This document shows positions 1 to 64,000 of a DNA stretch of 64,000 bases, in pieces. Positions within the stretch are counted from its first letter, which is position 1. Each line of letters opens with the position of its first letter. This stretch comes from Escherichia coli (GTDB lineage: Bacteria > Pseudomonadota > Gammaproteobacteria > Enterobacterales > Enterobacteriaceae). The translations under genes and the position numbers were made by a program. Under the pieces are notes generated by a model. The model worked only from the letters and a program-made list of their open reading frames with translations. It was not told the DNA's origin and did no database searches. The DNA is taken from assembly GCF_048403405.1 (NCBI RefSeq), contig NZ_CP183129.1. The stretch is one strand, 5' to 3'.

Positions 1-328
1 GGCAATCCCGTTCCTGGCCCGCAATGAGTTCGGCGCAGCTATTAGCATGGTGGTGTGGGGCGCAGCAACCTTTGCGGTCGTACCGCCGTTACAGATGCGC
101 GTGATGCGTGTCGCCAGTGAAGCGCCAGGTCTGTCTTCATCAGTCAATATTGGTGCCTTTAATCTTGGAAATGCGCTGGGAGCAGCTGCTGGTGGTGCGG
201 TAATTTCCGCTGGGCTGGGATACAGCTTTGTGCCGGTGATGGGAGCGATTGTCGCGGGACTGGCATTATTGCTGGTGTTTATGTCAGCCAGAAAACAACC
301 TGAAACAGTTTGCGTTGCTAACAGCTAA
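1..328 (+). CDS. ydhP: MFS-type transporter, C-terminal fragment (start lies upstream of window)
   Basis: Open frame runs from window edge to stop at 326-328; hydrophobic TM-like C-terminus; convergent with sodB as in E. coli synteny. Confidence 0.6.
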   Translation, partial: AIPFLARNEFGAAISMVVWGAATFAVVPPLQMRVMRVASEAPGLSSSVNIGAFNLGNALGAAAGGAVISAGLGYSFVPVMGAIVAGLALLLVFMSARKQPETVCVANS

Positions 329-338
329 TTAAACAAAA

Positions 339-362
339 ACGCAGAAGGATAACCTTCTGCGT
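339..362 (-). terminator. Hairpin GCAGAAGG-ATAA-CCTTCTGC followed by a U-run on the minus strand; likely sodB terminator
   Basis: Perfect 8-bp stem read directly; A-run 331-340 on plus strand. Confidence 0.5.
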
Positions 363-392
363 TACAGTTGCTGACAACGTGCGATTTATCTT

Positions 393-460
393 GCCGAATG
401 CGCTGTTAACGCCTCATCCGCGTTGGCATGGTAAGCGAAGCGCATCAGGCAATGCTGCAT
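393..460. repeat. REP/BIME-like extragenic palindromic element
   Basis: GCCGAATGCGCTGTTAACGCCTCATCCGCGTTGGCA resembles the REP consensus (GCCGGATGCG...ACGCCTTATCCGGCCTAC), with an inverted partial copy GCGCATCAGGC. Confidence 0.35.
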
Positions 461-473
461 TTGCCATCAGTTA

Positions 474-1055
474 TTATGCAGCGAGATTTTTCGCTACGAA
501 TTCCCAGTTCACCAGCGCCCAGAAGTGCTCCAGATAGCCAGGACGTGCATTGCGATAGTCGATGTAATAAGCGTGTTCCCAGACATCAACGGTCAGCAGC
601 GGAGTCGCATCGGTGGTCAGCGGAGTACCCGCGTTAGAGGTTGAAACGATAGCCAGTTTGCCATCGCTGTTTTTCACCAGCCAGGTCCAGCCAGAACCAA
701 AGTTTTTGATCGCTGCATCAGTAAACTGCGCTTTGAAATCGGCAAAGCTGCCAAAAGATGCGGCGATAGCTTCAGCGACTTTTCCAGTCGGTTCGCCACC
801 GGCGTTCGGTGCCAGGCAGTTCCAGTAGAAAGTATGGTTCCAGACCTGAGCTGCGTTGTTGAATACGCCACCTTCAGAGCTGCGAATAATCTCTTCCAGT
901 GATTTACCTTCAAACGCGGTACCTTTAATCAGGTTGTTCAGGTTAGTGACATAAGTCTGATGATGCTTGCCGTAGTGATACTCGATAGTTTCCGCAGAAA
1001 TGTGCGGTGCCAGAGCATCTTTAGCATATGGTAGTGCAGGTAATTCGAATGACAT
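474..1055 (-). CDS. sodB: Fe superoxide dismutase
   Basis: 193-aa ORF, Fe/Mn-SOD family sequence ([18 protein letters not shown]). Confidence 0.97.
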
Positions 1056-1150
1056 TGCTACTCTCCTTTATTATTAATTTGCATACGTACAATAGCCTTA
1101 TTGTGCGTATGGATAGGGTAGCAAATTAAAAGGTGAGACAAAAGATGAAC

Positions 1151-1178
1151 TTACCCTGTTGCCGTAACAACAGGGTAA
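1151..1178 (-). terminator. Hairpin TTACCCTGTTG-CCGTAA-CAACAGGGTAA downstream of mepH
   Basis: Perfect inverted repeat immediately 3' of the mepH stop on the minus strand. Confidence 0.5.
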
Positions 1179-1182
1179 AGTT

Positions 1183-2010
1183 TTAGCGAAGTGTTTTTGG
1201 GGTCATTACCCGACGAGCGCCAACATAGTGGCGCTGCCAGTAGTCTTCACTGAGAGAAGTGATTTGAATTTCCTGACCTGTGCGCGGTGACTGAATAAAT
1301 TTGCCGTTGCCGACATACACGCCGACATGATCGGCTGTGCCGCGTCCCTGAGTACGGAAAAAGACCAGGTCGCCGTTTTTCAGTTCACTACGTTCGATTG
1401 GCGCTGCATCACGCAGGTGATACATTTCATTCGCCGTACGCGGAATACGAATTTTCACCAAATCTTTATAAGCGTAATAAACCAGGCCGCTGCAATCAAA
1501 ACCGGTACGCGGTGAGCTGCCACCCCAACGATATGGCTTACCAATTTGCTGCATCAGTTTATTCATTGCCACTTTCGTAGCTTTTTGCACCTTCGCTTTG
1601 TGCGCGTCGGCAAGAGTTCCTGACGCGGCATTTTTGACTTTCACACAATGCGATTTATAGCCCTTACGTTTGGTACACTTTTCGGTAAAGTTGGCTGAGG
1701 CCGTTTTATTGACGGCGTGTTTGCTGCGAGTTTTGGCGTTTTTAGAAGCGGTAATGGAAGATTTTTTAACGGAAGAAGCGGTTTTGCTTTTGGTCGTACT
1801 TTTACTGGCGGCTTTTTTCGCTGTTTTCTGGCTGGCTTTCTGGGTCTTTTTGGTGGTTGCCGTGCTTTTCTTTTTATCTGCTTTTTTGGTGATATGAGTG
1901 GTAGCAGAACTCTCCCTGGCTTGCTTTGAAGCATGGGCCATAGGCGTTAAAGGCAGGGTGGTAAAAAGTAAAGCACAGAGCGTGATCGAAATACGGTTTA
2001 TCCGCGCCAC
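1183..2010 (-). CDS. mepH: NlpC/P60 peptidoglycan DD-endopeptidase with signal peptide and K/T/S-rich linker
   Basis: 275-aa ORF; C-terminal NlpC/P60 domain with catalytic Cys (FDCSGLVYYAY). Confidence 0.85.
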   Translation of the reverse strand: MARINRISITLCALLFTTLPLTPMAHASKQARESSATTHITKKADKKKSTATTKKTQKASQKTAKKAASKSTTKSKTASSVKKSSITASKNAKTRSKHAVNKTASANFTEKCTKRKGYKSHCVKVKNAASGTLADAHKAKVQKATKVAMNKLMQQIGKPYRWGGSSPRTGFDCSGLVYYAYKDLVKIRIPRTANEMYHLRDAAPIERSELKNGDLVFFRTQGRGTADHVGVYVGNGKFIQSPRTGQEIQITSLSEDYWQRHYVGARRVMTPKTLR

Positions 2011-2344
2011 TGAGCGTCCCTCTGTTAAGGCAGGTCTATCATGCCTGCGTCTGATTTACAAAACTTGATGATTCTAATGCATAGAAGAAGAGAAAGTTAA
2101 TAGCTTTTATTGTTAAAAAATACGTTTCGTTGGCGAGCGCAAAAAAATGCAGCAGTGAAAGCTAAAAATGGTTATAAATACGCCAGTTTGCCGTGCGTCA
2201 GGGAAGAAACGAATATTTGAAATGCAACAAATAGAGCAAAGGGATAAAATAGCAAAAGCGTGATGAAAATGTTATTTTCCGATGCCGCACTGACCCGCTA
2301 CAATGTCAGATTACTGCCGTAAAGAAGTTTGAGGAAGCAAGACA

Positions 2345-2692
2345 ATGAGCACCACTATCGAAAAAATCCAACGCCAGATTGCTGAAAACCCGATCCTGCT
2401 GTACATGAAAGGTTCACCGAAACTGCCGAGCTGCGGTTTCTCTGCCCAGGCAGTCCAGGCGCTTGCCGCATGTGGCGAACGTTTTGCCTATGTTGATATT
2501 CTGCAGAATCCGGACATTCGTGCGGAACTGCCGAAATATGCTAACTGGCCGACCTTCCCGCAACTGTGGGTTGACGGCGAGCTGGTCGGCGGTTGTGATA
2601 TCGTGATCGAAATGTATCAGCGTGGAGAACTGCAGCAGCTGATCAAAGAAACTGCCGCTAAATACAAGTCTGAAGAGCCGGACGCGGAATAA
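2345..2692 (+). CDS. grxD: Monothiol glutaredoxin (Grx4)
   Basis: 115-aa ORF with CGFS active-site motif. Confidence 0.95.
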   Translation: MSTTIEKIQRQIAENPILLYMKGSPKLPSCGFSAQAVQALAACGERFAYVDILQNPDIRAELPKYANWPTFPQLWVDGELVGGCDIVIEMYQRGELQQLIKETAAKYKSEEPDAE

Positions 2693-2706
2693 TCCGTCCT
2701 GCAGTA

Positions 2707-2734
2707 CTGACGGATGCGAACGGGCATCCGTCAG
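2707..2734. terminator. Bidirectional hairpin CTGACGGATGC-GAACGG-GCATCCGTCAG between convergent grxD and lhr
   Basis: Perfect 11-bp inverted repeat followed by a T-run on the plus strand. Confidence 0.6.
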
Positions 2735-2742
2735 TTCTTTAT

Positions 2743-5700
2743 CTATCCCCAATCCAGCCCTTGTGGCGAACTTGAAAATCCCGCCTCACGCAGCAGCGTA
2801 AACATCGGCGTTTGCCGGACCGGTAGATCATTCACTTCTGTTAGCGTAAAGCGCAGCCGTAGTTCGCGACGCAGTGCGGTGGTCAGCGCCTGGAAAATCT
2901 CTGGGGCGAGTAATTCATCTTTTTCCTGCCAGACCAGCATTTTTTTGCCGCCTTGCGCCAGATAGAGTAACAATTTGCCGCCAGAAACGACCACCAGCGC
3001 ACCCGCCCGACGCGTTGGAACCAGCGTTGCCGGATGTGCAGGCCAGGGCAGAAGATTTCCCCACACATTAGCCGGATCGTTGGCGGAGAGCGCCACTGGT
3101 GTATAGTGGCGCGTTTGCGTGGCTTGTGTCGCCAGATCGCGCAATCGGTCAATAGTCAGACGTTCAGCGAATTGCGCACCCCCCAGACCTTCTACAAAAC
3201 GACCTCGCATAATTCGCCCGGAGTCTTCCATACTTCGACAAAGCGTTTGCATCGATGGAAACCCGCCAGGGATATTTTCGGCTATCACCGCCTGACGACT
3301 GATGATGCCGTAGCGGTCGAGCATATTTTCCGCCAGCGCCAGCATCCTTTCGGTATCGTTTAGTGGCTCCACCTGCAATAACGACCAGCGTCCAGCAAGA
3401 TTTGGTGTGTTGTAAGATACCCGCGGCGAGACGGGTTGTGCATAGACAGGACGCCCACGACGAGCCCGGTGACTGCGGCGAGTCGAGGTGCGTGCGTTGG
3501 AACTGCTGCGGGTGAGGGCGCGTAACGGTGCCCAAATGTCGCTGGTAATGAGGCCTTGCCAGACCAGCGCCCATAACGCCTCTTGCAGAGCCGAGGGATC
3601 AACCGATTCGCCGATTTTATCGCGTATCCGTTGGCTGATTTGTTGTGCAAACCAGGCTCCTCCGTCAGCCAGAACAGCGATTATCGCTTGCTGCAGCGCC
3701 GAACGATTCGCCTGATCTGCTTCGGCGGGAGTGAACGATTCTGCGGCATATTCCTGTAGATGCAGTGCCACCAGACCGTCATCTTCACCCAGCTTTTTTT
3801 GCCCCGACCAGATAACCGCACCGGTAGCCAGATAACCGCACCGGTAGCCAGTAATTCATTGAGCATTTCTGGCGAATAGTCGCGTACGCGGGCAGGCAGG
3901 ATCTGGCTTTCCCAGAGTGAGGCGGGTAAACCGACTCCTGCAAGCTGTTCGATCACCCGCATCACGCCATCCACGCCCTCATAAACGCCTGGCGATGTTG
4001 AGGCAAAGAGTGCCGGGCTACCATCGGTGGCGGGTAATACGCCCTGACGTTCCAGCAGCAATCGCGCATAGGTCGTGGCCGCAACGGGACGTGTCGCTTC
4101 TCTGGCGGCTTGCAGCGAGCGCAAACGCAGACGACGAAATACTTCATCGCTCACCCAGATGTCTTGTTGCAGATTCATCACCAGCCCCTGTTCGCGCAGT
4201 TGCTGAAGTTGCTCTTCGACAATGGCAATACCGAGACTAAACTCATGAGCCAGTTGTTCAGACGTGACCAGAGCATGAGCCCGGAGATAGCGCAGAAAGA
4301 GGTCGCGAAGCGGGTAACTGACTCGGTGCAAATAAATCTCTGGCAGTGACTCTGGTAGTCGTACGCCGAGAGCATCGCGCAGCCTGGCGGCATCATCCAT
4401 ACAGGCAAGACGCTCCTGCCCGCTAATCATCGTCCGGAAGATTCGTTTTACTGCAAGAAGATTTTCCAGATACGACGCAATCTCTTCACTGCTGCCTGTA
4501 TGCCGTTGCACCAGGTCTTCAACGGTCATTGGCCCCAGTTCGCGCAGCAGGTCGAACAATCCTTCTTCACCTTTCGCTCTTCTGCCAGGAGCCAGTCGTT
4601 GCAACTCTTCTTCCACCTGGCGAATGACCTGCGGGTCGAGTAATTCCCCCGGATCGACCTGTCCGAGTAGATTGCGCAGTAACTCGCTGTCCAGCGACAG
4701 TACGGATGCCCGGCGCTCTGCCAGCGGGGCGTCGCTCTGGTACATAAATTCCGCGACATAGCCGAACAATAAACTAGCGGCGAAAGGCGAGGGCGTAGTG
4801 GTCGTTACATCGGATATTTGAATTTCGCCACCGTTCAGGCGACGCATCAAACGTTCCAGCGCGGGAAGATCATAAACATCTTGCAGACATTCGCGTAGGG
4901 TTTCGAGAATGACCGGAAAATCTGGATATCCCTGAGCGATTTCCAGCAACTGACTGGCGCGCAGCCGTTGTTGCCAGAGCGGGGTGCGATGGCCCGGCGT
5001 GCGGCCCGGCATTAATAATGCCCGCGCGGCGCATTCGCGAAAACGGGCGGCGAAAAGTGCCGAGCTGCCTACCGCCTCGCGGACAATTTGCAGCAACTTT
5101 TCTGGTTCAAACAAAAAAATCGCGGCATCGGGCAATTTACCATCGGTGTCAGGAATGCGCGCAACAATGCCGTCATCACTGGCAACCACAGACGCGTCAG
5201 CGCCCCATAGTGCATGTATTCGCCCGGCAATCGCCAGCGCCCAGGGTTCATGCACCCGTCTTCCATAGGGAGAGTGCAAAATAATACGCCAGTCACCAAT
5301 TTCATCACGGCACCGTTCGAGGACAAGATGACGACTACCTGGAACGATGCCCGTCGCGTTGCGCTGCTCGTCAATCAACCCCTGAATATTGGCGATCGTA
5401 TTTTCTTCTGCCAACCACGGGGGAATAGTCCCGGAAAAGAACGCGCCATCCGCCAGTAAATGGAGAAAATCGCCGATCATCTCGCCTAATTCTGCCGGAC
5501 GTCCGTTACCTTCACCACGCCAGAAGGGGAGCCGGGCAGAACGACCCGGAGCAGGAGTCACAATCACCTGATCGCGGGTGATTTGCTGGATCCGCCATGA
5601 GGTAGCGCCGAGAGTGATAATGTCGTTCACCCGCGACTCATATACCATCTCCTCATCCAGTTCACCCACCCGCCGCGAACCGGCCTGTTCTTCACCTTCG

Positions 5701-7379
5701 GGTAATAACACGCTATACATGCCACGATCCGGAATGGTGCCGCCGCTGGTAACCGCCAACAATTGAGCGCCAGGTCGGGCGGTAAATATCCCGGTCTCCC
5801 GGTTCCAGACCAGTTTGGGGCGAAAAGCAGAAAAATCGCCAGAGGGATAGCGCCCGGAAAGCATATCCAGCGTGGCGTCAAAAACACGTCTTGGCAGATC
5901 TTTCCACGGTGCGGCACGGCGTACGCGGGAGTACCATTCGTCTACCTGTAATGCATCCATCGCCGCGGCGGCAACGGTTTGCTGCGCAAGGACGTCGAGT
6001 GGATTATGCGGCGGTGTCAGGTTTTCCAGCCTGCCTGCGAACATACACTCTACAATGACTGCGGAATCGACTAAGTCACGCCTGGTTCGGGGGAAAAAAA
6101 GCCCTTTGGAGATACCACCTACCTGGTGTCCGGCACGTCCAATGCGTTGTAACCCACTGGCAACAGAAAGCGGCGTTGCCACCTGAATCACCAGATCCAC
6201 CGCGCCCATATCAATCCCCAGTTCGAGACTGGAGGTTGCGACCACGCAGCGTAATTCACCCGATTTCAGCGCCTGTTCGGTGATTGCTCGTTGTTCTTTA
6301 GAGACGGAGCCGTGGTGTGAGCGGGCAATAAAAATGTCGCTACTTTGTATACGGTTAGAGGTTGCGCCGGAGGTCGACTCGAAATGGACCGCATCAACGG
6401 CGATAGACGGGGAACGCTGTAAGCGTGCGGAGTAAAGCTCATTCAATCGTGCCGTCAGTTTTTCCGCCAGCCCGCGTGAATTAGTAAAGACAATGGTCGA
6501 GCGATGGCGCAAAACTTCATCAAGGATACCCGTTTCAATATATGGCCAGATGGAGCCTTCTCGGCCGGCATGGCTGTCTTCGCCGGTGCCGCTGGCGACC
6601 GATGAGACATCATCCATATTGGCGACCGGTACGACAATCCGTATCTGCGGATGGCGCATTGCGGGCGGGTTGACTACCGTAACCGGGCGATCGCCACCAA
6701 GAAATGCTGCAACATCGCTGGCTGAACGCACAGTGGCAGAAAGGCCAATTCGCTGTGCTGAGGTGTGGAGCAGCGCATCGAGCCGCTCCAGACTTAACGC
6801 CAGATGCGCACCACGTTTACTGCCCGCTACCGCGTGGACTTCATCAATAATTACCGTTTCGACGCCGCGTAGCGTTTCGCGCGCGCGGGAGGTCAGCATC
6901 AGATAGAGTGATTCGGGTGTGGTGATCAGAATATCCGGCGGATTACGGGTGAGTTTGCTGCGTTCCTGTGCAGGCGTATCGCCAGTACGGATCCCCACGC
7001 GAAGATTGACTTCCGTTTCGCCGCGCCGCCGCCGTTCATCGGCAATACCCTTCAACGGGATCTGCAAGTTGCGCTGAACGTCGGTGCCCAGGGCTTTTAT
7101 CGGTGAAATATAGAGGATGCGTGAGGTTTTACGCTTATGCGCCTCACGGGTATCTTCGCCGCCTTCGCGGAAGAGCCGATCGAGGGCGTAGAGAAATGCT
7201 GCCAGCGTTTTCCCGGAGCCAGTCGGTGCAATCACCAGCGCATGTTCGCCTCGCGCCGCCACATGCCAGGTTTGCGACTGGACAGCGGTCGGCTGTTTAA
7301 AGGCGCGAAGAAACCAGTCGCGGGTCGCCGGTGAAAACACGTCCGGCAGGGGCGATGAAGGGTTTAGATTATCTGCCAT
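2743..7379 (-). pseudogene. lhr: Lhr large ATP-dependent helicase, interrupted by a frameshift
   Basis: Two minus-strand ORFs in different frames (3681..7379, 1232 aa, with Walker A GSGKT and DEVH motifs; 2743..3771). Removing one copy of the 20-bp duplication at 3811-3850 gives one 1539-codon frame. Confidence 0.85.
3811..3850. repeat. Perfect 20-bp direct tandem duplication (GATAACCGCACCGGTAGCCA x2) inside lhr
   Basis: Read directly: 3811-3830 is identical to 3831-3850. Confidence 0.95.
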
Positions 7380-7471
7380 TAACGCTATTCCCCGTGAATA
7401 TCATGCATGATGCGTGGAATAGCCTCACTATAGATGCCTGAATCATTGCATGTCATCAGGCATCGACTCGA

Positions 7472-8119
7472 TTACACCTCTTCGGCGGCAGGTAGCGGCC
7501 AGCCTCCCAGACGTTTCCAGCGGTTGACGATTTCACAAAACAGCACAGCAGTGCGTTCGGTGTCGTACAGCGCGGAGTGCGCCTGGGTGCTGTCGAAGTC
7601 CATGCCAGCGGTCTGGCAAGCCTTTGACAATACGGTTTGTCCGAGTGCCAGCCCGGCAAGTGCAGCAGTGTCAAAAGTGGCGAAAGGGTGGAACGGGTTA
7701 CGTTTCAGTGAGGCGCGTTCTGCGGCGGCCATCATAAAGCTGTGATCGAAATTGGCGTTGTGCGCCACCATAATGGCGCGGTTACAGCCGCTCGCTTTAA
7801 TGCCTTTACGTACAACTTTAAAAATTTCGTGCAGCGCCTCGTATTCGCTGACCGCGCCGCGATCGGGATCGTTCGGGTCAATGCCGTTGAAGGCGAGGGC
7901 CTCTGGCTGCAAATTTGCGCCGACAAATGGTTCGACGTGGAAATGTAATGTGGTGTCCGGCATCAGCCAGCCTTGTTCATCCATTTTCAGGGTGATGGCG
8001 GCAATCTCAAGCAGCGCATCGGTTTTGGCGTTAAATCCGGCTGTTTCAACATCGATCACAACAGGATAAAAACCACGAAAACGGTCGCACAGACCGGTAA
8101 GTTGAGCGTTATCGGACAT
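7472..8119 (-). CDS. rnt: Ribonuclease T (DEDDh 3'-5' exoribonuclease)
   Basis: 215-aa ORF, RNase T sequence ([14 protein letters not shown]). Confidence 0.95.
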
Positions 8120-8221
8120 CTGATTCTCTTAATACGGATAAATTGCAGCGCGCATTATGACAAATATTACTTGTCGATGCAGTAAAGATGCGGGCGCGAG
8201 GAGTTCACGCCCGGCAGGAGA

Positions 8222-8629
8222 TTAGTTGCCCAGACCGCGACCGGCGTCTTTCTCTTCGATTAACTCAATTTTGTAACCGTCCGGATCTTCCACAAACGCG
8301 ATAACCGTAGTACCGCCTTTTACCGGACCCGCTTCACGGGTGACGTTACCCCCGTTTTGACGGATTTTTTCGCACGCTTCAGCGGCGTTATCAACGCTAA
8401 GCGCGATGTGACCATAAGCAGTGCCGAGTTCGTATTTATCCACGCCCCAGTTGTAGGTCAGTTCAATCACCGCTTCTTCGGTTTCCGGGCCGTAGCCAAC
8501 AAACGCCAGTGAGTATTTGTATTCCGGGTTTTCGCTGGTACGCAGCAGTTTCATGCCCAGCACTTTGGTATAAAAATCGATGGAGCGTTGCAAATCGCCA
8601 ACGCGCAGCATGGTATGAAGAAGACGCAT
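8222..8629 (-). CDS. gloA: Glyoxalase I (lactoylglutathione lyase)
   Basis: 135-aa ORF, VOC/glyoxalase family. Confidence 0.95.
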
Positions 8630-8677
8630 CTTTATATCCTCAAAATGGCTAACAGATTCAAAATGTTGTTTTAGTAT

Positions 8678-8697
8678 AGCGGCGGCTTTACGCCGCT
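8678..8697 (-). terminator. Hairpin AGCGGCG-GCTTTA-CGCCGCT between nemA and gloA (possible partial terminator)
   Basis: Perfect 7-bp stem; no strong U-run. Confidence 0.3.
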
Positions 8698-8709
8698 CGC
8701 AATGTTGGA

Positions 8710-9807
8710 TTACAGCGTCGGGTAATCCGTGTAGCCTTCCGCACCGCCTCCATAGAAACTTTCGGCACGCTGTGGGTTAAGCTCAGCTTTGCGTTGCAAG
8801 CGGGCGACCAGATCCGGGTTCGCAATCCAGTCACGACCAAATGCCACCGCATCAATTAACCCTTTGCCGATCAGCGTTTCGGCTTTTTCTACCGTGTATG
8901 CACCTGCGCCGATAATCGGACCGTGGAAACGGGCGCGTACTTTTTCGCGGAACGCATCAGTATACGGTTCACCCCCCGCCCAATCTGGTTCTGACATATG
9001 CAGATAAGCAATGCCGCGTTTACCCAGTTGTTCAATCAGATACAGTGCATCGGCTTCTTCATTCGGGCCGTTATCTGTGTTCTGGAAAGTACCGATTGGC
9101 GAAACGCGAATGCCAATGCGATCGGCACCCCATTCTTCAATCCCTGCATCGACCACTTCCAGCACCAGACGTGCGCGATTTTCCACGCTGCCGCCGTACT
9201 GATCGGTACGATGGTTTGAAGAAGGAGAAAGGAACTGATGCAGCAAATAACCATGAGCAGAGTGGAGCTCTACCAGATCAAAACCGGCTTCACGCGCGTT
9301 AGCAATGGCCTGACGGAAATCATTGACGATACCCGGAATCTCTTCCAGTTCAAGCGCACGCGGCATGGATGTTTCAACACGGATCGCCTGACCATTTTCA
9401 TCGCGCAGAGAAGTACGTGTTCCCGCGCTAAGTGCGGAAGGCGCTACCGGTGCCTGACCGCCAGGTTGCAGGCTGGCGTGAGAAATGCGTCCGGTGTGCC
9501 ACAGCTGTACGGCCATATGACCATTTTCAGCATGAACGCCAGCGGTAATTTTTTTCCATGCGGCAATTTGTTCCGGACTATGGATGCCAGGTGCACCAGC
9601 ATACCCTTTTGCCTGGGCAGAAATTTGCGTGGCTTCGCTAATAATCAAACCGGCACTGGCACGTTGGCGATAGTATTCCGCCATCAACGGGGTAGGGATG
9701 TCACCCGGTTCAATACTGCGCAGACGCGTCAGCGGTGCCATAAAAATACGGTTTGCCGCCGTGATCGCGCCCACTTTCAGTGGGGAATACAGTTTTTCAG
9801 ATGACAT
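8710..9807 (-). CDS. nemA: N-ethylmaleimide reductase (Old Yellow Enzyme family, FMN)
   Basis: 365-aa ORF, OYE family. Confidence 0.95.
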
Positions 9808-9843
9808 AAAGGCTCCCGGTCGTCTGGTGATAAAAAATGCCTG

Positions 9844-10443
9844 CTAAACGGCAGGCGTCGCAATAATGGTTTTTACATGTGCCAGCGCGTTTTCCAGTGG
9901 CTCGGAATTGCGCGAAATTTTGGCCTGCAGATTCGCACCCAGCCATAGTGCGTAAAGCACTTGTGCCTGTTGCAGCGGTTCGCCACAAAAGGTTAAACAA
10001 TGGCTATCACGGCCATTTTCCAGCGCCTGCGAGAGCAGAACGATCACGCCGCGAGCGCCTTTATCCATCGCGCTACGCATATCTTCTGACAGATCGCACA
10101 CTTCGGCAGAGAGTTTTACTGTCAGGCAACCACTGATGGTTCCATGTTGGCAAAACTGGTTCAGTGTTTGCTGGTAATAAGCCAGTATGCGGTCGCGGTA
10201 GTTACCTTCGCCGGATTGCAGCAACTCAGTCAGTCGCTGGTGATATGCGGCGTAATGGCGCTCAAGCATGGCAACGCCAAACGCTTCTTTAGAGCGAAAG
10301 TAGTGATAGAAGGACCCTTTCGGCACTTCAGCGGTTTTTAGTAATTCGCTTAGCCCCATCCCGGTGAATCCACGTTGCAGGCAAAGTTGCTCGCCCGTTG
10401 CCAGGAGATGTTCGCGAGTATTATGTTCGGTGTGTTTGTTCAT
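9844..10443 (-). CDS. nemR: TetR-family electrophile-sensing repressor
   Basis: 199-aa ORF with N-terminal TetR HTH. Confidence 0.9.
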   Translation of the reverse strand: MNKHTEHNTREHLLATGEQLCLQRGFTGMGLSELLKTAEVPKGSFYHYFRSKEAFGVAMLERHYAAYHQRLTELLQSGEGNYRDRILAYYQQTLNQFCQHGTISGCLTVKLSAEVCDLSEDMRSAMDKGARGVIVLLSQALENGRDSHCLTFCGEPLQQAQVLYALWLGANLQAKISRNSEPLENALAHVKTIIATPAV

Positions 10444-10457
10444 GCGTTGGAGTGTAG

Positions 10458-10473
10458 TAGACCAGTCGGTCTA
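10458..10473. promoter_or_regulatory. NemR operator-like palindrome TAGACC-AGTC-GGTCTA upstream of nemR
   Basis: Perfect 6-4-6 palindrome 15 bp upstream of the nemR start. Confidence 0.6.
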
Positions 10474-10546
10474 GTGCAAGCAAAGTTGCTACTTTGGGCA
10501 TTAACAGCTTCAATAATGGTAATAATCTTATTTTGAGGAGGGCGAA

Positions 10547-10786
10547 GTGGCGGAGCAATTAGAGTTCTTTCCCGTCCAGAGCCCGTGCCGGGGAATTTGC
10601 CAGTCTGACGAACGCGGGTTTTGTCGCGGCTGTTTTCGTAGTCGGGATGAGCGTTTTAACTGGAATAAAATGAGCGATGGCGAAAAACAAGAGGTGCTGC
10701 GCCTTTGTCGGCAGCGATTAATGCGTAAATTACGCGCAAATAAGCCAGCGTCATCAGACGAACCGGAGCAACCATCACTCTTTTGA
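10547..10786 (+). CDS. ydhL: DUF1289 small cysteine-rich protein
   Basis: 79-aa ORF with CxxxC...CxxC pattern. Confidence 0.85.
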   Translation: MAEQLEFFPVQSPCRGICQSDERGFCRGCFRSRDERFNWNKMSDGEKQEVLRLCRQRLMRKLRANKPASSDEPEQPSLF

Positions 10787-10834
10787 GCCTAATCTTGCGT
10801 ATACTCCTCTCATATCTGATAAGAGGAAGCGATT

Positions 10835-11731
10835 ATGGTTCAGCGTATTACTATTGCGCCGCAAGGCCCGGAGTTTTCCCGTTTTGTGATGGGCTACTGG
10901 CGATTGATGGACTGGAATATGTCCGCCCGCCAGCTGGTCAGTTTTATTGAAGAGCATCTGGATCTCGGCGTGACCACCGTGGACCATGCTGATATTTATG
11001 GTGGCTATCAGTGCGAAGCGGCGTTTGGCGAGGCGCTGAAACTGGCTCCTCACCTGCGTGAACGAATGGAAATCGTCAGTAAATGCGGTATCGCGACGAC
11101 CACGCGTGAAGAAAACGTCATTGGTCATTACATCACTGACCGCGATCACATCATTAAGAGCGCCGAACAGTCGCTTATTAATCTCGCGACCGATCATCTG
11201 GATCTGCTGTTAATCCACCGACCAGACCCGTTAATGGATGCCGATGAAGTGGCGGACGCGTTTAAACATCTGCATCAGAGCGGCAAAGTGCGCCATTTTG
11301 GCGTATCGAACTTTACGCCTGCGCAATTTGCGCTTTTGCAATCACGCCTGCCGTTTACCCTTGCCACTAATCAGGTGGAAATATCCCCGGTACATCAGCC
11401 GTTACTGCTGGATGGTACGCTCGACCAACTGCAACAACTGCGTGTTCGTCCGATGGCGTGGTCCTGCCTTGGTGGTGGTCGTCTGTTTAATGATGATTAT
11501 TTCCAGCCGCTGCGTGATGAACTGGCTGTGGTGGCGGAGGAGTTAAACGCGGGCTCGATTGAACAGGTGGTTTACGCCTGGGTATTACGTTTACCGTCGC
11601 AGCCGCTGCCAATTATCGGCTCAGGTAAAATTGAGCGCGTACGGGCAGCTGTCGAAGCAGAAACACTGAAAATGACCCGTCAACAATGGTTCCGTATCCG
11701 TAAAGCGGCACTGGGTTACGACGTACCGTAA
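10835..11731 (+). CDS. ydhF: Aldo-keto reductase family oxidoreductase
   Basis: 298-aa ORF, AKR family. Confidence 0.85.
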   Translation: MVQRITIAPQGPEFSRFVMGYWRLMDWNMSARQLVSFIEEHLDLGVTTVDHADIYGGYQCEAAFGEALKLAPHLRERMEIVSKCGIATTTREENVIGHYITDRDHIIKSAEQSLINLATDHLDLLLIHRPDPLMDADEVADAFKHLHQSGKVRHFGVSNFTPAQFALLQSRLPFTLATNQVEISPVHQPLLLDGTLDQLQQLRVRPMAWSCLGGGRLFNDDYFQPLRDELAVVAEELNAGSIEQVVYAWVLRLPSQPLPIIGSGKIERVRAAVEAETLKMTRQQWFRIRKAALGYDVP

Positions 11732-11811
11732 GCACTTTTAGGAATAGCCGCCGTTCAAAAATGTGTCACTGGTTTACACTTATTCAGGAATGCACAATGA
11801 ACGGAGGTCCT

Positions 11812-12333
11812 ATGAAACGTTTTAGTCTGGCCATTCTGGCGCTGGTTGTTGCGACCGGCGCACAAGCTGCCAGTGAAAAAGTCGAGATGAACCTCGTCAC
11901 GTCGCAAGGGGTTGGGCAGTCAATTGGTAGCGTCACCATTACTGAAACCGATAAAGGTCTGGAGTTTTCGCCCGATCTGAAAGCATTACCCCCCGGTGAA
12001 CATGGCTTCCATATTCATGCCAAAGGAAGCTGCCAGCCAGCCACCAAAGATGGCAAAGCCAGCGCCGCGGAATCCGCAGGCGGGCATCTTGATCCACAAA
12101 ATACCGGTAAACATGAAGGGCCAGAAGGTGCCGGGCATTTAGGCGATCTGCCTGCACTGGTCGTCAATAATGACGGCAAAGCTACCGATGCCGTCATCGC
12201 ACCTCGTCTGAAATCACTGGATGAAGTCAAAGACAAAGCACTGATGGTCCACGTTGGCGGCGATAATATGTCCGATCAACCTAAACCGCTGGGCGGTGGC
12301 GGTGAACGCTATGCCTGTGGTGTAATTAAGTAA
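11812..12333 (+). CDS. sodC: Periplasmic Cu/Zn superoxide dismutase
   Basis: 173-aa product from the ATG at 11812 (SD GGAGG upstream); signal peptide; Cu/Zn SOD His ligands. Confidence 0.93.
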   Translation: MKRFSLAILALVVATGAQAASEKVEMNLVTSQGVGQSIGSVTITETDKGLEFSPDLKALPPGEHGFHIHAKGSCQPATKDGKASAAESAGGHLDPQNTGKHEGPEGAGHLGDLPALVVNNDGKATDAVIAPRLKSLDEVKDKALMVHVGGDNMSDQPKPLGGGGERYACGVIK

Positions 12334-14346
12334 TTAAGAGGCCAGCGTACCTTGTGGCGGTGCTTGCTCAAGTTGCGAAAGCGAGCAGTACAGCCGCCAG
12401 ACAATTGCCGCCAGCTCGCGGGCGGCAGGTTGATGATGGCGGGCAAGGCTGTCGCAAATCCGCTGTAATTCTTCAAGTGTGGCCGCCAGTGATTTTTGCT
12501 GAACGCCACGCTCACTCATCACTCCGCGCAACAGTGAAATACAGTTATCCCGTACTCGCGATAACGGATCGGAACGCGATTCCCAGTCGCGCAATTGCCA
12601 GACAACATGAGAACAGTTCAGCAGCACTACACCCCAGCGTAATAACCAACGGCGAGCCAGCGCATCTTGGCTGTTACTCAACTGACTGACGTGATGATAA
12701 GTGAGCGATTCAAATTCGCTTTCACTCAGTGTTGGATGGCGGCTTAGCTGATCGACAAAATCCCGGCGCAGCGCGCGAATATGACGACGGCTTTTACGAG
12801 CACCCGACCCTGGACGCAAAATGGCGAACGCTAACCACGCCAGCGCAACGCCAACGATTTTTGCCAGATTATCGTTAAGAAAATCAGCAAAATCATACAC
12901 CGGGGGATTAGTGACAGCGATAAACGAACCCATAAAAACAATCAGTTGCCCCCACAGTGCGGCAAATTTGGGCATCTGCAATTTAAGAAGCTGCATTGTC
13001 GCCAGCAGTGGAAAGAGAAACAGTAAAAATTGCCACAGATCGCTAATCTGGACCATCAGGCCAAATTTGACCACAAAGCTGAATAGCGAAAGTAACACCA
13101 GAGTGCGCATCAGTAGTGACAACGACTTAAACGGTGCTGCGACGGCGGAGTAGAGTACGCAGCTAATTGCTGCCAGCGTTAATGCATTGGCACCGGCATC
13201 CCATTGCGAAGCAATACTCCATGCGCCAATCATCATCAACGTACAAAATGTACGCAGTCCGCTCCACATAGCTTCGGCGTTATCGGTATGACGAGCCAGG
13301 CCGGATGTCCGTGGGAGTCTGGTATGATCATCCACACCGCTTTGCAGACGATGTAATTCCTGACTACTTTGCAGATAAAGGCGGCAAAAATAACGTAGTC
13401 GCTGCCAGAAGGCGACGTGCCGGTAGTCGGCGACGTTGGTCGGGCGTAGCGGGGCGATAATACGTGCGACGGTGTAAACATCTGTTTGCGAACTGGCGAG
13501 CGCCGTTAGCAACTGTTCGAGAATTTCTCGCGTGGCACCTGGCGGTGAGGGCCAGTTGAGCAACATACGTCGCAGGCTGGAGATAACACTGGTCATACGT
13601 AATTGCTGGTGGAGTAGCGCATTAAGGCGTGCGTTTTGCTGGCGAAAACGATAGTGGCTCCAGAAAGCCTGGATACGCAGCAAATTCATGGTCAGTATCT
13701 GCCCAATCACCCCCTCATGTGCTGCACGAATGGCATCGGTTGTTTCAGGCTGCCAGAGTAAACTGGCATGTTCCAGTAATCGGGCGTGCATGTTTTTCAA
13801 TGCGGTTAAAAGGGCTGTAGCATCGGAACTACTCGGCAGGATCATCATCATCATGCCGCCGCACAAAATACCGACAATCACCTCGCAAACGCGCGCCTGA
13901 GCGATATCCCACAGCTGGCTGGCCTCAGTAATATTAACCATCGGAAAGGCGATGATGGCAGCCGTGTAGCCCGCCAGTTGAAATGCATACGCGACATTAT
14001 TCGTGAAGTGCGCACAGGCCCAGGTACAAAAGCCAAGCCACGCCGCCATGCTCAAAAGAAAAAACCACGGCTCATTGAGCGTATGTCCGGCAAGAAGCAG
14101 TGCCGCAATGGCTCCGAGCAAACTGCCAGCGATGCGTCCGAGGCTTTTGCTGATGACACCGCCAACGGTGGGAAAGCTAACCACGGCAGCCGAGGTCATC
14201 GCCCAATAGGGTTCATCCAGATTTAAATAATAGGCAACCGTCAGCGCCAGACACATGGCAATGGTATTGCGTAACGCATAACGCCATTGCGCCAGCGTGG
14301 CCCTGAACCAGGGCAAATTGCGCAAGGACCATGACGATGCGTTCAT
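12334..14346 (-). CDS. ydhK: FUSC/AaeB-family inner-membrane efflux protein
   Basis: 670-aa ORF, polytopic membrane protein, AaeB paralogue. Confidence 0.85.
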
Positions 14347-15203
14347 TATTGACCTACGGCAATGCTACAGGTGGTGCCCGACACCAGCGTGACATCACCT
14401 GGGACTTTATCCAGCGCAAAGCGGACGGGAACGCGTTGGGCGAGTCGAACCCAGGGGACGTTAGGTTTCACATCCGGAATAAGGCTTGAGTCACTTTCAA
14501 CGCTCTGATCATAAATCGCCCGACCGATACTGGAAACGTGACCCTGTAACGTTTTGTTATCACTATAGAGGGTAATTTGTGCTGGTGCACCTTCGCGGAT
14601 ATGGCGCAACTTGGTTTCTTCAAAATAACCAATGACGTAAAACGAGTGGCTGTCGACAAGAGCAAACAGCGGTTTCCCGGTGTCAGCGTAATCGCCGATG
14701 CGGGTAGTGAGGTTAGTCACCCATCCACTCACCGGGGCGCGAATTTCCGTTTGCGCCAGTTGCCATTGTGCCTGTTTCAGCGTCGCCTGTGCGGCATCAA
14801 CACTGGCCTGCATCGCTTTAACATTGAGGTTAGCGGTATCGAGTTCTTCGGCAGAAATAAAATTTTGTGAGAGATGACGACGACGATTCGCTTCGTTATT
14901 GGCTTTTGCGAGGTCAGATTGCGCTTTCGCCAGCTGAGCCTGTGCGTTCAGCTCGGCGATCTGAAAGGGCGTTTTATCGATCGTGAGCAGAAGATCCCCC
15001 GCGTTAACCAGTTGGTTGTCTTTTATATTCAGCTCAACAATACGTCCCGACACCTGAGGGGTGATAGAAACCTGTTCTGCGCGTATTTTCCCGTCGCGTG
15101 TCCACGGAGATTGCATGTAATAATTCCACAGCCACCATCCGGCAAGAACCGCAACTACCGCTACAATGATTGTTGAGAAATACTTAATTGTTTTAATTGA
15201 CAT
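14346..15203 (-). CDS. ydhJ: HlyD-family membrane fusion protein (AaeA-like)
   Basis: 285-aa product from the ATG at 15201-15203; single N-terminal TM, coiled coil. Confidence 0.85.
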
Positions 15204-15205
15204 AG

Positions 15206-15442
15206 TTACCACGCAATCAGTATTGCCAGGGCAAGGCAAACGCAAATCGCAAACAGCGATAAATCCATTAACAAGGGATGCCAGATGTCACCGGCGTAGA
15301 TCCAGCCACGAAGCAGGCGGTGTACGACAAGCCAGATGACGAATCCAAACGCGAAGGCTTTGAAAAACGGAGGAAAGTAGACGGACGCACCGAACACCAG
15401 ATCTTGTAAGGGCAATCCTGTTGCATTGAGCATAAACTTCAC
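15206..15442 (-). CDS. ydhI: DUF1656 small membrane protein (AaeX-like)
   Basis: 78-aa ORF, two TM segments, abuts ydhJ. Confidence 0.8.
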
Positions 15443-15614
15443 AAAGTAGATTCCTTTACGACCGAATATATTGCGTTAGATTAATAAATATTCTTTAAGT
15501 GCGAAAAATTTACGCGCAATTTCTGAAAAATATGTCTGACGGTAACCAAATGCAGCAATACATTTGTTTTAGCAATACAATTGCTGCACACTATTCTAAA
15601 AGCCGCATAATATC

Positions 15615-15626
15615 TTAGCAAGCTAA
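15615..15626. promoter_or_regulatory. SlyA-box palindrome TTAGCAAGCTAA in the slyA / ydhIJK divergent region
   Basis: Exact match to the described SlyA consensus, about 15 bp upstream of the slyA start. Confidence 0.55.
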
Positions 15627-15636
15627 TTATAAGGAG

Positions 15637-16077
15637 ATGAAATTGGAATCGCCACTAGGTTCTGATCTGGCACGGTTGGTGCGCATATGGCGTGCTCTGA
15701 TAGACCATCGCCTGAAACCGCTGGAGTTAACACAAACCCATTGGGTTACGTTACACAATATCCATCAGTTACCTCCAGACCAGTCGCAAATTCAACTGGC
15801 AAAAGCGATTGGCATCGAGCAGCCATCACTGGTCCGTACTCTGGACCAACTGGAAGAAAAAGGGTTAATTTCGCGTCAAACTTGTGCCAGCGATCGTCGG
15901 GCTAAACGTATTAAACTGACGGAAAAGGCAGAGCCGCTGATCAGCGAAATGGAAGCTGTTATTAACAAAACCCGCGCGGAAATTTTACATGGCATCTCCG
16001 CAGAGGAACTGGAACAACTGATTAAGCTCATCGCAAAACTTGAGCATAATATCATTGAGTTACAGGCCAAAGGGTGA
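15637..16077 (+). CDS. slyA: MarR-family transcriptional regulator SlyA (start may be the TTG at 15643)
   Basis: 144-146-aa ORF, winged-helix MarR family. Confidence 0.93.
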
Positions 16078-16087
16078 AATGAAGGGG

Positions 16088-16115
16088 GCGTGTGGTCAGT
16101 AACCTGACCACACGC
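16088..16115. terminator. Bidirectional hairpin GTGTGGTCAG-TAAC-CTGACCACAC between convergent slyA and slyB
   Basis: Perfect 10-bp stem. Confidence 0.6.
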
Positions 16116-16123
16116 AAACTTAT

Positions 16124-16591
16124 TTAGCGCGGGGAAACGGTCACCTGACTGCCATTGCTGGCCAGTACGACACGTTGGCCCGGAGAGAAACGAGTGTTGC
16201 CTTGTTTCTGTACCACCATGATGGTATTACCATCGTCTTTACGAATTTCCAGCTCGACACCCTGCGTTTTGTTCATTGCACTCTGTACGCCCTGACCGGC
16301 TACGCCACCTGCAACAGCGCCTGCTGCAGTAGCCAGAGAACGCCCGGTTCCGCCACCAACAGTATTCCCAAGGAAACCACCAAGAACAGCACCGCCAATT
16401 GCGCCGATAACGTTGGAATCATCACCGCCCTGAATCTGTACCGGACGTACGTTAACGATGGTGCCATAGCTGACATTCTGTACTTGTTTCGCTTCAGAAG
16501 CGGTATAAACATCCCCTGACAGGGTGTCGTTATTAACACAACCGACAAGAGACAGACCTACCATTGAAACAACCAATACGCGTTTAATCAT
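16124..16591 (-). CDS. slyB: Outer-membrane lipoprotein SlyB (glycine-zipper)
   Basis: 155-aa ORF; lipobox LVGC; Gly-rich segment. Confidence 0.93.
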   Translation of the reverse strand: MIKRVLVVSMVGLSLVGCVNNDTLSGDVYTASEAKQVQNVSYGTIVNVRPVQIQGGDDSNVIGAIGGAVLGGFLGNTVGGGTGRSLATAAGAVAGGVAGQGVQSAMNKTQGVELEIRKDDGNTIMVVQKQGNTRFSPGQRVVLASNGSQVTVSPR

Positions 16592-16714
16592 TGAAAAATC
16601 TCCTGTTCACCATGAAACGCCACGCAAGCATCCCTCATGGTCAAAGTATATGGCATATGTGAATCCATGGTTACATGTTCTACCAAATATGAGCAAATCA
16701 TAATGAAAGTAGGA

Positions 16715-16731
16715 TCAACCAATTATAAACA
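16715..16731 (-). promoter_or_regulatory. Candidate PhoP box (minus strand TGTTTA-TAATT-GGTTGA) upstream of slyB
   Basis: Direct-repeat half sites with 5-nt spacer, about 125 bp upstream of the slyB start; slyB is a known PhoP target. Confidence 0.3.
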
Positions 16732-16864
16732 AAACATTCATGATGATTATTGATTTGAAGATAATGTTTTACTACCAACGGTAAAAATCGGTCATTCCGC
16801 ATGGTATTCACGAAAAGTTTATGTTTGAGTGGTGCGCAAACGTCAGATTGAAAAAGGATGAACT

Positions 16865-17974
16865 ATGAAATCGGGCCGCTTTATTGGCGTTATGTCAGGC
16901 ACCAGCCTTGATGGTGTTGATGTTGTGTTGGCGACAATTGATGAACACCGGGTCGCACAGCTGGCAAGTTTGAGCTGGCCGATCCCGGTGTCTCTGAAAC
17001 AGGCTGTACTGGATATTTGCCAGGGCCAGCAGCTTACACTTTCGCAGTTTGGACAGCTTGATACTCAACTCGGGCGACTTTTTGCTGATGCGGTCAATGC
17101 CTTGCTTAAGGAACAAAACCTGCAGGCGAGAGATATCGTTGCGATCGGCTGTCACGGTCAAACCGTCTGGCATGAACCGACGGGCGTGGCACCACACACT
17201 TTACAGATTGGCGATAACAATCAAATTGTGGCACGCACCGGAATTACGGTTGTCGGTGATTTTCGCCGTCGCGATATTGCCTTGGGAGGACAAGGCGCAC
17301 CGCTGGTACCTGCGTTCCATCATGCGCTGCTGGCTCACCCAACCGAGCGACGAATGGTGCTCAATATTGGTGGCATCGCCAATCTGTCACTGCTCATTCC
17401 TGGGCAGCCGGTAGGGGGCTACGATACCGGTCCTGGTAACATGCTGATGGATGCCTGGATCTGGCGTCAGGCCGGTAAACCTTACGATAAAGATGCCGAG
17501 TGGGCACGGGCGGGTAAAGTCATTCTCCCACTGCTGCAAAATATGCTTAGCGACCCGTATTTCTCGCAACCCGCACCGAAAAGCACCGGACGCGAATACT
17601 TTAACTACGGTTGGCTGGAGCGCCATTTGCGCCATTTTCCGGGTGTTGATCCCCGAGATGTACAGGCGACACTGGCAGAACTCACCGCCGTGACCATTTC
17701 TGAACAAGTTTTGTTGAGCGGTGGCTGCGAACGATTGATGGTATGTGGTGGAGGAAGTCGTAATCCGCTACTCATGGCGCGTCTGGCGGCATTACTGCCA
17801 GGCACAGAAGTCACCACCACCGATGCCGTTGGCATTAGTGGCGATGACATGGAAGCATTGGCTTTCGCCTGGCTTGCCTGGCGGACGCTGGCGGGATTAC
17901 CAGGAAATCTGCCTTCCGTCACTGGCGCAAGCCAGGAGACGGTACTCGGGGCTATTTTCCCCGCTAACCCGTGA
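16865..17974 (+). CDS. anmK: Anhydro-N-acetylmuramic acid kinase
   Basis: 369-aa ORF. Confidence 0.93.
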
Positions 17975-18071
17975 TATCAGAGTTAACTGAATTTTTCTTA
18001 CCGCGTCTGCCGTTACACTTGGAACGTTAGGGAGGGCGTATTGCCCTCCAGACCAGGAAAGTCTTCGGGAT

Positions 18072-18401
18072 ATGTCTATGAAAAAACTGTTACTGATCTG
18101 TTTGCCGGTCCTTCTCACCGGCTGTAGCGCGTTCAATCAACTGGTTGAGCGCATGCAAACCGATACGCTGGAATACCAGTGTGATGAAAAACCGTTGACG
18201 GTCAAACTGAATAATCCGCGCCAGGAAGTCAGTTTTGTTTACGATAATCAACTACTGCATCTCAAACAGGGCATTTCTGCGTCTGGTGCACGTTACACCG
18301 ACGGGATCTATGTTTTCTGGTCGAAAGGCGAGGAAGCGACAGTCTATAAACGCGACCGCATCGTCTTGAATAACTGTCAGTTACAAAATCCACAGCGTTG
18401 A
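18072..18401 (+). CDS. mliC: Membrane-bound lysozyme inhibitor of C-type lysozyme (lipoprotein)
   Basis: 109-aa ORF; lipobox LTGC. Confidence 0.9.
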
Positions 18402-18459
18402 GATTTTTCCAGGGGCGGCGCACAATAGCGTCACCCACTGACAATCCGTAAAGAAAACC

Positions 18460-19116
18460 ATGTCTGATAACGACGAATTGCAGCAAATCGCGCATCTGCG
18501 CCGTGAATACACCAAAGGCGGATTACGCCGCCGCGATCTTCCCGCCGATCCATTAACCCTTTTTGAACGCTGGCTCTCTCAGGCGTGTGAAGCCAAACTG
18601 GCGGACCCTACCGCGATGGTGGTCGCTACCGTGGATGAACATGGTCAGCCTTATCAGCGCATCGTTTTACTCAAACATTACGACGAAAAAGGCATGGTGT
18701 TTTACACCAACCTCGGCAGCCGTAAAGCACATCAAATCGAAAATAATCCGCGCGTTAGCCTGCTGTTCCCGTGGCATACCCTTGAGCGCCAGGTGATGGT
18801 GATCGGTAAAGCGGAACGACTTTCGACTCTCGAAGTGATGAAATATTTTCATAGTCGCCCCCGTGATAGCCAGATTGGTGCATGGGTTTCGAAGCAGTCC
18901 AGTCGCATTTCTGCCCGCGGTATCCTTGAAAGTAAATTCCTGGAGCTGAAGCAGAAGTTTCAACAGGGCGAAGTGCCATTGCCGAGTTTTTGGGGCGGTT
19001 TTCGCGTCAGCCTTGAACAGATTGAGTTCTGGCAGGGCGGTGAGCATCGCCTGCATGACCGCTTTTTGTACCAGCGTGAAAATGATGCGTGGAAGATTGA
19101 TCGTCTTGCCCCCTGA
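18460..19116 (+). CDS. pdxH: Pyridoxine/pyridoxamine 5'-phosphate oxidase
   Basis: 218-aa ORF. Confidence 0.95.
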
Positions 19117-19244
19117 AAAGATGCAAAAATCTTGCTTTAATCGCTGGTACTCCTGATTCTGGCACTTTATTCTATGTCTCTTTCGCATCTGGCGAAAAGT
19201 CGTGTACCGGCAAAGGTGCAGTCGTTATATACATGGAGATTTTG

Positions 19245-20519
19245 ATGGCAAGCAGTAACTTGATTAAACAATTGCAAGAGCGGGGGCTGGTAGCCCAGGT
19301 GACGGACGAGGAAGCGTTAGCAGAGCGACTGGCGCAAGGCCCGATCGCGCTCTATTGCGGCTTCGATCCTACCGCTGACAGCTTGCATTTGGGGCATCTT
19401 GTTCCATTGTTATGCCTGAAACGCTTCCAGCAGGCGGGCCACAAGCCGGTTGCGCTGGTAGGCGGCGCGACGGGTCTGATTGGCGACCCGAGCTTCAAAG
19501 CTGCTGAGCGTAAGCTGAACACCGAAGAAACTGTTCAGGAATGGGTGGACAAAATCCGCAAGCAGGTTGCCCCGTTCCTCGATTTCGACTGTGGAGAAAA
19601 CTCTGCTATCGCGGCGAACAACTATGACTGGTTCGGCAATATGAATGTGCTGACCTTCCTGCGCGATATTGGCAAACACTTCTCCGTTAACCAGATGATC
19701 AACAAAGAAGCGGTTAAGCAGCGTCTCAACCGTGAAGATCAGGGGATTTCGTTCACTGAGTTTTCCTACAACCTGTTGCAGGGTTATGACTTCGCCTGTC
19801 TGAACAAACAGTACGGTGTGGTGCTGCAAATTGGTGGTTCTGACCAGTGGGGTAACATCACTTCTGGTATCGACCTGACCCGTCGTCTGCATCAGAATCA
19901 GGTGTTTGGCCTGACCGTTCCGCTGATCACCAAAGCAGACGGCACCAAATTTGGTAAAACTGAAGGCGGCGCAGTCTGGTTGGATCCGAAGAAAACCAGC
20001 CCGTACAAATTCTACCAGTTCTGGATCAACACTGCGGATGCCGACGTTTACCGCTTCCTGAAGTTCTTCACCTTTATGAGCATTGAAGAGATCAACGCCC
20101 TGGAAGAAGAAGATAAAAACAGTGGTAAAGCACCGCGCGCCCAGTATGTACTGGCGGAACAGGTGACACGTCTGGTGCATGGTGAAGAAGGTTTGCAGGC
20201 GGCAAAACGTATTACCGAATGCCTGTTCAGCGGTTCCTTGAGTGCGCTGAGTGAAGCGGACTTCGAACAGCTGGCGCAGGACGGCGTACCGATGGTTGAG
20301 ATGGAAAAAGGCGCAGACCTGATGCAGGCGCTGGTCGATTCTGAACTGCAACCTTCTCGTGGTCAGGCGCGTAAAACTATCGCTTCCAATGCCATCACCA
20401 TTAACGGTGAAAAACAGTCCGATCCTGAATACTTCTTTAAAGAAGAAGATCGTCTGTTTGGTCGTTTTACCTTACTGCGTCGCGGCAAAAAGAATTACTG
20501 TCTGATTTGCTGGAAATAA
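19245..20519 (+). CDS. tyrS: Tyrosyl-tRNA synthetase
   Basis: 424-aa product from the ATG at 19245; class I HIGH (HLGH) and KMSKS-like (KFGKT) motifs. Confidence 0.97.
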
Positions 20520-20534
20520 TGCATTAAGTGGAAA

Positions 20535-20567
20535 GGGGGAGTGAGAAATCACTCCCCCTGGTTTTTA
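20535..20567 (+). terminator. Rho-independent terminator GGGGGAGTGA-GAAA-TCACTCCCCC + TGGTTTTTAT after tyrS
   Basis: 10-bp GC-rich stem and T-run; ends 10 nt before the pdxY start. Confidence 0.6.
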
Positions 20568-20577
20568 TACAGGGAAC

Positions 20578-21441
20578 ATGATGAAAAATATTCTCGCTAT
20601 CCAGTCTCACGTTGTTTATGGTCATGCGGGTAACAGTGCGGCAGAGTTTCCGATGCGCCGCCTGGGCGCGAACGTCTGGCCGCTGAACACCGTTCAATTT
20701 TCTAATCACACCCAATACGGCAAATGGACTGGCTGCGTGATGCCGCCCAGCCATTTAACCGAAATTGTGCAAGGCATTGCCGCCATTGATAAATTACACA
20801 CCTGTGATGCCGTATTAAGTGGCTATCTGGGTTCGGCGGAGCAGGGTGAACATATTCTCGGTATCGTTCGTCAGGTGAAAGCAGCAAATCCGCAGGCGAA
20901 ATATTTTTGCGATCCGGTAATGGGTCATCCGGAAAAAGGCTGTATCGTTGCACCGGGTGTCGCAGAGTTTCATGTGCGTCACGGTTTGCCTGCCAGCGAT
21001 ATCATTGCGCCGAATCTGGTTGAGCTGGAGATACTCTGTGAGCATCCGGTAAATAACGTCGAAGAAGCGGTTCTGGCAGCGCGTGAACTCATTGCGCAAG
21101 GGCCACAAATTGTGTTGGTTAAACACCTGGCGCGGGCTGGCTACAGCCGTGACCGTTTTGAAATGCTGCTGGTTACCGCCGATGAAGCCTGGCATATCAG
21201 CCGTCCGCTGGTGGATTTTGGTATGCGCCAGCCGGTAGGTGTTGGTGATGTGACGAGCGGTTTACTGCTGGTGAAACTGCTTCAGGGGGCAACGCTGCAG
21301 GAGGCCCTGGAACATGTGACCGCTGCAGTATACGAAATCATGGTGACCACCAAAGCAATGCAGGAATATGAGCTGCAAGTGGTTGCTGCTCAGGATCGTA
21401 TTGCCAAACCAGAACATTATTTCAGCGCAACAAAGCTCTGA
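20578..21441 (+). CDS. pdxY: Pyridoxal kinase 2
   Basis: 287-aa ORF, ribokinase-like fold. Confidence 0.95.
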
Positions 21442-21453
21442 AATATCTCATTT

Positions 21454-21477
21454 CGGCCCACAACGACCTGTGGGCCG
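21454..21477. terminator. Bidirectional hairpin CGGCCCACA-ACGACC-TGTGGGCCG between convergent pdxY and gstA
   Basis: Perfect 9-bp stem. Confidence 0.55.
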
Positions 21478-21484
21478 ATGGCTA

Positions 21485-22090
21485 TTACTTTAAGCCTTCC
21501 GCTGACAGCGCGTCTTGTACTTCCGGACGTTCAGCCATACGTTGCATAAATGCCGCAATGTGCTCTAACCCTTCCAGATTCAGTTTCACCGCGTATGCCC
21601 AGCGCAGAACCGTAAACAGATAGGCATCAGCAATTGTAAATCGTTGCCCGCAGATCCAGTGCTCATCCTTCAGAGCATCGTTCACATATTGCAGCTTCTT
21701 CTCCAGCTGCGCGCGAACTGTTGGTTTGTACTCTTCCGGTGTATCAGGGCGAAACAGAGGTGTGAAGCCTTTATGCAGCTCGGTGGCGATGTAATTCAGC
21801 CATTCGATGGTTTTATAGCGGGAAATACTGTTTACCGGTGCCAGCAACTGGCGGTCGGGGACGCTGTCGGCAAGATACTGCATAATTGCTACGCCTTCCG
21901 TCAGCAAAGTACCATCGTCCAGCAGCAATGCAGGCACCTGTCCCTTAGGGTTAACGGCAAAGTAATCGTCACCGTTTTCGAGACGTTTTTTCATTAAATC
22001 CACACTGACGAGCGTAAAATCCTTTCCGCTCTCACGCAGGGTGATATGGGAAGCGAGAGAGCAGGCACCCGGTTTGTAGAACAATTTCAT
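21485..22090 (-). CDS. gstA: Glutathione S-transferase
   Basis: 201-aa ORF. Confidence 0.93.
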
Positions 22091-22138
22091 CGGTAACTCC
22101 TTTTGTCTGTGGTTTAAAGTATGGTAGTGCGTTGCTGA

Positions 22139-22173
22139 ACAAAAAAAAGCCGCTAACGAAAAGTTAGCGGCTT
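22139..22173 (-). terminator. Rho-independent terminator of dtpA (stem AAGCCGCTAAC / GTTAGCGGCTT + U8)
   Basis: 11-bp stem; A8 run on plus strand equals U-run on the minus transcript. Confidence 0.75.
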
Positions 22174-22194
22174 GTAAAAGAGTTTCCCTGAATT

Positions 22195-23697
22195 TTACGC
22201 TACAGCAGCTTTCGCCGCTTTGTCTGCAGCGTCATCCTGCGTCATGCGGTGCAGTTTCGGCGCGGTCAGCAGCATCAGAACTGCAATAACGGCAGTAGCG
22301 ACACCAATCTGCAAGAATACGCGACCATAGACTTCCAGTGACATCAGCGGATCGGTAACGTTATCCGGCACAGCCATCATACCCGCAACATAACCACCAA
22401 TCAGGTTTGCACCGGCAGTGGTCAGGAACCAGCTACCCATAATGAAGCCCATCAGACGCTGCGGAACGAGTTGTGGGACCATTGCCAGACCCAGACCAGA
22501 GATCATCAGTTCCCCGATACTCTGCAGGCCATAGCTCGCGACCAGCCAGCTTACAGACACGATACCAGCGTCAGACGCGAATTTCGCACCCAGCGGCAGA
22601 ATCAGGAACGCACCAGAACACATCACCATGCCGATTGCAAACTTGGTTGGCATCGGCAGGGTATCGCCCATCTTGTTATAGATAGCGGCCAGAATCGGAC
22701 TACCGATGATGATCCAGAACGGGTTCAGTGCCTGATACTGCTCAGGTTCTACGGCCAGACCCAGAATGGAGTGCTCAACGTTACGAATCGCAAAGAAGTT
22801 CAGTGACGTTGGCATCTGGCTGTACAGCACGAAGAAGATAATGGCTTCGAGCATCAGGATGAAGGCAACGATCATTTTACGACGCGCAGCACCTTTCATC
22901 GCGAAGGCTTCTTTACCGAAGATAACCACAATACCGAAGGCAACAACGCCCAGCGCCATACGCGCAACTTCCTGATTGTGCAGCAGCCAGGTGGCGATAG
23001 CGATCAGTGCCACAACACCAATAATGGTCAGCAGCAGGTTACGGTAGTTGATAGGCTCGAAGTCTGGTTTTGAACCGTACTGTTTAACCCAGCGTTGGCA
23101 GAAGGCGAAGTTAACGATAGTGATCAGCAGGCCTACAACGCTCAACGCAAACGCAACACTCCAGCCGTATTTCGCGGCCAGCCACGGGGTGGCGATCATA
23201 GAGAAGAAAGAGCCGATGTTGACGGACATGTAGTACATGGTGAATGCACCGTCCAGACGCGGGTCGTTTTTCTCATAGCATGTAGAAAGCAGAGAAGACG
23301 GGTTAGCTTTAAACAGGCCGTTACCGACCGCAATAGCCGCCATACCCATATAAACGATACCGGCGTCGTGACCAGACCAGGCAACCAGAGCATAACCAAT
23401 CGCCAGCACAATAGCGCCAAGCATAATTACGCGTTTAGTACCCAGTACCTTGTCACCTAACCAGCCGCCGATAGCGACCAGACCATAAACCAGGGCACTA
23501 AAGGAAGAGAAAAGGGTGATTGAATCCGCTTCAGACATACCCAGTTGTTTAACCAGGTAAACAGCCATAATTCCTTGTAGGCCGTAATAACCAAAACGTT
23601 CCCATAACTCAATCGAGAAGATGAGATAGAACGCCTTCGGTTGTTTGAAAGCGTTCAAACTGACGCTTTCAGTTGGTTTTTGGTTTGCAGTGGACAC
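22195..23697 (-). CDS. dtpA: Proton-dependent di/tripeptide permease (POT family), GTG start
   Basis: 500-aa ORF; SD AGAGG upstream. Confidence 0.93.
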
Positions 23698-24281
23698 TTT
23701 TACCTCTTTTTTTACATCCCATATTAACGGGGGTGCTTTCTCGCGTTATGCCTAAAAAACATACGCGCAATTGTTATAGTGGGAGGGGAAACGGCAGGTA
23801 ATGTTCACTATCTTGCACTTTCAGACAAGTCCTTTGTAATAATCTGTTACATATAACTGAGGCGGGGAATTCAACCATTCCGGGAAATGTTATCCAGCGT
23901 TAAATTTTTCAAAAAACGTAACGGCAGATTTTTTCACTACCCTGAGAGGGGGATGATGGCTTAACGGCGATATGTTCTGCTATTTAGCGTTTTTCCTAGT
24001 GAGATAGTCCAGTTTCTGAAAAATAGCCAGTGTAATGTTTTGTGGGTCAATATTTGTTGCGTGTGTAAATTTAAATGATTTTAACCTAGTTCTTGCAATG
24101 TTTTTACATTGCCACAGCATCGTGATCTTGATCACGAATGAATAGAAAATTTCGCTATTAAAAAAACAATTAACCTGCATTTTTGGTTATCCGCAAACGG
24201 ATTACCTGATGATAATGCTAATCAATGGCATCATTGACGTTAAAAAGATGTTTTAAAAGAGGATAAAGAAAGGTTATCAAT

Positions 24282-24301
24282 GGGGTAATTGGTGTTACCC
24301 C
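24282..24301 (-). terminator. Hairpin GGGGTAA-TTGGTG-TTACCCC immediately 3' of the nth stop
   Basis: Perfect 7-bp stem, then U-rich tract on the minus transcript. Confidence 0.45.
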
Positions 24302-24307
24302 TTTTCT

Positions 24308-24943
24308 TCAGATGTCAACTTTCTCTTTGTATTCACAAAGATCTTCAATAATACAAGAGCCACAGCGAGGCTTGCGGGCAATACAGGTATAACGCCCGTG
24401 CAGGATCAACCAATGGTGGCAGTCGACTTTAAACTCTGCCGGAACCACTTTCAGTAGCTTTTCTTCTACCTGTTCGACGTTTTTCCCAGGCGCAAATTGA
24501 GTACGATTACAAACGCGGAAAATGTGCGTGTCGACAGCAATAGTCGGCCAGCCGAATGCAGTGTTTAATACGACGTTGGCTGTTTTACGACCTACACCAG
24601 GCAGGGCTTCAAGCGCAGCACGATCTTCCGGAACCTCGCCATTATGCTGTTCCAGTAAGATACGGCAGGTTTTGATGATATTTTCTGCTTTGCTGTTATA
24701 AAGCCCAATCGTTTTGATATAGGTTTTCACCCCTTCAACGCCCAGTTCAAGCATCGCTGTAGGCGTATTAGCCACCGGGTAGAGTTTCGCCGTCGCCTTA
24801 TTAACACTGACATCGGTCGCCTGAGCGGAAAGCAGTACGGCAATCAGCAATTCAAAAGGCGAACTGAAATTAAGCTCGGTGGTGGGATGAGGATTGTTCT
24901 CACGCAGGCGAGTGAGGATCTCCAGGCGTTTTGCTTTGTTCAT
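24308..24943 (-). CDS. nth: Endonuclease III (DNA glycosylase/AP lyase, 4Fe-4S)
   Basis: 211-aa ORF; HhH-GPD; C-terminal Cys cluster. Confidence 0.95.
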   Translation of the reverse strand: MNKAKRLEILTRLRENNPHPTTELNFSSPFELLIAVLLSAQATDVSVNKATAKLYPVANTPTAMLELGVEGVKTYIKTIGLYNSKAENIIKTCRILLEQHNGEVPEDRAALEALPGVGRKTANVVLNTAFGWPTIAVDTHIFRVCNRTQFAPGKNVEQVEEKLLKVVPAEFKVDCHHWLILHGRYTCIARKPRCGSCIIEDLCEYKEKVDI

Positions 24944-25638
24944 CAGACATTCCCTGTTTCACCGTTTGGCAATGCACGTTCGGCAGCTGCTTCAGCACGG
25001 CGCTTTTTCATTCTTTCATCAATCAGGTATTTTCCTGCCAGCATCAGTCCCAGGCCAATAAATGCACCTGGTGGCAGCATCGCCAGCAGGAAAGGGGAGT
25101 CGGTGTGGAAAATTTCCACGCGTAATACTTTTGCCCAGCTACCTAACAGCGCATCTGCACCGTCAAACAACGTGCCATTGCCGATAATTTCGCGTAGTGA
25201 ACCCAGCACGAACATGGCGCAGGTTGCGCCCATACCAATTGAAAAGCCGTCCAGTGCCGAAAGCGCCGGACCTTTTTTGGCGGCGAAGGCTTCAGCGCGG
25301 CCCACAACGATACAGTTAGTGACAATCAGCGGAATAAAAATCCCTAATGATTGATACAGGCCAAAGGCGTAGGCGTTGATCAGCATCTGTACAGCGCTGA
25401 CCACCGAGGCGATGATCATCACGTAAATGGGAATGCGGATCTCGGCTGGCGTCCAGTGACGCAGCGTCGAAATGGTCAAGTTGGTCAGCGTCAGTACCAG
25501 CGTAGTCGCAAGTCCTAAACCCAGAGCGTTAGTGGCAGTGGACGTGACCGCCAATAGCGGACAGAGGCCGAGCAGCTGGACCAGCGCAGAGTTGTTTTTC
25601 CACAACCCCTGAACAATAACGTCTTTAATTTCGCTCAC
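24943..25638 (-). CDS. rsxE: Rnf/Rsx electron transport complex subunit E
   Basis: 231-aa polytopic membrane protein. Confidence 0.93.
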
Positions 25639-25641
25639 GCT

Positions 25642-26262
25642 TTATTCTCCACAGGCAGGAAGTTGAGAAAGTTGTGACGGTAACGTCTGAGCGTACAATC
25701 CGGCGCGTTTTACCGCATTAACCACCGCGCGGGGAGTAATCGTCGCGCCGGTGAACTGGTCGAAATCACCACCATCTTTCTTCACCGCCCAGTGCGCATC
25801 ATCCGCACCACTGATTTTTTTACCCGCAAAATGGGTGATCCAGTCAGAAAGGCGCAGTTCGATTTTATCGCCAAGCCCTGGCGTTTCGTGGTGCTCTGTC
25901 ACGCGCGTGCCTAGTACCGTGCCGTTAAAATCGGCACCCACCAGCAGCTGAATCGCACCAGAATAGCCATCTGGCGCGGTTGCTTCCAGAACGGCGGCTA
26001 CCGGTTTGTCATCCTGTTTGGCGATGTAAACCCGATGCTCACCTTTACCTAACTCTGGCGCAGTTACCAGATAGCAACTCTGTGCCAGCGCATTGTTATA
26101 GCGTTCGGCTGGCAGCACCTGATCAAATAACGCCTTTTGTTGCAGACTGGCCTGTTCAGCAATTGTCGTTTTGGTCATCTGGTTGATGGCCGCAGTTAAC
26201 CCTGTAGAACCCGCTGCAAATAGTGCCAACGTAATGCCGTGTTTTCGGATAGTTTTCAGCAT
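25642..26262 (-). CDS. rsxG: Rnf/Rsx complex subunit G (FMN-binding)
   Basis: 206-aa ORF. Confidence 0.9.
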
Positions 26263-26265
26263 GGT

Positions 26266-27324
26266 TTACCCTTTGCGATGGCCGTAGACGCGCGGACGCG
26301 TGTAGTAATCGATCAGAGGAACCGTGATGTTCGCCAGCAGGACGGCAAAAGCCACGCCGTCAGGATAGCCGCCGAAACTGCGGATCAACCAGACTAATAA
26401 GCCCGCCAGCGCGCCGAAAATAAGACGACCACGATTGGTCGTAGAAGCGGTAACCGGGTCAGTCAAAATAAAGAATGCGCCGAGCATGGTCGCTCCAGAC
26501 AGCAGATGAATTTGCGGTGCTGCCAGTGTTTCTGGTGAGAACAACCAGCCCAACGTTGCGCATAACGCCAGCGTTACTAAGAAGCTGAGGGGAATATGCC
26601 AGCGAATCGCTTTCTGCCACAGCAACCATACGCCGCCAGCCAGCCAGGCGAGATTTACCCATTGCCAACCAACGCCCGCCAGCATACCGCTGTAGATCGG
26701 ATATTGCATAATCTGTTCAACCGAATGACCGGCACGGACAGAGGTTTTAAATGTATCCAGCGGTGTCGCCTGACTAATGCCATCAATACCTAAGCGTAGC
26801 GTGTTCATATCACCACCACTGGCTGTATGTCCGCTGAAAATAACCTGTATGGCGTCGATAAAACCAGGGATGTTGACCGCAATTTCATGTGGCGGTAACC
26901 AGCTGGTCATCTGCACCGGGAAGGAGATCAGTAAGACCACATAACCAATCATTGCCGGATTAAACGGGTTTTGCCCCAGACCGCCATACAACTGTTTAGC
27001 GATGATCACCGCAAACACCGTACCCAGCACGACCATCCACCATGGCGCGAGGGGGGGAATACTTACCGCCAGCAATAAGCCTGTCAGCAATGCTGAGTTA
27101 TCTTTCAACGTTGCGGCTACCGACTGCTTGCGTAGTTTGAGTACGAGAGCTTCGGCTAACAGAGCACTGACCGACGCCAACAGGATCTGAACGAGAGTAC
27201 CCCAACCAAAAAACCACAGTTGCGCTGCGATTCCTGGCACGGCTGCGAGCAACACCAACAGCATAATGCGCGATGTCTGGCGCTGGTTATGGGTATAAGG
27301 GGAGCTAGCTATTCTGAATACCAT
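26266..27324 (-). CDS. rsxD: Rnf/Rsx complex subunit D
   Basis: 352-aa membrane protein. Confidence 0.93.
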
Positions 27325-30117
<2,793 letters not shown>

Positions 30118-30118
<1 letters not shown>

Positions 30119-30699
30119 TACAACTTCACCAAACCACTAAAGCCCATAAAGGCCAGAGACATAAGACCTGCGGTAATTAACGCAATGGCATTACCGCGAA
30201 AAGGTGCCGGGACATCAGCCACAGCAAGGCGTTCGCGGATGGCGGCGAAAAGCACCATCACCAGCGAGAAACCGACAGCGGCGGAAAAACCGTACAGCGC
30301 CGACTGCAAGAAATTGTGCCCGAGATTGATATTCAGCAACGCCACGCCGAGCACTGCACAGTTGGTGGTGATAAGCGGCAAAAAAATCCCCAGCAGACGG
30401 TAAAGCACCGGGCTGGTTTTGCGCACCACCATCTCGGTGAACTGCACAACCACAGCAATCACCAGAATAAACGCCAGGGTGCGCAGGTAAATCAGATTAA
30501 GCGGGATCAAAATCCACGTATCGATAAGCCAGGCGCAAATAGACGCCAGCGTCATCACAAACGTTGTAGCCAGCCCCATGCCCATCGCGGTTTCCAGCTT
30601 TTTGGAAACCCCCATAAACGGACAGAGACCGAGAAACTTGACCAGTACAAAGTTATTGACCAGTACAGTTCCGACAAACAGTAACAGGTAGTCAGTCAT
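30118..30699 (-). CDS. rsxA: Rnf/Rsx complex subunit A
   Basis: 193-aa membrane protein. Confidence 0.93.
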
Positions 30700-30775
30700 T
30701 TTTCGGCCTGAAATAAAAAAGCCGCCTATTATCCGTTAATCCAGAGCAGGCGACAACAGGTTAACTGTAAGGTTA

Positions 30776-31216
30776 TTACGGATTCACAAACGTCGCTTTC
30801 GCCCGCGACGAGCGTTTAAAATAGGGGACGATCAATGCGGTTGCCAACAAAGTAAACAGTAACTGGCGAACGGCTATGCCATCTTCCACGGGTGAAAAAG
30901 CGAACGCTTTTACTGCCAGCAATACGGAAATAAGCAGCCAGATAATATAGTGTTTAGGAACACAACGCCGACGTTTAAAGAAAGCGATGGTCAACCACAG
31001 TGTGTAATACCACATGGCGATAGCGGTAATAAAAGAAACGCCCCATAAGATTTGTGTCGTCAGTGCTTGTTCGCCGAGCGTTTGAAATGTTTTCGGAGAA
31101 GATAACGCAGCGGTATACAGCAACAACGCCAGCGTCGTACTTAACAGAGCGACTAAAAGCCAGGCCAATGGGCCAAGCAACCAGCCTCCAATACGTTGTG
31201 GCGTTGTGGTGGTCAT
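30776..31216 (-). CDS. ydgK: Inner membrane protein YdgK
   Basis: 146-aa product from the ATG at 31214-31216; four predicted TM segments. Confidence 0.8.
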   Translation of the reverse strand: MTTTTPQRIGGWLLGPLAWLLVALLSTTLALLLYTAALSSPKTFQTLGEQALTTQILWGVSFITAIAMWYYTLWLTIAFFKRRRCVPKHYIIWLLISVLLAVKAFAFSPVEDGIAVRQLLFTLLATALIVPYFKRSSRAKATFVNP

Positions 31217-31301
31217 AGGTTCTCCAGAATAGCGACGCAAACAGGCAAATCTAATTTTAGGGGCGTTATTATAAGGCTTTTATAACCGATCGCTACTTTC
31301 T

Positions 31302-31517
31302 TTATTGGACATAGTGCCAGACGGACTTCGGTACCTGGCCGAGGTCAAACAAACGCCCGCCAGAAACCAGCTCTGCGCGACGGTGATCGGCAGCACGATA
31401 CATATTGATCAGTTCCTGATCGTCCGTCAGGGTGTAATTAAGATGGTCGTAGAGTTTTTCCAAACTTTCGAGTGAACTGATTTTGCGAAATTTTAATAAG
31501 TAGTCCTGAACAGTCAT
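31302..31517 (-). CDS. cnu: Hha/YmoA-family oriC-binding nucleoid-associated protein
   Basis: 71-aa ORF. Confidence 0.9.
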
Positions 31518-31789
31518 AAAAGGTCCATAAAATAATTAATACCAAAGGGGTAGGTATTATTAGTGATGATAAAATTTCACCAAAAGTGAACGCGTGTGTT
31601 ATTACAATAATAAGAATGCGCTGATGGCAAATATTCAGGGATGAAAAACTGCTCTGAAAAGAGTAACGCGCTTTACTATCTCTGACAATCACCAACAACA
31701 TCGAACAAGATAATAAATTCCTGGTTTAATATCCGACAAGTGAAAACATGCACCCGGACGGGCAGCATGTCGCTCTACAAGCGCAGAGC

Positions 31790-31915
31790 TTACTTGTGTT
31801 GTACCGTAGTACTCTGTTCAGGTGGCTGATAGTTGTCAATGTGACTCGCCACGCCAAGAAGAATGACTGAAACGACAAGAACGATCCAACCTGTTAATTC
31901 AATAAGACGATTCAT
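31790..31915 (-). CDS. blr: Small membrane protein Blr (41 aa)
   Basis: Internal ATG at 31913-31915 gives MNRLIELTGWIVLVVSVILLGV...; single TM; the ORF track overextends to 31990. Confidence 0.7.
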   Translation of the reverse strand: MNRLIELTGWIVLVVSVILLGVASHIDNYQPPEQSTTVQHK

Positions 31916-32157
31916 TACAGCCCACATCTCTGTTGATTGATCCATTAACTTCAGGGGGTAAATGTTACTTAGCAATAATAGCTCCAGCAAGATTTTTACT
32001 GAGGTTTTTGCGATATTTAGCTTTTGTCGTTGGAAAATTCGCTATTTTTTTGACTTAAGTTAAACAACATCCCTTATTGCTGGCAGGTTATTAAACTGTT
32101 GAGCGAGGGTAAAGGATAGTGTCAAATAGCCATCATACTTCAATGAGAGGCAATGAC

Positions 32158-33198
32158 ATGAGCGACAACATCCGTGTTGGGTTGATTGGGTATGGTTATG
32201 CGAGCAAAACCTTCCATGCGCCCCTGATTGCGGGCACGCCCGGGCTGGAACTGGCGGTAATCTCCAGCAGCGATGAAACAAAAGTAAAAGCCGACTGGCC
32301 AACGGTTACGGTTGTCTCTGAGCCGAAGCATCTGTTTAACGATCCCAACATAGACCTGATTGTCATTCCTACACCCAACGATACCCATTTCCCGTTAGCC
32401 AAAGCGGCGCTTGAGGCGGGTAAACATGTGGTCGTTGATAAACCCTTTACCGTGACACTGTCACAAGCGCGAGAGCTGGAAGCGCTGGCAAAAAGCCTGG
32501 GGCGTGTGCTGTCTGTATTCCATAACCGTCGCTGGGATAGCGATTTCCTGACGCTAAAAGGTTTGCTCGCGGAAGGCGTACTGGGTGAAGTTGCTTACTT
32601 TGAGTCTCATTTTGACCGCTTCCGTCCGCAGGTGCGCGATCGTTGGCGTGAACAGGGCGGCCCTGGCAGCGGTATCTGGTACGATTTAGCACCGCATCTT
32701 CTTGATCAGGCCATTACGCTATTTGGTTTACCGGTTAGCATGACGGTAGATTTGGCACAGTTACGGCCCGGAGCGCAGTCGACTGATTATTTCCACGCCA
32801 TCTTGTCCTATCCGCAGCGGCGAGTCATTTTACACGGCACCATGCTGGCAGCCGCTGAGTCAGCACGTTATATCGTGCATGGATCCCGAGGCAGTTATGT
32901 GAAATATGGCCTCGATCCACAGGAAGAACGTCTGAAAAATGGCGAGCGTCTGCCGCAGGAAGACTGGGGCTACGATATGCGTGATGGCGTACTTACCCGC
33001 GTGGAAGGTGAGGAACGTGTCGAAGAAACGCTGTTGACAGTACCAGGGAATTATCCGGCTTACTATGCGGCTATTCGTGATGCGTTAAATGGCGATGGTG
33101 AAAATCCGGTTCCGGCAAGTCAGGCAATCCAGGTAATGGAGTTGATTGAGCTGGGCATCGAATCCGCCAAACATCGCGCGACGCTGTGCCTTGCGTGA
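32158..33198 (+). CDS. ydgJ: Gfo/Idh/MocA-family oxidoreductase
   Basis: 346-aa product from the ATG at 32158 (SD GAGAGG); N-terminal Rossmann GYGYAS. Confidence 0.85.
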   Translation: MSDNIRVGLIGYGYASKTFHAPLIAGTPGLELAVISSSDETKVKADWPTVTVVSEPKHLFNDPNIDLIVIPTPNDTHFPLAKAALEAGKHVVVDKPFTVTLSQARELEALAKSLGRVLSVFHNRRWDSDFLTLKGLLAEGVLGEVAYFESHFDRFRPQVRDRWREQGGPGSGIWYDLAPHLLDQAITLFGLPVSMTVDLAQLRPGAQSTDYFHAILSYPQRRVILHGTMLAAAESARYIVHGSRGSYVKYGLDPQEERLKNGERLPQEDWGYDMRDGVLTRVEGEERVEETLLTVPGNYPAYYAAIRDALNGDGENPVPASQAIQVMELIELGIESAKHRATLCLA

Positions 33199-33203
33199 AA
33201 AGA

Positions 33204-33233
33204 GGATGGTGCAATTAGCACCATCCATTTTTG
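33204..33233. terminator. Bidirectional terminator GGATGGTGC-AATTA-GCACCATCC + T-run between ydgJ and add
   Basis: Perfect 9-bp stem flanked by A- and T-runs. Confidence 0.75.
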
Positions 33234-34235
33234 TTACTTCGCAGCGACTTTTTCTCGCAGTGCGCGTTTTTCCTCTGCGCTGAGGAAAGCCATTTCCAGA
33301 CCATTAATCTGCGCCTGGCGGATTTGCTCGCGGGATAACCCAGCAGCCGGCGCGGCAACGGTATATTCGTGAATGATATCCACTCCCTGTACGCCGGGAT
33401 CGTCAGTGTTAATGCTGGCACGAATGCCATGCTCAAGGAACGTTTTCAGCGGATGTGCCGCCAGCTCTGCCACGGTGCTGGTCTGAATATTGGAGGTCAG
33501 ACAGGATTCAATACCAATTTGCTGCTCGGCGAGAAAATCCATCAGCGCCCGATCTTCAATGGCTTTTACGCCATGTCCAATACGTTCCGCCCCCAGTTCA
33601 CGAATCGCCTGCCAGATGCTTTCCGGCCCGGCAGCTTCGCCTGCATGGACGGTAATATGCCAGCCCGCATCACGCGCGCGGTTGAAGTGAGAAAGGAACA
33701 GACTTCCCGGGAAACCAAGTTCATCACCGGCTAAATCAAGTGCGGTAATCTGGTCACGATGGGCTAAAAAGGCCTCCAGCTCTTGCTGACAGGCAGCTTC
33801 ACCGAAGGTCCGGCTCATAATGCCGATAAGCTTCGCCTGCACACCAAAGGTACGGCAACCTTCACATACGCCATCGATCACCGCTTCGACAACACCCGCT
33901 ACAGGCAGCTGATGAGCCATTGCCATGTAGCCCGGTGAAAAACGCAGCTCGACATAGTGCAGGCCGTTACGGGATGCATCTTCAATGTTTTCAAATGCCA
34001 CGCGGCGACAGGCATCAAGAGAGGCGAGAACTTTAACGCCCCAGTCAAGTTTGGTCAGAAAGCTCACCAGATCGGGTTCGTTGGCAATGACCTGAACGTG
34101 GGGAATCAGTGTTGCCAGGGATTGTGCAGGAAGCGAGATATTATACTGGCGGCCAAGTTCAAGAATGGTCTGGGGACGAATGTTGCCATCAAGGTGGCGA
34201 TGGATATCAGTTAATGGCAGGGTGGTATCAATCAT
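33234..34235 (-). CDS. add: Adenosine deaminase
   Basis: 333-aa ORF. Confidence 0.95.
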
Positions 34236-34303
34236 GGTCGCACTCTTTTTCTGGATATAAAAGTGCGCACCATTATAAAAACAAAGCAGGGTAAAAATCC
34301 ACG

Positions 34304-34333
34304 ATTGCGCAACGATTTTTTACGTTGCGCAAT
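34304..34333 (-). terminator. Hairpin ATTGCGCAACG / CGTTGCGCAAT downstream of malY
   Basis: 11-bp stem with an 8-nt loop. Confidence 0.55.
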
Positions 34334-34338
34334 TGGGG

Positions 34339-35511
34339 TTAGCGAACAGCGCGGATGGCGTTAATTAATCCAGCCACACCTTTTTCCAGTTTCGAACGCG
34401 GGCACCCGGCATTGAGACGGACAAAACCACGACCTTCTTCACCGTAGGTATACCCCGGCATGATCGCGACCTTCTCTTGCTCGATAAGCGCTTTTTGCAA
34501 CGCGTTGTCGTCAATATTCAACGGACGTAGATCAATCCAGGCCAGATAAGTGGATTGCGGGATCTGCCAGTTGAGTTCAGGGAACGCGGCGTTCATTTTA
34601 TCTGCGATATACGTCAGGTTATCTTTCAGATAGACGCGTAAGGCATCCAGCCACGGCGCGCCTTGCTGATAGGCGGCGATATGGGCAGTTAACGCCAGTA
34701 CTGAAGGGGAAGAAAGGCCATCACGTCCTTTCAGTGCCGATAAATAGGCATCACGGCTGCTGCTATTTTCTATAATCCCGTAAGCACCGGTCAGGGCGGG
34801 AATATTGAAACTTTTCGATCCCGACGTTAGCAATGCCCAGTCTCCGCGCGCCACATTACTCCAGGGAATATGCGGCTGCTCGCCCCAAACCATATCCATA
34901 TGGATTTCATCGGAAATAACCCGCACACCATGACGCTCGCACAGGTCAGCCATGATCTCCAGCTCATCGCACGTCCACACTTTCCCGGTAGGATTCTGTG
35001 GGCTACACAGGAGCATAATTTTACATTCTGGTTTCGCCAACACGGCTTCCAGCTTGCCCATATCGCAAAACCAGCCGTCAGCCTGCTTCTCTAAAGCAAC
35101 GGGCATTACTGTGCGCTGGTTACCTTCAATGGCCTTGTAAAATGCGTCATAGGCGGGTGTGTGGATCACCACGCCTTCACCTGTTTCAGACCACTGACGA
35201 ATCAGTTCTGAAACCATATAGATAACAGAAGGGCCATACACCACCGATTGCGTATCAATTGCGGTGTAATGCTGGGTGGAAAACCAGTGGGCAATAGCCG
35301 CGAGAAACTCATCGTTTTTCCAGCGGCTGTAGCCAAACACGCCGTGCATCAGGCGCTGATTCAGCGCCTCGATAATGCAGGGGGCAGTGGCAAAATCCAT
35401 GTCTGAAATCGTGAACGGTAACAGGTCAGCAGTGCCGAAACGGTCAGCGACATAATCCCACTGCGTACACCATGTGCCATGACGATCCACGACCTTTGAA
35501 AAATCGAACAT
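34339..35511 (-). CDS. malY: PLP-dependent cystathionine beta-lyase / MalT antagonist
   Basis: 390-aa ORF, aminotransferase class I/II. Confidence 0.93.
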   Translation of the reverse strand: MFDFSKVVDRHGTWCTQWDYVADRFGTADLLPFTISDMDFATAPCIIEALNQRLMHGVFGYSRWKNDEFLAAIAHWFSTQHYTAIDTQSVVYGPSVIYMVSELIRQWSETGEGVVIHTPAYDAFYKAIEGNQRTVMPVALEKQADGWFCDMGKLEAVLAKPECKIMLLCSPQNPTGKVWTCDELEIMADLCERHGVRVISDEIHMDMVWGEQPHIPWSNVARGDWALLTSGSKSFNIPALTGAYGIIENSSSRDAYLSALKGRDGLSSPSVLALTAHIAAYQQGAPWLDALRVYLKDNLTYIADKMNAAFPELNWQIPQSTYLAWIDLRPLNIDDNALQKALIEQEKVAIMPGYTYGEEGRGFVRLNAGCPRSKLEKGVAGLINAIRAVR

Positions 35512-35520
35512 ATCTTATCC

Positions 35521-38316
<2,796 letters not shown>

Positions 38317-38427
38317 CCCTCTCTTTATCTGCTATACCTGGTAGTGTCCTTTCCTCAAGGTTAATGATAAAAAATGTGGCACACAGGCGGTGCCTTTTAT
38401 TTTTACTGAAGTTCACAGGAGGTTTAT

Positions 38428-39195
38428 GTGTTTAATTCTGACAACCTGAGACTCGACGGAAAATGTGCCATCATCACAGGTGCCGGTGCAGGTATTGGTA
38501 AAGAAATTGCCATTACATTCGCGACAGCTGGCGCATCTGTGGTGGTCAGTGATATTAACGCCGATGCAGCTAATCATGTTGTAGATGAAATTCAACAACT
38601 GGGTGGTCAGGCATTTGCCTGGCGCTGCGATATTACTTCCGAACAGGAACTCTCTGCACTGGCAGACTTTGCCGTCAGTAAGCTGGGTAAAGTTGATATC
38701 CTGGTTAACAACGCCGGTGGCGGTGGGCCTAAACCGTTTGATATGCCAATGGCAGATTTTCGCCGCGCTTATGAACTGAATGTATTTTCTTTTTTCCATC
38801 TGTCACAACTTGTTGCGCCAGAAATGGAAAAAAATGGCGGTGGCGTTATTCTGACCATTACTTCTATGGCGGCAGAAAATAAAAATATAAACATGACCTC
38901 CTATGCATCATCTAAAGCTGCGGCCAGTCATCTGGTCAGAAACATGGCGTTTGACCTGGGTGAAAAAAATATTCGGGTGAATGGCATTGCGCCGGGGGCA
39001 ATATTAACCGATGCCCTGAAATCCGTTATTACACCTGAAATTGAACAAAAAATGTTACAGCACACACCGATTAGACGTCTGGGCCAACCGCAAGATATTG
39101 CTAACGCGGCGCTGTTCCTTTGCTCGCCTGCAGCCAGCTGGGTAAGCGGACAAATTCTCACCGTCTCCGGTGGTGGGGTACAGGAGCTCAATTAA
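38428..39195 (+). CDS. hdhA: 7-alpha-hydroxysteroid dehydrogenase (SDR)
   Basis: 255-aa ORF; GxxxGxG and YxxxK SDR motifs. Confidence 0.93.
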   Translation: MFNSDNLRLDGKCAIITGAGAGIGKEIAITFATAGASVVVSDINADAANHVVDEIQQLGGQAFAWRCDITSEQELSALADFAVSKLGKVDILVNNAGGGGPKPFDMPMADFRRAYELNVFSFFHLSQLVAPEMEKNGGGVILTITSMAAENKNINMTSYASSKAAASHLVRNMAFDLGEKNIRVNGIAPGAILTDALKSVITPEIEQKMLQHTPIRRLGQPQDIANAALFLCSPAASWVSGQILTVSGGGVQELN

Positions 39196-39207
39196 TACAC
39201 TAACGGA

Positions 39208-39238
39208 CCGGTAAACAACCGTGCGTGTTGTTTACCGG
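39208..39238 (+). terminator. Hairpin CCGGTAAACAAC-CGTGCGT-GTTGTTTACCGG after hdhA
   Basis: 12-bp perfect stem; weak U tract. Confidence 0.45.
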
Positions 39239-39415
39239 GATAAACTCATCAACGTCTCAGCTAAATAACTGGCAGCCAAATCACGGCTATTGGTTAACCA
39301 ATTTCCGAGTGAAAAGTATACGAATAGAGTGTGCCTTCGCACTATTCAACAGCAATGATAGGCGCTCACCTGACAACGCGGTAAACTAGTTATTCACGCT
39401 AACTATAATGGTTTA

Positions 39416-40006
39416 ATGATGGATAACATGCAGACTGAAGCACAACCGACACGGACCTGGATCCTCAATGCTGCCAGAGAGATTTTTTCAGAAAATGGAT
39501 TTCACAGTGCCTCGATGAAAGCCATCTGTAAATCTTGCGCCATTAGTCCCGGGACGCTCTATCACCATTTCATCTCCAAAGAAGCCCTGATTCAGGCGAT
39601 TATCTTACAGGACCAGGAGAGGGCGCTGGCCCGTTTCCGGGAACCGATTGAAGGGATTCATTTCGTTGACTATATGGTCAAGTCTATTGTCTCTCTCACC
39701 CATGAAGCCTTTGGACAACGGGCGCTGGTGGTCGAAATTATGGCGGAAGGGATGCGTAACCCACAGGTCGCCGCCATGCTTAAAAATAAGCATATGACGA
39801 TCACGGAATTTGTTGCCCAGCGGATGCGTGATGCCCAGCAAAAAGGCGAGATAAGCCCAGACATCAACACGGCAATGACTTCACGTTTACTGCTGGATCT
39901 GACCTACGGTGTACTGGCCGATATCGAAGCGGAAGATCTGGCGCGTGAAGCGTCGTTTGCTCAGGGATTACGCGCGATGATTGGCGGTATCTTAACCGCA
40001 TCCTGA
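39416..40006 (+). CDS. uidR: TetR-family repressor of the uid operon
   Basis: 196-aa ORF. Confidence 0.9.
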   Translation: MMDNMQTEAQPTRTWILNAAREIFSENGFHSASMKAICKSCAISPGTLYHHFISKEALIQAIILQDQERALARFREPIEGIHFVDYMVKSIVSLTHEAFGQRALVVEIMAEGMRNPQVAAMLKNKHMTITEFVAQRMRDAQQKGEISPDINTAMTSRLLLDLTYGVLADIEAEDLAREASFAQGLRAMIGGILTAS

Positions 40007-40160
40007 TCCTCTCTCTCTTTCCGCGGGCTGGTGACAACTGAGCCCGCGTTTCATATCGTAATTTCTCTGTGCAAAAATTATCCTTCCCGGGTTCGGAGAA
40101 TTCCCCCCAAAATATTCACTGTAGCCATATGTCATGAGAGTTTATCGTTCCCAATATGCT

Positions 40161-40174
40161 CGAACGAACGTTCG
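40161..40174. promoter_or_regulatory. Palindrome CGAACG-AA-CGTTCG in the uidA control region (candidate operator)
   Basis: Perfect 6-2-6 inverted repeat. Confidence 0.4.
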
Positions 40175-40320
40175 ATTGCTTATTTTGTGTCTTATGTCAA
40201 CGCTGTTTTAAAGATTAATGCGATCTATATCACGCTGTGGGTATTGCAGTTTTTGGTTTTTTGATCCCGGTGTCAGTTCTTTTTATTTCCATTTCTCTTC
40301 CATGGGTTTCTCACAGATAA

Positions 40321-40335
40321 CTGTGTGCAACACAG
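40321..40335. promoter_or_regulatory. Palindrome CTGTGT-GCA-ACACAG about 60 bp upstream of uidA (candidate UidR/UxuR operator)
   Basis: Perfect 6-3-6 inverted repeat. Confidence 0.45.
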
Positions 40336-40345
40336 AATTGGTTAA

Positions 40346-43578
<3,233 letters not shown>

Positions 43579-43616
43579 TATTCAATAAAAATAATCAGAA
43601 CATCAAAGGTGCAACT

Positions 43617-44882
43617 ATGAGAAAAATAGTGGCCATGGCCGTTATTTGCCTGACGGCTGCCTCTGGCCTTACCTCTGCTTACGCGGCGCAACTGGCTGAC
43701 GATGAAGCGGGACTACGCATCAGACTGAAAAACGAATTGCGCAGGGCTGATAAGCCCAGTGCTGGCGCGGGAAGAGATATTTACGCATGGGTACAGGGAG
43801 GATTGCTCGATTTCAATAGTGGTTATTATTCCAATATTATTGGCGTTGAAGGCGGAGCGTATTATGTTTATAAATTAGGTGCTCGTGCTGATATGAGTAC
43901 CCGGTGGTATCTTGATGGTGATAAAAGTTTTGGCTTTGCCCTGGGGGCAGTAAAAATAAAACCCAGTGAAAATAGTCTGCTTAAATTAGGTCGCTTCGGG
44001 ACGGATTATAGTTATGGTAGCTTACCTTATCGTATTCCGTTAATGGCTGGCAGTTCGCAACGTACATTACCGACAGTTTCTGAAGGAGCATTAGGTTATT
44101 GGGCTTTAACGCCAAATATTGATCTGTGGGGAATGTGGCGTTCACGAGTATTTTTATGGACCGATTCAACAACCGGTATTCGTGATGAAGGGGTGTATAA
44201 CAGCCAGACGGGAAAATACGATAAACACCGCGCACGTTCTTTTTTAGCCGCCAGTTGGCATGATGATACCAGTCGCTATTCTCTGGGGGCATCGGTACAG
44301 AAAGATGTATCCAATCAGATACAAAGTATTCTCGAGAAAAGCATACCGCTTGACCCGAATTATACGTTGAAAGGGGAGTTGCTCGGCTTTTACGCGCAAC
44401 TCGAAGGTTTAAGTCGTAATACCAGCCAGCCCAATGAAACGGCGTTGGTTAGTGGACAATTGACCTGGAATGCGCCGTGGGGAAGCGTATTTGGCAGTGG
44501 TGGTTATTTGCGCCATGCAATGAATGGTGCCGTGGTGGATACCGACATTGGCTATCCCTTTTCATTAAGTCTTGATCGTAACCGTGAAGGAATGCAGTCC
44601 TGGCAATTGGGTGTCAACTATCGTTTAACGCCGCAATTTACGCTGACATTTGCACCGATTGTGACTCGCGGCTATGAATCCAGTAAACGAGATGTGCGGA
44701 TTGAAGGCGCGGGTATCTTAGGTGGTATGAACTATCGGGTCAGCGAAGGGCCGTTACAAGGGATGAATTTCTTTCTTGCTGCCGATAAAGGACGGGAAAA
44801 ACGCGATGGCAGTGCGCTGGGCGATCGCCTGAATTACTGGGATGTGAAAATGAGTATTCAGTATGACTTTATGCTGAAGTAA
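43617..44882 (+). CDS. uidC: Outer-membrane glucuronide porin
   Basis: 421-aa ORF with signal peptide. Confidence 0.9.
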   Translation: MRKIVAMAVICLTAASGLTSAYAAQLADDEAGLRIRLKNELRRADKPSAGAGRDIYAWVQGGLLDFNSGYYSNIIGVEGGAYYVYKLGARADMSTRWYLDGDKSFGFALGAVKIKPSENSLLKLGRFGTDYSYGSLPYRIPLMAGSSQRTLPTVSEGALGYWALTPNIDLWGMWRSRVFLWTDSTTGIRDEGVYNSQTGKYDKHRARSFLAASWHDDTSRYSLGASVQKDVSNQIQSILEKSIPLDPNYTLKGELLGFYAQLEGLSRNTSQPNETALVSGQLTWNAPWGSVFGSGGYLRHAMNGAVVDTDIGYPFSLSLDRNREGMQSWQLGVNYRLTPQFTLTFAPIVTRGYESSKRDVRIEGAGILGGMNYRVSEGPLQGMNFFLAADKGREKRDGSALGDRLNYWDVKMSIQYDFMLK

Positions 44883-44889
44883 CAAATAA

Positions 44890-44917
44890 CGCCGGAGAGA
44901 AAAATCTCCGGCGTTTT
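44890..44917. terminator. Bidirectional terminator CGCCGGAGA-GAAAAA-TCTCCGGCG + TTTT between uidC and ydgA
   Basis: Perfect 9-bp stem and T-run. Confidence 0.8.
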
Positions 44918-44926
44918 GGCTGTGAA

Positions 44927-46435
44927 TTACTGCTGCGGAATAGCGGGTACAGCCGGAACGTTTAATGCCGGCATTGCAAACATCCCAACAAAATCTTCCA
45001 GTGGCATTTTCTGCCCGTTTAACGTGATCTGACCGTTAGCATATTGCAGGCTGGTGGTGATGGTATTGTCCTGCAAGGTGGTCAGGCGGAACATCTGCCC
45101 CATTGCTGACGCACCTTCAACTTGCTGTTTCGCCAGTTTTTTTGCTTGATCTTCCTGATAACCTTCCAGCTTCGCTACCTGAGTCATAAACTCAGTTGCC
45201 ATATCCACCGGAATGGTCAGTTTCGCATCCAGAGATTTAACCGAGCGGTCTACTTCCTGCGCCAGCGTTTGCGGCGCTTCTTTAGTCGTTGCCGGATCTT
45301 TCAGGAACAGCGACAGATTCAGCGCACTTTCACCCTGACTGTTTTTCCAGCTTAGCGGCGCGATAGTAATCACCGGATCGCCTTTCAACATCAGCGGCAG
45401 GGCGCTAAAGAAGGCTTCCGTCACTTTCTCCTGATAAAGTTCGGGATTGTTGGCAATTTCTGGCTGTGCCAGCAGCGCCTGAGTTTGCGCGTTATATTGC
45501 TGGCTAAACTGATGCCAGGCTTCACCATCAATCTGGCCGACTTTTAAAGTCAGCTTGCCGCTGCCCAGATCCTGATTCTGTACCTTCAGGCTGTTTAGCG
45601 AGTAATCCAGTTGGCTATTGATCGTTTTACCGTCATTGACCAGATCCGATTTACCGCTGATCTCCATGCCTTCCAGCAGTGCCAGTTCTTTGCCTTCCAC
45701 TGAAATGGTCATTTTTTCCAGCGACAGTTTTTGATTTCCTACGCGCTCACCAAAACTTGCCAGCGTGCTGGAACCGTCGGTTTTCAGATTATTAAAGGTC
45801 AACTGTACTTTCTGGTTGTATTCGTTAACCGCGTCTATCCGACCACTTTGCGCCTCCCCGGAAAGGGAGATAGCTTTGCCGTCTCTGTCTGCATTTAACT
45901 GGAACTCGCCGCCGCTAAAGGCGACTTTTTCATCCTTTTGCTCGTAATTCAGTGGCTTGAGCGAAATATCGGAACTGGAATCACCTCTGTAACCAATGCG
46001 GGAGTTAATCTCAAAAGGCGTTTCACCTTTTGCCATATCAAACAGTGGCTTGCTAACTTCGTTATTAACCAGCGTGGTTTGAATTGATGCCATCGACGGG
46101 ATCAGGTTCAGTTTTTTTAGCTGGGCAAGGGGGAAGGGACCATGATCAACTGATTCGTTGAAGATGACGCTCTGACCGCTTTTAATCCACGGATTTTCTT
46201 TCCCGGCAATGGGTTTCACCAATAGTTGCAGCTGACTGCTGAATACGCCGCGATGATAGTTTTGATAACTCACTTCCAGGTTGGATTCAGGAGCGGTCAG
46301 TTTGAGTTGCGCGTTCGCCTGCGCGACCATGTCTTCGAGATGGGTTTCAATCTTCTTGCCTGTATACCATGCGCCGCCTGTCCAGACTACGCCTAGCGCA
46401 ACAATGACGCCTACCGCTACCAGCGATTTATTCAT
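44927..46435 (-). CDS. ydgA: DUF945-family protein
   Basis: 502-aa ORF, N-terminal TM/signal. Confidence 0.85.
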   Translation of the reverse strand: MNKSLVAVGVIVALGVVWTGGAWYTGKKIETHLEDMVAQANAQLKLTAPESNLEVSYQNYHRGVFSSQLQLLVKPIAGKENPWIKSGQSVIFNESVDHGPFPLAQLKKLNLIPSMASIQTTLVNNEVSKPLFDMAKGETPFEINSRIGYRGDSSSDISLKPLNYEQKDEKVAFSGGEFQLNADRDGKAISLSGEAQSGRIDAVNEYNQKVQLTFNNLKTDGSSTLASFGERVGNQKLSLEKMTISVEGKELALLEGMEISGKSDLVNDGKTINSQLDYSLNSLKVQNQDLGSGKLTLKVGQIDGEAWHQFSQQYNAQTQALLAQPEIANNPELYQEKVTEAFFSALPLMLKGDPVITIAPLSWKNSQGESALNLSLFLKDPATTKEAPQTLAQEVDRSVKSLDAKLTIPVDMATEFMTQVAKLEGYQEDQAKKLAKQQVEGASAMGQMFRLTTLQDNTITTSLQYANGQITLNGQKMPLEDFVGMFAMPALNVPAVPAIPQQ

Positions 46436-46449
46436 AATGATTATCCATA

Positions 46450-46478
46450 AAATGAAATCAGGCGGACTGGCCGCCTGA
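46450..46478 (-). terminator. manA terminator hairpin TCAGGCGG-ACTGG-CCGCCTGA
   Basis: Perfect 8-bp stem, U-rich downstream on the minus transcript. Confidence 0.65.
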
Positions 46479-46535
46479 AGGTGTTATAAGCCTTTAATAA
46501 GCTTAGCAAGAGATGTTAATTTTTTCAGTAAGCTC

Positions 46536-47711
46536 TTACAGCTTGTTGTAAACACGCGCTAAACGGCCGTGGCCTTTGACAGTCACCGGTGATTCGTTGG
46601 CGGCAATAAACGCTGATTCACCCGGTTTAAGCTGTAACTGCTGAGAACCTTTCCACAGCGTTGCATCGCCTTCGACGCAGAACAAAATGGCGGCACTCTG
46701 CTGGCTGATGGTGGTTTCTTTATCACTAAGGTCATGCAGCGAGAAGGCAAAATCATCCACAGGAATCGGGAAGTCCAGTTCTGCACCTTGTTTCACCGGC
46801 TGGGTCAACAACTGGTTAGCCGGTTTGGCTTCGAACTTCACATTGGCAACCAGTTCCGGAATATCAATGTATTTAGGCGTCAGACCCGCACGCAGCACGT
46901 TATCGGAGTTCGCCATCACTTCCAGCGCCACGCCTTGCAGGTAAGCGTGCGGTGTTTCAGCGAACAGGAACATCGCTTCGCCAGGATTCAATTTCACCAC
47001 ATTCAGCAACAGCGGGGAGAACAGACCGCTGTCATCCGGGTAAAATTCAGAAATTAAACGAATTGTTTGCCACGGTTCACCCTGCTGGCTGTCAAGGGCC
47101 GATTTTAAAATCGCCAGCGCGCGGGATTTTTCTTCACCCTGCATATTCAACAGGCTGGCGAACAGTTCGCTTAAACGTTCGGCATCAGGCTGTTGTAAAA
47201 AGTGAGCAATCGCCGGATGTGCACCTGCGACCGGCTGGAGCAGGGAGACAATCTCGGAAAACTCACGAAACGCGTTCATCGCAAGGAAAGGCGTCAGCGC
47301 AAAAACCAGCTCCGGCTTGTGGTTAGGATCTTTATAGTTACGCTCGGCGGCATCCAACGGAATACCTGCGGCATTTTCTTTGGCAAAACCGATTTCAGAA
47401 TTGCGTTTGTTTGGATGAACCTGAATGGAGAGCGGCTGTGCTGCGCATAATACTTTGAACAGGAAAGGCAGTTCGCCAAAGCGTTTGGCAACGGCCTCTC
47501 CGAGCAGAGTCGATTTATCACTCTCAATCACATCACGCAGTGAAACGATATCTCCGGCGGCATTCTGCACTCGTGAACTGCTTTTCGGATGTGCGCCCAT
47601 CCACAGCTCGGCCATCGGCTGGCTGGACGGATTTTCCATACCATAAAGTTCAGTCAACGCCGTTTTGCTGCCCCAGGCATAGTTTTGCACTGAGTTAATG
47701 AGTTTTTGCAT
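46536..47711 (-). CDS. manA: Mannose-6-phosphate isomerase (type I)
   Basis: 391-aa product from the ATG at 47709-47711. Confidence 0.95.
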   Translation of the reverse strand: MQKLINSVQNYAWGSKTALTELYGMENPSSQPMAELWMGAHPKSSSRVQNAAGDIVSLRDVIESDKSTLLGEAVAKRFGELPFLFKVLCAAQPLSIQVHPNKRNSEIGFAKENAAGIPLDAAERNYKDPNHKPELVFALTPFLAMNAFREFSEIVSLLQPVAGAHPAIAHFLQQPDAERLSELFASLLNMQGEEKSRALAILKSALDSQQGEPWQTIRLISEFYPDDSGLFSPLLLNVVKLNPGEAMFLFAETPHAYLQGVALEVMANSDNVLRAGLTPKYIDIPELVANVKFEAKPANQLLTQPVKQGAELDFPIPVDDFAFSLHDLSDKETTISQQSAAILFCVEGDATLWKGSQQLQLKPGESAFIAANESPVTVKGHGRLARVYNKL

Positions 47712-47909
47712 GATCAATCCCTGTTTTAATGTGGAAATTAATCCCGCTATTAAAGCAAGAATCCTACGGGAAGTAACCTGGAGCCGCAAAAAGTCGTACT
47801 AGTCTCAGTTTTTGTTAAAAAAGTGTGTAGGATATTGTTACTCGCTTTTAACAGGGCAACGGAACACCCGCCCAGAGCATAACCAAACCAGGCAGTAAGT
47901 GAGAGAACA

Positions 47910-49556
47910 ATGTCAAACAAACCCTTTCATTATCAGGCTCCTTTTCCACTCAAAAAAGATGATACTGAGTATTACCTGCTAACCAGCGAACACGTTAGCG
48001 TATCTGAATTTGAAGGGCAGGAGATTTTGAAAGTCGCACCCGAAGCGTTAACTTTGTTGGCGCGTCAGGCGTTTCATGATGCGTCATTTATGCTGCGTCC
48101 GGCTCACCAACAACAGGTGGCCGACATTCTGCGTGACCCGGAAGCCAGCGAAAATGATAAATATGTGGCGCTGCAATTCCTGCGCAACTCCGACATCGCC
48201 GCAAAAGGCGTTCTGCCAACCTGTCAGGATACCGGCACCGCGATTATTGTTGGTAAAAAAGGGCAGCGTGTATGGACCGGTGGCGGTGATGAAGCGGCGC
48301 TGGCACGCGGTGTCTATAACACTTATATCGAAGATAATCTGCGCTACTCGCAAAACGCGCCGCTGGATATGTATAAAGAGGTGAATACCGGCACCAATCT
48401 ACCAGCGCAGATCGATCTTTATGCCGTTGATGGCGACGAGTACAAATTCCTCTGTATCGCCAAAGGTGGCGGTTCGGCAAACAAGACGTATCTCTATCAG
48501 GAAACCAAAGCGTTACTGACGCCGGGGAAACTGAAAAATTACCTGGTTGAGAAGATGCGCACGCTGGGTACGGCGGCCTGTCCTCCGTATCATATTGCGT
48601 TCGTTATTGGTGGAACTTCTGCAGAAACGAACCTTAAAACGGTGAAACTGGCTTCCGCTAAATACTATGATGAACTGCCAACGGAAGGGAATGAGCACGG
48701 ACAGGCGTTCCGCGATGTGGAACTGGAAAAAGAATTGCTGATCGAAGCGCAAAATCTTGGTCTGGGTGCGCAGTTTGGCGGTAAATACTTCGCTCACGAC
48801 ATCCGCGTGATTCGCCTGCCACGTCACGGCGCATCCTGCCCGGTCGGTATGGGCGTCTCCTGTTCTGCTGACCGTAATATCAAAGCAAAGATCAACCGTC
48901 AGGGGATTTGGATCGAAAAACTGGAACATAATCCAGGCAAATATATCCCGGAAGAGCTGCGCAAAGCGGGAGAAGGCGAAGCGGTGCGCGTTGACCTTAA
49001 CCGTCCGATGAAAGAGATCCTCGCACAGTTGTCGCAGTATCCCGTTTCTACACGCTTATCGCTGAATGGCACGATTATCGTTGGTCGTGATATTGCTCAC
49101 GCCAAACTGAAAGAGCGGATGGATAACGGCGAAGGGCTGCCGCAGTATATTAAAGATCATCCGATTTACTACGCGGGTCCGGCCAAAACGCCGGAAGGTT
49201 ATGCCTCCGGTTCTCTTGGCCCAACGACCGCCGGACGGATGGATTCTTATGTCGATCAACTGCAAGCGCAGGGCGGAAGTATGATCATGCTGGCGAAAGG
49301 CAACCGCAGCCAGCAGGTGACGGATGCCTGTAAAAAACACGGCGGTTTCTACCTCGGTAGTATCGGTGGTCCGGCAGCTGTATTGGCGCAGGGAAGTATT
49401 AAGAGCCTGGAATGTGTTGAATATCCGGAACTGGGAATGGAAGCCATCTGGAAAATTGAAGTGGAAGATTTCCCGGCATTTATCCTTGTGGATGATAAAG
49501 GAAATGACTTCTTCCAGCAGATACAACTCACACAGTGCACCCGCTGTGTGAAATAA
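47910..49556 (+). CDS. fumA: Class I (Fe-S) fumarate hydratase
   Basis: 548-aa ORF. Confidence 0.95.
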
Positions 49557-49561
49557 ACAGA

Positions 49562-49586
49562 GCCGCCCTTCGGGGCGGTTTTTTTA
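49562..49586 (+). terminator. Rho-independent terminator CCGCCC-TTCG-GGGCGG + T7 after fumA
   Basis: GC stem, tetraloop, T7 run. Confidence 0.85.
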
Positions 49587-49698
49587 CATGGCACGAAAGA
49601 CCAAACATTTGTTATCAAATAGTAAATAATAAGTGAGCTAAAAGTTGCTTAACGAAAGCAAAACAGAAAGAAAAAATTAATCAGGTGAGGAGCAGGCC

Positions 49699-53406
<3,708 letters not shown>

Positions 53407-53409
53407 CGC

Positions 53410-54129
53410 TTATTCCCATGCATGAGGCGCAAAAAGATAGCCTTTGTTACGCACAGTTTTAATGCGATAAGGTTCTGCGGCGTTATCGAGCAGTTTTTTT
53501 CTTAACCGCGAAATAGCCACGTCCACGCTACGATCCAGTCCGTCATAACTGACGCCACGTAAATTTTTCAGCAATGCATCGCGGTCCATGATTTGCCCAG
53601 CATGGGTAGCTAATTCCCACAATAATTCGAAATCAGCTGTCGAGAGCGAGATTTCAGTGTTAGCCAGGGTGACTACGCGGTTGATAGGATCGATGGTCAA
53701 CGTGCCGAAATGCAGGGCTTTGTAGGGAGTCAGAGACGTTTCCTGAAGACCTTTGCTCAGTGTGGCTTGCTCATTCTGACGCAAATGCAAACGTAAACGC
53801 GCTAACAAAACAGCAGGGGGCGTCGTTTTGAGAATATAGTCGCAGGCTCCCATTTCCAGTGCCAGGATGTGGTTCATATCGCTATCGAGAGAGGTTAGAA
53901 GAACAATTGGTCCGGACCACTTTGCGCGTAAATCACGACAAATGGTCATGCCGTCCTTGCCTGGTAGCATGATGTCGAGTAACACCAAATCCGGATTTTC
54001 TCGCAGAATAGTTTCTTCGGCCTGGTCGCCGCGCGGCTCTACGGTAACCTGCATATCATGTTTTGCCAGGTACGCGGCAATCAGTGAACCGACTTCCGCA
54101 TCATCTTCCACAAATACGATAGTGTTCAT
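53410..54129 (-). CDS. rstA: OmpR-family response regulator
   Basis: 239-aa product from the ATG at 54127-54129. Confidence 0.93.
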   Translation of the reverse strand: MNTIVFVEDDAEVGSLIAAYLAKHDMQVTVEPRGDQAEETILRENPDLVLLDIMLPGKDGMTICRDLRAKWSGPIVLLTSLDSDMNHILALEMGACDYILKTTPPAVLLARLRLHLRQNEQATLSKGLQETSLTPYKALHFGTLTIDPINRVVTLANTEISLSTADFELLWELATHAGQIMDRDALLKNLRGVSYDGLDRSVDVAISRLRKKLLDNAAEPYRIKTVRNKGYLFAPHAWE

Positions 54130-54257
54130 ATTATTCACGGTAGATATAAAAACGTCACAATACACCGCGCTGTTTTTACTTACTATCAATCGTTTCTAAA
54201 CAAGTTTTCATCAGGTATTCTACTGATGACTTGTTATGGAAGTGTTAAGGTAAAAAG

Positions 54258-54593
54258 ATGGGGCTGGTAATCAAAGCCGCGCTCGGTGCGCTGGTAGTGC
54301 TGTTGATTGGTGTTTTAGCAAAAACGAAAAATTATTATATCGCCGGGCTGATCCCACTTTTCCCGACCTTTGCGCTCATCGCGCATTATATTGTTGCCAG
54401 CGAACGCGGCATTGAAGCCTTACGCGCAACCATCATTTTTAGCATGTGGTCGATTATTCCCTATTTTGTTTACCTGGCGTCGCTGTGGTATTTCACCGGA
54501 ATGATGCGCTTGCCCGCCGCTTTTGTTGGTTCTGTTGCGTGTTGGGGGATAAGCGCATGGGTGTTGATTATATGCTGGATAAAGCTGCATTAA
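54258..54593 (+). CDS. ydgC: GlpM-family inner membrane protein
   Basis: 111-aa hydrophobic ORF. Confidence 0.85.
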   Translation: MGLVIKAALGALVVLLIGVLAKTKNYYIAGLIPLFPTFALIAHYIVASERGIEALRATIIFSMWSIIPYFVYLASLWYFTGMMRLPAAFVGSVACWGISAWVLIICWIKLH

Positions 54594-55312
54594 CGCAGAT
54601 GACGACCGCCATCAAGAGGGAAACTGCGTCCGGTGACAAAGCAGCTGGTAAGTAAGTAATCGACCAGGTCGATCACTTCTTTCTCGCCAGGCGCGGTTTT
54701 CATCAGTGATTTATTCAGCGCCTGTTGTCGATATTCGGCATCATCATGTTCATTAAACAGGATCAGCGATGGCGCAATAGAATTCACTTTCACTTCCGGT
54801 GCCAGCTTGCGGGCAAACGAGCGGGTCATATTATCCAGTGCCGCTTTGCTTGCAGCATACGCAACATGTTTGTCGCTACCGCGCTCCACCACATAATCGG
54901 TAAAGTGAATGATATCGCTGGCGGCGTGTCCGTGCCCACGCAGTAATCTTTCCAGCGCATGGTTGAGCAGGTATGGGGTATTAACGTGGATCTGCATCAT
55001 GCAAGCCAGTACGTCGGCCAGTGGTGTACCTGGTTTTTCTGCCATCCACGCACTGGCGTTATGCAAAATAGCACGCAGACCATGGGTGCTTTTTAGTACT
55101 TCATCGGCAAACGCCATCACACCGTCGTTGGTCGAAAAATCAGCCTGAATACACTGCGCACCTGCGTTAATCAGTCCATCAATGGCTGGATAGTGCGTCC
55201 GATAGCTGATAATCACCGGTTGCTTTTGATTAATGAAATGCCATGCGAGGGCGAGGCCGATGCGACGACCACCGCCAGTAATTAATATTGGCAAGGGCTG
55301 GGCTTTACCCAT
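54590..55312 (-). CDS. folM: Dihydromonapterin/dihydrofolate reductase (SDR)
   Basis: 240-aa ORF; TGGGRRIG Rossmann motif. Confidence 0.9.
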   Translation of the reverse strand: MGKAQPLPILITGGGRRIGLALAWHFINQKQPVIISYRTHYPAIDGLINAGAQCIQADFSTNDGVMAFADEVLKSTHGLRAILHNASAWMAEKPGTPLADVLACMMQIHVNTPYLLNHALERLLRGHGHAASDIIHFTDYVVERGSDKHVAYAASKAALDNMTRSFARKLAPEVKVNSIAPSLILFNEHDDAEYRQQALNKSLMKTAPGEKEVIDLVDYLLTSCFVTGRSFPLDGGRHLR

Positions 55313-55348
55313 CGTTATCTCCTTTGCTATCCAACGATGGGATGAACG

Positions 55349-56731
55349 TTATCCCACCAGCATCCAGGTCGCCGGAACTGAGGCAATTAACAGCATGCCA
55401 ATCAGCACCATTTCCTGACGATTCAGTACATTATCATGGGTATGCGTTTTACGCGCGTACAGGAAAACCAGCAGCCCCGGTGCATACAGAACAACGGATA
55501 ACAGCAAGTGCATTGGACCAGAGGCGTACAATAACCATAAGCCATAAATGCAGGCACCGACACCTACCGCTTTATGCAGTGGACGGGTTGCGATTTTCAG
55601 CAAGAACGCGCCGACCAGGAAATAGGGCACCAGAATCATTTCTGAGGCGATGGTCAGCAACGTGTTGTAATCGGAACCGGTCAGCCAGATGAGTACCAGA
55701 CAAATTTGCACGCAGATGTTGGTCAACCACAGTGAGGCGGATGGCGCAGCTTGTGTGTTCTGGCGCGCAAAAATGCGCGGGAATGCTTTATGAGTGGCGG
55801 CCAGGAACGGAACTTCTGCCGCCATGATGGTCCAGCTTAAGTACGCGCCGCAAACGGAAACGATTAAACCGGCAGCGATGATGATTTCGCCCCATGGTCC
55901 CATCATTTCCACCATCAGACCGGCCATTGACGGGTTACGAATTTCAGCCAGTTCAGGACGTGCCACCACACCCAACGAAAGCAGCGTTACCAGCAAGTAA
56001 ACGCCCAGAGCGGAGAGAACCGCCAGCAGTGTCGCTTTGCCAACATCACGTTTATTACGCGCACGCGCAGAAACAACCACGGCACCTTCCACACCAATGA
56101 AAACCCACAGGGTGATCAGCATGGTGTTTTTCACCTGTTCCCAAACGGGTACGCCAAGTGCAAGTCCGGTGAAGTCGAGCTTGAAGGTATCCAGTTTGAA
56201 CATCATCATCGCCAACACAACAAACAGACCCAGCGGCAACAGTTTTGCCAGTGTTGCCACCAGGTTAATGCTGGCAGCGGTTTGCACCCCGCGCAGGATC
56301 AAAAAGTGAACAATCCACAATAAAGCCGATGCACCGACGATCGATTGCCAGGTATTACCATCGCCAAACAGGCGCAATTCCGGCGTGTCCGTAAAAAAGC
56401 TTAACGCGGAAAAAACGATCACCAGATAGGAGACGTTGGCGATGACCGCGCACAGCCAGTATCCCCATGCGGAACAAAAGCCGATTAGCTCGCCAAACCC
56501 TTCGCGGGCATAGGTAAAGATACCGCCGTCAAGTTCGGGACGAATGCGCGTGAGGATCAGCATGGCAAAGGCCAGCAATAAAATGCCAGCGCCAGTAATG
56601 CCCCAGCCGATGAGCAGTGCTGCCGGGCTGGCAACTGCTGCCATATTTTGCGGCAGACTGAAAACACCCGCGCCCAGCATTGAGCTTAATACCAGCGCGG
56701 TGAGTGCGCTCAGTCCCAGTTTCTTTTCCAT
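55349..56731 (-). CDS. ydgI: APC-family arginine:ornithine antiporter-like transporter
   Basis: 460-aa polytopic ORF. Confidence 0.85.
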   Translation of the reverse strand: MEKKLGLSALTALVLSSMLGAGVFSLPQNMAAVASPAALLIGWGITGAGILLLAFAMLILTRIRPELDGGIFTYAREGFGELIGFCSAWGYWLCAVIANVSYLVIVFSALSFFTDTPELRLFGDGNTWQSIVGASALLWIVHFLILRGVQTAASINLVATLAKLLPLGLFVVLAMMMFKLDTFKLDFTGLALGVPVWEQVKNTMLITLWVFIGVEGAVVVSARARNKRDVGKATLLAVLSALGVYLLVTLLSLGVVARPELAEIRNPSMAGLMVEMMGPWGEIIIAAGLIVSVCGAYLSWTIMAAEVPFLAATHKAFPRIFARQNTQAAPSASLWLTNICVQICLVLIWLTGSDYNTLLTIASEMILVPYFLVGAFLLKIATRPLHKAVGVGACIYGLWLLYASGPMHLLLSVVLYAPGLLVFLYARKTHTHDNVLNRQEMVLIGMLLIASVPATWMLVG

Positions 56732-56877
56732 CGATATCCAGTGATTAAAACGTGATAAGAAGAATAAATATTAGGGCAAAACGCATAAAAATGGAGTTTG
56801 CCACTGAAGCGCGGGATTTTACGAAGAGATGTGTCTGCATGCAATGGTCGCGGGGAAATTTGTGACTAAAAATGCGA

Positions 56878-56898
56878 AAGGCGGCATCAAGCCGCCTT
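56878..56898 (-). terminator. ydgH terminator AAGGCGGC-ATCAA-GCCGCCTT with U-rich tail
   Basis: Perfect 8-bp stem. Confidence 0.6.
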
Positions 56899-56916
56899 AT
56901 AGGAGTAACTGAATAG

Positions 56917-57861
56917 TTATTTATACAGATCTGCGCTGACGGTCAGGTTATTACCACGTTCCTGCCACTGGCGGGTGATGTGGTAATATTTAGCACCTTT
57001 CTTCGCGGCACGTTTCGCAACCTGATAGGAGACTTCAGTCATGTTGCCGTAGTTGCCAGAGAATTTGATGCTGTCGAACGGGACCATCATCGCTGCGGTC
57101 GCTTTGTTCAGTTCTTCGACTTTAGTGCCGTCAGGAAGCGTGACAGTGTAACGCCCGCCTTTTGATGACTGGGTTTCAAAGAAGCGACCGACTTCAGAGC
57201 TTGGTGATGCGGTAGTCGCAACACCCGGAATCTCAACTTTCTTCGCGGCTTCGCCACCGGCAGCCAGAGCTGCACGTCCTGCTTCGGAATCTGCCGGGAT
57301 CACATCCGGGCTCTGGACGATACGTTTCTTCGCATCTTTTTTATAGATGAATGCAGTAATACGCTGGTTGCCGCCCTGGTTGGCATCGATTTGACGAACG
57401 ATGTAGAAAGAGTAGGCACCTTTCGCTTTTGCCGCTTTGGTGATGGCATCATTGACTTCTGGCTGGCTACGATAGAAGCCCTGGACGGTGACCGTGTCAA
57501 ACGGTTCAATCAGAACAGCCTGATCTTTCGGCAGTTCGACAACACCGTTAATTACGCGATTACTTGTTTCTTCTGCTTTTTCAGCATCGGCTTTATAGAG
57601 GTCAGCGACCACACGCCAGTTACCGCTGTTACCAAAATCAGAAGTGTCGACAACATAAAAAGAGGCGGCACCTTCTTTATCTGCGCGACGAGAAACGGCT
57701 TTCACCGCTTCGCCAATAGCATTAAAACGACCGGTAACCACTACACGGTCAAAAGGTTTAACCGCTGCCGCTTGCTCCGGTGTCAGTTCTGTTGCTGCGT
57801 TAACGGAGAATGCCGTAGCAGAAAGCAGTGCCGACGCCAGGAGGGTGTTCTTAAGCTTCAT
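56917..57861 (-). CDS. ydgH: DUF1471 (YdgH/BhsA/McbA) triple-repeat periplasmic protein
   Basis: 314-aa ORF with signal peptide and three internal repeats. Confidence 0.85.
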   Translation of the reverse strand: MKLKNTLLASALLSATAFSVNAATELTPEQAAAVKPFDRVVVTGRFNAIGEAVKAVSRRADKEGAASFYVVDTSDFGNSGNWRVVADLYKADAEKAEETSNRVINGVVELPKDQAVLIEPFDTVTVQGFYRSQPEVNDAITKAAKAKGAYSFYIVRQIDANQGGNQRITAFIYKKDAKKRIVQSPDVIPADSEAGRAALAAGGEAAKKVEIPGVATTASPSSEVGRFFETQSSKGGRYTVTLPDGTKVEELNKATAAMMVPFDSIKFSGNYGNMTEVSYQVAKRAAKKGAKYYHITRQWQERGNNLTVSADLYK

Positions 57862-58321
57862 AAAAATAATCCTTCGCCTTGCGCAAACCAGGTACTGGTA
57901 TTGTTATTAACGAGAAACGTGGCTGATTATTGCATTTAAACGGTGTAACTGTCTGCGTCATTTTTCATATCACATTCCTTAAGCCAATTTTAATCCTGCT
58001 CAAATGACCGTCTATGCTTAAAAAACAGCCGTATCAGCATCAATACTACTGAAGCAACTGAATTGTATAAGTTAATTTAATGTTAAGTAGTGATTCGTGC
58101 CGGGGCGATGTCTCGTTTTACCTGACCGTCGAAGACAATTATCAGTCTTTATCCAACGTTCTAAGGTGTTTATCCCACTATCACGGCTGAATCGTTAATA
58201 TTTTGCGAGTTCACGCCGAAATACTGATTTTTGGCGCTAGATCACAGGCATAATTTTCAGTACGTTATAGGGCGTTTGTTACTAATTTATTTTAACGGAG
58301 TAACATTTAGCTCGTACATGA

Positions 58322-59917
<1,596 letters not shown>

Positions 59918-59924
59918 GGGGTAA

Positions 59925-61316
<1,392 letters not shown>

Positions 61317-61320
61317 CCCT

Positions 61321-61342
61321 GACGGCCTCTGCGGAGGCCGTC
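61321..61342. terminator. Bidirectional hairpin GACGGCCTC-TGCG-GAGGCCGTC between pntB and tqsA
   Basis: Perfect 9-bp stem; overlaps the tqsA stop. Confidence 0.55.
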
Positions 61343-62375
61343 ACTCTTTATTGAGATCGCTTAACAGAACGGCGATGCTTTGACCTCCCGCTGTTTGTTC
61401 AAGCGCAATTTTGACAATAATTGTCAACGGCACGGAAAGCAGCATACCCACCGGTCCTAACAACCATCCCCAAAAAATCAACGACAAAAATACCACCAAT
61501 GTGGAAAGCCCCAGCCCACGCCCCATGATGCGTGGCTCCAGAATATTGCCGAAGACCAGATTAATCAGCAGATATCCCGCCAGCACGAACAACGCTTCGT
61601 AGAAGCCATTAAACACCAGTACCTGAGCGATAGGGGGGATTGCCGCGAGAACTGAACCAATATTCGGGATGTAATTAAGCGCAAAGGCCAGCAATCCCCA
61701 GACAAAAGCGAAGCGAACATCGAGTGCGGCGAGCATCGCCCAGGCGACCAGGCCGGTGATGATGCTGATGGCTGTTTTCAGCACCAGATAATGAGACACA
61801 CTGTCAATCGCACGCTGAATCGCCGCCATCCCTTCAACCGGACGCGCCATCATTTGCTGAAATTTTCCGGGCAATTGTGGCACTTCGAGCAGCATAAACA
61901 GCACCGTCAGCAGCAATAAAAATATTGATGACATGGCATTAGATAACTGCGTCAATAAGTTGGTGAGCAACGTCATCGCCGCGTTCGGATCAATGTAATG
62001 CGCCAGCTGGTCAACTGAGACGTCAATCCCTACGCGTTGCAACAACGGTTCAAGCGCTTGCAGCGGCGTCATAATAGAGTTGCGATATTGCGGTAACGTC
62101 CGCGTCAACTCGTTGAGTGCGGAACCCAGATAAGCTAACAGCAACACCATCGCCATCACGATGATGGTCATCAAAATCGACACCGCCAGTACACGCGGCA
62201 CTCGCCAGCGGACCATGTGTTGCACCAGCGGGTTAAGAATAACAGCAATAAATAATGCGAGAATAAACGGCACGATGATCTCGGCGGCAAAACGGATACC
62301 GCAGAGAATAATGACCAGCATTCCCAACATAATGACGATTTTTAGGCCATTGAGCGTGATGATCGGCTTTGCCAT
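61341..62375 (-). CDS. tqsA: AI-2E family transporter
   Basis: 344-aa polytopic ORF. Confidence 0.9.
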
Positions 62376-62786
62376 GCTTGTCCCCGTTTTTTCTTCCTTT
62401 GCTAATAATAATGTCTTTTTCGCTCCGTCATCATAACGAAAATCAAACTGCTCAGGTAAAGAAGTGAAAATATTTTGAGTTAATTCTTAAGCTATGATAC
62501 AAATCAGGCGTGTTCAACTACCGAGGACAATTATCATCCGCGATGACGAGAAGCAACACTGCGGATAATTGTAATATTATGGACAATTTTTTCAGGACGT
62601 TATTTTCTACATTTACCCATCTTCGTACCTCATCCACTATCTTGCTCGTAGGTGAGCAGCACTGGCGCAACGCGCTTTAGTCCTTTCTTCTGCCTAAGCT
62701 TGCGCTATGCGCGGGGCTTGACCACTTTACTTTGGTTTCGCTGAAATAAGCGAAAATTAAAATAATTCTCTTGCAGGAGAAGGACA

Positions 62787-63152
62787 ATGTATATTTATTG
62801 GATTTTATTAGGCCTGGCTATTGCTACGGAAATTACCGGTACGCTGTCAATGAAATGGGCGAGCGTCAGTGAGGGAAATGGCGGCTTTATTTTAATGCTG
62901 GTGATGATTTCTCTGTCGTATATATTTCTCTCTTTCGCCGTTAAAAAAATCGCCTTAGGCGTGGCTTATGCGCTGTGGGAAGGTATCGGTATTTTATTTA
63001 TTACCTTGTTTAGCGTTTTGTTATTCGACGAAAGTTTATCGCTGATGAAAATTGCCGGGTTAACCACCCTGGTGGCCGGGATTGTATTGATCAAATCAGG
63101 TACCCGTAAAGCGCGTAAACCTGAACTGGAGGTGAACCATGGCGCAGTTTGA
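62787..63152 (+). CDS. mdtJ: SMR-family spermidine exporter subunit
   Basis: 121-aa ORF, four TM. Confidence 0.9.
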
Positions 63153-63468
63153 ATGGGTTCACGCCGCCTGGCTGGCATTGGCAATCGTGCTGGAAATCGT
63201 TGCTAACGTTTTTTTGAAATTTTCTGACGGCTTTCGTCGCAAAATATTTGGCTTGCTCTCCCTGGCGGCGGTGCTGGCTGCCTTTAGTGCGCTTTCTCAG
63301 GCCGTTAAAGGGATCGACTTGTCTGTCGCTTATGCATTGTGGGGCGGGTTTGGTATTGCCGCCACGTTAGCCGCAGGTTGGATCTTGTTTGGTCAACGGT
63401 TAAATCGTAAAGGCTGGATTGGCCTGGTCTTGCTGTTGGCTGGAATGATCATGGTGAAACTTGCCTGA
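63139..63468 (+). CDS. mdtI: SMR-family spermidine exporter subunit
   Basis: 109-aa ORF, overlaps mdtJ by 14 bp. Confidence 0.9.
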
Positions 63469-63473
63469 TGAAC

Positions 63474-63499
63474 ACGCTGCCCGCACTGTCGGGCAGCGT
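63474..63499. terminator. Bidirectional hairpin ACGCTGCCCG-CACTGT-CGGGCAGCGT between mdtI and ydgD
   Basis: Perfect 10-bp stem followed by a T-rich tract. Confidence 0.6.
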
Positions 63500-63506
63500 T
63501 TGAACA

Positions 63507-64000
63507 TTATTTTTGCGACAGTTGATCCAGCTTGTCGCGAAAACCGGTAACAGAAATGGCCCGGTTATCGGCGCGCCAGCGATCTTTCGCGGCAGGAGCC
63601 GAACTTTGCACCCCAATTAATTGCCAGCCGTCATTGGTATGCAACATCAGAGGCGAACCGCTGTCACCCGGCAAGGTATCGCACTGATGTGACATCACCG
63701 ACGTTTGCGCCCAGCCAGTCACTTCACAGTTTTGATGACTGTACAACGTATCGAGATGATCTTCAGGGTATCCTGCCTGAGTCACTTTACGGCCAGCCGA
63801 TTTTAATGCGGCGGTAAGCGCGGCTTTATCTCCCTCAAATAACGGCAACGGTGTAATGCCAGAAGGGGGATTACGTAGCACAATCAAACCGAAGTCCCAC
63901 GGCGCAGCTGCGGGAGGAACAATCCAACCATCCCCATCTGCTTTTAACCGCTTTCCCAGTGTCGGATCAACGCGGCCTTCTATGTCGTGGATCTCATAGC
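63507..64000 (-). CDS. ydgD: Trypsin-like serine peptidase, C-terminal part (start lies beyond window end)
   Basis: Frame stays open from 63507 to the window edge; GDSGSP catalytic-serine motif. Confidence 0.75.

Follow-up and report, generated by a model that had tools for sequence, protein, structure and literature searches.

The best-described counterpart of the locus reported here is intact E. coli Lhr, a protein of 1538 aa that is both a helicase and a uracil-DNA glycosylase, and whose gene we take to be b1653 in K-12. According to Warren et al. (PMC8053096), the C-terminal domain (CTD) of Lhr is built of two subdomains, an N-terminal one comprising WH2-WH3 and a C-shaped one that comprises WH4-WH6 and a beta-barrel and resembles AlkZ. 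The same study names Gly1149, His1199, Gly1201, Tyr1203, Arg1206, Asp1237, Arg1286, and Ser1288 as the main tetramer contacts, and describes the core alone (EcoLhr-Core, residues 1-877) as a monomer that is an active ATPase and translocase. The catalytic residue of the glycosylase is Asp-1536, and the isolated CTD (residues 876-1538) has weak UDG activity (PMC10953399). A delta-lhr mutant is viable, and is sensitive only to AZT (approximately 10-fold) and H2O2 (10-100-fold). Among natural isolates, lhr is one of the genes specifically absent from phylogroup B2 (Touchon et al., PMC2617782, Table 5).

The lhr locus described here lies in a 64-kb stretch of E. coli DNA, hereafter the window. The gene, which acts in DNA repair, is annotated elsewhere as an “ATP-dependent helicase,” and its segment is matched in 4,381 of 5,426 complete E. 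coli genomes. Gene order in the neighborhood (mepH, grxD, lhr, rnt, gloA, nemA) is standard, with the usual E. coli synteny of lhr beside rnt and convergent with grxD. The ribonuclease T gene rnt (7472..8119, minus strand) is intact and lies upstream of lhr on the same strand, and grxD (2345..2692, plus strand) runs toward lhr from the other side; both were identified from their ORFs together with the annotation of close relatives. A terminator-like hairpin occupies positions 2706-2735, between grxD and lhr. Because no further gene is found on the lhr strand downstream of lhr before grxD, no polar effect on other genes is expected. A scan for consensus promoters and terminators around lhr gave nothing decisive.

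No continuous ORF of about 1538 codons joins the Lhr core to its CTD in the window. The reading frame that begins at the lhr start codon runs for 1232 codons only, which makes the locus a pseudogene or truncated allele of lhr rather than an intact member of the family. Two minus-strand ORFs cover it, one at 3681..7379 (1232 aa) and one at 2743..3771 (342 aa). The 5′ part of the gene (3828..7379, minus strand) consists of native codons 1-1184 and encodes the core, WH2, and most of WH3, which starts at residue 1130. It is followed by an out-of-frame read-through (3681..3827, minus strand) of 48 missense codons, LPVRLSGRGKKSWVKMTVWWHCIYRNMPQNRSLPPKQIRRIVRRCSKR, which ends in a TAA at 3683-3681, and the truncated product would thus match intact Lhr over the first 1184 residues before continuing into a novel 48-residue tail. 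The 3′ remainder (2743..3807, minus strand) holds the last 354 native codons, 1185-1538, and the native stop, in a frame that differs from that of the start codon; it contains the end of WH3, WH4 (residues 1334-1416), WH5, WH6, and the beta-barrel with catalytic Asp-1536.

The cause of the frame change is a perfect tandem duplication (3808..3851, assigned to no strand), in which CCAGATAACCGCACCGGTAG stands at 3808-3827 and again at 3828-3847, followed by CCAG at 3848-3851. The same duplication can be read in a slightly different register, in which GATAACCGCACCGGTAGCCA is present at 3811-3830 and repeated at 3831-3850; direct reading of the sequence agrees on this point with Tandem Repeats Finder, which reports an array at 3808-3851 with a period of 20, 2.2 copies, 100% matches, no indels, and a score of 88. 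In the former register the structure is two units of CCAG-N16 and a final CCAG, i.e., the duplicated unit has 4 bp of microhomology at its edges. The two copies are the sole matches to the 20-mer in the window when up to three mismatches are allowed, and at the same threshold none of 100 dinucleotide-preserving shuffles contained a match. In close relatives the site carries a single 20-bp unit with CCAG on either side, and alignment to them gives a clean 20-base insertion. The duplication is known from one consensus sequence of the strain.

These results agree with most of the preliminary description of the locus, which had reported the 20-bp repeat at 3811-3850, a frameshift after about codon 1184, about 48 missense codons to a stop at 3681, and the remaining codons in another frame (ORF 2743..3771). 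It had also predicted that removing one copy would give a single frame of intact size. Deletion of one copy does yield a 4,617-nt ORF of 1538 codons plus stop, and this repaired ORF is identical to lhr of strain TUM14771 at 4,617 of 4,617 nucleotides; the annotations of MS 69-1 and strain 4621 contain the intact 1538-aa Lhr as WP_001328862.1. Since the repaired ORF is 100% identical in nucleotide sequence to the lhr annotated in the nearest genomes, intact Lhr in this lineage has 1538 aa, and the possibility raised beforehand, that a protein of about 1232 aa is normal here, can be set aside.

Once the extra 20-mer is removed, the locus has not only the same position and the same bases as intact E. 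coli lhr, but also the same Pfam architecture: DEAD (residues 31-218; 1.1e-31), Helicase_C (349-417; 7.6e-13), WH_Lhr (446-616; 2.6e-47), DEAD_assoc (679-867; 3.3e-62), WH2_Lhr (912-1016; 7.7e-19), WH3_Lhr (1130-1206; 7.2e-27), and WH4_Lhr (1334-1416; 6.9e-28). All parts of the Lhr-Core (DEAD, Helicase_C, the Lhr winged helix, and DEAD_assoc) are therefore represented. The repaired protein matches chain A of structure 7LHL with E = 2.4e-127 and has a homologue of the MsmLhr CTD, consisting of WH2-WH6 and the beta-barrel, which the window itself encodes in two frames. In contrast to intact Lhr, the frame in the window is broken after residue 1184, at roughly three-quarters of the gene, which puts the AlkZ-like glycosylase subdomain and the larger part of the tetramer interface out of frame. 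Trp-1184 of the E. coli protein aligns to Trp-1154 of the Msm protein in the cryo-EM structure 7LHL. The break lies within Pfam WH3_Lhr, off any domain boundary, and W1154 precedes interface residues 1199-1288, with nearly all of the named tetramer contacts downstream of the break.

It had been suggested that the truncated protein would keep the helicase core and lose the CTD. The first half of this statement stands, whereas the second goes too far: WH2 survives together with most of WH3, and the loss is confined to the distal 354 residues, which make up WH4-WH6 and the beta-barrel, the AlkZ-like glycosylase subdomain. The predicted 1232-aa product would retain the helicase/translocase core and WH2, would be without the AlkZ-like uracil-DNA-glycosylase subdomain (including Asp-1536) and most of the main tetramer-interface residues, and would carry a 48-residue nonsense tail within a broken WH3 module. 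We infer that the allele is at least glycosylase-null. Judging from other constructs, namely the core (1-877) and the CTD (876-1538), from which all our expectations of activity and oligomeric state are drawn, the predicted product is probably non-oligomeric and may retain core ATPase/translocase activity if it is stable. Should misfolding due to the disrupted WH3 and the 48-residue tail lead to degradation of the protein, the allele would quite possibly be a full null. Among engineered proteins the nearest comparisons are EcoLhr-Core (1-877) and Lhr D1536A, and the predicted product would likewise be helicase-proficient and glycosylase-deficient; however, the natural allele differs from both in ending inside WH3 with a 48-residue missense tail, and its product may simply be unstable.

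Comparison of the full 64 kb with its nearest relatives bears on the age of the event. The window differs from TUM14771, and likewise from MS 69-1, by five SNPs, one homopolymer indel, and the 20-base insertion; three of the SNPs (22476, 39458, and 42078) are common to both comparisons and hence private to the window. Identity to ordinary E. coli is 99.96%. By its sequence, the strain behind the window is distinct from, but very closely related to, the members of a small clonal group: TUM14771, MS 69-1, GN02461, 4621, TUM1226, and OX030728. Because so few differences separate the 64 kb from two relatives, the duplication would be very young and the assembly is otherwise clean. The homopolymer difference, at 22140 in the dtpA-gstA intergenic region (by mapping to TUM14771), is a run of A8 in the window and A9 in TUM14771 and MS 69-1, and is the only indel in 64 kb besides the 20-bp duplication; either true variation in run length or a sequencing error could account for it. 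Within the clonal group, strains 4621 and OX030728 have an insertion of approximately 1.4 kb between ydhL and ydhF, an IS110-family “RNA-guided transposase” element (positions 10946-11965 of the homologous region, L007, in strain 4621), which the window and the other close relatives are without; the corresponding empty site in the window is at about 10.8-10.9 kb.

Searches of public data gave no second instance of the allele. A 461-nt query spanning the site found the duplication in none of the 4,381 complete E. coli genomes that contain the lhr segment. The best identity was 95.7% (441/461), the value given by an otherwise perfect match with one 20-nt gap, so every one of the 4,381 genomes has a single copy. 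This comparison with the lhr of other E. coli genomes had been recommended in the preliminary description, and its outcome is uniform. Exact-sequence look-ups of the 1232-aa product and the 342-aa ORF found neither on record, an exact search of metagenome contigs with the 28-nt junction returned no matches, and when the final 111 aa of the product, frameshift tail included, were compared with 5.8 billion protein clusters, no match had the duplication junction, for which the diagnostic peptide is ATGAVIW|LPVRLSG. The specific allele thus appears to be unrecorded.

The only matches to the 111-aa query were short Lhr fragments that derive from other frameshifts. Such public fragments, e.g., that of Shigella flexneri P0001, enter the same alternative frame as the duplication and share the distal tail of its product (...WHCIYRNMPQNRSLPP..RIRRIVRRCSKR), but they arise from other lesions, and none has the duplication's own junction. 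A homopolymer (T7 on the plus strand, A7 in lhr) lies at 3794-3800, at lower coordinates than the duplication and, as lhr is read, 8 bp beyond it. The Lhr fragments from S. flexneri P0001 and from E. coli P0002 and P0003 read ...SGQKKSWVKM..., consistent with a −1 slip in this A7/T7 run that leads into the same alternative frame as the duplication; these entries may be either genuine pseudogenes or products of long-read homopolymer error.

Natural loss of lhr is common in E. coli. When a 6.4-kb query was compared with the 5,426 complete genomes, 4,381 covered at least 80% of it and approximately 1,044, including CFT073, covered only 31%. In these approximately 1,044 of 5,426 genomes (B2 group; ∼19%) lhr is deleted to a remnant of approximately 230 bp, in agreement with the published B2-specific absence. 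In CFT073 only two annotated pseudogene remnants lie between grxD and rnt (2344-2572 of the extracted region, L006, corresponding to 2743-7379 of the window), one of 126 bp that is the 3′ end of lhr and one of 111 bp that is its 5′ end and is annotated as an “endonuclease.” The B2 deletion and the duplication are alike in being natural losses of lhr function. They differ in that the former is an old, clade-wide deletion of approximately 4.4 kb, whereas the latter is a young, single-strain insertion of 20 bp that leaves every other base of lhr intact. The loss in B2 indicates that lhr is dispensable, and since the loss is so well tolerated in nature, a genuine private frameshift is unsurprising. 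Given this dispensability, the duplication is probably neutral or nearly so, and it would represent the first step of pseudogene formation rather than a designed feature.

In our judgment, the duplication is likely a real, ordinary, recent, and strain-private slippage mutation that inactivates lhr, the resulting allele being probably near-neutral. Slipped-strand mispairing between short direct repeats classically leaves microhomology at the edges of a duplication. The ancestral, single-copy sequence carries a CCAG motif at either boundary of the unit that is duplicated in the window, with a spacing of exactly 20 bp between the two, and the copies themselves are perfect and head-to-tail, with a single copy in close relatives. 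A short direct repeat of this kind is seldom expected by chance (0.0047-0.019): when 20-bp duplications were simulated at all positions of the repaired window, the fraction with a period-20 extension of at least 4 bp was 1.9% by position and 0.47% by distinct event. As proposed from this repeat anatomy, a nascent strand ending in one CCAG would re-pair with the complement of the other CCAG, and the 20 bases between would be copied twice; the shift of the lhr frame after Trp-1184 that such a +20 insertion entails is visible in the ORFs. The lhr case does not differ in kind from described microhomology-mediated short tandem duplications, with which it shares head-to-tail copies, single-copy relatives, and a 4-bp boundary repeat. 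A contribution from hairpins was considered and rejected, as folds of the single-stranded DNA are unremarkable for both strands (z = −1.1 and −0.5).

Strain-specific inactivation, a slipped-strand event, and an assembly artefact had originally been offered as equal options. The 4-bp flanking microhomology makes slippage, resulting in strain-specific inactivation, the best supported of them, and it is an artefact that fares less well. Under the latter explanation the strain has one copy, and the additional 20 bases come from contig joining, finishing, cloning, or consensus error. Untrimmed joining of de Bruijn contigs that overlap by k−1 bases produces exact short tandem duplications, and could have made this one. 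The allele was found nowhere else in the data searched, which fits an artefact and a private mutation equally, and frameshifts seen in a single genome in conserved genes are often sequencing errors (Touchon et al., PMC2617782). However, the remainder of the 64 kb is essentially error-free when set against two independent relatives, the homopolymer difference being its sole indel, and an untrimmed overlap gives no reason for a 4-bp direct repeat at the edges of the unit (chance, 0.5-1.9%). To our knowledge, a perfect 20-bp expansion is also not a typical error mode of common sequencing platforms. Given in addition that lhr is dispensable, which makes a true frameshift plausible, we regard an artefact as unlikely.

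Two further explanations assign the repeat a function or a different origin. The locus could be a functional split, with helicase and glycosylase made as separate polypeptides, or a reversible on/off switch for Lhr. The core by itself is an active ATPase/translocase, weak UDG activity is retained by the CTD on its own (876-1538), and an in-frame GTG at 3771 opens the 342-aa ORF, which runs from WH4 through the beta-barrel. Perfect tandem repeats are, moreover, intrinsically revertible, as slippage can remove tandem duplications, and this would suit a switch. Against a split, the GTG at 3771, which is the sole in-frame ATG, GTG, or TTG between 3855 and 3500, has no good Shine-Dalgarno sequence in the 20 nt upstream of it (TGGGTGAAGATGACGGTCTG), and because it sits 90 nt upstream of the stop of the first ORF, termination-reinitiation coupling is unlikely. 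With this single start and the poor sequence that precedes it, translational restart of the 3′ piece was judged unlikely. The break also falls inside a folded module, WH3, and not in a linker, and the arrangement is kept in no other genome searched; a programmed frameshift or naturally split gene would show a conserved split with a translatable downstream piece, and neither is seen. Phase-variable contingency loci vary in copy number among strains, unlike this site, where the copy number is constant at one in all 4,381 genomes. A functional split or switch is accordingly very improbable. We are also highly skeptical of a natural separation-of-function allele, in which a stable, monomeric, helicase-only Lhr (1-1184) would be made, possibly accompanied by an AlkZ-like glycosylase fragment translated separately from GTG 3771; in that case slippage at the perfect repeat would allow reversion to full-length Lhr, and repair of oxidative damage would be under a crude, reversible switch. 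We give practically no credence to a mobile-element footprint, that is, a target-site duplication left behind when an insertion sequence was excised. Two close relatives do carry an element of the IS110 family in the corresponding 20 kb, but it occupies the ydhL-ydhF interval approximately 7 kb from the duplication, and strain 4621, which carries it, has an intact lhr; on these grounds this candidate was rejected. No remnant of an element is present between the two copies of the 20-mer, no related strain was seen with an element at 3827/3828 flanked by the 20-mer, and a target duplication of 20 bp would be longer than is usual for the common IS families of E. coli.

Taken as a slippage mutation, the lhr duplication is a standard microhomology-bounded tandem duplication, and a clean textbook case of one, with little significance beyond correct annotation. 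For annotation, a single frameshifted lhr pseudogene should be recorded in place of two genes. The locus also joins the clade-wide deletion in B2 as an example of the expendability of lhr in E. coli, and it provides a natural allele that encodes the Lhr helicase core without the glycosylase and tetramerization part, which could possibly be used for comparison with delta-lhr.

The window contains two tandem arrays in all, the lhr duplication and a 96-bp array in rsxC. The latter, at 27374-27892, is imperfect (5.4 copies, 91% matches, no indels) and was placed inside rsxC by mapping its coordinates to the TUM14771 annotation. It keeps the reading frame, 96 bp being 32 codons, and is the same in close relatives; it therefore resembles a repetitive stretch of the protein more than a lesion.

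Follow-up and report, generated by a model that had tools for sequence, protein, structure and literature searches.

A conserved ydhIJK-slyA divergon in Escherichia coli: a predicted FUSC-type exporter and a SlyA box that tracks slyA

Genes and features of the ydhIJK-slyA locus

We analyzed a stretch of E. coli DNA of 64,000 nucleotides (the window), in which positions 12000-16400 are 100% identical to E. coli chromosomes annotated with ydhK, ydhJ, ydhI and slyA (Table 1). The RefSeq annotation of a genome with 100% identity gives the same coordinates for ydhK, ydhJ and ydhI, and the locus was found in 5425 of 5426 complete E. coli genomes. The locus is already known, and its architecture, its regulator, the SlyA box and the homology to AaeAB are all in print; its counterpart in Salmonella has been described by Will et al. 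2019 (PMC6401476) and Will et al. 2025 (PMC12506092). As core E. coli DNA, the locus has little importance beyond its correct annotation.

Table 1. Features of the ydhIJK-slyA locus, in window coordinates
Feature	Coordinates	Strand	Description
ydhK	12334-14346	-	670 aa; FUSC/ArAE-family inner-membrane transporter subunit; RefSeq 'FUSC family protein'
ydhJ	14346-15203	-	285 aa; HlyD-type membrane-fusion (periplasmic adaptor) subunit
ydhI	15206-15442	-	78 aa; GTG start; small DUF1656 membrane protein with two helices; heads the operon
ydhI-slyA divergent control region	15443-15642		200 bp, AT-rich
ydhI-proximal SlyA-like site TTAGATTAATAA	15476-15487		TTAN6TAA; 9/12 on the minus strand
ACGGTAACCAAA	15539-15550		6/12; E. 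coli counterpart of the Salmonella site TTGGTAAGCAAA
Second SlyA-like site TTAGCAATACAA	15569-15580	+	9/12; sequence match only; overlaps candidate -35 TTAGCA (plus-strand slyA promoter)
Conserved block	15592-15621		promoter-like hexamers on each strand, by consensus and PWM match only
SlyA consensus box TTAGCAAGCTAA	15615-15626	+	exact match; slyA-proximal; centred 22 nt before the slyA TTG
slyA	15643-16077	+	144 aa; TTG start; MarR-family regulator; RefSeq coordinates
Hairpin	16088-16115	+	12-bp stem with 8 G-C pairs; within the 46-bp slyA-slyB gap

The initial annotation had described ydhI, ydhJ and ydhK as tightly packed, and both the packing and the coordinates were confirmed. Only 2 nt separate the ydhI stop codon from the ydhJ ATG, and the ydhJ stop and the ydhK start share 1 nt (TAATG). 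The GTG start of ydhI and its AAGGA Shine-Dalgarno sequence (15452-15456) are kept across 89 loci, among the loci listed. The gene next after ydhK is the convergent sodC, and the operon contains no outer-membrane gene. The divergent orientation of slyA, with the box inside the common spacer, was also borne out, as slyA starts on the far side of the control region from ydhI. The start codon of slyA, by contrast, had to be revised: it had been placed at an ATG at 15637, but the annotated start is the TTG. The slyA Shine-Dalgarno sequence AGGAG (15632-15636) abuts the ATG and lies 6 nt before the TTG, whose position is conserved in most of at least 119 orthologous loci.

Downstream, the gap between the convergent slyA and slyB matches K-12 exactly, and the hairpin within it is likely a terminator that closes the slyA unit. 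Searches of the whole 64-kb window with Rfam (gathering thresholds) and ARAGORN gave no matches, which argues that no RNA element is involved.

The predicted exporter and its relation to AaeXAB

YdhK matches the FUSC family of Pfam (PF04632) over residues 20-661 with E=2.9e-140 and 469.4 bits against a cutoff of 30.9. In a Kyte-Doolittle scan, which is a crude method, its hydrophobic segments fall into two clusters (residues 69-171 and 386-512), giving the two membrane regions with a soluble region between them that define FUSC proteins. A PDB sequence search with YdhK returned no match, and hence no solved homologue is detectable by sequence. YdhJ carries the Pfam domains HlyD_3, HlyD_D23 and Biotin_lipoyl_2, scores 135 on TIGR01730 (cutoff 94.9) and has one N-terminal hydrophobic anchor (residues 8-26), features that place it in the membrane-fusion protein (MFP) family. 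YdhI matches DUF1656 (Pfam PF07869, E=1.8e-14, 53.9 bits against 26.5), contains two hydrophobic segments and is encoded upstream of the MFP and FUSC pair, as is characteristic of DUF1656 proteins. In other bacteria, DUF1656 genes are co-fit with MFP and FUSC pumps (bioRxiv 10.1101/072470).

The operon had been called an AaeXAB-like three-gene module, and our comparison agrees with this description. Both operons run compactly from a DUF1656 gene through an MFP gene to a FUSC gene, face a divergent regulator and lack an outer-membrane factor gene, and their products are homologous, with identities of 33% between YdhI and AaeX, 41% between YdhJ and AaeA (E=5e-68) and 24% between YdhK and AaeB (E=1e-27). 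However, YdhK scored 119.5 bits on the AaeB equivalog model NF007916 (cutoff 870) and YdhJ 243.4 bits on the AaeA model NF007850 (cutoff 400), and YdhI gave no hit on the AaeX model NF008615, whereas the NCBIfam controls, AaeB, AaeA and AaeX from K-12, passed at 1219, 609 and 133 bits, respectively. Scores below the equivalog cutoffs, with controls that pass them, indicate that by these profile models YdhIJK are paralogues of AaeXAB, neither equivalogs nor the same pump. The two systems also differ in their intergenic gaps, which measure 7 and 5 nt in aaeXAB compared with the 2-nt gap and 1-nt overlap of ydhIJK, and in their regulators, a LysR-type activator (AaeR) for aaeXAB and the MarR-type SlyA for ydhIJK. 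AaeAB has defined substrates, 4-hydroxybenzoate among them (cited in PMC12506092), unlike YdhIJK, and the remark in the initial annotation that the physiological substrate is poorly defined agrees with that paper.

YdhJ is also similar to EmrA in a profile search, and it reaches 203 bits on the model for MdtN, a component of MdtNOP (SdsRQP), the third FUSC-type pump of E. coli. In that system, the FUSC-family protein MdtO is paired with an MFP; an outer-membrane factor, MdtP, belongs to the pump itself, and it is not known to include a DUF1656 gene. In its regulation, the locus resembles emrRAB, with its regulator MprA, and marRAB, where a MarR winged-helix dimer likewise sits on a palindromic operator in the local control region and is freed by aromatic carboxylates (PMC6401476). 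Unlike these systems, SlyA became a global H-NS counter-silencer (PMC6401476), and slyA and its box have been retained even where the pump was lost.

The SlyA box and the divergent control region

A SlyA operator was defined as the 12-bp palindrome TTAGCAAGCTAA or, minimally, TTAN6TAA, and the box matches the full palindrome. This is its single exact occurrence in 64 kb, where chance would give about 0.007 exact matches per window and about 4e-5 for the spacer. The box is 173 nt away from the start of ydhI; it falls within the predicted leader of slyA, immediately 5′ of the ribosome-binding site. We also considered whether the palindrome could fold into an RNA hairpin within this leader and rejected the idea, as its 5-bp arms would leave a loop of only 2 nt.

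Orthologs were scanned in at least 120 loci, none of them from Salmonella, which was added through an exact-protein look-up. Among the loci listed, the perfect box stands in a fixed register in about 100 Enterobacterales species; in 88 of the 89 loci with a divergent ydhI it precedes the slyA start by 21-23 nt, and it keeps this distance from slyA in 14 of the 17 species without one. Because the box is kept with slyA in those 14 species, it tracks slyA and not the pump, and we conclude that it belongs primarily to the control region of slyA itself. The consensus palindrome reported earlier is therefore exactly where it was said to be but is not specifically the operator of the pump, and experiments on pump regulation in E. 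coli should not presume that it is the relevant one. The DNA used for the Salmonella SlyA footprint was reportedly the Salmonella slyA promoter; if this was the case, the exact match in E. coli reflects orthology and is not independent evidence. The consensus was originally obtained from Salmonella SlyA by footprinting and SELEX, and the box corresponds to a PslyA site that has been listed at 22 bp before slyA (PMC5797941).

That the box is a chance match or functionless sequence in an AT-rich spacer seems extremely improbable. SlyA has a loose binding specificity, and near-matches to TTAGCAAGCTAA are not enriched in the window, where 7 sites with up to two mismatches were seen and 5.3 were expected by chance. 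However, neither point explains an exact 12-mer of such rarity in the spacer, held at a fixed distance from slyA across so many of the species listed, and published EMSA data support the binding of SlyA to fragments that contain the box. In these experiments, SlyA bound the whole 200-bp E. coli spacer (PMC5797941) and a fragment reaching from about 15537 into slyA (PMC3173223).

The spacer has a GC content of 31.5%, compared with 51% for the window; its sequence is that of K-12, and 5405 of 5423 complete E. coli genomes carry it with an identity of 99% or more. It contains three sites with at least 9/12 matches to the consensus, where 0.26 would be expected (P about 0.002); of the consensus matches in the window, this cluster and the exact site are the informative ones. 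The ydhI-proximal one, TTAGATTAATAA, was listed in an earlier study as a candidate 161 bp upstream of slyA (PMC5797941); Escherichia has it, but it is not conserved in Citrobacter or Salmonella. The conserved block can be read in both directions. On the plus strand, a -10 hexamer TATTCT (15592-15597) pairs with TTAGCA (15569-15574) as a candidate slyA promoter; on the minus strand, a -35 hexamer TTGCTA (15621-15616) within the box is followed, after a 17-nt spacer, by a -10 hexamer TAGAAT (15598-15593). In a promoter and terminator scan, counts were at or below the shuffle expectation, so all promoter assignments are tentative; the promoter positions, like the site that acts on ydhI in E. coli, were inferred.

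Control of the pump by SlyA in Salmonella, Klebsiella and E. coli

Evidence that SlyA binds and that it represses in Salmonella and Klebsiella comes from the literature, as do the fusaric-acid phenotype and the response to salicylate. In Salmonella, in vitro repression by SlyA is about 19-fold for ydhI and about 5-fold for slyA, and salicylate relieves it; a ydhIJK mutant is sensitive to fusaric acid, and a slyA mutant is more resistant (PMC6401476). In a Salmonella slyA mutant, the log2 fold changes of ydhI, ydhJ and ydhK are +4.75, +3.08 and +3.50, respectively (PMC12506092 supplement). Loss of the SlyA orthologue KvrA in Klebsiella raises YdhJ 45-fold to over 100-fold (bioRxiv 10.1101/845925). 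The view of SlyA as an ancestral, small-molecule-responsive regulator of this pump, which the initial annotation had adopted, is the published one (PMC6401476).

In contrast to this strong repression, the one E. coli K-12 data set considered shows no de-repression of the pump. The initial annotation had made SlyA control depend on a change of expression in a slyA mutant, and here the K-12 data are unfavourable: the transcript profile of the mutant showed no significant difference from the parent, and overproduction of SlyA raised ydhIJK 2.2-fold, opposite in sign to the effect in Salmonella (PMC5797941). Because deletion has no effect and overproduction acts upward, repression of the pump is unproven in E. 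coli. The title of Corbett et al. 2007 reports positive autoregulation of E. coli slyA, which is awkward for a simple roadblock operator.

Salmonella Typhimurium has an orthologous and syntenic arrangement of ydhK-ydhJ-ydhI with a divergent slyA, followed by slyB and anmK, and its spacer is likewise 200 bp long with a perfect box 22 nt before a TTG start. Transcription of slyA from its best plus-strand promoter, TTGAGA-17-TATTCT, would put the box at about positions +11 to +22. Identity between the two species is 91% over the slyA-proximal 85 nt but 66% over the ydhI-proximal 115 nt. The Salmonella spacer has a single 9/12 site, TTGGTAAGCAAA, about 102 nt from ydhI, which overlaps the -35 hexamer of the ydhI promoter inferred for that species; by its position and match it fits the published ydhI operator, a salicylate-sensitive site with a 75% match near the -35 of the ydhI start site (PMC6401476). 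In E. coli, this site is degraded to 6/12, and the promoter hexamers that it overlaps have become TTACCG and AATTGC. We rejected TTAGATTAATAA as the counterpart of the Salmonella site, as it is specific to Escherichia and, with a site centred there, transcription would begin within the conserved ribosome-binding region of ydhI.

Taken together, and with a probability of roughly 0.8, we regard the locus as a conserved enterobacterial ydhIJK-slyA divergon that encodes a predicted exporter of the FUSC/ArAE type and in which the box is primarily an autoregulatory operator of slyA. The present analysis itself established the gene identities, the paralogy with AaeXAB, where the box lies and that it is conserved together with slyA. 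In our putative mechanism, the transporter YdhK, the membrane-anchored periplasmic adaptor YdhJ and the two-helix subunit YdhI would form an inner-membrane exporter. SlyA, a MarR-family dimer, binds the AT-rich spacer, and its occupancy of this spacer would control ydhI. In Salmonella, the weaker site at the ydhI -35 serves for this, and aromatic carboxylates of the salicylate type release SlyA and thereby de-repress the pump. In E. coli, the Salmonella-type ydhI-proximal operator and promoter are degraded and SlyA levels are low, so that control of the pump may be weak or conditional.

One alternative, which we consider possible but rather doubtful, is that SlyA of E. coli acts on balance as an activator of ydhIJK, by antagonizing H-NS on the spacer as at hlyE and fimB, and not as a MarR repressor of the classical kind. 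The rise of ydhIJK upon SlyA overproduction, the association of ydhIJK with H-NS in one ChIP data set and the binding of SlyA to the spacer (all PMC5797941) would fit this model, as would the low GC content of the spacer and the degradation of the Salmonella-type operator and promoter hexamers. However, the rise is small, was obtained with a multicopy overproducer and has no counterpart in the deletion mutant (PMC5797941), and repression is strong in the close relatives Salmonella and Klebsiella. The title of Corbett et al. 2007 moreover states that slyA expression is independent of H-NS.

It is less probable still, and in our judgment unlikely, that the perfect box is the pump operator and holds the -35 of the true ydhI promoter, namely the minus-strand TTGCTA and TAGAAT pair. 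The ydhI leader would then be about 144 nt long, and one SlyA dimer would block both ydhI initiation and slyA elongation. This element has the top minus-strand sigma-70-like score in E. coli, Salmonella, Citrobacter, Pseudescherichia and Klebsiella and the second-best in Enterobacter. It stays in register where ydhI is divergent, with a median PWM score of 8.9-9.6 compared with a median of about 0.9 in unlinked species, and among loci titled Erwinia it is kept in 4/4 linked species and lost in 3/3 unlinked ones. However, the contrast between linked and unlinked species is confounded by phylogeny, as linked Yersinia, Serratia and Rahnella score low and unlinked Pantoea and Intestinirhabdus score high. 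The conserved block is equally explicable as the -10 of the slyA promoter plus the slyA operator, and its conservation therefore need not concern ydhI. The Klebsiella data also speak for a shared operator, since the box is the only site of at least 9/12 in Klebsiella oxytoca and loss of the SlyA orthologue in K. pneumoniae strongly de-represses YdhJ (bioRxiv 10.1101/845925). In Salmonella, by contrast, the site at the ydhI -35 is a 75% match and not the perfect box (PMC6401476), and the only 9/12 site, TTGGTAAGCAAA, lies elsewhere in the spacer.

A related and similarly tentative proposal, to which we give little weight, is that E. coli has been rewired relative to Salmonella: the ydhI-proximal operator and promoter would have decayed, and ydhIJK would run from the element that overlaps the box or through antagonism between SlyA and H-NS. 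If so, the slight SlyA-driven rise of ydhIJK in place of repression would be accounted for, and the box would be a real shared operator of both transcription units.

SlyA of the window scores 278.9 bits on the NCBIfam equivalog model NF002926 (cutoff 120) over residues 1-143 of 144, matches Pfam MarR and differs from the K-12 protein by a single substitution, T128K. The salicylate-pocket residues listed in PMC6401476 (R14, W16, R17, T32, W34, H38 and T66, numbered from the TTG start) are all present in its translation.

Genes of the ydhIJK-slyA locus and their relation to AaeXAB

Six-frame ORFs, Pfam domains, RefSeq annotation and gene junctions agree on a tightly packed ydhI-ydhJ-ydhK operon with a divergent slyA, as the initial annotation had proposed. 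RefSeq gives the order sodC, ydhK, ydhJ, ydhI, slyA, slyB and anmK at these exact positions; ydhI and ydhJ are separated by 2 nt, and ydhJ and ydhK overlap by 1 nt (TAATG). The window SlyA passes the NCBIfam SlyA equivalog model (278.9 versus a cutoff of 120). Its start, formerly placed at ATG 15637, was corrected to TTG 15643, which is the RefSeq start and is kept in most orthologous loci; the Shine-Dalgarno sequence AGGAG (15632-15636) abuts the ATG and lies 6 nt from the TTG. A simple hydropathy scan found two helices in YdhI, one N-terminal anchor in YdhJ and two hydrophobic clusters in YdhK, each fitting the expected topology.

Features of the ydhIJK-slyA locus
Feature	Position	Strand	Description
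ydhK	12334-14346	-	670-aa ORF (six-frame list); Pfam FUSC, E=2.9e-140, full length
ydhJ	15203 (ATG) down to 14346	-	285-aa ORF (six-frame list); Pfam HlyD-type adaptor domains
ydhI	15206-15442	-	78-aa ORF (six-frame list), GTG start; Pfam DUF1656, E=1.8e-14
SlyA-like site TTAGATTAATAA	15476-15487		at least 9/12 consensus match
SlyA-like site TTAGCAATACAA	15569-15580		at least 9/12 consensus match
Perfect SlyA box TTAGCAAGCTAA	15615-15626		exact consensus match, one occurrence in window
slyA	TTG 15643 to 16077	+	144 aa; Pfam MarR
Hairpin	16088-16115		strong; 12-bp stem with 8 G-C pairs; occupies most of the 46 bp that separate convergent slyA and slyB

The description of the module as AaeXAB-like held, in the sense of paralogy only. 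Both systems share the gene order, comparably tight packing and a divergent regulator, and all three proteins are homologous to their K-12 counterparts (YdhI-AaeX, 33% identity, E=1e-5; YdhJ-AaeA, 41%, E=5e-68; YdhK-AaeB, 24%, E=1e-27). On the NCBIfam AaeXAB equivalog models, which the AaeXAB controls pass, YdhJ (243, cutoff 400) and YdhK (119.5, cutoff 870) stay below threshold, and YdhI has no match. Judged by sequence, YdhIJK and AaeXAB are paralogues and not one pump. The AaeAB homology and the undefined physiological substrate are stated explicitly in PMC12506092; co-fitness of DUF1656 genes with MFP+FUSC pumps is known from other bacteria (bioRxiv 10.1101/072470).

No outer-membrane factor gene is encoded with the operon, and the gene after ydhK is the convergent sodC. 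The stops of sodC (ending at 12333) and ydhK (ending at 12334) abut at 12331-12336 with zero intergenic bases, so each transcript must end inside the opposite gene; the sole terminator-like hairpin downstream of ydhK is weak and lies within sodC (12187-12174, minus strand). The hairpin between slyA and slyB probably works as a terminator in both directions. In Enterobacter, Lelliottia, Superficieibacter and relatives (fetched loci L006, L008, L025, L036, L045, L070 and others), slyB lies about 1.5-2 kb from slyA and not 46 bp, which means that extra DNA is inserted between the convergent genes.

The SlyA box across Enterobacterales

The 200-bp spacer between ydhI and slyA (15443-15642) has a GC content of 31.5%, compared with 51% for the window. 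Three sites in it agree with the SlyA consensus at 9 or more of 12 positions, where 0.26 are expected (P about 0.002). The consensus palindrome reported for this shared control region is indeed there, exact and single in the window; by chance, such a match would be expected about 0.007 times per window and about 4e-5 times in the spacer.

A degenerate DNA pattern encoding the SlyA peptide QTHWVTLHN served to collect at least 120 Enterobacterales loci, in which SlyA, SlyB and YdhI/J/K were placed by tblastn. Enough upstream sequence was present in 106, comprising 89 linked loci (ydhI divergent from slyA) and 17 unlinked loci. Among the loci listed, a box (9-12 of 12 positions) centred 21-23 nt before the slyA start occurs in 88/89 linked and 14/17 unlinked ones, the latter including Pectobacterium, Dickeya, Brenneria, Lonsdalea, Erwinia, Pantoea and Mixta. 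Because the box is in place with and without a divergent ydhI, its conservation tracks slyA, not the pump. The box is very probably first of all slyA's own leader operator, and its conservation is independent of the pump. The gene identities and the presence of the box stood; a reading of the box as specifically the pump's operator was not supported. The best plus-strand promoter by PWM scores is TTGAGA-17-TATTCT in Salmonella, corresponding to TTAGCA-17-TATTCT in E. coli; by this PWM-based placement the slyA transcript would begin about 39 nt upstream of the start codon, with the box at about +11 to +22. Conservation in the linked loci is strong over the ~85 nt nearest slyA and not over the ~100 nt nearest ydhI, in agreement with PMC6401476.

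The 10-mer ACACTATTCT (15588-15597), 17 nt upstream of the box, is conserved in Enterobacteriaceae; Pantoea and Erwinia (e.g. L019, L029, L054) carry its reverse complement AGAATAGTGT, likewise 17 nt from the box. The swap looks like an in-place inversion keeping a -10-like hexamer on both strands. Fragmentary ydhJ and ydhK matches and a truncated SlyA match in Kluyvera genomosp. 3 (L078) suggest pseudogenes, and Hafnia psychrotolerans (L094) has a 57-aa ydhI-like remnant beside an intact slyA, with ydhJ and ydhK absent; both states fit the repeated pump loss described in PMC6401476.

SlyA and the control of the pump

Repression of ydhIJK by SlyA is established for Salmonella and Klebsiella; for E. 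coli it is not. Repression by Salmonella SlyA in vitro is about 19-fold at ydhI and about 5-fold at slyA and is relieved by salicylate, and in fusaric acid a Salmonella ydhIJK mutant grows poorly and a slyA mutant better (PMC6401476); ydhI, ydhJ and ydhK rise by log2 4.75, 3.08 and 3.50 in a Salmonella slyA mutant (PMC12506092 supplement). Klebsiella lacking the SlyA orthologue KvrA has YdhJ up 45-fold to over 100-fold (bioRxiv 10.1101/845925). For E. coli K-12, binding of SlyA to the 200-bp spacer is documented, the same two TTAN6TAA sites (15476-15487 and 15615-15626) are listed, and SlyA overproduction raises ydhIJK 2.2-fold (PMC5797941). The transcriptome of the slyA mutant did not differ significantly from that of the parent in the same study, the sole E. 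coli data set, which speaks against the proposed SlyA regulation of the pump in this species. Corbett et al. (2007) report positive autoregulation of E. coli slyA. The locus is already known and nothing in it is novel in kind; the initial interpretation matches the published one, being largely right on the gene identities and just partly right on the box.

The SlyA contact that responds to salicylate in Salmonella spans 12 bp, has 75% identity to the consensus and is centred close to -35 relative to the ydhI start site (PMC6401476). The Salmonella spacer, recovered by exact-protein look-up, is also 200 bp long and contains the same perfect box plus exactly one 9/12 site, TTGGTAAGCAAA. The centre of this 9/12 site lies 102.5 nt from the ydhI start, and the site covers part or all of the -35 (TTACCA) in a minus-strand TTACCA-17-CATAGT element, in keeping with the published site. 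Its E. coli counterpart, ACGGTAACCAAA (15539-15550), matches at just 6/12, and the hexamers at the corresponding places are TTACCG and AATTGC. Both the operator and the promoter of Salmonella ydhI thus seem to have decayed in E. coli.

Alternatively, the box itself may control ydhI as a shared operator holding the -35 of a minus-strand promoter-like element, which we regard as unlikely. The element, TTGCTA (inside the box)-17-TAGAAT, ranks top on the minus strand in E. coli, Salmonella, Citrobacter, Pseudescherichia and Klebsiella and second in Enterobacter. Linked species keep its register (median PWM score 8.9-9.6, versus about 0.9 in unlinked ones), a contrast confounded by phylogeny. The same block can also be read as the -10 and operator of slyA itself. 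For these two reasons, we retain the shared operator as a rival and prefer the box as slyA's leader operator.

Variation within E. coli and the surrounding window

Several E. coli chromosomes match the region 12000-16400 at 100% identity, and 5425/5426 complete genomes contain it. Relative to K-12, ydhK has 38 nucleotide differences and just 2 amino-acid changes, and ydhJ and ydhI have zero amino-acid changes, which indicates that the three genes are under purifying selection. The sole amino-acid difference in SlyA is K128 (T in K-12; 16024-16026), which lies in the C-terminal dimerisation helix. In 5405/5423 genomes the spacer has at least 99% identity, a level that the surrounding 4.4 kb reaches in only 377; the spacer is identical to K-12, and divergence in the flanking genes is 1-2%, for the most part synonymous. 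The constancy of the spacer covers the ydhI-proximal half too, which diverges freely between genera. In the chicken isolate E. coli SC516 (NZ_CP025048.1; L126 2440-3414), an ISApl1 (IS30-family) insertion about 80 bp from ydhI parts the pump operon from the slyA-proximal box.

The whole 64 kb contains zero tRNA genes and zero Rfam families at gathering score. A Ter-type core GTTGTAAC (minus strand; context TAAAGTATGTTGTAACTAAAGTGG, about 52037-52060), consistent with TerB, adjoins tus (about 51100-52029, mapped to NZ_CP128875.1), placing the window within the replication terminus region. Small indels separate the window from the otherwise identical NZ_CP128875.1: coordinates shift by 20 bp at some point before about 4000 and by 1 bp between 22001 and 22501.

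What the first reader, a model, noticed from the sequence alone, without database searches (positions are those of the whole stretch)
20520..20577. Strong terminator hairpin wedged between tyrS and pdxY
A 10-bp GC-rich stem (GGGGGAGTGA / TCACTCCCCC) plus TGGTTTTTAT ends only 10 nt before the pdxY ATG. pdxY is thought to be co-transcribed with tyrS, so this looks like a partial terminator or attenuator that would set pdxY levels well below tyrS. Whether the hairpin also sequesters the pdxY ribosome-binding site is not obvious from sequence.
Basis: partly seen in the sequence, partly recalled or inferred. Interest (0 to 1): 0.25.

Follow-up and report, generated by a model that had tools for sequence, protein, structure and literature searches.

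The report
Known leaky terminator between tyrS and pdxY
The hairpin is real and is the already-described partial transcription terminator that ends most E. coli tyrS messages and lets a minority run on into pdxY; it is conserved across enteric bacteria and does not hide the pdxY ribosome-binding site.

Summary
The window is E. coli. The 58-nt tyrS-pdxY spacer (20520-20577) holds an 11-bp hairpin (20534-20559, GAAA loop, about -21 to -23 kcal/mol, z = -4.2) followed by GGUUUUUAUA. Published Term-seq on MG1655 (Adams et al. 2021) places a strong RNA 3' end at window 20563, inside the U-run. That end is classed as the primary tyrS 3' end, and no Rho-termination region is listed there. In 79 other Enterobacteriaceae loci, tyrS is directly followed by a GC hairpin, a T-run and then pdxY. 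The stem covaries (95% paired, 6 of 10 pairs with compensatory double changes), and a few genera carry an unrelated hairpin in the same place. This points to selection on structure rather than sequence, so the element is a generic intrinsic terminator. The pdxY Shine-Dalgarno (20571-20575) lies outside the hairpin, and I found no antiterminator alternative. As I recall that paper (it was not readable here), it reported complete co-transcription with about 92% termination at this attenuator. Already known; low interest. Minor additions: Escherichia has an unusually weak U-tract, and the conserved pdxY start is the second ATG (20581).

The parts
18460..19116 (+). pdxH CDS, first gene of the complex pdxH-tyrS-pdxY operon
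   Evidence: ORF. K-12 annotation b1638, mapped with window = 1736467 - K-12 coordinate.
19245..20519 (+). tyrS CDS (tyrosine--tRNA ligase), the gene whose transcripts mostly end at the hairpin
   Evidence: The K-12 annotated start corresponds to 19245 (MASSNLIK...). The ORF list starts 12 nt earlier, at an in-frame ATG.
20520..20577 (+). tyrS-pdxY intercistronic spacer (58 nt)
20534..20544 (+). 5' arm of the terminator hairpin (AGGGGGAGUGA)
   Evidence: pair probability 0.91-1.0. Covariation.
20545..20548 (+). GAAA tetraloop
   Evidence: GAAA is retained in almost all orthologues with this hairpin type.
20549..20559 (+). 3' arm of the terminator hairpin (UCACUCCCCCU)
20560..20569 (+). U-rich tail GGUUUUUAUA. 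The U5 run is 20562-20566, separated from the stem by GG.
   Evidence: The tail score is second lowest of 80 loci.
20563..20563 (+). Mapped in vivo RNA 3' end (K-12 1715904, minus strand)
   Evidence: Adams et al. 2021 Supplementary file 1, LB OD 0.4. Coordinate conversion through.
20571..20575 (+). Likely pdxY Shine-Dalgarno (AGGGA), outside the hairpin
   Evidence: Read directly. Pairing probabilities are only 0.4-0.6, with weak partners.
20578..21441 (+). pdxY CDS (pyridoxal kinase 2) as annotated. The start codon conserved across genera is the second ATG, at 20581.

Best explanation
This is a constitutive, incompletely efficient intrinsic (Rho-independent) terminator inside the pdxH-tyrS-pdxY operon. 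As RNA polymerase transcribes past the tyrS stop codon, the nascent RNA folds into an 11-bp GC-rich GAAA-loop hairpin (20534-20559). Together with the following U-run, this releases most transcripts at about 20563-20568. The released pdxH-tyrS and tyrS mRNAs carry a 3' hairpin that protects them from exonucleases. A minority of polymerases read through, and that read-through is the source of pdxY mRNA. The salvage kinase PdxY is therefore made at a fixed, small fraction of the abundant, essential TyrS. Shown here: the structure, its statistical significance, the in vivo 3' end, conservation and covariation across genera, the absence of an alternative fold, and the RBS lying outside the stem. 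Inferred or recalled: that termination is partial (about 92%, from memory of Yang et al. 1998), that read-through is the only source of pdxY mRNA, and that the GG-interrupted U-tract is what makes the E. coli version leaky.
For: The hairpin and T-run are present and far beyond chance. The hairpin forms with probability about 1.0 in long context, with no competing pairing of either arm. Term-seq puts a 3' end at window 20563 in the U-run, with 41,205 reads, classed as the primary tyrS end. No coordinate in K-12 1715700-1716099, which spans the hairpin, appears in the bicyclomycin-based list of Rho termination regions, and neither tyrS nor pdxY is named there. 79 of 79 usable Enterobacteriaceae loci have tyrS, then a GC hairpin, then a T-run, then pdxY, with spacers of 52-87 nt (one of 205 nt). 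In the 10-bp helix, 95.3% of cells are paired and 6 pairs have changes on both sides. There are 59 double-change cells against 16.9 in shuffles (0 of 500 shuffles reach this), and the slid controls reach 42-66%. Cedecea-type loci carry an unrelated hairpin plus T8 at the same place, so what is conserved is structure plus U-run. No sigma-70-like promoter was found on the + strand between the pdxH promoter region and pdxY. The junction is at least 99% identical in 5,282 of 5,425 E. coli genomes. Held papers describe the pdxH-tyrS-pdxY operon and prior study of tyrS termination.
Against: The fraction that reads through could not be checked here. The primary paper is not held, and no held dataset gave transcript or protein ratios across the junction. 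The mapped 3' end is only 4 nt past the stem rather than the usual 7-9 nt, so some 3' trimming or a processing contribution is likely. The 3' end appears in only one of the three Term-seq condition lists. The promoter scan is a crude consensus search and cannot exclude a weak or non-sigma-70 promoter inside tyrS. By a classical terminator discriminant (formula recalled from memory) the E. coli site scores only about 3.5, against a median of about 41 in other genera. That fits leakiness, but it also shows that sequence-based strength estimates are uncertain.
Confidence: 0.88

Rival explanations
1. This is a complete terminator that ends the tyrS unit. pdxY is expressed independently, from a promoter of its own inside the 3' part of tyrS or overlapping the spacer.
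For: The hairpin is very stable. In most other genera the T-run is long and directly abuts the stem, which predicts efficient termination. The consensus scan cannot exclude weak promoters.
Against: No promoter-like site was found on the + strand in tyrS or the spacer. Only 18 nt separate the stem from the annotated ATG, which leaves no room for a promoter downstream of the terminator. Any transcript starting inside tyrS would still have to pass through the hairpin. Held papers treat pdxH-tyrS-pdxY as one operon. As I recall Yang et al. 1998, pdxY was completely co-transcribed with tyrS.
Confidence: 0.05
2. This is a regulated attenuator: read-through is switched by a signal (B6 vitamers, tyrosine or tRNA-Tyr charging, or the position of the ribosome terminating tyrS translation) through an alternative antiterminator fold or a bound factor.
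For: The tyrS stop codon lies only 14 nt before the stem in E. coli, and as little as 6-9 nt in some genera. A terminating ribosome could therefore sit next to the base of the hairpin. The G-run, C-run and GAAA loop are more conserved than pairing alone requires.
Against: Both arms pair with each other at probability about 1.0, and no competing helix appears in 141-nt or 241-nt contexts. The spacer is too short for an aptamer, and nothing matches Rfam. In Cedecea-type genomes the hairpin is replaced by an unrelated sequence, and in L057 a roughly 145-nt element separates it from the tyrS stop codon. Both argue against a sequence-specific ligand or a fixed ribosome-to-hairpin distance.
Confidence: 0.04
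3. This is mainly a post-transcriptional element. In one version, the hairpin is a barrier at which 3'-5' exonucleases stop after termination or cleavage further downstream. In the other, it is a translational operator that occludes the pdxY ribosome-binding site.
For: The mapped 3' end is only 4 nt past the stem, which is typical of exonuclease trimming back to a hairpin. In read-through RNA the U-run can pair weakly with AUGAAAA at the pdxY start (probability about 0.45).
Against: A T-run follows the hairpin in essentially all 79 orthologous spacers, even where the hairpin sequence has been replaced. A pure exonuclease barrier would not need one. The Shine-Dalgarno is outside the stem. The unpaired probability of the RBS is about 0.5 and varies without pattern across 76 orthologues, so no conserved occlusion exists.
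Confidence: 0.03

Closest known systems
The tyrS-pdxY intercistronic attenuator of E. coli K-12 (Yang, Tsui, Man & Winkler 1998, J Bacteriol 180:1814; operon background in Lam & Winkler 1992, J Bacteriol 174:6033)
   Same: It is the same locus and the same element. The 61 nt around the K-12 3' end are identical to the window. The conclusion is also the same: co-transcription with most transcripts ending in the spacer. The quantitative statement is recalled from memory. Held papers confirm only that the operon and tyrS termination were studied there.
   Different: Nothing of substance. This analysis adds the nucleotide-resolution 3' end from later Term-seq, cross-genus covariation, and the comparison of U-tract strength.
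Canonical intrinsic (Rho-independent) terminators of E. coli
   Same: A GC-rich stem of 11 bp, a stable GNRA tetraloop, a 3' U-run, position just after a stop codon, and an RNA 3' end in the U-run.
   Different: The U-tract is short and is separated from the stem by GG (5 U in the first 8 nt). A coding gene starts 18 nt downstream on the same strand, so the element sits inside an operon rather than at its end.
Other intra-operon partial terminators that set gene-dosage ratios, such as the rplL-rpoB attenuator of the rplKAJL-rpoBC cluster and the terminator between rpsU and dnaG in the rpsU-dnaG-rpoD operon (established knowledge, not tested here)
   Same: A constitutive hairpin terminator between a highly expressed upstream gene and a weakly expressed downstream gene of the same transcription unit.
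   Different: The genes and sequences are different and there is no homology. This is a resemblance of mechanism only.

Membership tests
Intrinsic (Rho-independent) terminator | GC-rich stem-loop in the nascent RNA (stem about 5-14 bp, loop 3-8 nt) | tested here: met
   11-bp stem with 7 G-C pairs and a GAAA loop. Core hairpin -20 to -21.6 kcal/mol, whole spacer -23.5 kcal/mol, z = -4.18.
Intrinsic (Rho-independent) terminator | U-rich tract immediately 3' of the stem | tested here: met
   GGUUUUUAUA has 5 U in the first 8 nt and passes the scan. It is weak: the two stem-proximal positions are G, and the tail score is second lowest of 80 loci.
Intrinsic (Rho-independent) terminator | RNA 3' end in vivo within or at the U-tract | tested here: met
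   The Term-seq 3' end at K-12 1715904(-) equals window 20563, the second U of the run. This is published data, not my own experiment.
Intrinsic (Rho-independent) terminator | Independence from Rho factor | tested here: inconclusive
   No coordinate in K-12 1715700-1716099 and no tyrS or pdxY entry appears in the bicyclomycin-derived Rho-region list of Adams et al.. That is absence from a list. No Rho score was reported for this position.
Intrinsic (Rho-independent) terminator | Termination by purified RNA polymerase in vitro | not testable with these tools
   Requires a single-round in vitro transcription assay.
Intrinsic (Rho-independent) terminator | Structure, rather than sequence, maintained in evolution | tested here: met
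   95.3% of cells are paired and 6 of 10 pairs have compensatory changes, above both the shuffle and slide controls. Cedecea-type genomes carry a non-homologous replacement hairpin plus T8.
Regulated transcription attenuator (leader-peptide, riboswitch, T-box or protein-mediated) | Mutually exclusive antiterminator structure or a sensor domain upstream of the terminator | tested here: not met
   Both hairpin arms pair with each other at probability about 1.0 and no alternative helix appears. Only 14 nt lie between the stop codon and the stem. There is no Rfam match.
Regulated transcription attenuator (leader-peptide, riboswitch, T-box or protein-mediated) | Read-through fraction changes with a physiological signal | not testable with these tools
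   Needs fusions or RNA quantification under different conditions.
RBS-sequestering translational hairpin | Shine-Dalgarno and/or start codon base-paired within the stable stem | tested here: not met
   The SD (20571-20575) and both ATGs (20578, 20581) lie 3' of the stem and U-run. Only weak AU pairing with the U-run is seen (probability about 0.45), and accessibility shows no conserved pattern in 76 orthologues.
Repeated extragenic elements (REP/BIME and similar) | Multiple copies per genome | tested here: not met
   The 91-nt junction has a median of one place per E. coli genome.

The most novel reading that the evidence does not exclude
The leakiness of this terminator may be an evolutionarily tuned quantity. 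Escherichia combines the longest G5/C5 stem with an unusually poor, GG-interrupted U-tract. Citrobacter, Enterobacter and Klebsiella have uninterrupted T-runs that predict much tighter termination. If so, the TyrS:PdxY ratio, and hence pyridoxal salvage capacity, would differ systematically between enteric genera, or read-through would be modulated by the ribosome terminating 14 nt upstream.
Probability: 0.1. Interest if true: 0.3.

Novelty: already known. Interest (0 to 1): 0.08.

Why it matters
It matters little beyond annotation. The element explains how one transcription unit delivers a lot of an essential aminoacyl-tRNA synthetase and little of a vitamin-B6 salvage kinase, and this was worked out experimentally in 1998. 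There are practical consequences. Deletions or insertions in tyrS, or in the spacer, will be polar on pdxY. The hairpin should be kept when tyrS is moved as a cassette. Genome annotations could mark the terminator and reconsider the pdxY start codon.

Tried and rejected
(1) I tried to read the primary papers: Yang et al. 1998 (PMID 9537380 / PMC107095), Lam & Winkler 1992 (PMC207668) and the EcoSal Plus B6 review (PMC8995791). None is held. Full-text searches for the key phrases found no paper quoting the termination percentage.

(2) I looked for quantitative read-through or abundance data. Dar & Sorek 2018 and Conway 2014 have no held supplements. SMRT-Cappable-seq supplements do not mention either gene. 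Li 2014, Lalanne 2018, Thomason 2015 and Ju 2019 are not held. The Mori 2021 proteome tables gave only regression coefficients for PdxY.

(3) An Rfam scan of 19000-22300 at a permissive E-value found nothing at the hairpin.

(4) RBS sequestration is rejected: the SD is outside the stem and accessibility shows no conserved pattern.

(5) A repeat-element origin is rejected: the junction is single copy per genome.

(6) A terminator for the opposite strand is rejected: the minus-strand tail is TTCCACTTAA, with no T-run and no convergent gene.

(7) An antiterminator alternative is rejected.

Full report
**What is in the sequence**

The window is Escherichia coli. A 501-nt slice around the finding matches 5,425 of 5,426 complete E. 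coli genomes at 95-100% identity and lies over tyrS and pdxY. The local gene order on the + strand is anmK, mliC, pdxH (18460-19116), tyrS (19245-20519) and pdxY (20578-21441), with gstA and dtpA convergent on the - strand. Window position w corresponds to MG1655 coordinate 1736467 - w.

The finding's coordinates, 20520-20577, are exactly the 58-nt tyrS-pdxY spacer. It reads UGCAUUAAGUGGAA-AGGGGGAGUGA-GAAA-UCACUCCCCCU-GGUUUUUAUA-CAGGGAAC, followed by AUGAUG. The quoted 10-nt arms are perfectly complementary, and an A-U pair extends the stem to 11 bp (20534-20559).

**Is it more than chance?**

- The spacer folds to -23.5 kcal/mol, against -12.9 +/- 2.5 for dinucleotide-preserving shuffles (z = -4.18, 0 of 200 as stable).
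- In 141-nt and 241-nt contexts the hairpin persists, with pair probabilities of 0.91-1.0.
- The terminator scan picks it as the top hit of the region.
- Perfect GC-rich stems of at least 10 bp occur at 11 places in the window, against 0.13 expected in Markov resamples.

**Experimental 3' end**

Supplementary file 1 of Adams et al. 2021 (eLife 10:e62438, PMC7815308; Term-seq of MG1655, LB, OD600 about 0.4) lists a 3' end at 1715904 on the minus strand. It has 41,205 mean reads and is classed 'primary, tyrS'. The flanking sequence is identical to the window.

The listed sequences are 61 nt long. The SgrS row shows that position 51 is the 3' end. This agrees with the coordinate conversion: 1715904 equals window 20563, the second U of the U5 run. 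That is 4 nt past the stem, closer than the 7-9 nt usual for intrinsic termination, so some 3' trimming is likely (inference).

No coordinate in K-12 1715700-1716099 or 1714900-1715499 appears in their list of bicyclomycin-sensitive Rho termination regions, and neither tyrS nor pdxY is named there. I did not query the block between those ranges, which lies inside pdxY. The tyrS end appears in only one of the three condition lists.

**Comparative evidence**

A scan of one genome per species with PdxY returned 80 Enterobacteriaceae loci. The genera include Escherichia, Salmonella, Citrobacter, Enterobacter, Klebsiella, Raoultella, Kosakonia, Kluyvera, Leclercia, Lelliottia, Yokenella, Cedecea and Buttiauxella.

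- In all 79 loci long enough to judge, tyrS lies directly upstream. The spacers are 52-87 nt, with one of 205 nt.
- Every spacer contains a GC-rich hairpin followed by a T-run.
- The stems fall into types. Escherichia, Salmonella and Kosakonia have GGGAGUGA-GAAA-UCACUCCC. Citrobacter, Enterobacter, Klebsiella and Kluyvera have GGGGCGUGG-GAAA-CCACGCCCC. Variants include CAUGG/CCAUG, CGCGG/CCGCG and AGCGA/UCGCU.
- On an alignment of 63 distinct sequences, the 10-bp helix is 95.3% paired and 6 pairs have changes on both sides. There are 59 double-change cells against 16.9 +/- 3.3 in shuffles (0 of 500 shuffles reach this). Sliding the partner by 1-3 columns drops pairing to 42-66%.
- Four Cedecea-type loci have an unrelated hairpin (GCACGGC-UUAU-GCCGUGC) plus U8 in the same place. 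Two Buttiauxella-type loci have a longer loop.
- In L057 a roughly 145-nt element bounded by 18-nt inverted repeats sits between the tyrS stop codon and the hairpin.

What is maintained is therefore a stable hairpin plus a U-run just upstream of pdxY, not a particular sequence. That is the signature of a generic intrinsic terminator, not of a ligand- or protein-specific operator. Within E. coli the 91-nt junction is at least 99% identical in 5,282 of 5,425 genomes and is single copy.

**Is it a switch, and does it hide the RBS?**

- Neither arm has any competing partner.
- Only 14 nt separate the stop codon from the stem.
- Nothing matches Rfam.
- The likely Shine-Dalgarno AGGGA (20571-20575) and both ATGs lie 3' of the stem and the U-run.
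- The only interaction involving terminator sequence is weak AU pairing of the U-run with AUGAAAA at the start of pdxY (probability about 0.45).
- Across 76 distinct orthologous junctions, the unpaired probability of the RBS is about 0.5 and varies without pattern.

**Partial or complete?**

No sigma-70-like promoter was found on the + strand between the pdxH promoter region and pdxY. The 18 nt between the stem and the ATG cannot hold one. Held papers call the unit the pdxH-tyrS-pdxY operon, citing Lam & Winkler 1992 and Yang et al. 1998. [quoted passage not shown]

From my own memory of the Yang et al. 1998 abstract, pdxY is completely co-transcribed with tyrS, and about 92% of tyrS transcripts terminate at a putative Rho-factor-independent attenuator in the tyrS-pdxY intercistronic region. 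I could not open that paper, and I found no held dataset that quantifies the ratio. The figure therefore rests on recall.

The sequence itself fits leakiness. The E. coli U-tract is interrupted by GG next to the stem. A d'Aubenton-Carafa-type tail score (formula recalled from memory) is 2.2, the second lowest of 80 loci, against a median of 3.97 elsewhere.

**Verdict**

It is also the textbook description of this locus, so the finding is a rediscovery: an already known intra-operon partial intrinsic terminator. Its mechanism resembles other dosage-setting internal terminators such as rplL-rpoB and rpsU-dnaG (established knowledge, not tested here).

The small additions from this analysis are:

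- the nucleotide-level 3' end, cross-referenced to the window;
- formal covariation across genera, including hairpin replacement;
- the negative answer on RBS occlusion;
- the comparatively weak Escherichia U-tract;
- the observation that the conserved pdxY start is the second ATG.

Noticed in passing
window 20578-20583: pdxY is annotated from the first of two adjacent ATGs (MMKN...). Only the second ATG (20581) is conserved across genera: most have AAA/AAG-ATG, and Escherichia whittamii has ACG-ATG. The AGGGA Shine-Dalgarno is 5 nt from the second ATG but only 2 nt from the first, so the real start is probably 20581.
   Followed up: partly
L082 (NZ_CM136177.1) 3063-3785; corresponds to window ~20566/20567: In one human faecal E. 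coli genome an IS200C element (tnpA at L082 3206-3664) is inserted directly after the terminator T-run, between the hairpin and pdxY. pdxY is thereby separated from its only known source of transcription.
   Followed up: partly
L057 2296-2445: Enterobacter sp. BIGb0383 has a roughly 145-nt insert between the tyrS stop codon and the terminator. It is bounded by 18-nt inverted repeats (2300-2317 / 2426-2443, 89% complementary) and looks like a miniature inverted-repeat element. The terminator stays adjacent to pdxY.
   Followed up: partly
window 18517-18536: Adams et al. Term-seq also lists an ORF-internal 3' end in pdxH (K-12 1717931(-) = window 18536, 26,039 reads). It lies 4 nt after a small hairpin, GGCGG-AUUACG-CCGCC, with no U-run, about 77 nt into the pdxH ORF. 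It could be a processing product or a premature 3' end of unknown significance.
   Followed up: no
window 21453-21478: The 43-nt convergent spacer between pdxY and gstA holds a perfect 10-bp GC-rich hairpin (TCGGCCCACA...TGTGGGCCGA) with no T-run on either strand. The Adams et al. lists contain no entry naming pdxY, so where read-through pdxY transcripts end is not evident.
   Followed up: no
L074, L075, L077, L078 (spacer upstream of pdxY) and L080, L081: Cedecea-type genomes have replaced the tyrS terminator hairpin with an unrelated one (GCACGGC-UUAU-GCCGUGC plus U8). Buttiauxella-type genomes have the usual stem with a 6-7-nt loop. This is an example of terminator turnover at a fixed position.
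   Followed up: partly
window 20560-20569 versus L007-L081: All five Escherichia-clade loci separate the T-run from the stem by G(G/A) (UGGUUUUU / UGAUUUUU). Nearly all other genera start the T-run at the stem. Escherichia tail scores are 2.2-3.0, against a median of 3.97 elsewhere.
   Followed up: partly
window 22140-22224 (- strand): The dtpA terminator (stem 22147-22173, followed by T7 on the - strand) gives sub-threshold Rfam hits to sroB (31.5 bits, E = 0.18) and osmY RNA (E = 0.35). This is probably just terminator-like resemblance.
   Followed up: no
window 19233-19247: The mechanical ORF for tyrS begins at an in-frame ATG 12 nt upstream (MEILMASS...) of the annotated K-12 start (MASS..., window 19245).
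   Followed up: no

Follow-up and report, generated by a model that had tools for sequence, protein, structure and literature searches.

At ompF, OmpR sites F1 to F3 lie near the -35 element, and a distal site, F4, at about -360 takes part in an IHF-assisted repression loop. At gltBDF and ilvIH, which are organized by Lrp, IHF, and CRP, several global regulators are spread over at least 250 bp upstream of one promoter. The region upstream of dtpA (tppB/ydgR), which encodes a peptide and drug (beta-lactam, peptidomimetic) importer, resembles both arrangements. Like ompF, it has a weak sigma-70 promoter with OmpR just upstream of the -35 element, conserved elements several hundred base pairs upstream, and a small RNA (sRNA)-controlled leader about 100 nt in length, and in both cases low OmpR levels activate expression whereas high levels repress it (PMC5175337). 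It differs from ompF in having one reported OmpR ChIP-exo peak, a distal element consisting of a CRP palindrome and conserved blocks rather than a demonstrated OmpR site, GcvB in place of MicF as the sRNA, and no IHF consensus match that we could find; further, dtpA is described as insensitive to osmolarity (Goh 2004, as reported in PMC5175337). With gltBDF and ilvIH it shares the presence of several global regulators over at least 250 bp and Lrp-consensus-like 15-mers, and tppB is among the Lrp-affected genes, but these consensus matches make Lrp a candidate at dtpA and no more. Strict spacing between the blocks suggests a single nucleoprotein complex, as at gltBDF and ilvIH. Similarly, dtpA shares with class I and class II CRP promoters a near-consensus palindrome that is kept across genera and was found by SELEX, but here it lies about 335 bp upstream of the only documented transcription start site (TSS).

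The dtpA and nth genes (22195..23697 and 24308..24943, both on the minus strand, dtpA with a GTG start) are separated by exactly 610 bp (23698..24307), which is a long spacer for codirectional E. coli genes. The spacer is bare of annotated features, with a GC content of 36.9% compared with 51.0% for the whole window (the 64-kb stretch of DNA analyzed here) and 48 to 52% for the flanking genes. Of 5,426 complete E. coli genomes, 5,423 carry it, free of any annotation; in MG1655 it occupies 1,712,159-1,712,768, has the identical length, and is unannotated, RefSeq listing no noncoding RNA (ncRNA) there. All of this agrees with the initial annotation, which had drawn attention to a 610-bp AT-rich gap upstream of dtpA with several short inverted repeats and no credible open reading frame (ORF). 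Indeed, four such repeats were located (24282-24301, 24190-24203, 24095-24112, and 24121-24136), and the only ORF of at least 60 amino acids (aa), 23980..24180 on the minus strand, encodes 66 aa, is truncated even in another Escherichia species, lacks positional conservation, and has no match among Pfam and NCBIfam families. No paralogous copies of the control module described below are present in E. coli. The nth-ydgR spacer is in routine use as a neutral landing pad, with no phenotype reported.

We consider it probable that the spacer comprises the cis-regulatory region and leader of dtpA together with the end of the rsx-nth operon (Table 1). It is an ordinary, largely known complex promoter, of which a distal module of fixed geometry is the only uncharacterized part, the rest being largely published.

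Table 1. Features of the nth-dtpA spacer and its dtpA-side border, listed from nth toward dtpA in window coordinates
Feature	Position	Strand	Remarks
nth (rsx-nth operon) terminator hairpin GGGGUAAC-ACCA-AUUACCCC	24282..24301	-	Begins 7 nt past the nth stop
nth-proximal filler	24178..24281		Fast-evolving, indel-tolerant; local palindromes at 24190-24203 and about 24209-24240
Palindrome ATCCGCAAACGGAT	24190-24203		Within the nth-proximal filler
Conserved block A	24140..24177		CAGGTTAAT at 24169-24177; T7 run at 24160-24166; Lrp-consensus-like 15-mer TAGCGAAATTTTCTA at 24143-24157
CRP-type palindrome CGTGATCAAGATCACG	24121..24136		Center 24128.5, about -335 from the dtpA TSS
Palindrome GCAATGT-AAAA-ACATTGC	24095..24112		Immediately promoter-side of the CRP site
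Conserved block B	23965..24045		AAAACATTACAC; ATTTTTCAGA at 24015-24024; CTATCTCACT at 23998-24007; AGCAGAACATATCGCC at 23966-23981
GadX ChIP-exo footprint	23936..23956		Repressor, center -151 (PMC4918353 supplement)
Second Lrp-like 15-mer	23925-23939		Adjoins the GadX footprint; match in 19/40 species
Conserved block C AAATTTAACGCTGGATAACATTT	23885..23907		Two AAC-containing half-sites 10 bp apart, OmpR-like, about -92 to -113
OmpR ChIP-exo footprint	23810..23869		Activator, center -46.5 (PMC5438342 supplement)
OmpR core tandem site TGTAACAGATTATTACAAA	23833-23851		Abuts the -35 region, under the ChIP-exo peak
dtpA promoter P1	23800..23828	-	-35 TTGTCT at 23823-23828, 17-bp spacer, -10 AACATT at 23800-23805
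dtpA TSS	23793..23795	-	Calculated from peak offsets in two independent ChIP-exo tables; lies 5-7 nt past the -10 element
dtpA 5' untranslated region	23698..23795	-	96-98 nt
Conserved CU-rich, then CA-rich leader 5' end	23770-23791	-	
Leader hairpin 1	23742-23767	-	Covarying
Leader hairpin 2	23718-23731	-	Conserved; A-run after it
Shine-Dalgarno (SD) sequence AGAGG	23703-23707	-	dtpA GTG start at 23695-23697
Predicted GcvB R1 pairing site (CUGCAAACCAAAAACCAAC...)	23662..23690	-	Codons 3-12, just outside the spacer

At the nth end, a stable hairpin follows straight after the nth stop codon in every species examined (median dG of -15 kcal/mol); its sequence is unconserved and its U-tail is weak. 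The A-run that precedes it forms a U-run on the plus strand in E. coli, so that the terminator looks bidirectional. The adjoining filler averages 0.37 in pairwise identity, and between 93 and 160 bp separate block A from the nth stop. In Kosakonia, a 152-aa ORF is inserted in this filler, outside the region of fixed spacing.

At the other end of the spacer, P1 is the best positionally conserved sigma-70-like element, present in 35 of 40 species. Its core is weak, with consensus matches at 4/6 positions of the -35 element and 3/6 of the -10 element. A strict consensus promoter scan of the spacer returned no strong sigma-70 site, which fits an activator-dependent promoter without being positive support for one. 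The TSS was derived from the offsets of two ChIP-exo peaks, that of OmpR at dtpA (1710621-1710680, "Act," -46.5; PMC5438342) and that of GadX (1710534-1710554, "Rep," -151; PMC4918353), with U00096.2 coordinates converted to window positions by p = 23697 + (1710793 - x). Further, an A-to-T change 108 nt ahead of the GTG (position -108, window position 23805, converting AACATT to TACATT) raises dtpA mRNA about 23-fold and swept in long-term stationary-phase cultures (PMC7858067); starving cultures repeatedly select dtpA expression by this single -10 mutation. The ChIP-exo offsets and this up-mutation rule out TATAAC (23774-23779) as a -10 element with a 70-nt leader; with the -10 element placed at AACATT, TATAAC falls within the transcript, at about +15 to +21 of the leader. 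The published TSS does not support the long 5' untranslated region first suggested for this gap; it gives a leader of about 96 to 98 nt and not about 600 nt.

The OmpR core site beside P1 is invariant, and its pattern is present in 40/40 species. A PdtpA-lacZ fusion spanning -201 to +15 depends on OmpR and is repressed at high OmpR levels (PMC5175337), in agreement with the initial annotation, which had described dtpA as reportedly OmpR controlled; PMC5175337 credits this control to Goh 2004. A tandem site abutting the -35 element and a weak core, together with the OmpR dependence reported in the literature (PMC5175337), place P1 among the OmpR-activated sigma-70 promoters. Because this fusion shows both activation and repression, sequence farther upstream than -201 may not be needed under laboratory conditions. 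Upstream of the OmpR peak, block C has an identity of 0.87 and an invariant length, with the OmpR-like pattern in 34 of 40 species. As block C lies outside the reported peak, we only infer that OmpR may bind it, and the single peak leaves OmpR occupancy of block C or of the distal AACAT motifs unsupported.

Block A forms the upstream edge of the region of fixed spacing. The zone containing block A and the CRP core (24122-24176) has an identity of 0.72 and is 55 bp long in 38 of 40 species. An Lrp-like match with three or fewer mismatches occurs in block A in 31 of 40 species, and judged from sequence, block A may be bound by Lrp or another protein. The neighboring palindrome, which most genera read as TGTGATCnnGATCAC, agrees with TGTGA-N6-TCACA at 8 or more of the 10 core positions in 57 of 72 orthologous spacers and is the sole match to the pattern GTGATCNNGATCAC in the window, where 0.09 would be expected. 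CRP and FNR sites are told apart by G versus T at position -7 from the center; the palindrome has the CRP-type G, indicating a CRP-type rather than an FNR-type site, and FNR was rejected as its binder. Genomic SELEX identified tppB as a new CRP target, with CRP binding in vitro somewhere at tppB (PMC3105977). With respect to P1, the class I and class II spacings (-41.5, -61.5, -71.5, and so on) are not observed, and the distance is too great for activation of either class. Neither strand carries a conserved core promoter at the right distance from the CRP site.

At the position of the palindrome next to the CRP site (24095-24112), other genera carry GATAAC..ATGTTAA..TGTT. ArcA was considered beside the CRP site and rejected, as only 11 of 40 species, E. 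coli not among them, have the ArcA-like direct repeat, and dtpA is missing from ArcA ChIP tables. Block B has an identity of 0.64 and is 81 bp long in 40/40 species, with internal spacings of 17 and 26 bp in nearly all of them. A YdcI ChIP-exo study reports the dtpA intergenic region. Scans of the spacer with IHF, Fis, Nac, and LTTR-dyad consensus sequences gave no conserved match.

Spacing between the blocks is near-invariant in about 80 Enterobacteriaceae species, with no indel across 250 bp and at most 1 bp of difference across 380 bp. The interval 23796-24045 has the same length in 40/40 species, 24046-24176 differs by at most 1 bp, and anchor-to-anchor distances are invariant among species; the spacers between the conserved blocks have identities of only 0.42 to 0.50. 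Poorly conserved spacers lie at 23858-23884, 23909-23964, and 24046-24094. As length controls, the leader ranges from 101 to 108 nt and the neighboring dtpA-gstA spacer from 98 to 166 bp, in addition to the variable filler. Intolerance of indels ends exactly at the start of P1, and the transcribed leader tolerates them. The conservation profile shows no 10- to 11-bp periodicity. It has a peak at roughly 33.5 bp, for which no suitable null was compared. Taken with the OmpR-dependent promoter, the OmpR and GadX footprints, and the CRP site, these further conserved blocks bear out the complex promoter that was one of the readings offered at the outset.

Within the leader, 7 of the 8 pairs of hairpin 1 have changed on both sides, and the hairpin is 81% paired; hairpin 2 is 98% paired, and the two jointly reach 87.8% compared with 32 to 46% when slid. 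The whole-leader fold has a z-score of -0.30. Conservation and covariation analysis across Enterobacteriaceae, which the initial annotation had named as a check, thus finds covariation in hairpin 1, and it finds no consensus structure from 24190 to 23870. With two simple hairpins and no Rfam match, the leader does not resemble a riboswitch or a structured leader. Pairing of the CU-rich 5' end with the SD sequence (CCUC with GAGG in the E. coli minimum free energy fold) is predicted in 27 of 32 species (0.77 versus 0.68 after shuffling of the 5' 25 nt); it was rejected as evidence, the shuffled value being nearly as high and both sides being invariant.

GcvB acts on tppB in Salmonella through its region R1 (PMC9299463, PMC4474525), as expected from the earlier statement that the gene is an sRNA target there, and the tppB-GcvB pair was also recovered by RIL-seq in E. 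coli. For E. coli and for six further genera, RNAduplex places GcvB nt ~60 to 92 on the C/A-rich stretch and predicts a seed of 7 to 8 bp, UGCAAAC(A)/UGUUUGCA; the R1 duplex energy is matched by 22% of shuffled targets, and prediction with full-length GcvB was meaningless. As at dppA, oppA, gltI, and other GcvB-regulated genes, the C/A-rich stretch of dtpA adjoins the start codon and regulation is R1 dependent in Salmonella. It differs from those targets in having its predicted site within codons 3 to 12 instead of the leader, with an energy like that of shuffled controls.

The conserved distal blocks could also be read as part of a transcribed element. In one such reading, which we regard as improbable, block A and the CRP site constitute a divergent promoter for an unannotated, CRP-controlled plus-strand sRNA or regulatory transcript, running from 24168-24177 to the hairpin and U-run at 24282-24309 (about 130 to 140 nt) and convergent with nth. 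The plus strand does carry a terminator-like hairpin with a T-run, conservation drops abruptly at 24177, the would-be start, and plus-strand 24168-24310 is the only part of the spacer that folds better than shuffled sequences (z = -2.46, 3/200). A TATTAA at 24156-24161 would put CRP at about -40, and 15 of 40 species retain, at a constant position, an alternative element, TAGAAA-16-AACAAT. However, these candidate -10 elements are weak or lineage specific: the class II -10 position is variable in Klebsiella and Enterobacter, and the TAGAAA/AACAAT pair would put CRP at about -48.5, a nonactivating position by established spacing rules. Further, the body of this RNA would coincide with the least conserved and length-variable filler, and its U-run occurs in E. 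coli alone, other genera lacking the A-run ahead of the hairpin. Rfam searches, run permissively for the region itself and at gathering thresholds for eight orthologous loci, returned chance matches only (snoRNA-type, Bacteroides sRNA; E > 0.7), so neither E. coli nor eight other genera provided a match, and MG1655 has no ncRNA annotation. A short plus-strand RNA specific to E. coli is possible.

Slightly less likely again is a second, distal dtpA promoter near the CRP site, which would extend the leader to about 300 to 390 nt and make the blocks roadblock sites or RNA elements within it. A promoter is normally found close to a strong CRP site, TAAAAT at about 24077-24082 could act as a -10 element in E. 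coli, and TTGYC...CARG between the -35 and -10 elements of P1 shows paired changes between clades. Yet TAAAAT is unconserved and would put CRP at about -58, and on the dtpA strand no positionally conserved -10/-35 pair follows the CRP site. RNAalifold, applied to six subwindows on both strands, finds structure in the leader only and an energy of 0 for 24190-23870. Both published tables are built on one TSS, at -96/-98 from the GTG, and indel intolerance stops at the start of P1, unlike in the known transcribed leader; nothing appears under dtpA among the Term-seq supplement entries listed, a weak argument. A small protein encoded in the spacer, such as the 66-aa ORF or a shorter one, is scarcely credible. 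ORFs of 20 to 66 aa exist in several frames, but on neither strand is there one whose start, frame, and stop are all retained from genus to genus, and the cross-genus peptide matches come from the conserved DNA blocks, whichever frame is translated. In the other Escherichia species the 66-aa ORF is shortened to 38 aa, three ORFs gave no Pfam or NCBIfam match, and the conservation lacks 3-nt periodicity. The earlier suggestion of an unannotated sRNA or small protein is not supported as a conserved feature, given the absence of an Rfam match, of a conserved ORF, and, on either strand beyond the leader, of a consensus structure. The zero RNAalifold energy and the absence of a conserved ORF, Rfam match, or protein family indicate that the distal region acts as DNA rather than as RNA or protein.

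In the preferred reading, a dtpA control region and leader following the end of the rsx-nth operon, the nth terminator hairpin and about 130 bp of unconstrained filler would be succeeded by an upstream control region of roughly 380 bp (24177 to 23796) with protein-binding blocks at fixed distances. These would comprise CRP at about -335, blocks A and B, the GadX repressor at -151, a site resembling that of OmpR at about -100, and, at -46.5, the OmpR activator. The weak sigma-70 promoter TTGTCT-17-AACATT would need OmpR bound beside its -35 element, and the 96- to 98-nt leader would then present two hairpins, an A-rich SD region, and the GTG start, with GcvB repressing translation through base pairing to C/A-rich sequence where the coding part begins. 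We infer that the distal blocks and OmpR may form one stereospecific DNA-protein assembly, looped or wrapped in the manner of ompF (with distal F4 and IHF) or of Lrp-organized promoters, through which signals of carbon, amino acids, acid, and the envelope would be integrated on P1. Our tentative proposal, which could well prove wrong, is that 24177-23796 is one fixed-geometry, enhanceosome-like module, in which the CRP site and blocks A and B, possibly with Lrp and/or YdcI, stand in register with GadX, OmpR, and P1. If this is true, almost no insertion or deletion has been tolerated in the 380-bp module since the Enterobacteriaceae diverged. In a weaker variant, block A would fire a CRP-dependent divergent transcript, and the act of transcription rather than its sequence would matter.

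The new point at this locus is an upstream region of 250 to 380 bp that takes substitutions and essentially no indels, a pattern that provides a cheap comparative signature of stereospecific promoter architecture. A false lead is also removed, as the 610 bp hold no conserved hidden sRNA, small protein, or giant leader. Landing-pad insertions on the promoter side of about 24177 would disrupt the conserved control region. Finally, the convergence of CRP (carbon), GadX and YdcI (acid), OmpR (envelope), and GcvB and possibly Lrp (amino acid) on dtpA helps to explain why this gene is selected under starvation.

The spacer between nth, the last gene of the rsx-nth operon, and the peptide importer gene dtpA (tppB, ydgR) spans exactly 610 bp (23698..24307). 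Its GC content is 36.9% (whole window, 51.0%), and its one ORF of at least 60 aa encodes 66 aa, which bears out the initial annotation's description of a 610-bp gap lacking a credible ORF. The spacer is single copy; of 5426 complete E. coli genomes, 5423 contain it, without any annotation beneath it. In MG1655 it is likewise 610 bp and unannotated, differing by 13 substitutions and no indels. A single DtpA protein scan gave 80 Enterobacteriaceae loci (Escherichia, Citrobacter, Salmonella, Klebsiella, Kluyvera, Enterobacter, Lelliottia, Kosakonia, Trabulsiella, Atlantibacter, Franconibacter, and Siccibacter, among others), and in each one nth is the gene directly upstream of dtpA. Spacer length is 570 to 640 bp in nearly all loci and ~1175 bp in Kosakonia. 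A MAFFT alignment of 73 spacers (40 once redundant ones were removed) is non-uniform and divides into four zones: the nth end with filler, a control region, the dtpA promoter P1, and a leader. Overall, the spacer is probably a control region with P1 and a short leader.

Across the compared species, no ORF has a start, frame, and stop that are all conserved (in one other Escherichia species the 66-aa ORF is only 38 aa long), and Pfam and NCBIfam searches of three spacer ORFs returned no match, leading us to reject the small protein that had been proposed. A conserved structured RNA is likewise unsupported upstream of the leader: RNAalifold over 24190-23870 gives an energy of 0 on both strands, and Rfam searches of the spacer found no match.

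Features of the nth-dtpA spacer and flanking genes, in window coordinates
Feature	Coordinates	Strand	Sequence or description
nth	24308..24943	-	same strand as dtpA
Zone 1	24307-24178		nth end and filler
nth terminator hairpin, E. coli	24282-24301		GGGGUAAC-ACCA-AUUACCCC
Block A	24140-24177		CAGGTTAAT, T7 run, AAATTTTCTAT
Lrp-like 15-mer	24143-24157		consensus scan, 31/40 species
CRP-type palindrome	24121-24136		CGTGATCAAGATCACG
Block B	23965-24045		conserved block
GadX footprint	23936-23956		converted from PMC4918353 table
Lrp-like 15-mer	23925-23939		consensus scan, 19/40 species
Short A-rich element	about 23922-23939
Block C	23885-23907		AAATTTAACGCTGGATAACATTT
OmpR-like tandem pattern	block C		consensus scan, 34/40 species
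OmpR footprint	23810-23869		converted from PMC5438342 table
Block D	23796-23857		OmpR site and promoter P1
P1 -35	23823-23828		TTGTCT
P1 -10	23800-23805		AACATT; 17-bp spacer from -35
Zone 4, leader	23795-23698	-
Leader 5' end	23770-23791		CU-rich then CA-rich, almost invariant
Leader hairpin 1	23742-23767		sequence variable, pairing kept
Leader hairpin 2	23718-23731		sequence and pairing conserved
dtpA Shine-Dalgarno (SD)	23703-23707		AGAGG, after A-run, before GTG start
dtpA (tppB/ydgR)	22195..23697	-	GTG start

Published ChIP-exo tables for OmpR (PMC5438342) and GadX (PMC4918353) both state peaks relative to the transcription start site (TSS). With the dtpA start at 1710793 in U00096.2 (the U00096.3 value is larger by 1976), the TSS back-calculates to U00096.2 1710695-1710697, or window 23793-23795, 96-98 nt 5' of the GTG; as a check on the conversion, the ompF row of the OmpR table gives the known ompF TSS. 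The leader is therefore ~96 nt, not the long 5' UTR initially suggested. TTGTCT-17-AACATT, the spacer's best positionally conserved sigma-70-like element (35/40 species), lies exactly at the ChIP-exo-derived position, placing P1 here with weak hexamers. An independent genetic result is consistent with this placement: an A-to-T mutation at 'intergenic (+503/-108)' swept three of four long-term stationary-phase populations and raised dtpA mRNA ~23-fold (PMC7858067). Position -108 corresponds to window 23805, where the mutation turns AACATT into TACATT at its first base. A conserved TATAAC (23774-23779) is ruled out as the -10 by the ChIP-exo offsets and the -108 mutation, and sits at ~+15 to +21 of the mRNA.

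Upstream, zone 2 (24177-23796) consists of conserved blocks (A to D) interspersed with diverged spacers, and here the predicted complex promoter and OmpR control both hold. The OmpR ChIP-exo peak (U00096.2 1710621-1710680, 'Act', centre -46.5; PMC5438342) adjoins the -35 as an activator site, and a -201..+15 PdtpA-lacZ fusion is OmpR-dependent and repressed at high OmpR (PMC5175337). The GadX peak (U00096.2 1710534-1710554, 'Rep', -151; PMC4918353) lies upstream as a repressor site, and a YdcI ChIP-exo study lists the dtpA intergenic region as well (PMC6237786). A conserved CRP-type palindrome, variable in its central bases, matches TGTGA-N6-TCACA at 8 or more of its 10 core positions in 57 of the 72 orthologous spacers, and is the sole such match in the 64-kb window (0.09 expected); tppB is among the new CRP targets identified in vitro by genomic SELEX (PMC3105977). 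The Lrp-like and OmpR-like consensus matches are leads rather than demonstrations, and every protein assigned to block A, B, or C is likewise putative, placed there at the level of consensus. In E. coli NZ_CM172481.1 (hit H23), the control region is divided between two places, with the break at about query position 82 (window ~24095); an insertion separating block B from the CRP site is the probable cause.

Despite only 42-50% identity, the inter-block spacers hardly vary in length. From 24045 to 23796 (250 bp), every sub-segment has the same length in 40/40 non-redundant species; between 24176 and 24046, lengths stay within 1 bp of each other, with one extra base in Escherichia. Distances between anchors are 74 bp from B3 to C (69/69 loci), 56 bp from C to D1 (76/76), and 39 bp from D1 to the -10 region (81/81). 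Block A lies 364 bp from the -10 region in 52 of 62 loci and 365 bp (four loci) or 363 bp (two loci) in another 6; in the remaining 4 the anchor matches appear to be mis-placed. As controls from the same genomes, the transcribed leader ranges from 101 to 108 nt, the nth-proximal filler from 93 to 160 bp, and the neighbouring dtpA-gstA spacer (~105 bp) from 98 to 166 bp. Since the constraint on zone 2 is neither protein-coding nor structured RNA, the remaining reading is a DNA-level spacing constraint imposed by proteins. The conservation profile of 23796-24176 shows no 10-11-bp periodicity; the top spectral power of per-column conservation, at ~33.5 bp (about three helical turns), marks a candidate period.

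It is very unlikely that dtpA has a distal promoter, P2, with a 300-390 nt leader: downstream of the CRP site there is no conserved core promoter, the upstream region shows no RNA structure, and indel intolerance stops at P1, while the known leader accepts indels. Transcription might instead run the other way, from a CRP-dependent divergent promoter in block A, yielding a + strand RNA of ~130-140 nt with its 3' end at the nth hairpin. A TATTAA does lie at class II distance from the CRP palindrome, conservation ends at the predicted +1, the E. coli + strand has a hairpin with a U-run at the nth end, and the putative RNA has a folding z of -2.46 (E. coli). However, its body would be the spacer's least conserved and most length-variable part, the U-run is restricted to Escherichia, the -10 position varies in other genera, and MG1655 carries no annotation there, so that such an RNA seems improbable.

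A stable hairpin straight after the nth stop codon in every species (median dG -15 kcal/mol) is the operon terminator; its sequence differs among genera and its U-tail is weak. The filler beyond it has a pairwise identity of 37%. Citrobacter (L014, L008, L016, L017, and other loci) carries a second, sequence-conserved hairpin, CAUAACGAUUAGUUAUG, just past the terminator and ~30-55 nt after the nth stop, which Escherichia lacks. In Kosakonia, an opposite-strand ORF for a 152-aa predicted membrane protein lies between nth and block A (L058 1832..2290, -; also in L046, L047, L054, L056, L057, L061, and L071). This insertion doubles the spacer and leaves the ~370-bp dtpA control region untouched.

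The leader contains a covarying hairpin. In hairpin 1, both sides change in 7 of 8 pairs, and pairing holds in 81% of cells; in hairpin 2 it holds in 98%, with a few compensatory changes. For the two helices combined, the paired share is 87.8%, versus 32-46% with partners slid by 1-3 columns, and none of 500 shuffles reaches the observed covariation score. In the E. coli MFE structure, CCUC of the 5' element pairs with the SD; because both sides are invariant and predicted SD occlusion hardly changes when the 5' 25 nt are shuffled (0.77 versus 0.68), we do not count this pairing as evidence. Control of tppB by the sRNA GcvB, a repressor that uses its R1 pairing region, is published: it was verified in Salmonella and also turned up in RIL-seq of E. 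coli (PMC9299463, PMC4474525). The initial annotation was thus correct about sRNA targeting, but the predicted site is not in the leader: RNAduplex places R1 on C/A-rich codons 3-12 (seed UGCAAAC(A)/UGUUUGCA; window 23662-23690) in seven genera, with energy no better than for shuffled targets.

Several smaller features surround the start codon. An AUG-UAA mini-ORF (23712-23717, -), without an obvious SD, lies between hairpin 2 and the dtpA SD and is kept in most genera, replaced by GCGUAA in Salmonella and ACGUAA in Trabulsiella. The GTG start is invariant (80/80 loci), and in most genera besides Escherichia, Citrobacter, and Salmonella an out-of-frame ATG overlaps it (UAUGUGUC; 23695-23699, -). 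A terminator-like + strand hairpin and T-run at 23645-23672, antisense to the first dtpA codons, is likely a chance match.

Because CRP at ~-335 cannot use class I or II contacts, we propose that blocks A and B may join with the CRP site in a single stereospecific assembly, either looped or wrapped, that acts on P1. A specific assembly of fixed geometry is a tentative idea, with the odds somewhat against it; it would be comparable to the far-upstream F4 site of ompF and to Lrp/IHF/CRP-organised promoters such as gltBDF. The promoter, OmpR dependence, GadX and YdcI binding, CRP SELEX, and GcvB control are all published, so the finding is already known and ordinary. Our literature search found no description of the distal blocks' conservation depth, the near absence of indels over 250-380 bp, or the covarying leader hairpin; given the conserved blocks, indel scarcity, and hairpin, the distal module would reasonably merit a study of promoter architecture, though the object's category is unchanged. 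The nth-ydgR spacer (MG1655 1,712,159-1,712,768) is also a popular 'neutral' landing pad, receiving large constructs as well as promoter MPRA libraries (PMC2847246; bioRxiv 207332, 2020.01.04.894907); for such use only its nth-proximal ~130 bp look neutral, and only ~24178-24281 looks unconstrained.

Follow-up and report, generated by a model that had tools for sequence, protein, structure and literature searches.

The ArcD-like transporter YdgI of Escherichia coli: absence of arc linkage and a candidate role in cationic amino acid transport

The ydgI gene of Escherichia coli appears to encode a cationic amino acid transporter or exchanger that operates independently of the arginine deiminase (ADI) pathway and is expressed from its own promoter of the stringent type, with possible modulation by ArgR; we assign this reading a probability of about 0.6. 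YdgI is a 12-helix secondary transporter of the APC fold and the APA family, representing an Enterobacterales-specific, vertically inherited branch that stands beside the true ArcD arginine/ornithine exchangers. The protein would bind a cationic amino acid in an ArcD/AdiC-like pocket, with L-arginine as the best guess and ornithine or lysine as possible substrates, and would transport it through an alternating-access mechanism, acting as an exchanger or providing uptake of low capacity, without being a component of the ADI pathway. Transcription, which would be coupled to growth, is predicted to start at a conserved sigma-70 promoter with a GC-rich discriminator of the stringent type and may be modulated by ArgR, and in the core Enterobacteriaceae the ydgI transcript probably runs on into folM. 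The analysis establishes the gene, its fold and family, its conservation, the lack of arc linkage and the existence of an accessory arc islet that encodes a separate transporter; the kind of substrate, the mode of exchange and the regulatory scheme are inferred from the conservation of the pocket and from regulatory hints.

The gene belongs to the core genome of E. coli and is among those that lack an assigned function; it has been hit repeatedly when Salmonella, uropathogenic E. coli (UPEC) and Klebsiella were screened for fitness genes. The substrate of YdgI, once known, would fill a gap in the models of enteric amino acid transport and would also correct the automatic label “arginine:ornithine antiporter”, which is still being propagated. 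Both ydgI and its orphan status were already known, and the present analysis adds nothing new in kind.

The ydgI gene and the family of its product

The analysed DNA, referred to here as the window, is a 64-kb stretch of the E. coli chromosome. It contains an intact open reading frame with an ATG start that corresponds to E. coli ydgI and is named ydgI, “amino acid permease”, in RefSeq. The gene and its two neighbours are as follows.

55349..56731, minus strand: ydgI coding sequence, 460 aa, APC-fold transporter of the APA family, ArcD-like branch (open reading frame, RefSeq, TIGR00905, AlphaFold2 model, dN/dS)
54590..55312, minus strand: folM, dihydromonapterin reductase, downstream gene and probable operon partner (NF005066, 414 bits against a cutoff of 249; RefSeq)
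56917..57861, minus strand: ydgH, DUF1471 family, upstream neighbour on the same strand (NF040471, 560 bits against a cutoff of 350)

The DNA of ydgI is 100% identical to that of E. coli strain 4621 and five more complete genomes, and over positions 54200-58300 the identity with strain 4621 (NZ_CP103479.1) and with five further complete genomes is likewise 100%. Of the 5426 complete E. coli genomes, 5423 contain the 4.1-kb ydgC-folM-ydgI-ydgH region. Comparison with E. albertii, Citrobacter and Enterobacter yields dN/dS values of 0.01-0.04 for ydgI, indicating strong purifying selection, and ydgI is therefore a real, functional gene.

The product matches the Pfam family AA_permease_2 (PF13520) over residues 5-446 with 271 bits against a cutoff of 27 (E 1.9e-80), and the NCBIfam model of basic amino acid/polyamine antiporters, TIGR00905, with 613.2 bits against a cutoff of 409. 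The more specific models score below their cutoffs: the arginine-ornithine antiporter equivalog TIGR03810 gives 507.1 bits against 591, the AdiC model NF007929 139.7 against 574, PotE 129 against 409, CadB 86 against 585, and the two histidine-histamine models 333 against 725 and 117 against 750. An AlphaFold2 model of YdgI, built on a 69-sequence alignment, has a pLDDT of 91.2 and a pTM of 0.90 and can be superimposed on solved APC transporters, showing the twelve-helix APC fold. The best Foldseek matches among solved structures are those of AdiC (TM 0.79-0.87 over the AdiC entries and 0.83-0.87 for the top match, rmsd ~3.1 A), followed by BasC, GkApcT/CAT and ApcT. The description of YdgI in the first-pass annotation, which was made from the sequence without database searches, as a 460-aa, APC-family antiporter-like protein is thus borne out by the reading frame, by the PF13520 and TIGR00905 matches and by the APC fold of the model.

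Gene contexts of YdgI homologs and the accessory arc islet

Orthologs with at least 88% identity to YdgI are found in Citrobacter, Salmonella, Enterobacter and Klebsiella. Among the full-length representatives of a protein library clustered at 50% identity, P0123 (51%) and P0127 (48%) come closest to YdgI, followed by a broad group at 40-44%. P0127, with a TIGR03810 score of 590.7, is encoded inside an operon for ADI, OTC, ArcD and carbamate kinase. The term “ArcD-like”, by which YdgI had initially been described, is supported by this 48%-identical relative as a statement of resemblance and fails as a statement of membership, given the TIGR03810 score below the cutoff; YdgI belongs to the ArcD-like branch of the APA family by resemblance, not by ArcD membership. 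The other representatives demonstrate how this score relates to gene context. P0130 (592.8) adjoins an ADI gene. P0131 reaches 540, below the cutoff, yet is part of a complete arc cluster that also contains an ArgR gene and another permease paralog, so the cutoff is conservative. P0123, P0129 and P0132 are orphans with no arc context, and orphan homologs from Vibrio and Photobacterium score 561-568, above the arc-embedded P0131. The TIGR03810 cutoff separates arc-linked from orphan proteins poorly, and genomic context is the better discriminator.

In the neighbor-joining (NJ) tree, the enterobacterial YdgI clade receives 200/200 support. Nearest to it are P0129 and then P0123 together with a clade of permeases linked to methyltransferase genes, and because both of these joins have a bootstrap of ~40%, no firm sister-group claim is made for the methyltransferase-linked clade and YdgI. 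A broader YdgI-like clade that includes the Vibrio and Photobacterium proteins has 63% support, and the arc-embedded proteins fall outside it.

A tblastn search of the 64-kb window with ADI, OTC, carbamate kinase and the proteins of the E. coli arc islet (E<=1e-3) returned no arc enzyme. A homolog scan employing one genome per species yielded 80 loci, with 55-99% identity to YdgI, that span Escherichia, all major Enterobacterales, Vibrio, Photobacterium, Aeromonas, Pseudoalteromonas and Psychrobacter. In none of these 80 loci was ADI, OTC or carbamate kinase detected within 10 kb of the homolog with either of two independent probe sets; as a control of sensitivity, a 34%-identical ADI was detected elsewhere. 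The initial observation that no arcABC genes are located nearby, hence, holds for the entire window and for the homolog loci alike.

Published work reports an ADI islet of ~5 kb, STM4463-4467, that every sequenced Salmonella genome and uropathogenic E. coli carry, that other E. coli lack, and that encodes its own arginine-ornithine antiporter. Among the 5426 complete E. coli genomes, the arc cluster is found in 917, with ~360 records of the plasmid-type allele and 558 of a chromosomal allele that is ~77% identical to the plasmid type, and arcA is carried by 239 E. coli plasmids. Both on an IncF plasmid and in the chromosome of UPEC 536, the gene order is arcA-arcC-argF-(YfcC family protein)-argR-like, and in UPEC 536 the islet is located between argI/yjgK and pyrLBI. 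In strain 4621, for which the chromosome was compared, this canonical site, between argI and pyrB, contains no arc islet and shows the K-12-like arrangement argI-yjgL-tabA-bdcRA-yjgH-pyrLBI.

The transporter of the islet, of the STM4464 type, belongs to PF03606 (the DcuC/YfcC family), is unrelated to the family of YdgI and has no BLAST-detectable similarity to it. This protein, encoded inside the arc islet, is described in the literature as the islet's arginine-ornithine antiporter, the role that the first-pass annotation had considered for YdgI, the gene of which is never adjacent to arcABC in the 80 loci. We assume that the islet transporter resembles ArcE, which has been characterised in S. 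pneumoniae. The ydgI gene does not follow the distribution of the ADI genes: 5423 of the 5426 genomes have the ydgI region, but only 917 have the arc cluster. Since the arc cluster is accessory and self-sufficient, with its own unrelated exchanger, arginine/ornithine exchange by YdgI coupled to a distal arc locus, the scenario named at the outset as one that would overturn the orphan status, is unlikely.

The immediate neighbours of ydgI had been given as folM and the DUF1471 gene ydgH, and position, NCBIfam models and RefSeq agree on this. Neither gene points to a substrate, in line with the initial view that the substrate pair is not implied by the context. Almost every one of the 66 enterobacterial loci has ydgH directly upstream of the ydgI homolog, and the order pntA (divergent), ydgH, ydgI is almost universal within Enterobacterales. 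The position of folM is more variable: the gap between ydgI and folM is 36-66 bp throughout, and only in, the core Enterobacteriaceae, folM lies 0.6-1.8 kb from ydgI in Serratia, Hafnia and Edwardsiella, and the homolog locus scan found no folM at the ydgI locus in Kosakonia, Yersinia, Pantoea, Erwinia, Proteus, Providencia and Photorhabdus, all of which keep ydgI. A link to FolM as a general explanation of YdgI is rejected, the adjacency being lineage-specific.

Expression signals around ydgI

The intergenic region between ydgH and ydgI and the spacer between ydgI and folM contain the following elements.

56868..56898, minus strand: intrinsic terminator of ydgH, 8-bp stem with 6 GC pairs, then a T-run (terminator scan and sequence)
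56816..56844, minus strand: predicted sigma-70 promoter of ydgI, -35 TTGCAT (56844-56839), 17-nt spacer, -10 TAAAAT (56821-56816) (footprint)
56809..56815, minus strand: GC-rich discriminator CCCGCGC directly after the -10 hexamer (conserved in 13 genera)
56759..56797, no strand assigned: AT-rich element in the 5' UTR with two ARG-box-like 18-mers 3 bp apart, candidate ArgR operator (conservation)
55313..55348, minus strand: ydgI-folM spacer, 36 bp, with the Shine-Dalgarno sequence AAGGAG (55324-55319) (sequence)

The terminator hairpin of ydgH is conserved in most genera of the intergenic alignment, and given this strong terminator, also delimited as 56898-56878, which separates the transcription of ydgH from that of ydgI, ydgI needs a promoter of its own. 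The predicted promoter, with 8 of 12 matches, is below the threshold of a generic sigma-70 scan and was identified by phylogenetic footprinting: in the ydgH-ydgI intergenic alignment, the pattern TTGCA...17...GTAAAAT is invariant or nearly so across 13 enterobacterial genera. A GC-rich discriminator is an established hallmark of promoters that are sensitive to ppGpp/DksA, that is, subject to stringent control, and the predicted ydgI promoter appears to be of this type. In a 2026 analysis, ydgI has been included in the ArgR regulon defined by binding sites, and its expression has been found to correlate with the ppGpp and translation iModulons, a correlation with which the GC-rich discriminator agrees.

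Downstream of the promoter, the alignment shows conservation of two AT-rich blocks, CCATTTTTATGCG and AAATAATTATTCT, among the genera. Read as a pair of ARG boxes in the 18+3+18 layout, they have 5+5 mismatches to the consensus, and a 64-kb sequence is expected to contain ~2.1 pairs of this quality, so that the element, judged by sequence alone, is no rarer than chance; a scan of the window with the single ARG-box consensus gave 7 matches against 9 expected, which is not significant. The element is accordingly listed here as a weak candidate for an ArgR operator in the ydgI 5' UTR. In an RNA-seq study, ydgI was down together with argABCD and artJ. An Rfam scan of the conserved 5' UTR detected no Rfam family, and RNAalifold found no conserved RNA structure there beyond the ydgH terminator.

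The terminator scan predicted no terminator between ydgI and folM, and a spacer of 36 bp without a terminator implies that the two genes are probably co-transcribed; a paper on PdhR lists a transcription unit “ydgI-folM”. A search for a sigma-54 promoter near folM, prompted by a gSELEX listing, produced a best match at only 9 of the 11 specified positions.

The substrate pocket and alternative readings of YdgI function

Among solved structures, AdiC of E. coli and Salmonella (PDB 3L1L, 3OB6, 5J4N) is the best match to YdgI in both sequence and fold, although the identity is only 26-27%. The experimentally defined substrate and gating residues of AdiC were mapped onto YdgI. Residues Y93, N101, W202, I205, E208 and W293 of AdiC correspond to Y91, N99, W209, I212, E215 and W300 of YdgI, and this set is kept in 17/17 enterobacterial YdgI sequences. 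The AdiC residues S26, S357, M104 and Y74 are replaced in YdgI by A21, A362, Y102 and F72, respectively; the changes of S357 to A and of M104 to Y are also found in the arc-embedded ArcDs, and Y74 is the pH-sensor residue of AdiC. The adjacent arginine decarboxylase gene that would be expected of an AdiC is likewise missing from the ydgI neighbourhood.

The ArcD proteins (P. aeruginosa ArcD, L. lactis ArcD1 and ArcD2; TIGR03810) share with YdgI the APA family and the ArcD-like branch, and the arc-embedded members are 41-48% identical to it. Their pocket matches that of YdgI at the AdiC-equivalent positions N101, W202, I205, E208, W293, A357 and Y104. They differ from YdgI by about ten pocket-lining substitutions that are specific to the enterobacterial clade, namely S16, A21, F72, C94, V96, A98, L208, Y297, S299 and M303. 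Because the ArcD/AdiC cation-binding pocket is kept, a basic amino acid appears to be the likeliest substrate; the reading of YdgI as part of the ADI pathway is unlikely, and the pocket remains suggestive of a basic amino acid.

If the resemblance to ArcD is taken at face value, YdgI would be a bona fide ArcD that takes up arginine and releases ornithine for a distal arginine deiminase locus. This would account for the 48% identity to an arc-embedded ArcD and for the ArcD-like pocket; the arc islet does exist in the chromosomes of UPEC, Nissle and ST131 strains and on IncF plasmids, and the cutoff that YdgI misses is conservative, P0131 being found in an arc cluster at 540 bits. The distribution of the genes nevertheless makes this role very unlikely, as a universal ydgI region (5423/5426) is set against an accessory arc cluster (917/5426) which brings its own DcuC/YfcC-type transporter and an ArgR-like regulator, a window-identical strain has no islet at the canonical site, and 0/80 homolog loci are linked to arc genes. 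A different function is suggested by Aeromonas, Pseudoalteromonas and Psychrobacter, where in 6/6 loci a homolog with 55-58% identity to YdgI is encoded immediately downstream of a gene of the PF02574 homocysteine S-methyltransferase family, at spacings from a 4-bp overlap up to a 25-bp gap. This MHT2/arcD pairing was described in 2011 as a predicted unit of the MetJ regulon, analogous to mmuP-mmuM (PMC3228920). The MHT2-associated permeases score, like YdgI, higher with TIGR00905 than with TIGR03810, have the TM1 motif SSM(V/L)GAG in common with it and are the nearest non-enterobacterial group to it in the NJ tree, and YdgI could likewise import S-methylmethionine or another cationic methyl donor. 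A function of the S-methylmethionine type is plausible for the methyltransferase-linked clade itself. The pocket of this clade and of P0123 is, however, remodelled (N99 to V, I212 to T, M303 to Y/F), whereas YdgI keeps N99, I212 and M303, so that the function is not simply transferable, and the grouping in the tree has a bootstrap of only ~40%. In two of these six loci, one from Aeromonas and one from Pseudoalteromonas, the methyltransferase gene is preceded by three MetJ half-boxes in tandem, which served as positive controls of a MetJ-box scan; the scan detected no metbox of at least 11/16 upstream of E. coli ydgI or ydgH and no MetJ boxes upstream of the Serratia, Proteus, Vibrio and Photobacterium homologs; with the controls working, the empty result at ydgI and ydgH argues against a methionine-regulon function. 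No methyltransferase gene adjoins ydgI in any enterobacterial locus scanned, and YdgI, lacking the operonic PF02574 gene, the MetJ boxes and the altered pocket, is extremely unlikely to be a methyl donor permease.

A 2025 study in which ydgI emerged as a multicopy suppressor of defective threonine uptake detected weak uptake of L-threonine from a multicopy ydgI plasmid at 800 uM substrate, the sole activity measured so far. Instead of basic amino acids, YdgI could chiefly transport or exchange neutral ones such as threonine or alanine, or it could be an exchanger or exporter of broad specificity; several pocket-lining residues unlike those of the arc-embedded ArcDs and the good fold matches with BasC/asc-type neutral amino acid exchangers speak for this. 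The authors of that study, however, called the threonine uptake non-physiological, observed no phenotype of a ydgI deletion and stated that the physiological function of YdgI is not established; with the cation-binding set of AdiC and ArcD (Asn, Trp, Glu) fully conserved, a mainly neutral or broad specificity is unlikely. The tight adjacency of ydgI and folM across the core Enterobacteriaceae, the 36-bp spacer without a terminator and the listing of ydgI-folM as a transcription unit could also be taken to mean that YdgI is functionally coupled to FolM, for example by carrying a pterin or a similar metabolite into or out of the cell. Against this stands the displacement of folM, or its absence from the locus, in the Enterobacterales genera named above, which retain ydgI. 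We know of no APA-family member that transports pterins, and the proposal is scarcely credible.

The cationic amino acid reading preferred here has its own counterweights, namely the TIGR03810 score (507 against 591), the ten pocket differences, the chance-level ARG-box-like element and a ydgI mutant of Proteus mirabilis, which had no arginine-dependent phenotype. That the only activity measured for YdgI is weak threonine uptake counts against it as well. The searchable literature yielded no assay of YdgI with arginine, ornithine or lysine as transported substrate, and none of the electroneutral, energy-independent arginine/ornithine exchange expected of an ArcD.

A more far-reaching version, which we consider possible but doubtful, is that YdgI founds an ADI-independent, Enterobacterales-specific ArcD-like branch that would have been re-purposed for the housekeeping transport of arginine, ornithine or lysine as cationic amino acids, driven by a ppGpp-sensitive promoter and trimmed by ArgR. 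If this were true, YdgI would fill the place of a “missing” secondary transporter for arginine in enteric bacteria, expressed along with the translation machinery, and the ArcD-like branch would have diversified three ways, into the exchangers of arc operons, the permeases of the methionine regulon and YdgI.

Tn-seq/TraDIS screens have listed ydgI among the genes for fitness or capsule, namely in Salmonella exposed to egg white, in UPEC during bloodstream infection and in two Klebsiella strains. Given the likely ydgI-folM operon, these phenotypes may reflect polar effects on folM, from which any contribution of ydgI must be separated. In the Klebsiella screens, argR also scored.

Predicted promoter of ydgI and the ydgI-folM interval

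Two putative regulatory sequences upstream of or inside ydgI lie on the minus strand of the window:
56809-56844 (-), ydgI promoter with discriminator (TTGCAT, 17 bp, TAAAAT, followed by the GC-rich CCCGCGC), assigned on the basis of conservation
55698-55683 (-), sigma-54-like sequence TGGTACTCATCTGGCT, within the 3' portion of ydgI

Both the TTGCAT-17 bp-TAAAAT promoter and the CCCGCGC discriminator are invariant across 13 enterobacterial genera, which suggests that this amino-acid transporter gene would be subject to stringent, growth-rate control. The sequence TGGTACTCATCTGGCT is a weak sigma-54-like match (9 of the 11 specified positions), and a gSELEX study lists a site for RpoN in the ydgI-folM interval. 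In Serratia, Hafnia and Edwardsiella, the ydgI homolog and folM are set 0.6-1.8 kb apart by additional sequence, found in the following comparison loci:
L038:11387-13240, L041:11390-12578, L042:11387-11987 and L047:11387-12517, extra DNA between the ydgI homolog and folM

Methyltransferase-linked permeases

In Aeromonas, Pseudoalteromonas and Psychrobacter, a YdgI-like permease gene is closely joined to a gene of the homocysteine S-methyltransferase family:
L083:9042-11395, L084:9046-11320, L085:9022-11323, L086:9040-11317, L087:3411-5688 and L088:9013-11326, pairs of a PF02574 gene and a YdgI-like permease gene

Such a methyltransferase/permease unit has been predicted previously as “MHT2/arcD” (PMC3228920). 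The methyltransferase-family gene of these loci belongs to PF02574 and scores below the MmuM equivalog cutoff; in Aeromonas and Pseudoalteromonas, three tandem MetJ half-boxes are located 5' of the pair. The pocket of the linked permease is altered (N to V, I to T and M to Y/F), and S-methylmethionine or another cationic methyl donor would be a plausible candidate substrate.

A divergent YdgI-like gene, an arc cluster and accessory islands

Beyond these pairs, the following loci were recorded in other genomes or outside the window:
L094:8001-9311, P0129, a divergent YdgI-like gene (42% identity)
L096:1-8003, arginine deiminase (arc) cluster with two ArcD-like permease paralogs
L090:6989-12231, plasmid arginine deiminase islet, IncF plasmid pCREC-629_1
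L091:9001-14255, chromosomal arginine deiminase islet, UPEC 536
L092, strain 4621 record 4490000-4544571, large island adjoining a tRNA-Leu gene

P0129, which clusters weakly with the enterobacterial clade, is kept amid housekeeping genes on a contig of roughly 600 kb that looks like that of a reduced-genome symbiont. Besides the tandem permease paralogs, the L096 cluster contains an ArgR gene and a gene for an enzyme of the PALP family. One of the two permeases, P0131, falls below the NCBIfam arginine-ornithine cutoff although it is set in an arc cluster.

Two alleles of the arginine deiminase islet occur in E. coli. They share about 77% identity across arcA-arcC, and between them they are present in 917 of 5426 complete genomes. 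The chromosomal allele (558 records) is inserted between argI/yjgK and pyrL, and the other (about 360 records, with 303 plasmid placements) resides mostly on IncF plasmids. The tRNA-Leu island of strain 4621, which is identical to the window in the ydgI region, carries BREX-1, type I restriction-modification, a SIR2-family gene and toxin-antitoxin genes.

Follow-up and report, generated by a model that had tools for sequence, protein, structure and literature searches.

The spacer upstream of Escherichia coli mdtJI: promoter and leader of the mdtU-mdtJI operon, and the comparative anatomy of its leader control

In the tnaC-tnaAB operon, tryptophan-induced arrest of the ribosome at the stop codon blocks Rho, and the tna rut site adjoins that stop codon. 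In genes 38 and 25 of phage T4, a hairpin located between the Shine-Dalgarno (SD) sequence and the AUG gives the functional spacing.

The closest described system is the leader of the E. coli mdtJI operon itself. Without added spermidine, most transcripts end as an RNA of about 280 nt through Rho-dependent termination, and 10 mM spermidine at pH 9 results in read-through and in MdtJ protein (PMC7815308). The upstream ORF (uORF) mdtU is translated, and spermidine induction depends on its start codon (Adams et al. 2021 eLife, PMC7815308): a change of ATG to ACG abolished induction, the effect of this mutant on mdtJI mRNA levels being exerted in cis and jointly with Rho. In a rho mutant most of the response to spermidine is lost, some induction being kept, and a Rho-associated 3' end was found about 6 nt into mdtJ (PMC7815308). 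Ribosome stalling on mdtU was proposed in the same paper. The MdtU peptide was detectable according to Weaver 2019, as cited in PMC7815308, and mdtJI has been used independently as a read-out for Rho (PMC9765468).

Identity of the locus and its promoter region

Gene order and identity showed that the window, a stretch of 64,000 nucleotides, carries the E. coli pntB-tqsA-mdtJI region. The genes which delimit and follow the spacer are:

61341–62375, minus strand: tqsA
62787–63152, plus strand: mdtJ, SMR spermidine exporter (Pfam Multi_Drug_Res)
63139–63468, plus strand: mdtI, SMR spermidine exporter (Pfam Multi_Drug_Res)

From the end of tqsA and the start of mdtJ, the spacer at 62376–62786 is 411 bp long (410 in the original prediction), of which about 277 are transcribed as leader; the remainder is promoter and tqsA-proximal DNA. 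Of 5,426 complete E. coli genomes, 5,418 carry this intergenic DNA at 95–100% identity, and a "protein YdgV" is annotated within it in RefSeq. The interval is the published promoter and 277-nt leader of the mdtU-mdtJI operon: locus, sequence, transcription start site (TSS), uORF length, the 106 nt from stop to AUG and the peptide C-terminus are those of the mdtU (ydgV)-mdtJI leader already described (PMC7815308, PMC4636849). No difference was found, and what is added here is comparative detail only.

The long structured cis-regulatory leader claimed by the original prediction is thus real and, since mdtJI leader control has already been published, not new; the spermidine inducibility of mdtJI on which it drew is published as well (PMC7815308). 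The control operates through mdtU and premature Rho termination rather than through a riboswitch. A transcription start within about 40 nt of the mdtJ ATG, regarded by the original prediction as incompatible with such a leader, does not occur, the mapped TSS being 278 nt upstream (PMC4636849, PMC7815308). The central element that it overlooked is the translated 34-codon uORF mdtU.

The comparison set consisted of about 94 distinct leaders. An alignment of 69 leaders was used for pairing counts, and other sets for the SD survey (74 distinct leaders), the CpxR box (76 distinct upstream regions) and the upstream reading frame (80 distinct leaders). The promoter region contains the following elements:

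62456–62470, plus strand: candidate CpxR-box-like element GTAAA-GAAGT-GAAAA, at −54 to −40 relative to the TSS
62475–62503, plus strand: sigma-70 promoter of mdtU-mdtJI (invariant columns and mapped TSS)
62475–62480, plus strand: predicted −35 hexamer TTGAGT, with a 17-nt spacer to the −10
62495–62497, plus strand: predicted extended −10, TGn
62498–62503, plus strand: predicted −10 hexamer TACAAA
62510, plus strand: TSS (G), from primer extension, 278 bp 5' of the mdtJ ATG (PMC4636849)

The existence of the mdtJI promoter was already known from the primer extension experiment which placed the TSS at a G residue, 278 bp before the ATG of mdtJ (Leuzzi et al. 2015, PMC4636849), in agreement with dRNA-seq as cited in PMC7815308. 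The hexamers and their spacing were deduced from the invariant columns T62495, G62496, A62499, A62501 and A62502 together with the mapped TSS.

The element at 62456–62470, upstream of the −35, agrees at 9 of 10 positions with the CpxR consensus GTAAA-N5-GTAAA (taken from PMC9600279). It is nearly invariant in the 69 leaders (segment identity 0.895); GTAAA-N5-G[A/C/T]AAA occurs at a fixed distance in 73 of the 76 distinct upstream regions, and Cedecea and RIT693 have the perfect GTAAA-N5-GTAAA. To judge by its sequence, this conserved box, noticed here, is probably a CpxR box. mdtJ has been described as a member of the CpxR iModulon, with no ChIP-exo peak under ethanol stress (PMC7657598). Binding of H-NS at mdtJI, downstream of the TSS, has been published (PMC4636849), and AcrR shifts a fragment covering the inverted repeat of the 5' UTR (PMC9769551). 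The cis-acting RNA or protein-binding element that had been considered plausible is therefore represented by published H-NS and AcrR binding as well as by the conserved CpxR-like box. The residual spermidine induction of the rho mutant indicates that other layers of control exist; a transcriptional layer (H-NS, AcrR and the probable CpxR box) may be superimposed on the attenuator discussed below.

The uORF mdtU, the RNA past its stop codon and a probable Rho-dependent attenuator

The features located between the mdtU start codon and mdtJ are:

62579–62680, plus strand: uORF mdtU (= ydgV), 33 amino acids, MDNFFRTLFSTFTHLRTSSTILLVGEQHWRNAL, followed by UAG (ORF frame, Pfam PF23502)
62600–62649, plus strand: C-rich, G-poor tract within mdtU, candidate rut site (base composition)
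62651–62680, plus strand: conserved C-terminal codons GEQHWRNAL and UAG stop (coding signature)
62680–62693, plus strand: distal anti-SD, GUCCUUUCUUCUGC, beginning at the last base of the mdtU stop codon
62695–62736, plus strand: two lineage-variable internal hairpins, 62695–62720 and 62721–62736 (minimum free energy, MFE, fold)
62737–62754, plus strand: 3' hairpin UUCGCU-GAAAUA-AGCGAA (covariation)
62765–62785, plus strand: invariant AUUCUC box and mdtJ ribosome-binding site (RBS, 62773–62785), GCAGGAGAAGGAC, segment identity 0.967

mdtU has 34 codons and its stop lies 106 nt before the mdtJ start at 62787. The peptide matched Pfam PF23502, YdgV, with E = 3.9e-26 and 90.6 bits (cut-off 27); no other Pfam family was matched and an NCBIfam search yielded no match. 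The uORF was found in nearly all related loci compared. Its C-terminus, [GC][ED]QHW[RH].AL, is common to Escherichia, Citrobacter, Enterobacter, Kluyvera, Leclercia, Kosakonia, Buttiauxella, Cedecea and Erwinia; over the last nine codons, column identity was 0.96, 0.94 and 0.80 at the three codon positions, which is a coding signature, and the nine C-terminal residues, like the UAG stop codon, were conserved in all 94 distinct leaders. A conserved C-terminal motif at the stop codon, as in uORFs that encode arrest peptides, is therefore present in mdtU. Conservation is poor over residues 8–24 (0.63 at the nucleotide level), a part that also varies in length. Within this uORF the 40-nt windows at 62600 and 62610 contain 13 C and 1 G, and 15 C and 3 G, respectively; base composition makes the tract 62600–62649 a candidate for Rho loading.

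In the MFE fold, the anti-SD at 62680–62693 pairs with 62773–62785. The corresponding repeat, GTCCTT (62680–62685) and AAGGAC (62780–62785), was not listed in the original prediction and turns out to be the pairing that matters most among the repeats of the spacer. In the 69-leader alignment, the core UCUGC:GCAGG of this long-range helix was 95% paired and its outer part only 61%. In 79 of 94 leaders, no segment pairs better with the mdtJ RBS than a CU-rich one starting 0–12 nt past the mdtU stop (median −16.9 kcal/mol); in the other 15, the RBS has a slightly better partner in a CU-rich stretch of mdtU itself. The helix is kept by compensatory variants in Erwinia, Buttiauxella and the leaders L138, L103 and L088, as in these anti-SD:SD pairs:

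E. coli: UCUUCUGC:GCAGGAGA
Erwinia: CUCUCCUUA:UAAGGAGAG
L138: CUUCCGC:GCGGAAG
L103: UCUCCUGA:UCAGGAGA

The 3' domain, 62678–62792, folds at −40.8 kcal/mol against −24.9 ± 3.5 kcal/mol for shuffled sequences (z = −4.6), and none of 200 shuffles was as good; the z-score of the whole leader, 62509–62800, was −1.89. RNAalifold applied to the 69 leaders did not choose the long-range anti-SD:SD helix and preferred a local UUCUC:GAGAA hairpin. In E. coli the predicted alternative local hairpin near the mdtJ RBS, UUCUCU:GGAGAA, has −4.8 kcal/mol and z = −1.2. No intrinsic terminator-like site was predicted in 62300–62850.

The 3' hairpin at 62737–62754, which the original prediction had pointed out, is present. 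The single sequence contains a perfect 7-nt pair with a 6-nt loop (TTTCGCT at 62736–62742, AGCGAAA at 62749–62755). Compensatory changes were observed in 4 of the 6 pairs, 94.7% of cells were paired, and RNAalifold retained the hairpin with 8 pairs; folded alone, it has −8.5 kcal/mol (z = −3.35). It is followed by A-rich sequence, with no U-run. The GC-rich pairing proposed for 62660–62720 held in part. The repeats exist, including GCGCAA (62665–62670) with TTGCGC (62700–62705), and the 62695–62720 hairpin is 79.5% paired with three covarying pairs; this hairpin is deleted in 12 of 69 sequences, and GGCGC/GCGCU (62664–62676) was rejected as a structural element, being broken without compensation in 11 of 69 and explained by the coding constraint on WRNAL. 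The repeats of the single sequence are not significant alone: perfect arms of at least 9 nt with loops of up to 60 nt occurred in 7.6% of 500 dinucleotide shuffles, and arms of at least 7 nt with loops of up to 10 nt in 18.8% of 500, neither being beyond chance. It is the other species that indicate the reality of the pairings, and the paired regions named in the original prediction were largely conserved.

We consider it likely that the leader is a translation-controlled, Rho-dependent attenuator which switches on the spermidine exporter when spermidine is high. The RNA-level steps, which we infer from the anatomy and the comparison above, extend the proposal of Adams et al. When translation terminates normally at the UAG of mdtU, the mdtJ RBS (62773–62785) would be paired with the CU-rich segment 62680–62693. 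The resulting anti-SD:RBS helix would close a stable 3' domain propped by the internal hairpins and leave mdtJ untranslated. Rho would load on the C-rich, G-poor RNA inside mdtU and terminate early in mdtJ; trimming of the RNA back to the base of the closing helix would fit the 3' end 6 nt into mdtJ. When spermidine is high, a ribosome would be kept at the conserved GEQHWRNAL-UAG end of mdtU, where it would cover the anti-SD and, together with queued ribosomes, the C-rich tract also. With both covered, the mdtJ RBS would be free, mdtJ would be translated and Rho would be excluded.

The conserved post-stop anti-SD, the z-score of −4.6 for the 3' domain, the window with 13 C and 1 G and the lack of a predicted intrinsic terminator are in agreement with this attenuator. 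Against it stand the avoidance of the long-range helix by RNAalifold, the 61% pairing of the outer helix and the 15 of 94 leaders that prefer a partner inside mdtU. Nor does the attenuator explain why conservation within the leader is highest in the 5' UTR of mdtU.

The 5' UTR of mdtU and other explanations

Three features were recognized in this region:

62510–62578, plus strand: 5' UTR of mdtU, with the highest conservation in the leader
62523–62526, plus strand: SD-like GAGG, candidate distant SD of mdtU, directly 5' of the hairpin
62527–62572, plus strand: predicted bulged 5' hairpin (fold, conservation, compensatory changes)

Mean column identity of the 5' UTR was about 0.93, almost without codon periodicity, compared with 0.83 for the mdtJ coding sequence. 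The inverted repeat at about 62527–62572 noted in the original prediction is there, with perfect 9-nt arms, ACAATTATC (62527–62535) and GATAATTGT (62564–62572); an alternative register, ATCATCCGC with GCGGATAAT, is also present. The predicted hairpin consists of an outer helix ACAAUUA/UAAUUGU, a 3-nt bulge UCA, an inner helix UCCGCG/UGCGGA and an invariant 10-nt loop, GAnGAGAAGCAA. Its core pairs were kept in 86–100%. None of 250 cells showed a broken pair in the inner helix, where two compensatory changes arose independently (C-G to U-A, and G-C to A-U); the outer helix is maintained by G·U pairs in Cedecea and Buttiauxella. The predicted fold has its bulge on the 5' side, flanked by two conserved helices, and distant lineages retain this layout. 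The hairpin folds at −13 kcal/mol (z = −2.3), modestly more stable than shuffled sequences.

In 71 of the 74 distinct leaders, the strongest complement of the anti-SD within the 5' UTR was at the GAGG position, 56–63 nt ahead of the mdtU AUG, with a median of −5.9 kcal/mol. In the canonical SD zone of mdtU no site does better than −3.3, and the one that reaches this value is buried in the 3' arm of the hairpin. In some lineages GAGG is replaced at the same spot by GGAG or GGGG, the purine tract being kept. The spacer between hairpin and AUG is constant across leaders at 6–7 nt (6 nt in E. coli).

Spermidine might be sensed at the initiation of mdtU translation, instead of or besides its termination. 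The ultra-conserved 5' UTR (62510–62578) would then be a spermidine-responsive translational switch, that is, an initiation region of the polyamine-modulon type serving as input of the attenuator: the bulged hairpin 62527–62572 would bridge the distant GAGG (62523–62526) to the AUG and, when stabilised or reshaped by spermidine at the bulge, bring the SD–AUG spacing to about 6 nt. More ribosomes would load on mdtU, keeping the anti-SD open and the Rho-loading tract covered. We hold this explanation, modelled on a predicted fold, to be possible but doubtful. It draws on the conservation of a region without codon periodicity, on the strong complement directly 5' of the hairpin next to a weak and buried canonical site, on the GAGG-to-GGAG exchange that preserves the purine tract, on a hairpin core never broken, with two compensatory changes and a retained bulge, and on the constant spacer. 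A mechanism with a distant SD and a bulged-out hairpin has been described for the polyamine modulon (PMC7177335), and the ATG-to-ACG result fits initiation as well as stalling. However, sensing at initiation leaves the conserved C-terminal peptide and the invariant UAG unexplained, an mdtU-lacZ fusion is robustly expressed even without added spermidine (PMC7815308), simple bridging does not account for the invariant loop, and the hairpin exceeds shuffled sequences only modestly.

The inverted repeat could also be a DNA operator, for AcrR for example, or an RNA site for a trans-acting protein or sRNA, which we regard as unlikely. The conservation, including that of the 10-nt loop, exceeds what pairing needs; AcrR shifts a fragment that includes the repeat and H-NS binds downstream of the TSS, as cited above (PMC9769551, PMC4636849); GGA motifs at 62524, 62563 and 62581 flank the hairpin or sit in it, as candidate CsrA sites; and compensatory changes in a palindrome could equally reflect an RNA helix or the binding of a dimeric protein to DNA. 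Centre to centre, however, the half-sites are separated by 37 bp, an unusual distance for an operator, and the G·U pairs of Cedecea and Buttiauxella preserve RNA pairing, not DNA symmetry.

Several other explanations of the 5' UTR were discarded. Its conservation cannot be attributed to a divergent tqsA promoter: no tqsA was found within 1.5 kb in Kosakonia, Silvania, Phytobacter, Pluralibacter and Erwinia, and their 5' UTR is conserved to the same degree. An N-terminal extension of MdtU was rejected as a general explanation, an in-frame upstream AUG being found in only 29 of the 80 distinct leaders; frame-shifting indels in several lineages, and in-frame stops 12 nt upstream in some, also contradict it, as does the coincidence of the GTG start given in RefSeq with the TSS. 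A role of the loop (GAGAAGCA) as an anti-SD decoy was rejected on the evidence of Erwinia, in which anti-SD and SD co-vary and the loop does not. An alternative hairpin around the AUG, AAUUGU:ACAAUU (62567–62572 and 62583–62588), failed on uncompensated variation at codon 3. A general element used elsewhere was rejected as well: the motif is single-copy, one per E. coli genome, and at the 80 metagenome loci examined each full match precedes an mdtJ homologue or ends at a contig edge.

Two observations are recorded here. A minus-strand promoter-like site at 62595–62568 overlaps an arm of the 5' hairpin. The idea of an extended MdtU came from the 56-aa YdgV of RefSeq and from a PIRT-seq hint of upstream in-frame translation.

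That MdtU works in trans as a small protein, with MdtJI or some other partner as its target and the leader structures being incidental, has very little probability. The peptide is detectable (Weaver 2019, as cited in PMC7815308), forms a Pfam family and has a C-terminus under selection at the amino-acid level. Residues 8–24, however, are poorly conserved and of variable length, the invariant stop and the adjacent covarying anti-SD point to a role in cis, and the start-codon mutant affects mdtJI mRNA in cis with Rho (PMC7815308).

Direct sensing of spermidine or guanidine by a translation-independent riboswitch has hardly any probability: the leader is long, conserved and structured and other SMR genes, e.g. 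sugE, are riboswitch-controlled (mentioned in PMC7815308), but a single-base change of the mdtU start codon abolishes induction (PMC7815308), the middle of the leader is poorly conserved (0.63) with coding periodicity in its conserved 3' part, the internal hairpins vary or are deleted in some lineages, and an Rfam covariance-model scan of 62200–63000 (E up to 10) found no family, guanidine classes included, even at E = 0.1. Two weak matches in that scan were eukaryotic snoRNAs under the gathering score and are ascribed to chance. The analogy with guanidine-controlled SMR exporters drawn in the original prediction is thereby not sustained.

Comparison with known systems

MdtJI exports excess spermidine and contributes to polyamine homeostasis, alkaline and acid stress tolerance and Shigella physiology. 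Both the existence and the outline of its leader control have been published and confirmation alone adds nothing new. The comparative additions made here, as read from the aligned leaders, are the invariant UAG, the covarying post-stop anti-SD, the ultra-conserved 5' UTR with its SD–hairpin–AUG arrangement and the CpxR-like box. A precise, covariation-backed map of the pairing RNA segments is useful, and the universal UAG of mdtU offers a simple handle on the stalling model. It is the untranslated 70 nt ahead of mdtU that are under the strongest constraint; the published model leaves them aside, and their layout is like that of polyamine-stimulated initiation regions.

The Guanidine-II (mini-ykkC) riboswitch of sugE/gdx is likewise a 5' leader controlling an SMR exporter; it differs in that the mdtJI leader gave no covariance-model match and mdtJI control depends on translation.

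The likeness to speFL-speF was drawn by Adams et al. themselves (PMC7815308). In both cases a uORF of about 33–34 codons precedes a polyamine-related operon, Rho and mRNA structure are involved, and the peptide has a conserved C-terminus near the stop, stalling having been proposed for mdtU. The ligand of speFL is ornithine, whereas that of mdtU would be spermidine and the stalling is putative. As MdtU matched only the Pfam family YdgV, no sequence relationship to speFL was seen, and the Pfam and NCBIfam searches gave no homology of MdtU to a known arrest-peptide family.

As in tnaC-tnaAB, a ribosome at the mdtU stop codon is proposed to hide RNA needed by Rho and so to cause read-through. mdtU differs in having its C-rich tract inside the uORF, and in the additional anti-SD:SD helix controlling translation of the downstream gene.

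In layout only, mdtU resembles T4 genes 38 and 25, with a candidate SD directly 5' of a hairpin and a start codon a few nt 3' of it; there is no homology between them.

The polyamine modulon includes oppA, rmf, fis, cpxR and others, and mdtU is absent from the members given in PMC7177335. mdtU shares with them an SD that is obscure or distant from the AUG and a predicted bulged hairpin in the 5' UTR. The difference is one of size: about 53 nt separate SD and AUG, with a 46-nt hairpin as the bridge, far more than in the described examples. If the 5' UTR were such a switch, spermidine would be read twice per leader, by the RNA at initiation of the uORF and by the nascent peptide at its termination. 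The conserved CpxR box, with cpxR as a polyamine-modulon gene, would add a transcriptional feed-forward arm. Arrest-peptide attenuators would thereby be linked to the polyamine modulon, two separate bodies of work.

The mdtJI leader and its published control

The end of the window corresponds to the E. coli pntB–tqsA–mdtJ–mdtI–ydgD region, in which a spacer of 411 bp separates two genes:
61341–62375, minus strand: tqsA
62787–63152, plus strand: mdtJ

Chromosomal sequence 95–100% identical to this spacer was found in 5,418 of 5,426 complete E. coli genomes. The mdtJ and mdtI genes overlap by 14 nt (63139-63152), which suggests translational coupling of both exporter subunits.

Transcription of mdtJI starts at a G located 278 bp upstream from the ATG, as determined by primer extension in a study that also demonstrated H-NS binding (Leuzzi et al. 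2015, PMC4636849); this G is position 62510. The uORF described by Adams et al. (PMC7815308) corresponds exactly to positions 62579–62680 (MDNFFRTLFSTFTHLRTSSTILLVGEQHWRNAL). These authors found that mdtU is translated, that Rho terminates the mRNA prematurely (a ~280-nt RNA with its 3' end 6 nt into mdtJ), that 10 mM spermidine at pH 9 causes read-through and that induction is lost when the mdtU ATG is changed to ACG. Others have shown the leader to be a Rho-dependent attenuator, which spermidine relieves only if mdtU is translated. Polyamine-induced stalling at the conserved MdtU C-terminus was proposed, untested, by the same authors (PMC7815308). In later work mdtJI served as a standard Rho target (PMC9765468), AcrR was found to bind the promoter fragment (PMC9769551) and induction of mdtU was reported at pH 5.8.

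The original prediction, a structured regulatory leader within 62376-62786 with a riboswitch suggested by analogy, was right in part. Its first element agrees with the published TSS, translated uORF and Rho termination, the uORF itself having been overlooked; the riboswitch analogy is unsupported, the Rfam search of the leader having returned no matching family. No intrinsic terminator was predicted in the leader. The inverted repeats listed were all found at the positions given, and are unremarkable when taken alone: among dinucleotide-shuffled versions of the spacer, 7.6% contain a perfect 9-nt arm and 18.8% a 7-nt arm with a short loop. Folding of the whole leader is only slightly more favourable than that of shuffles (z = −1.89). 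The segment between the uORF stop and the start of mdtJ (115 nt) is far more stable than expected by chance (−40.8 versus −24.9 ± 3.5 kcal/mol, z = −4.6; none of 200 shuffles folds as well).

Conservation of mdtU and of the predicted helix closing on the mdtJ RBS

Eighty loci were gathered through MdtJ, one genome per species, and further loci came from a metagenome pattern scan, giving about 94 distinct leaders. Two loci were unusual. In Escherichia sp. MOD1-EC7003 (locus L002), whose leader is nearly identical to that of E. coli, tblastn gave no TqsA match in the 1.5 kb upstream from mdtJ, which may reflect a rearrangement or a search artefact. A contig labelled Chryseobacterium sp. 18061 (CACSKA010000003.1, L054) carries an Enterobacteriaceae-type mdtU-mdtJ locus with full leader and an MdtJ 81% identical; the assembly is probably mislabelled or contaminated.

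The MdtU peptide matches Pfam PF23502 YdgV (E = 3.9e-26), and the uORF was found from Escherichia to Buttiauxella, Cedecea and Erwinia, with the C-terminus [GC][ED]QHW[RH].AL. A coding signature marks its last nine codons, where column identity at the three codon positions is 0.96/0.94/0.80; conservation is poor over codons 8–24 (0.63), and the stop codon is UAG in 94/94 distinct leaders. Thirteen C and one G in 62600–62639 make this part of mdtU a candidate Rho-loading tract.

RefSeq annotates the locus as 'protein YdgV', of 56 aa from a GTG (62510-62680; 1635-1805 in locus L001). This GTG falls exactly on the mapped transcription start and is therefore a very unlikely start codon; neither the Pfam model nor the published uORF extends beyond the last 33 residues. 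In E. coli, an AUG in the same frame at 62543, within a hairpin loop, could give rise to a 45-aa product, in line with a PIRT-seq hint. As coding sequence the 5' UTR of mdtU was rejected: its reading frame is not conserved, and just 29 of the 80 distinct leaders have an in-frame AUG upstream.

One element begins at the mdtU stop codon:
62680–62693: CU-rich anti-SD, paired with the mdtJ RBS (62773–62785) in the E. coli fold

In 79/94 leaders, the segment that pairs best with the mdtJ RBS starts 0–12 nt past the mdtU stop, and in distant lineages the pairing is preserved by two-sided changes (CUCUCCUUA:UAAGGAGAG in Erwinia; CUUCCGC:GCGGAAG and UCUCCUGA:UCAGGAGA in loci L138 and L103). For the 69 closer leaders, RNAalifold preferred a local UUCUC:GAGAA hairpin over the long-range helix, whose outer part is only 61% paired in their alignment. 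An invariant AUUCUC box lies directly upstream from the mdtJ SD (62765-62781) and can pair locally with GGAGAA in a weak hairpin (−4.8 kcal/mol); it would then be an additional, proximal anti-SD in competition with the distal one. In 15/94 leaders (Citrobacter, Kluyvera and other loci, e.g. L010, L018 and L033), a CU-rich stretch within mdtU, ~40 nt upstream from the stop (…UUCCUGCUU…; columns 225-231 of alignment A1), gives a slightly stronger duplex with the mdtJ RBS than the post-stop segment does, suggesting a second anti-SD melted only by translating ribosomes.

Four of the six pairs of the 62737–62754 hairpin change on both sides and 94.7% of cells are paired, which marks it as a real RNA helix. 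Together with variable hairpins (62695–62736) it lies within the loop that the anti-SD:SD helix closes, where these hairpins may act as struts favouring closure.

Proposed mechanism

If the ribosome departs from the UAG without delay, the anti-SD would close onto the mdtJ RBS; mdtJ would then be untranslated, Rho would load on the C-rich RNA and transcription would stop early in mdtJ. The reported 3' end lies ~7 nt beyond the base of this closing helix, which would agree with trimming by an exonuclease as far as the helix. The footprint of a ribosome held on GEQHWRNAL-UAG would reach to roughly 62690 and take up 11 of the 13 closing-helix pairs; with queued ribosomes the C-rich tract would be covered too, and the mdtJ RBS would be freed and Rho excluded. 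We regard this overall picture as probable; its published parts are near certain, and the stall-and-unmask step is perhaps somewhat favoured.

Promoter and 5' UTR of mdtU

Three promoter elements are conserved:
62456-62470: CpxR-type box GTAAA-GAAGT-GAAAA, at −54 to −40 of the mdtU promoter
62475–80: −35 TTGAGT
62495–503: TGn + TACAAA

The CpxR-type box is retained in 73/76 distinct upstream regions, as a perfect GTAAA-N5-GTAAA in Cedecea and RIT693. The Cpx response is triggered by alkaline pH, which is also the condition of the observed spermidine induction. The CpxR iModulon includes mdtJ (PMC7657598), and cpxR itself is a polyamine-modulon gene (PMC7177335); direct CpxR binding at mdtJ has not been reported in the literature. 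A minus-strand promoter-like site, CTGAAA-16-TACAAT (62568-62595), shares sequence with the 5' hairpin, in its 3' arm, and with the first codons of mdtU, and could drive tqsA or an antisense RNA; such sites were about as many in the scan as in shuffles, and this one may be chance.

Conservation within the leader peaks in the 69 nt from the TSS to the mdtU AUG, where column identity is ~0.93 (versus 0.83 for the mdtJ coding sequence) and codon periodicity is almost absent. The tqsA promoter was rejected as the source of this conservation, which persists where tqsA is absent. The motif has one copy in E. coli and, among the metagenome loci examined, was found only upstream from mdtJ homologues. 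Its strongest 16S anti-SD complement, GAGG (GGAG in some lineages), lies directly upstream from hairpin 62527–62572 in 71/74 leaders; the hairpin, with a conserved 5'-side bulge and an inner helix showing no breaks and two independent compensatory changes, ends only 6–7 nt from the mdtU AUG, whose canonical SD zone is weak and buried.

In polyamine-stimulated initiation regions the SD is distant and a hairpin carries a bulged-out region (PMC7177335). The mdtU 5' UTR has the same layout, so mdtU initiation may be a further point at which spermidine acts. We consider this unlikely; it leaves the conserved peptide end and the invariant loop unexplained; binding of a trans-acting factor to the 5' UTR is more doubtful still. 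Control by the mdtJI leader is already known, and the refinements from the present comparison are few, concrete and testable.
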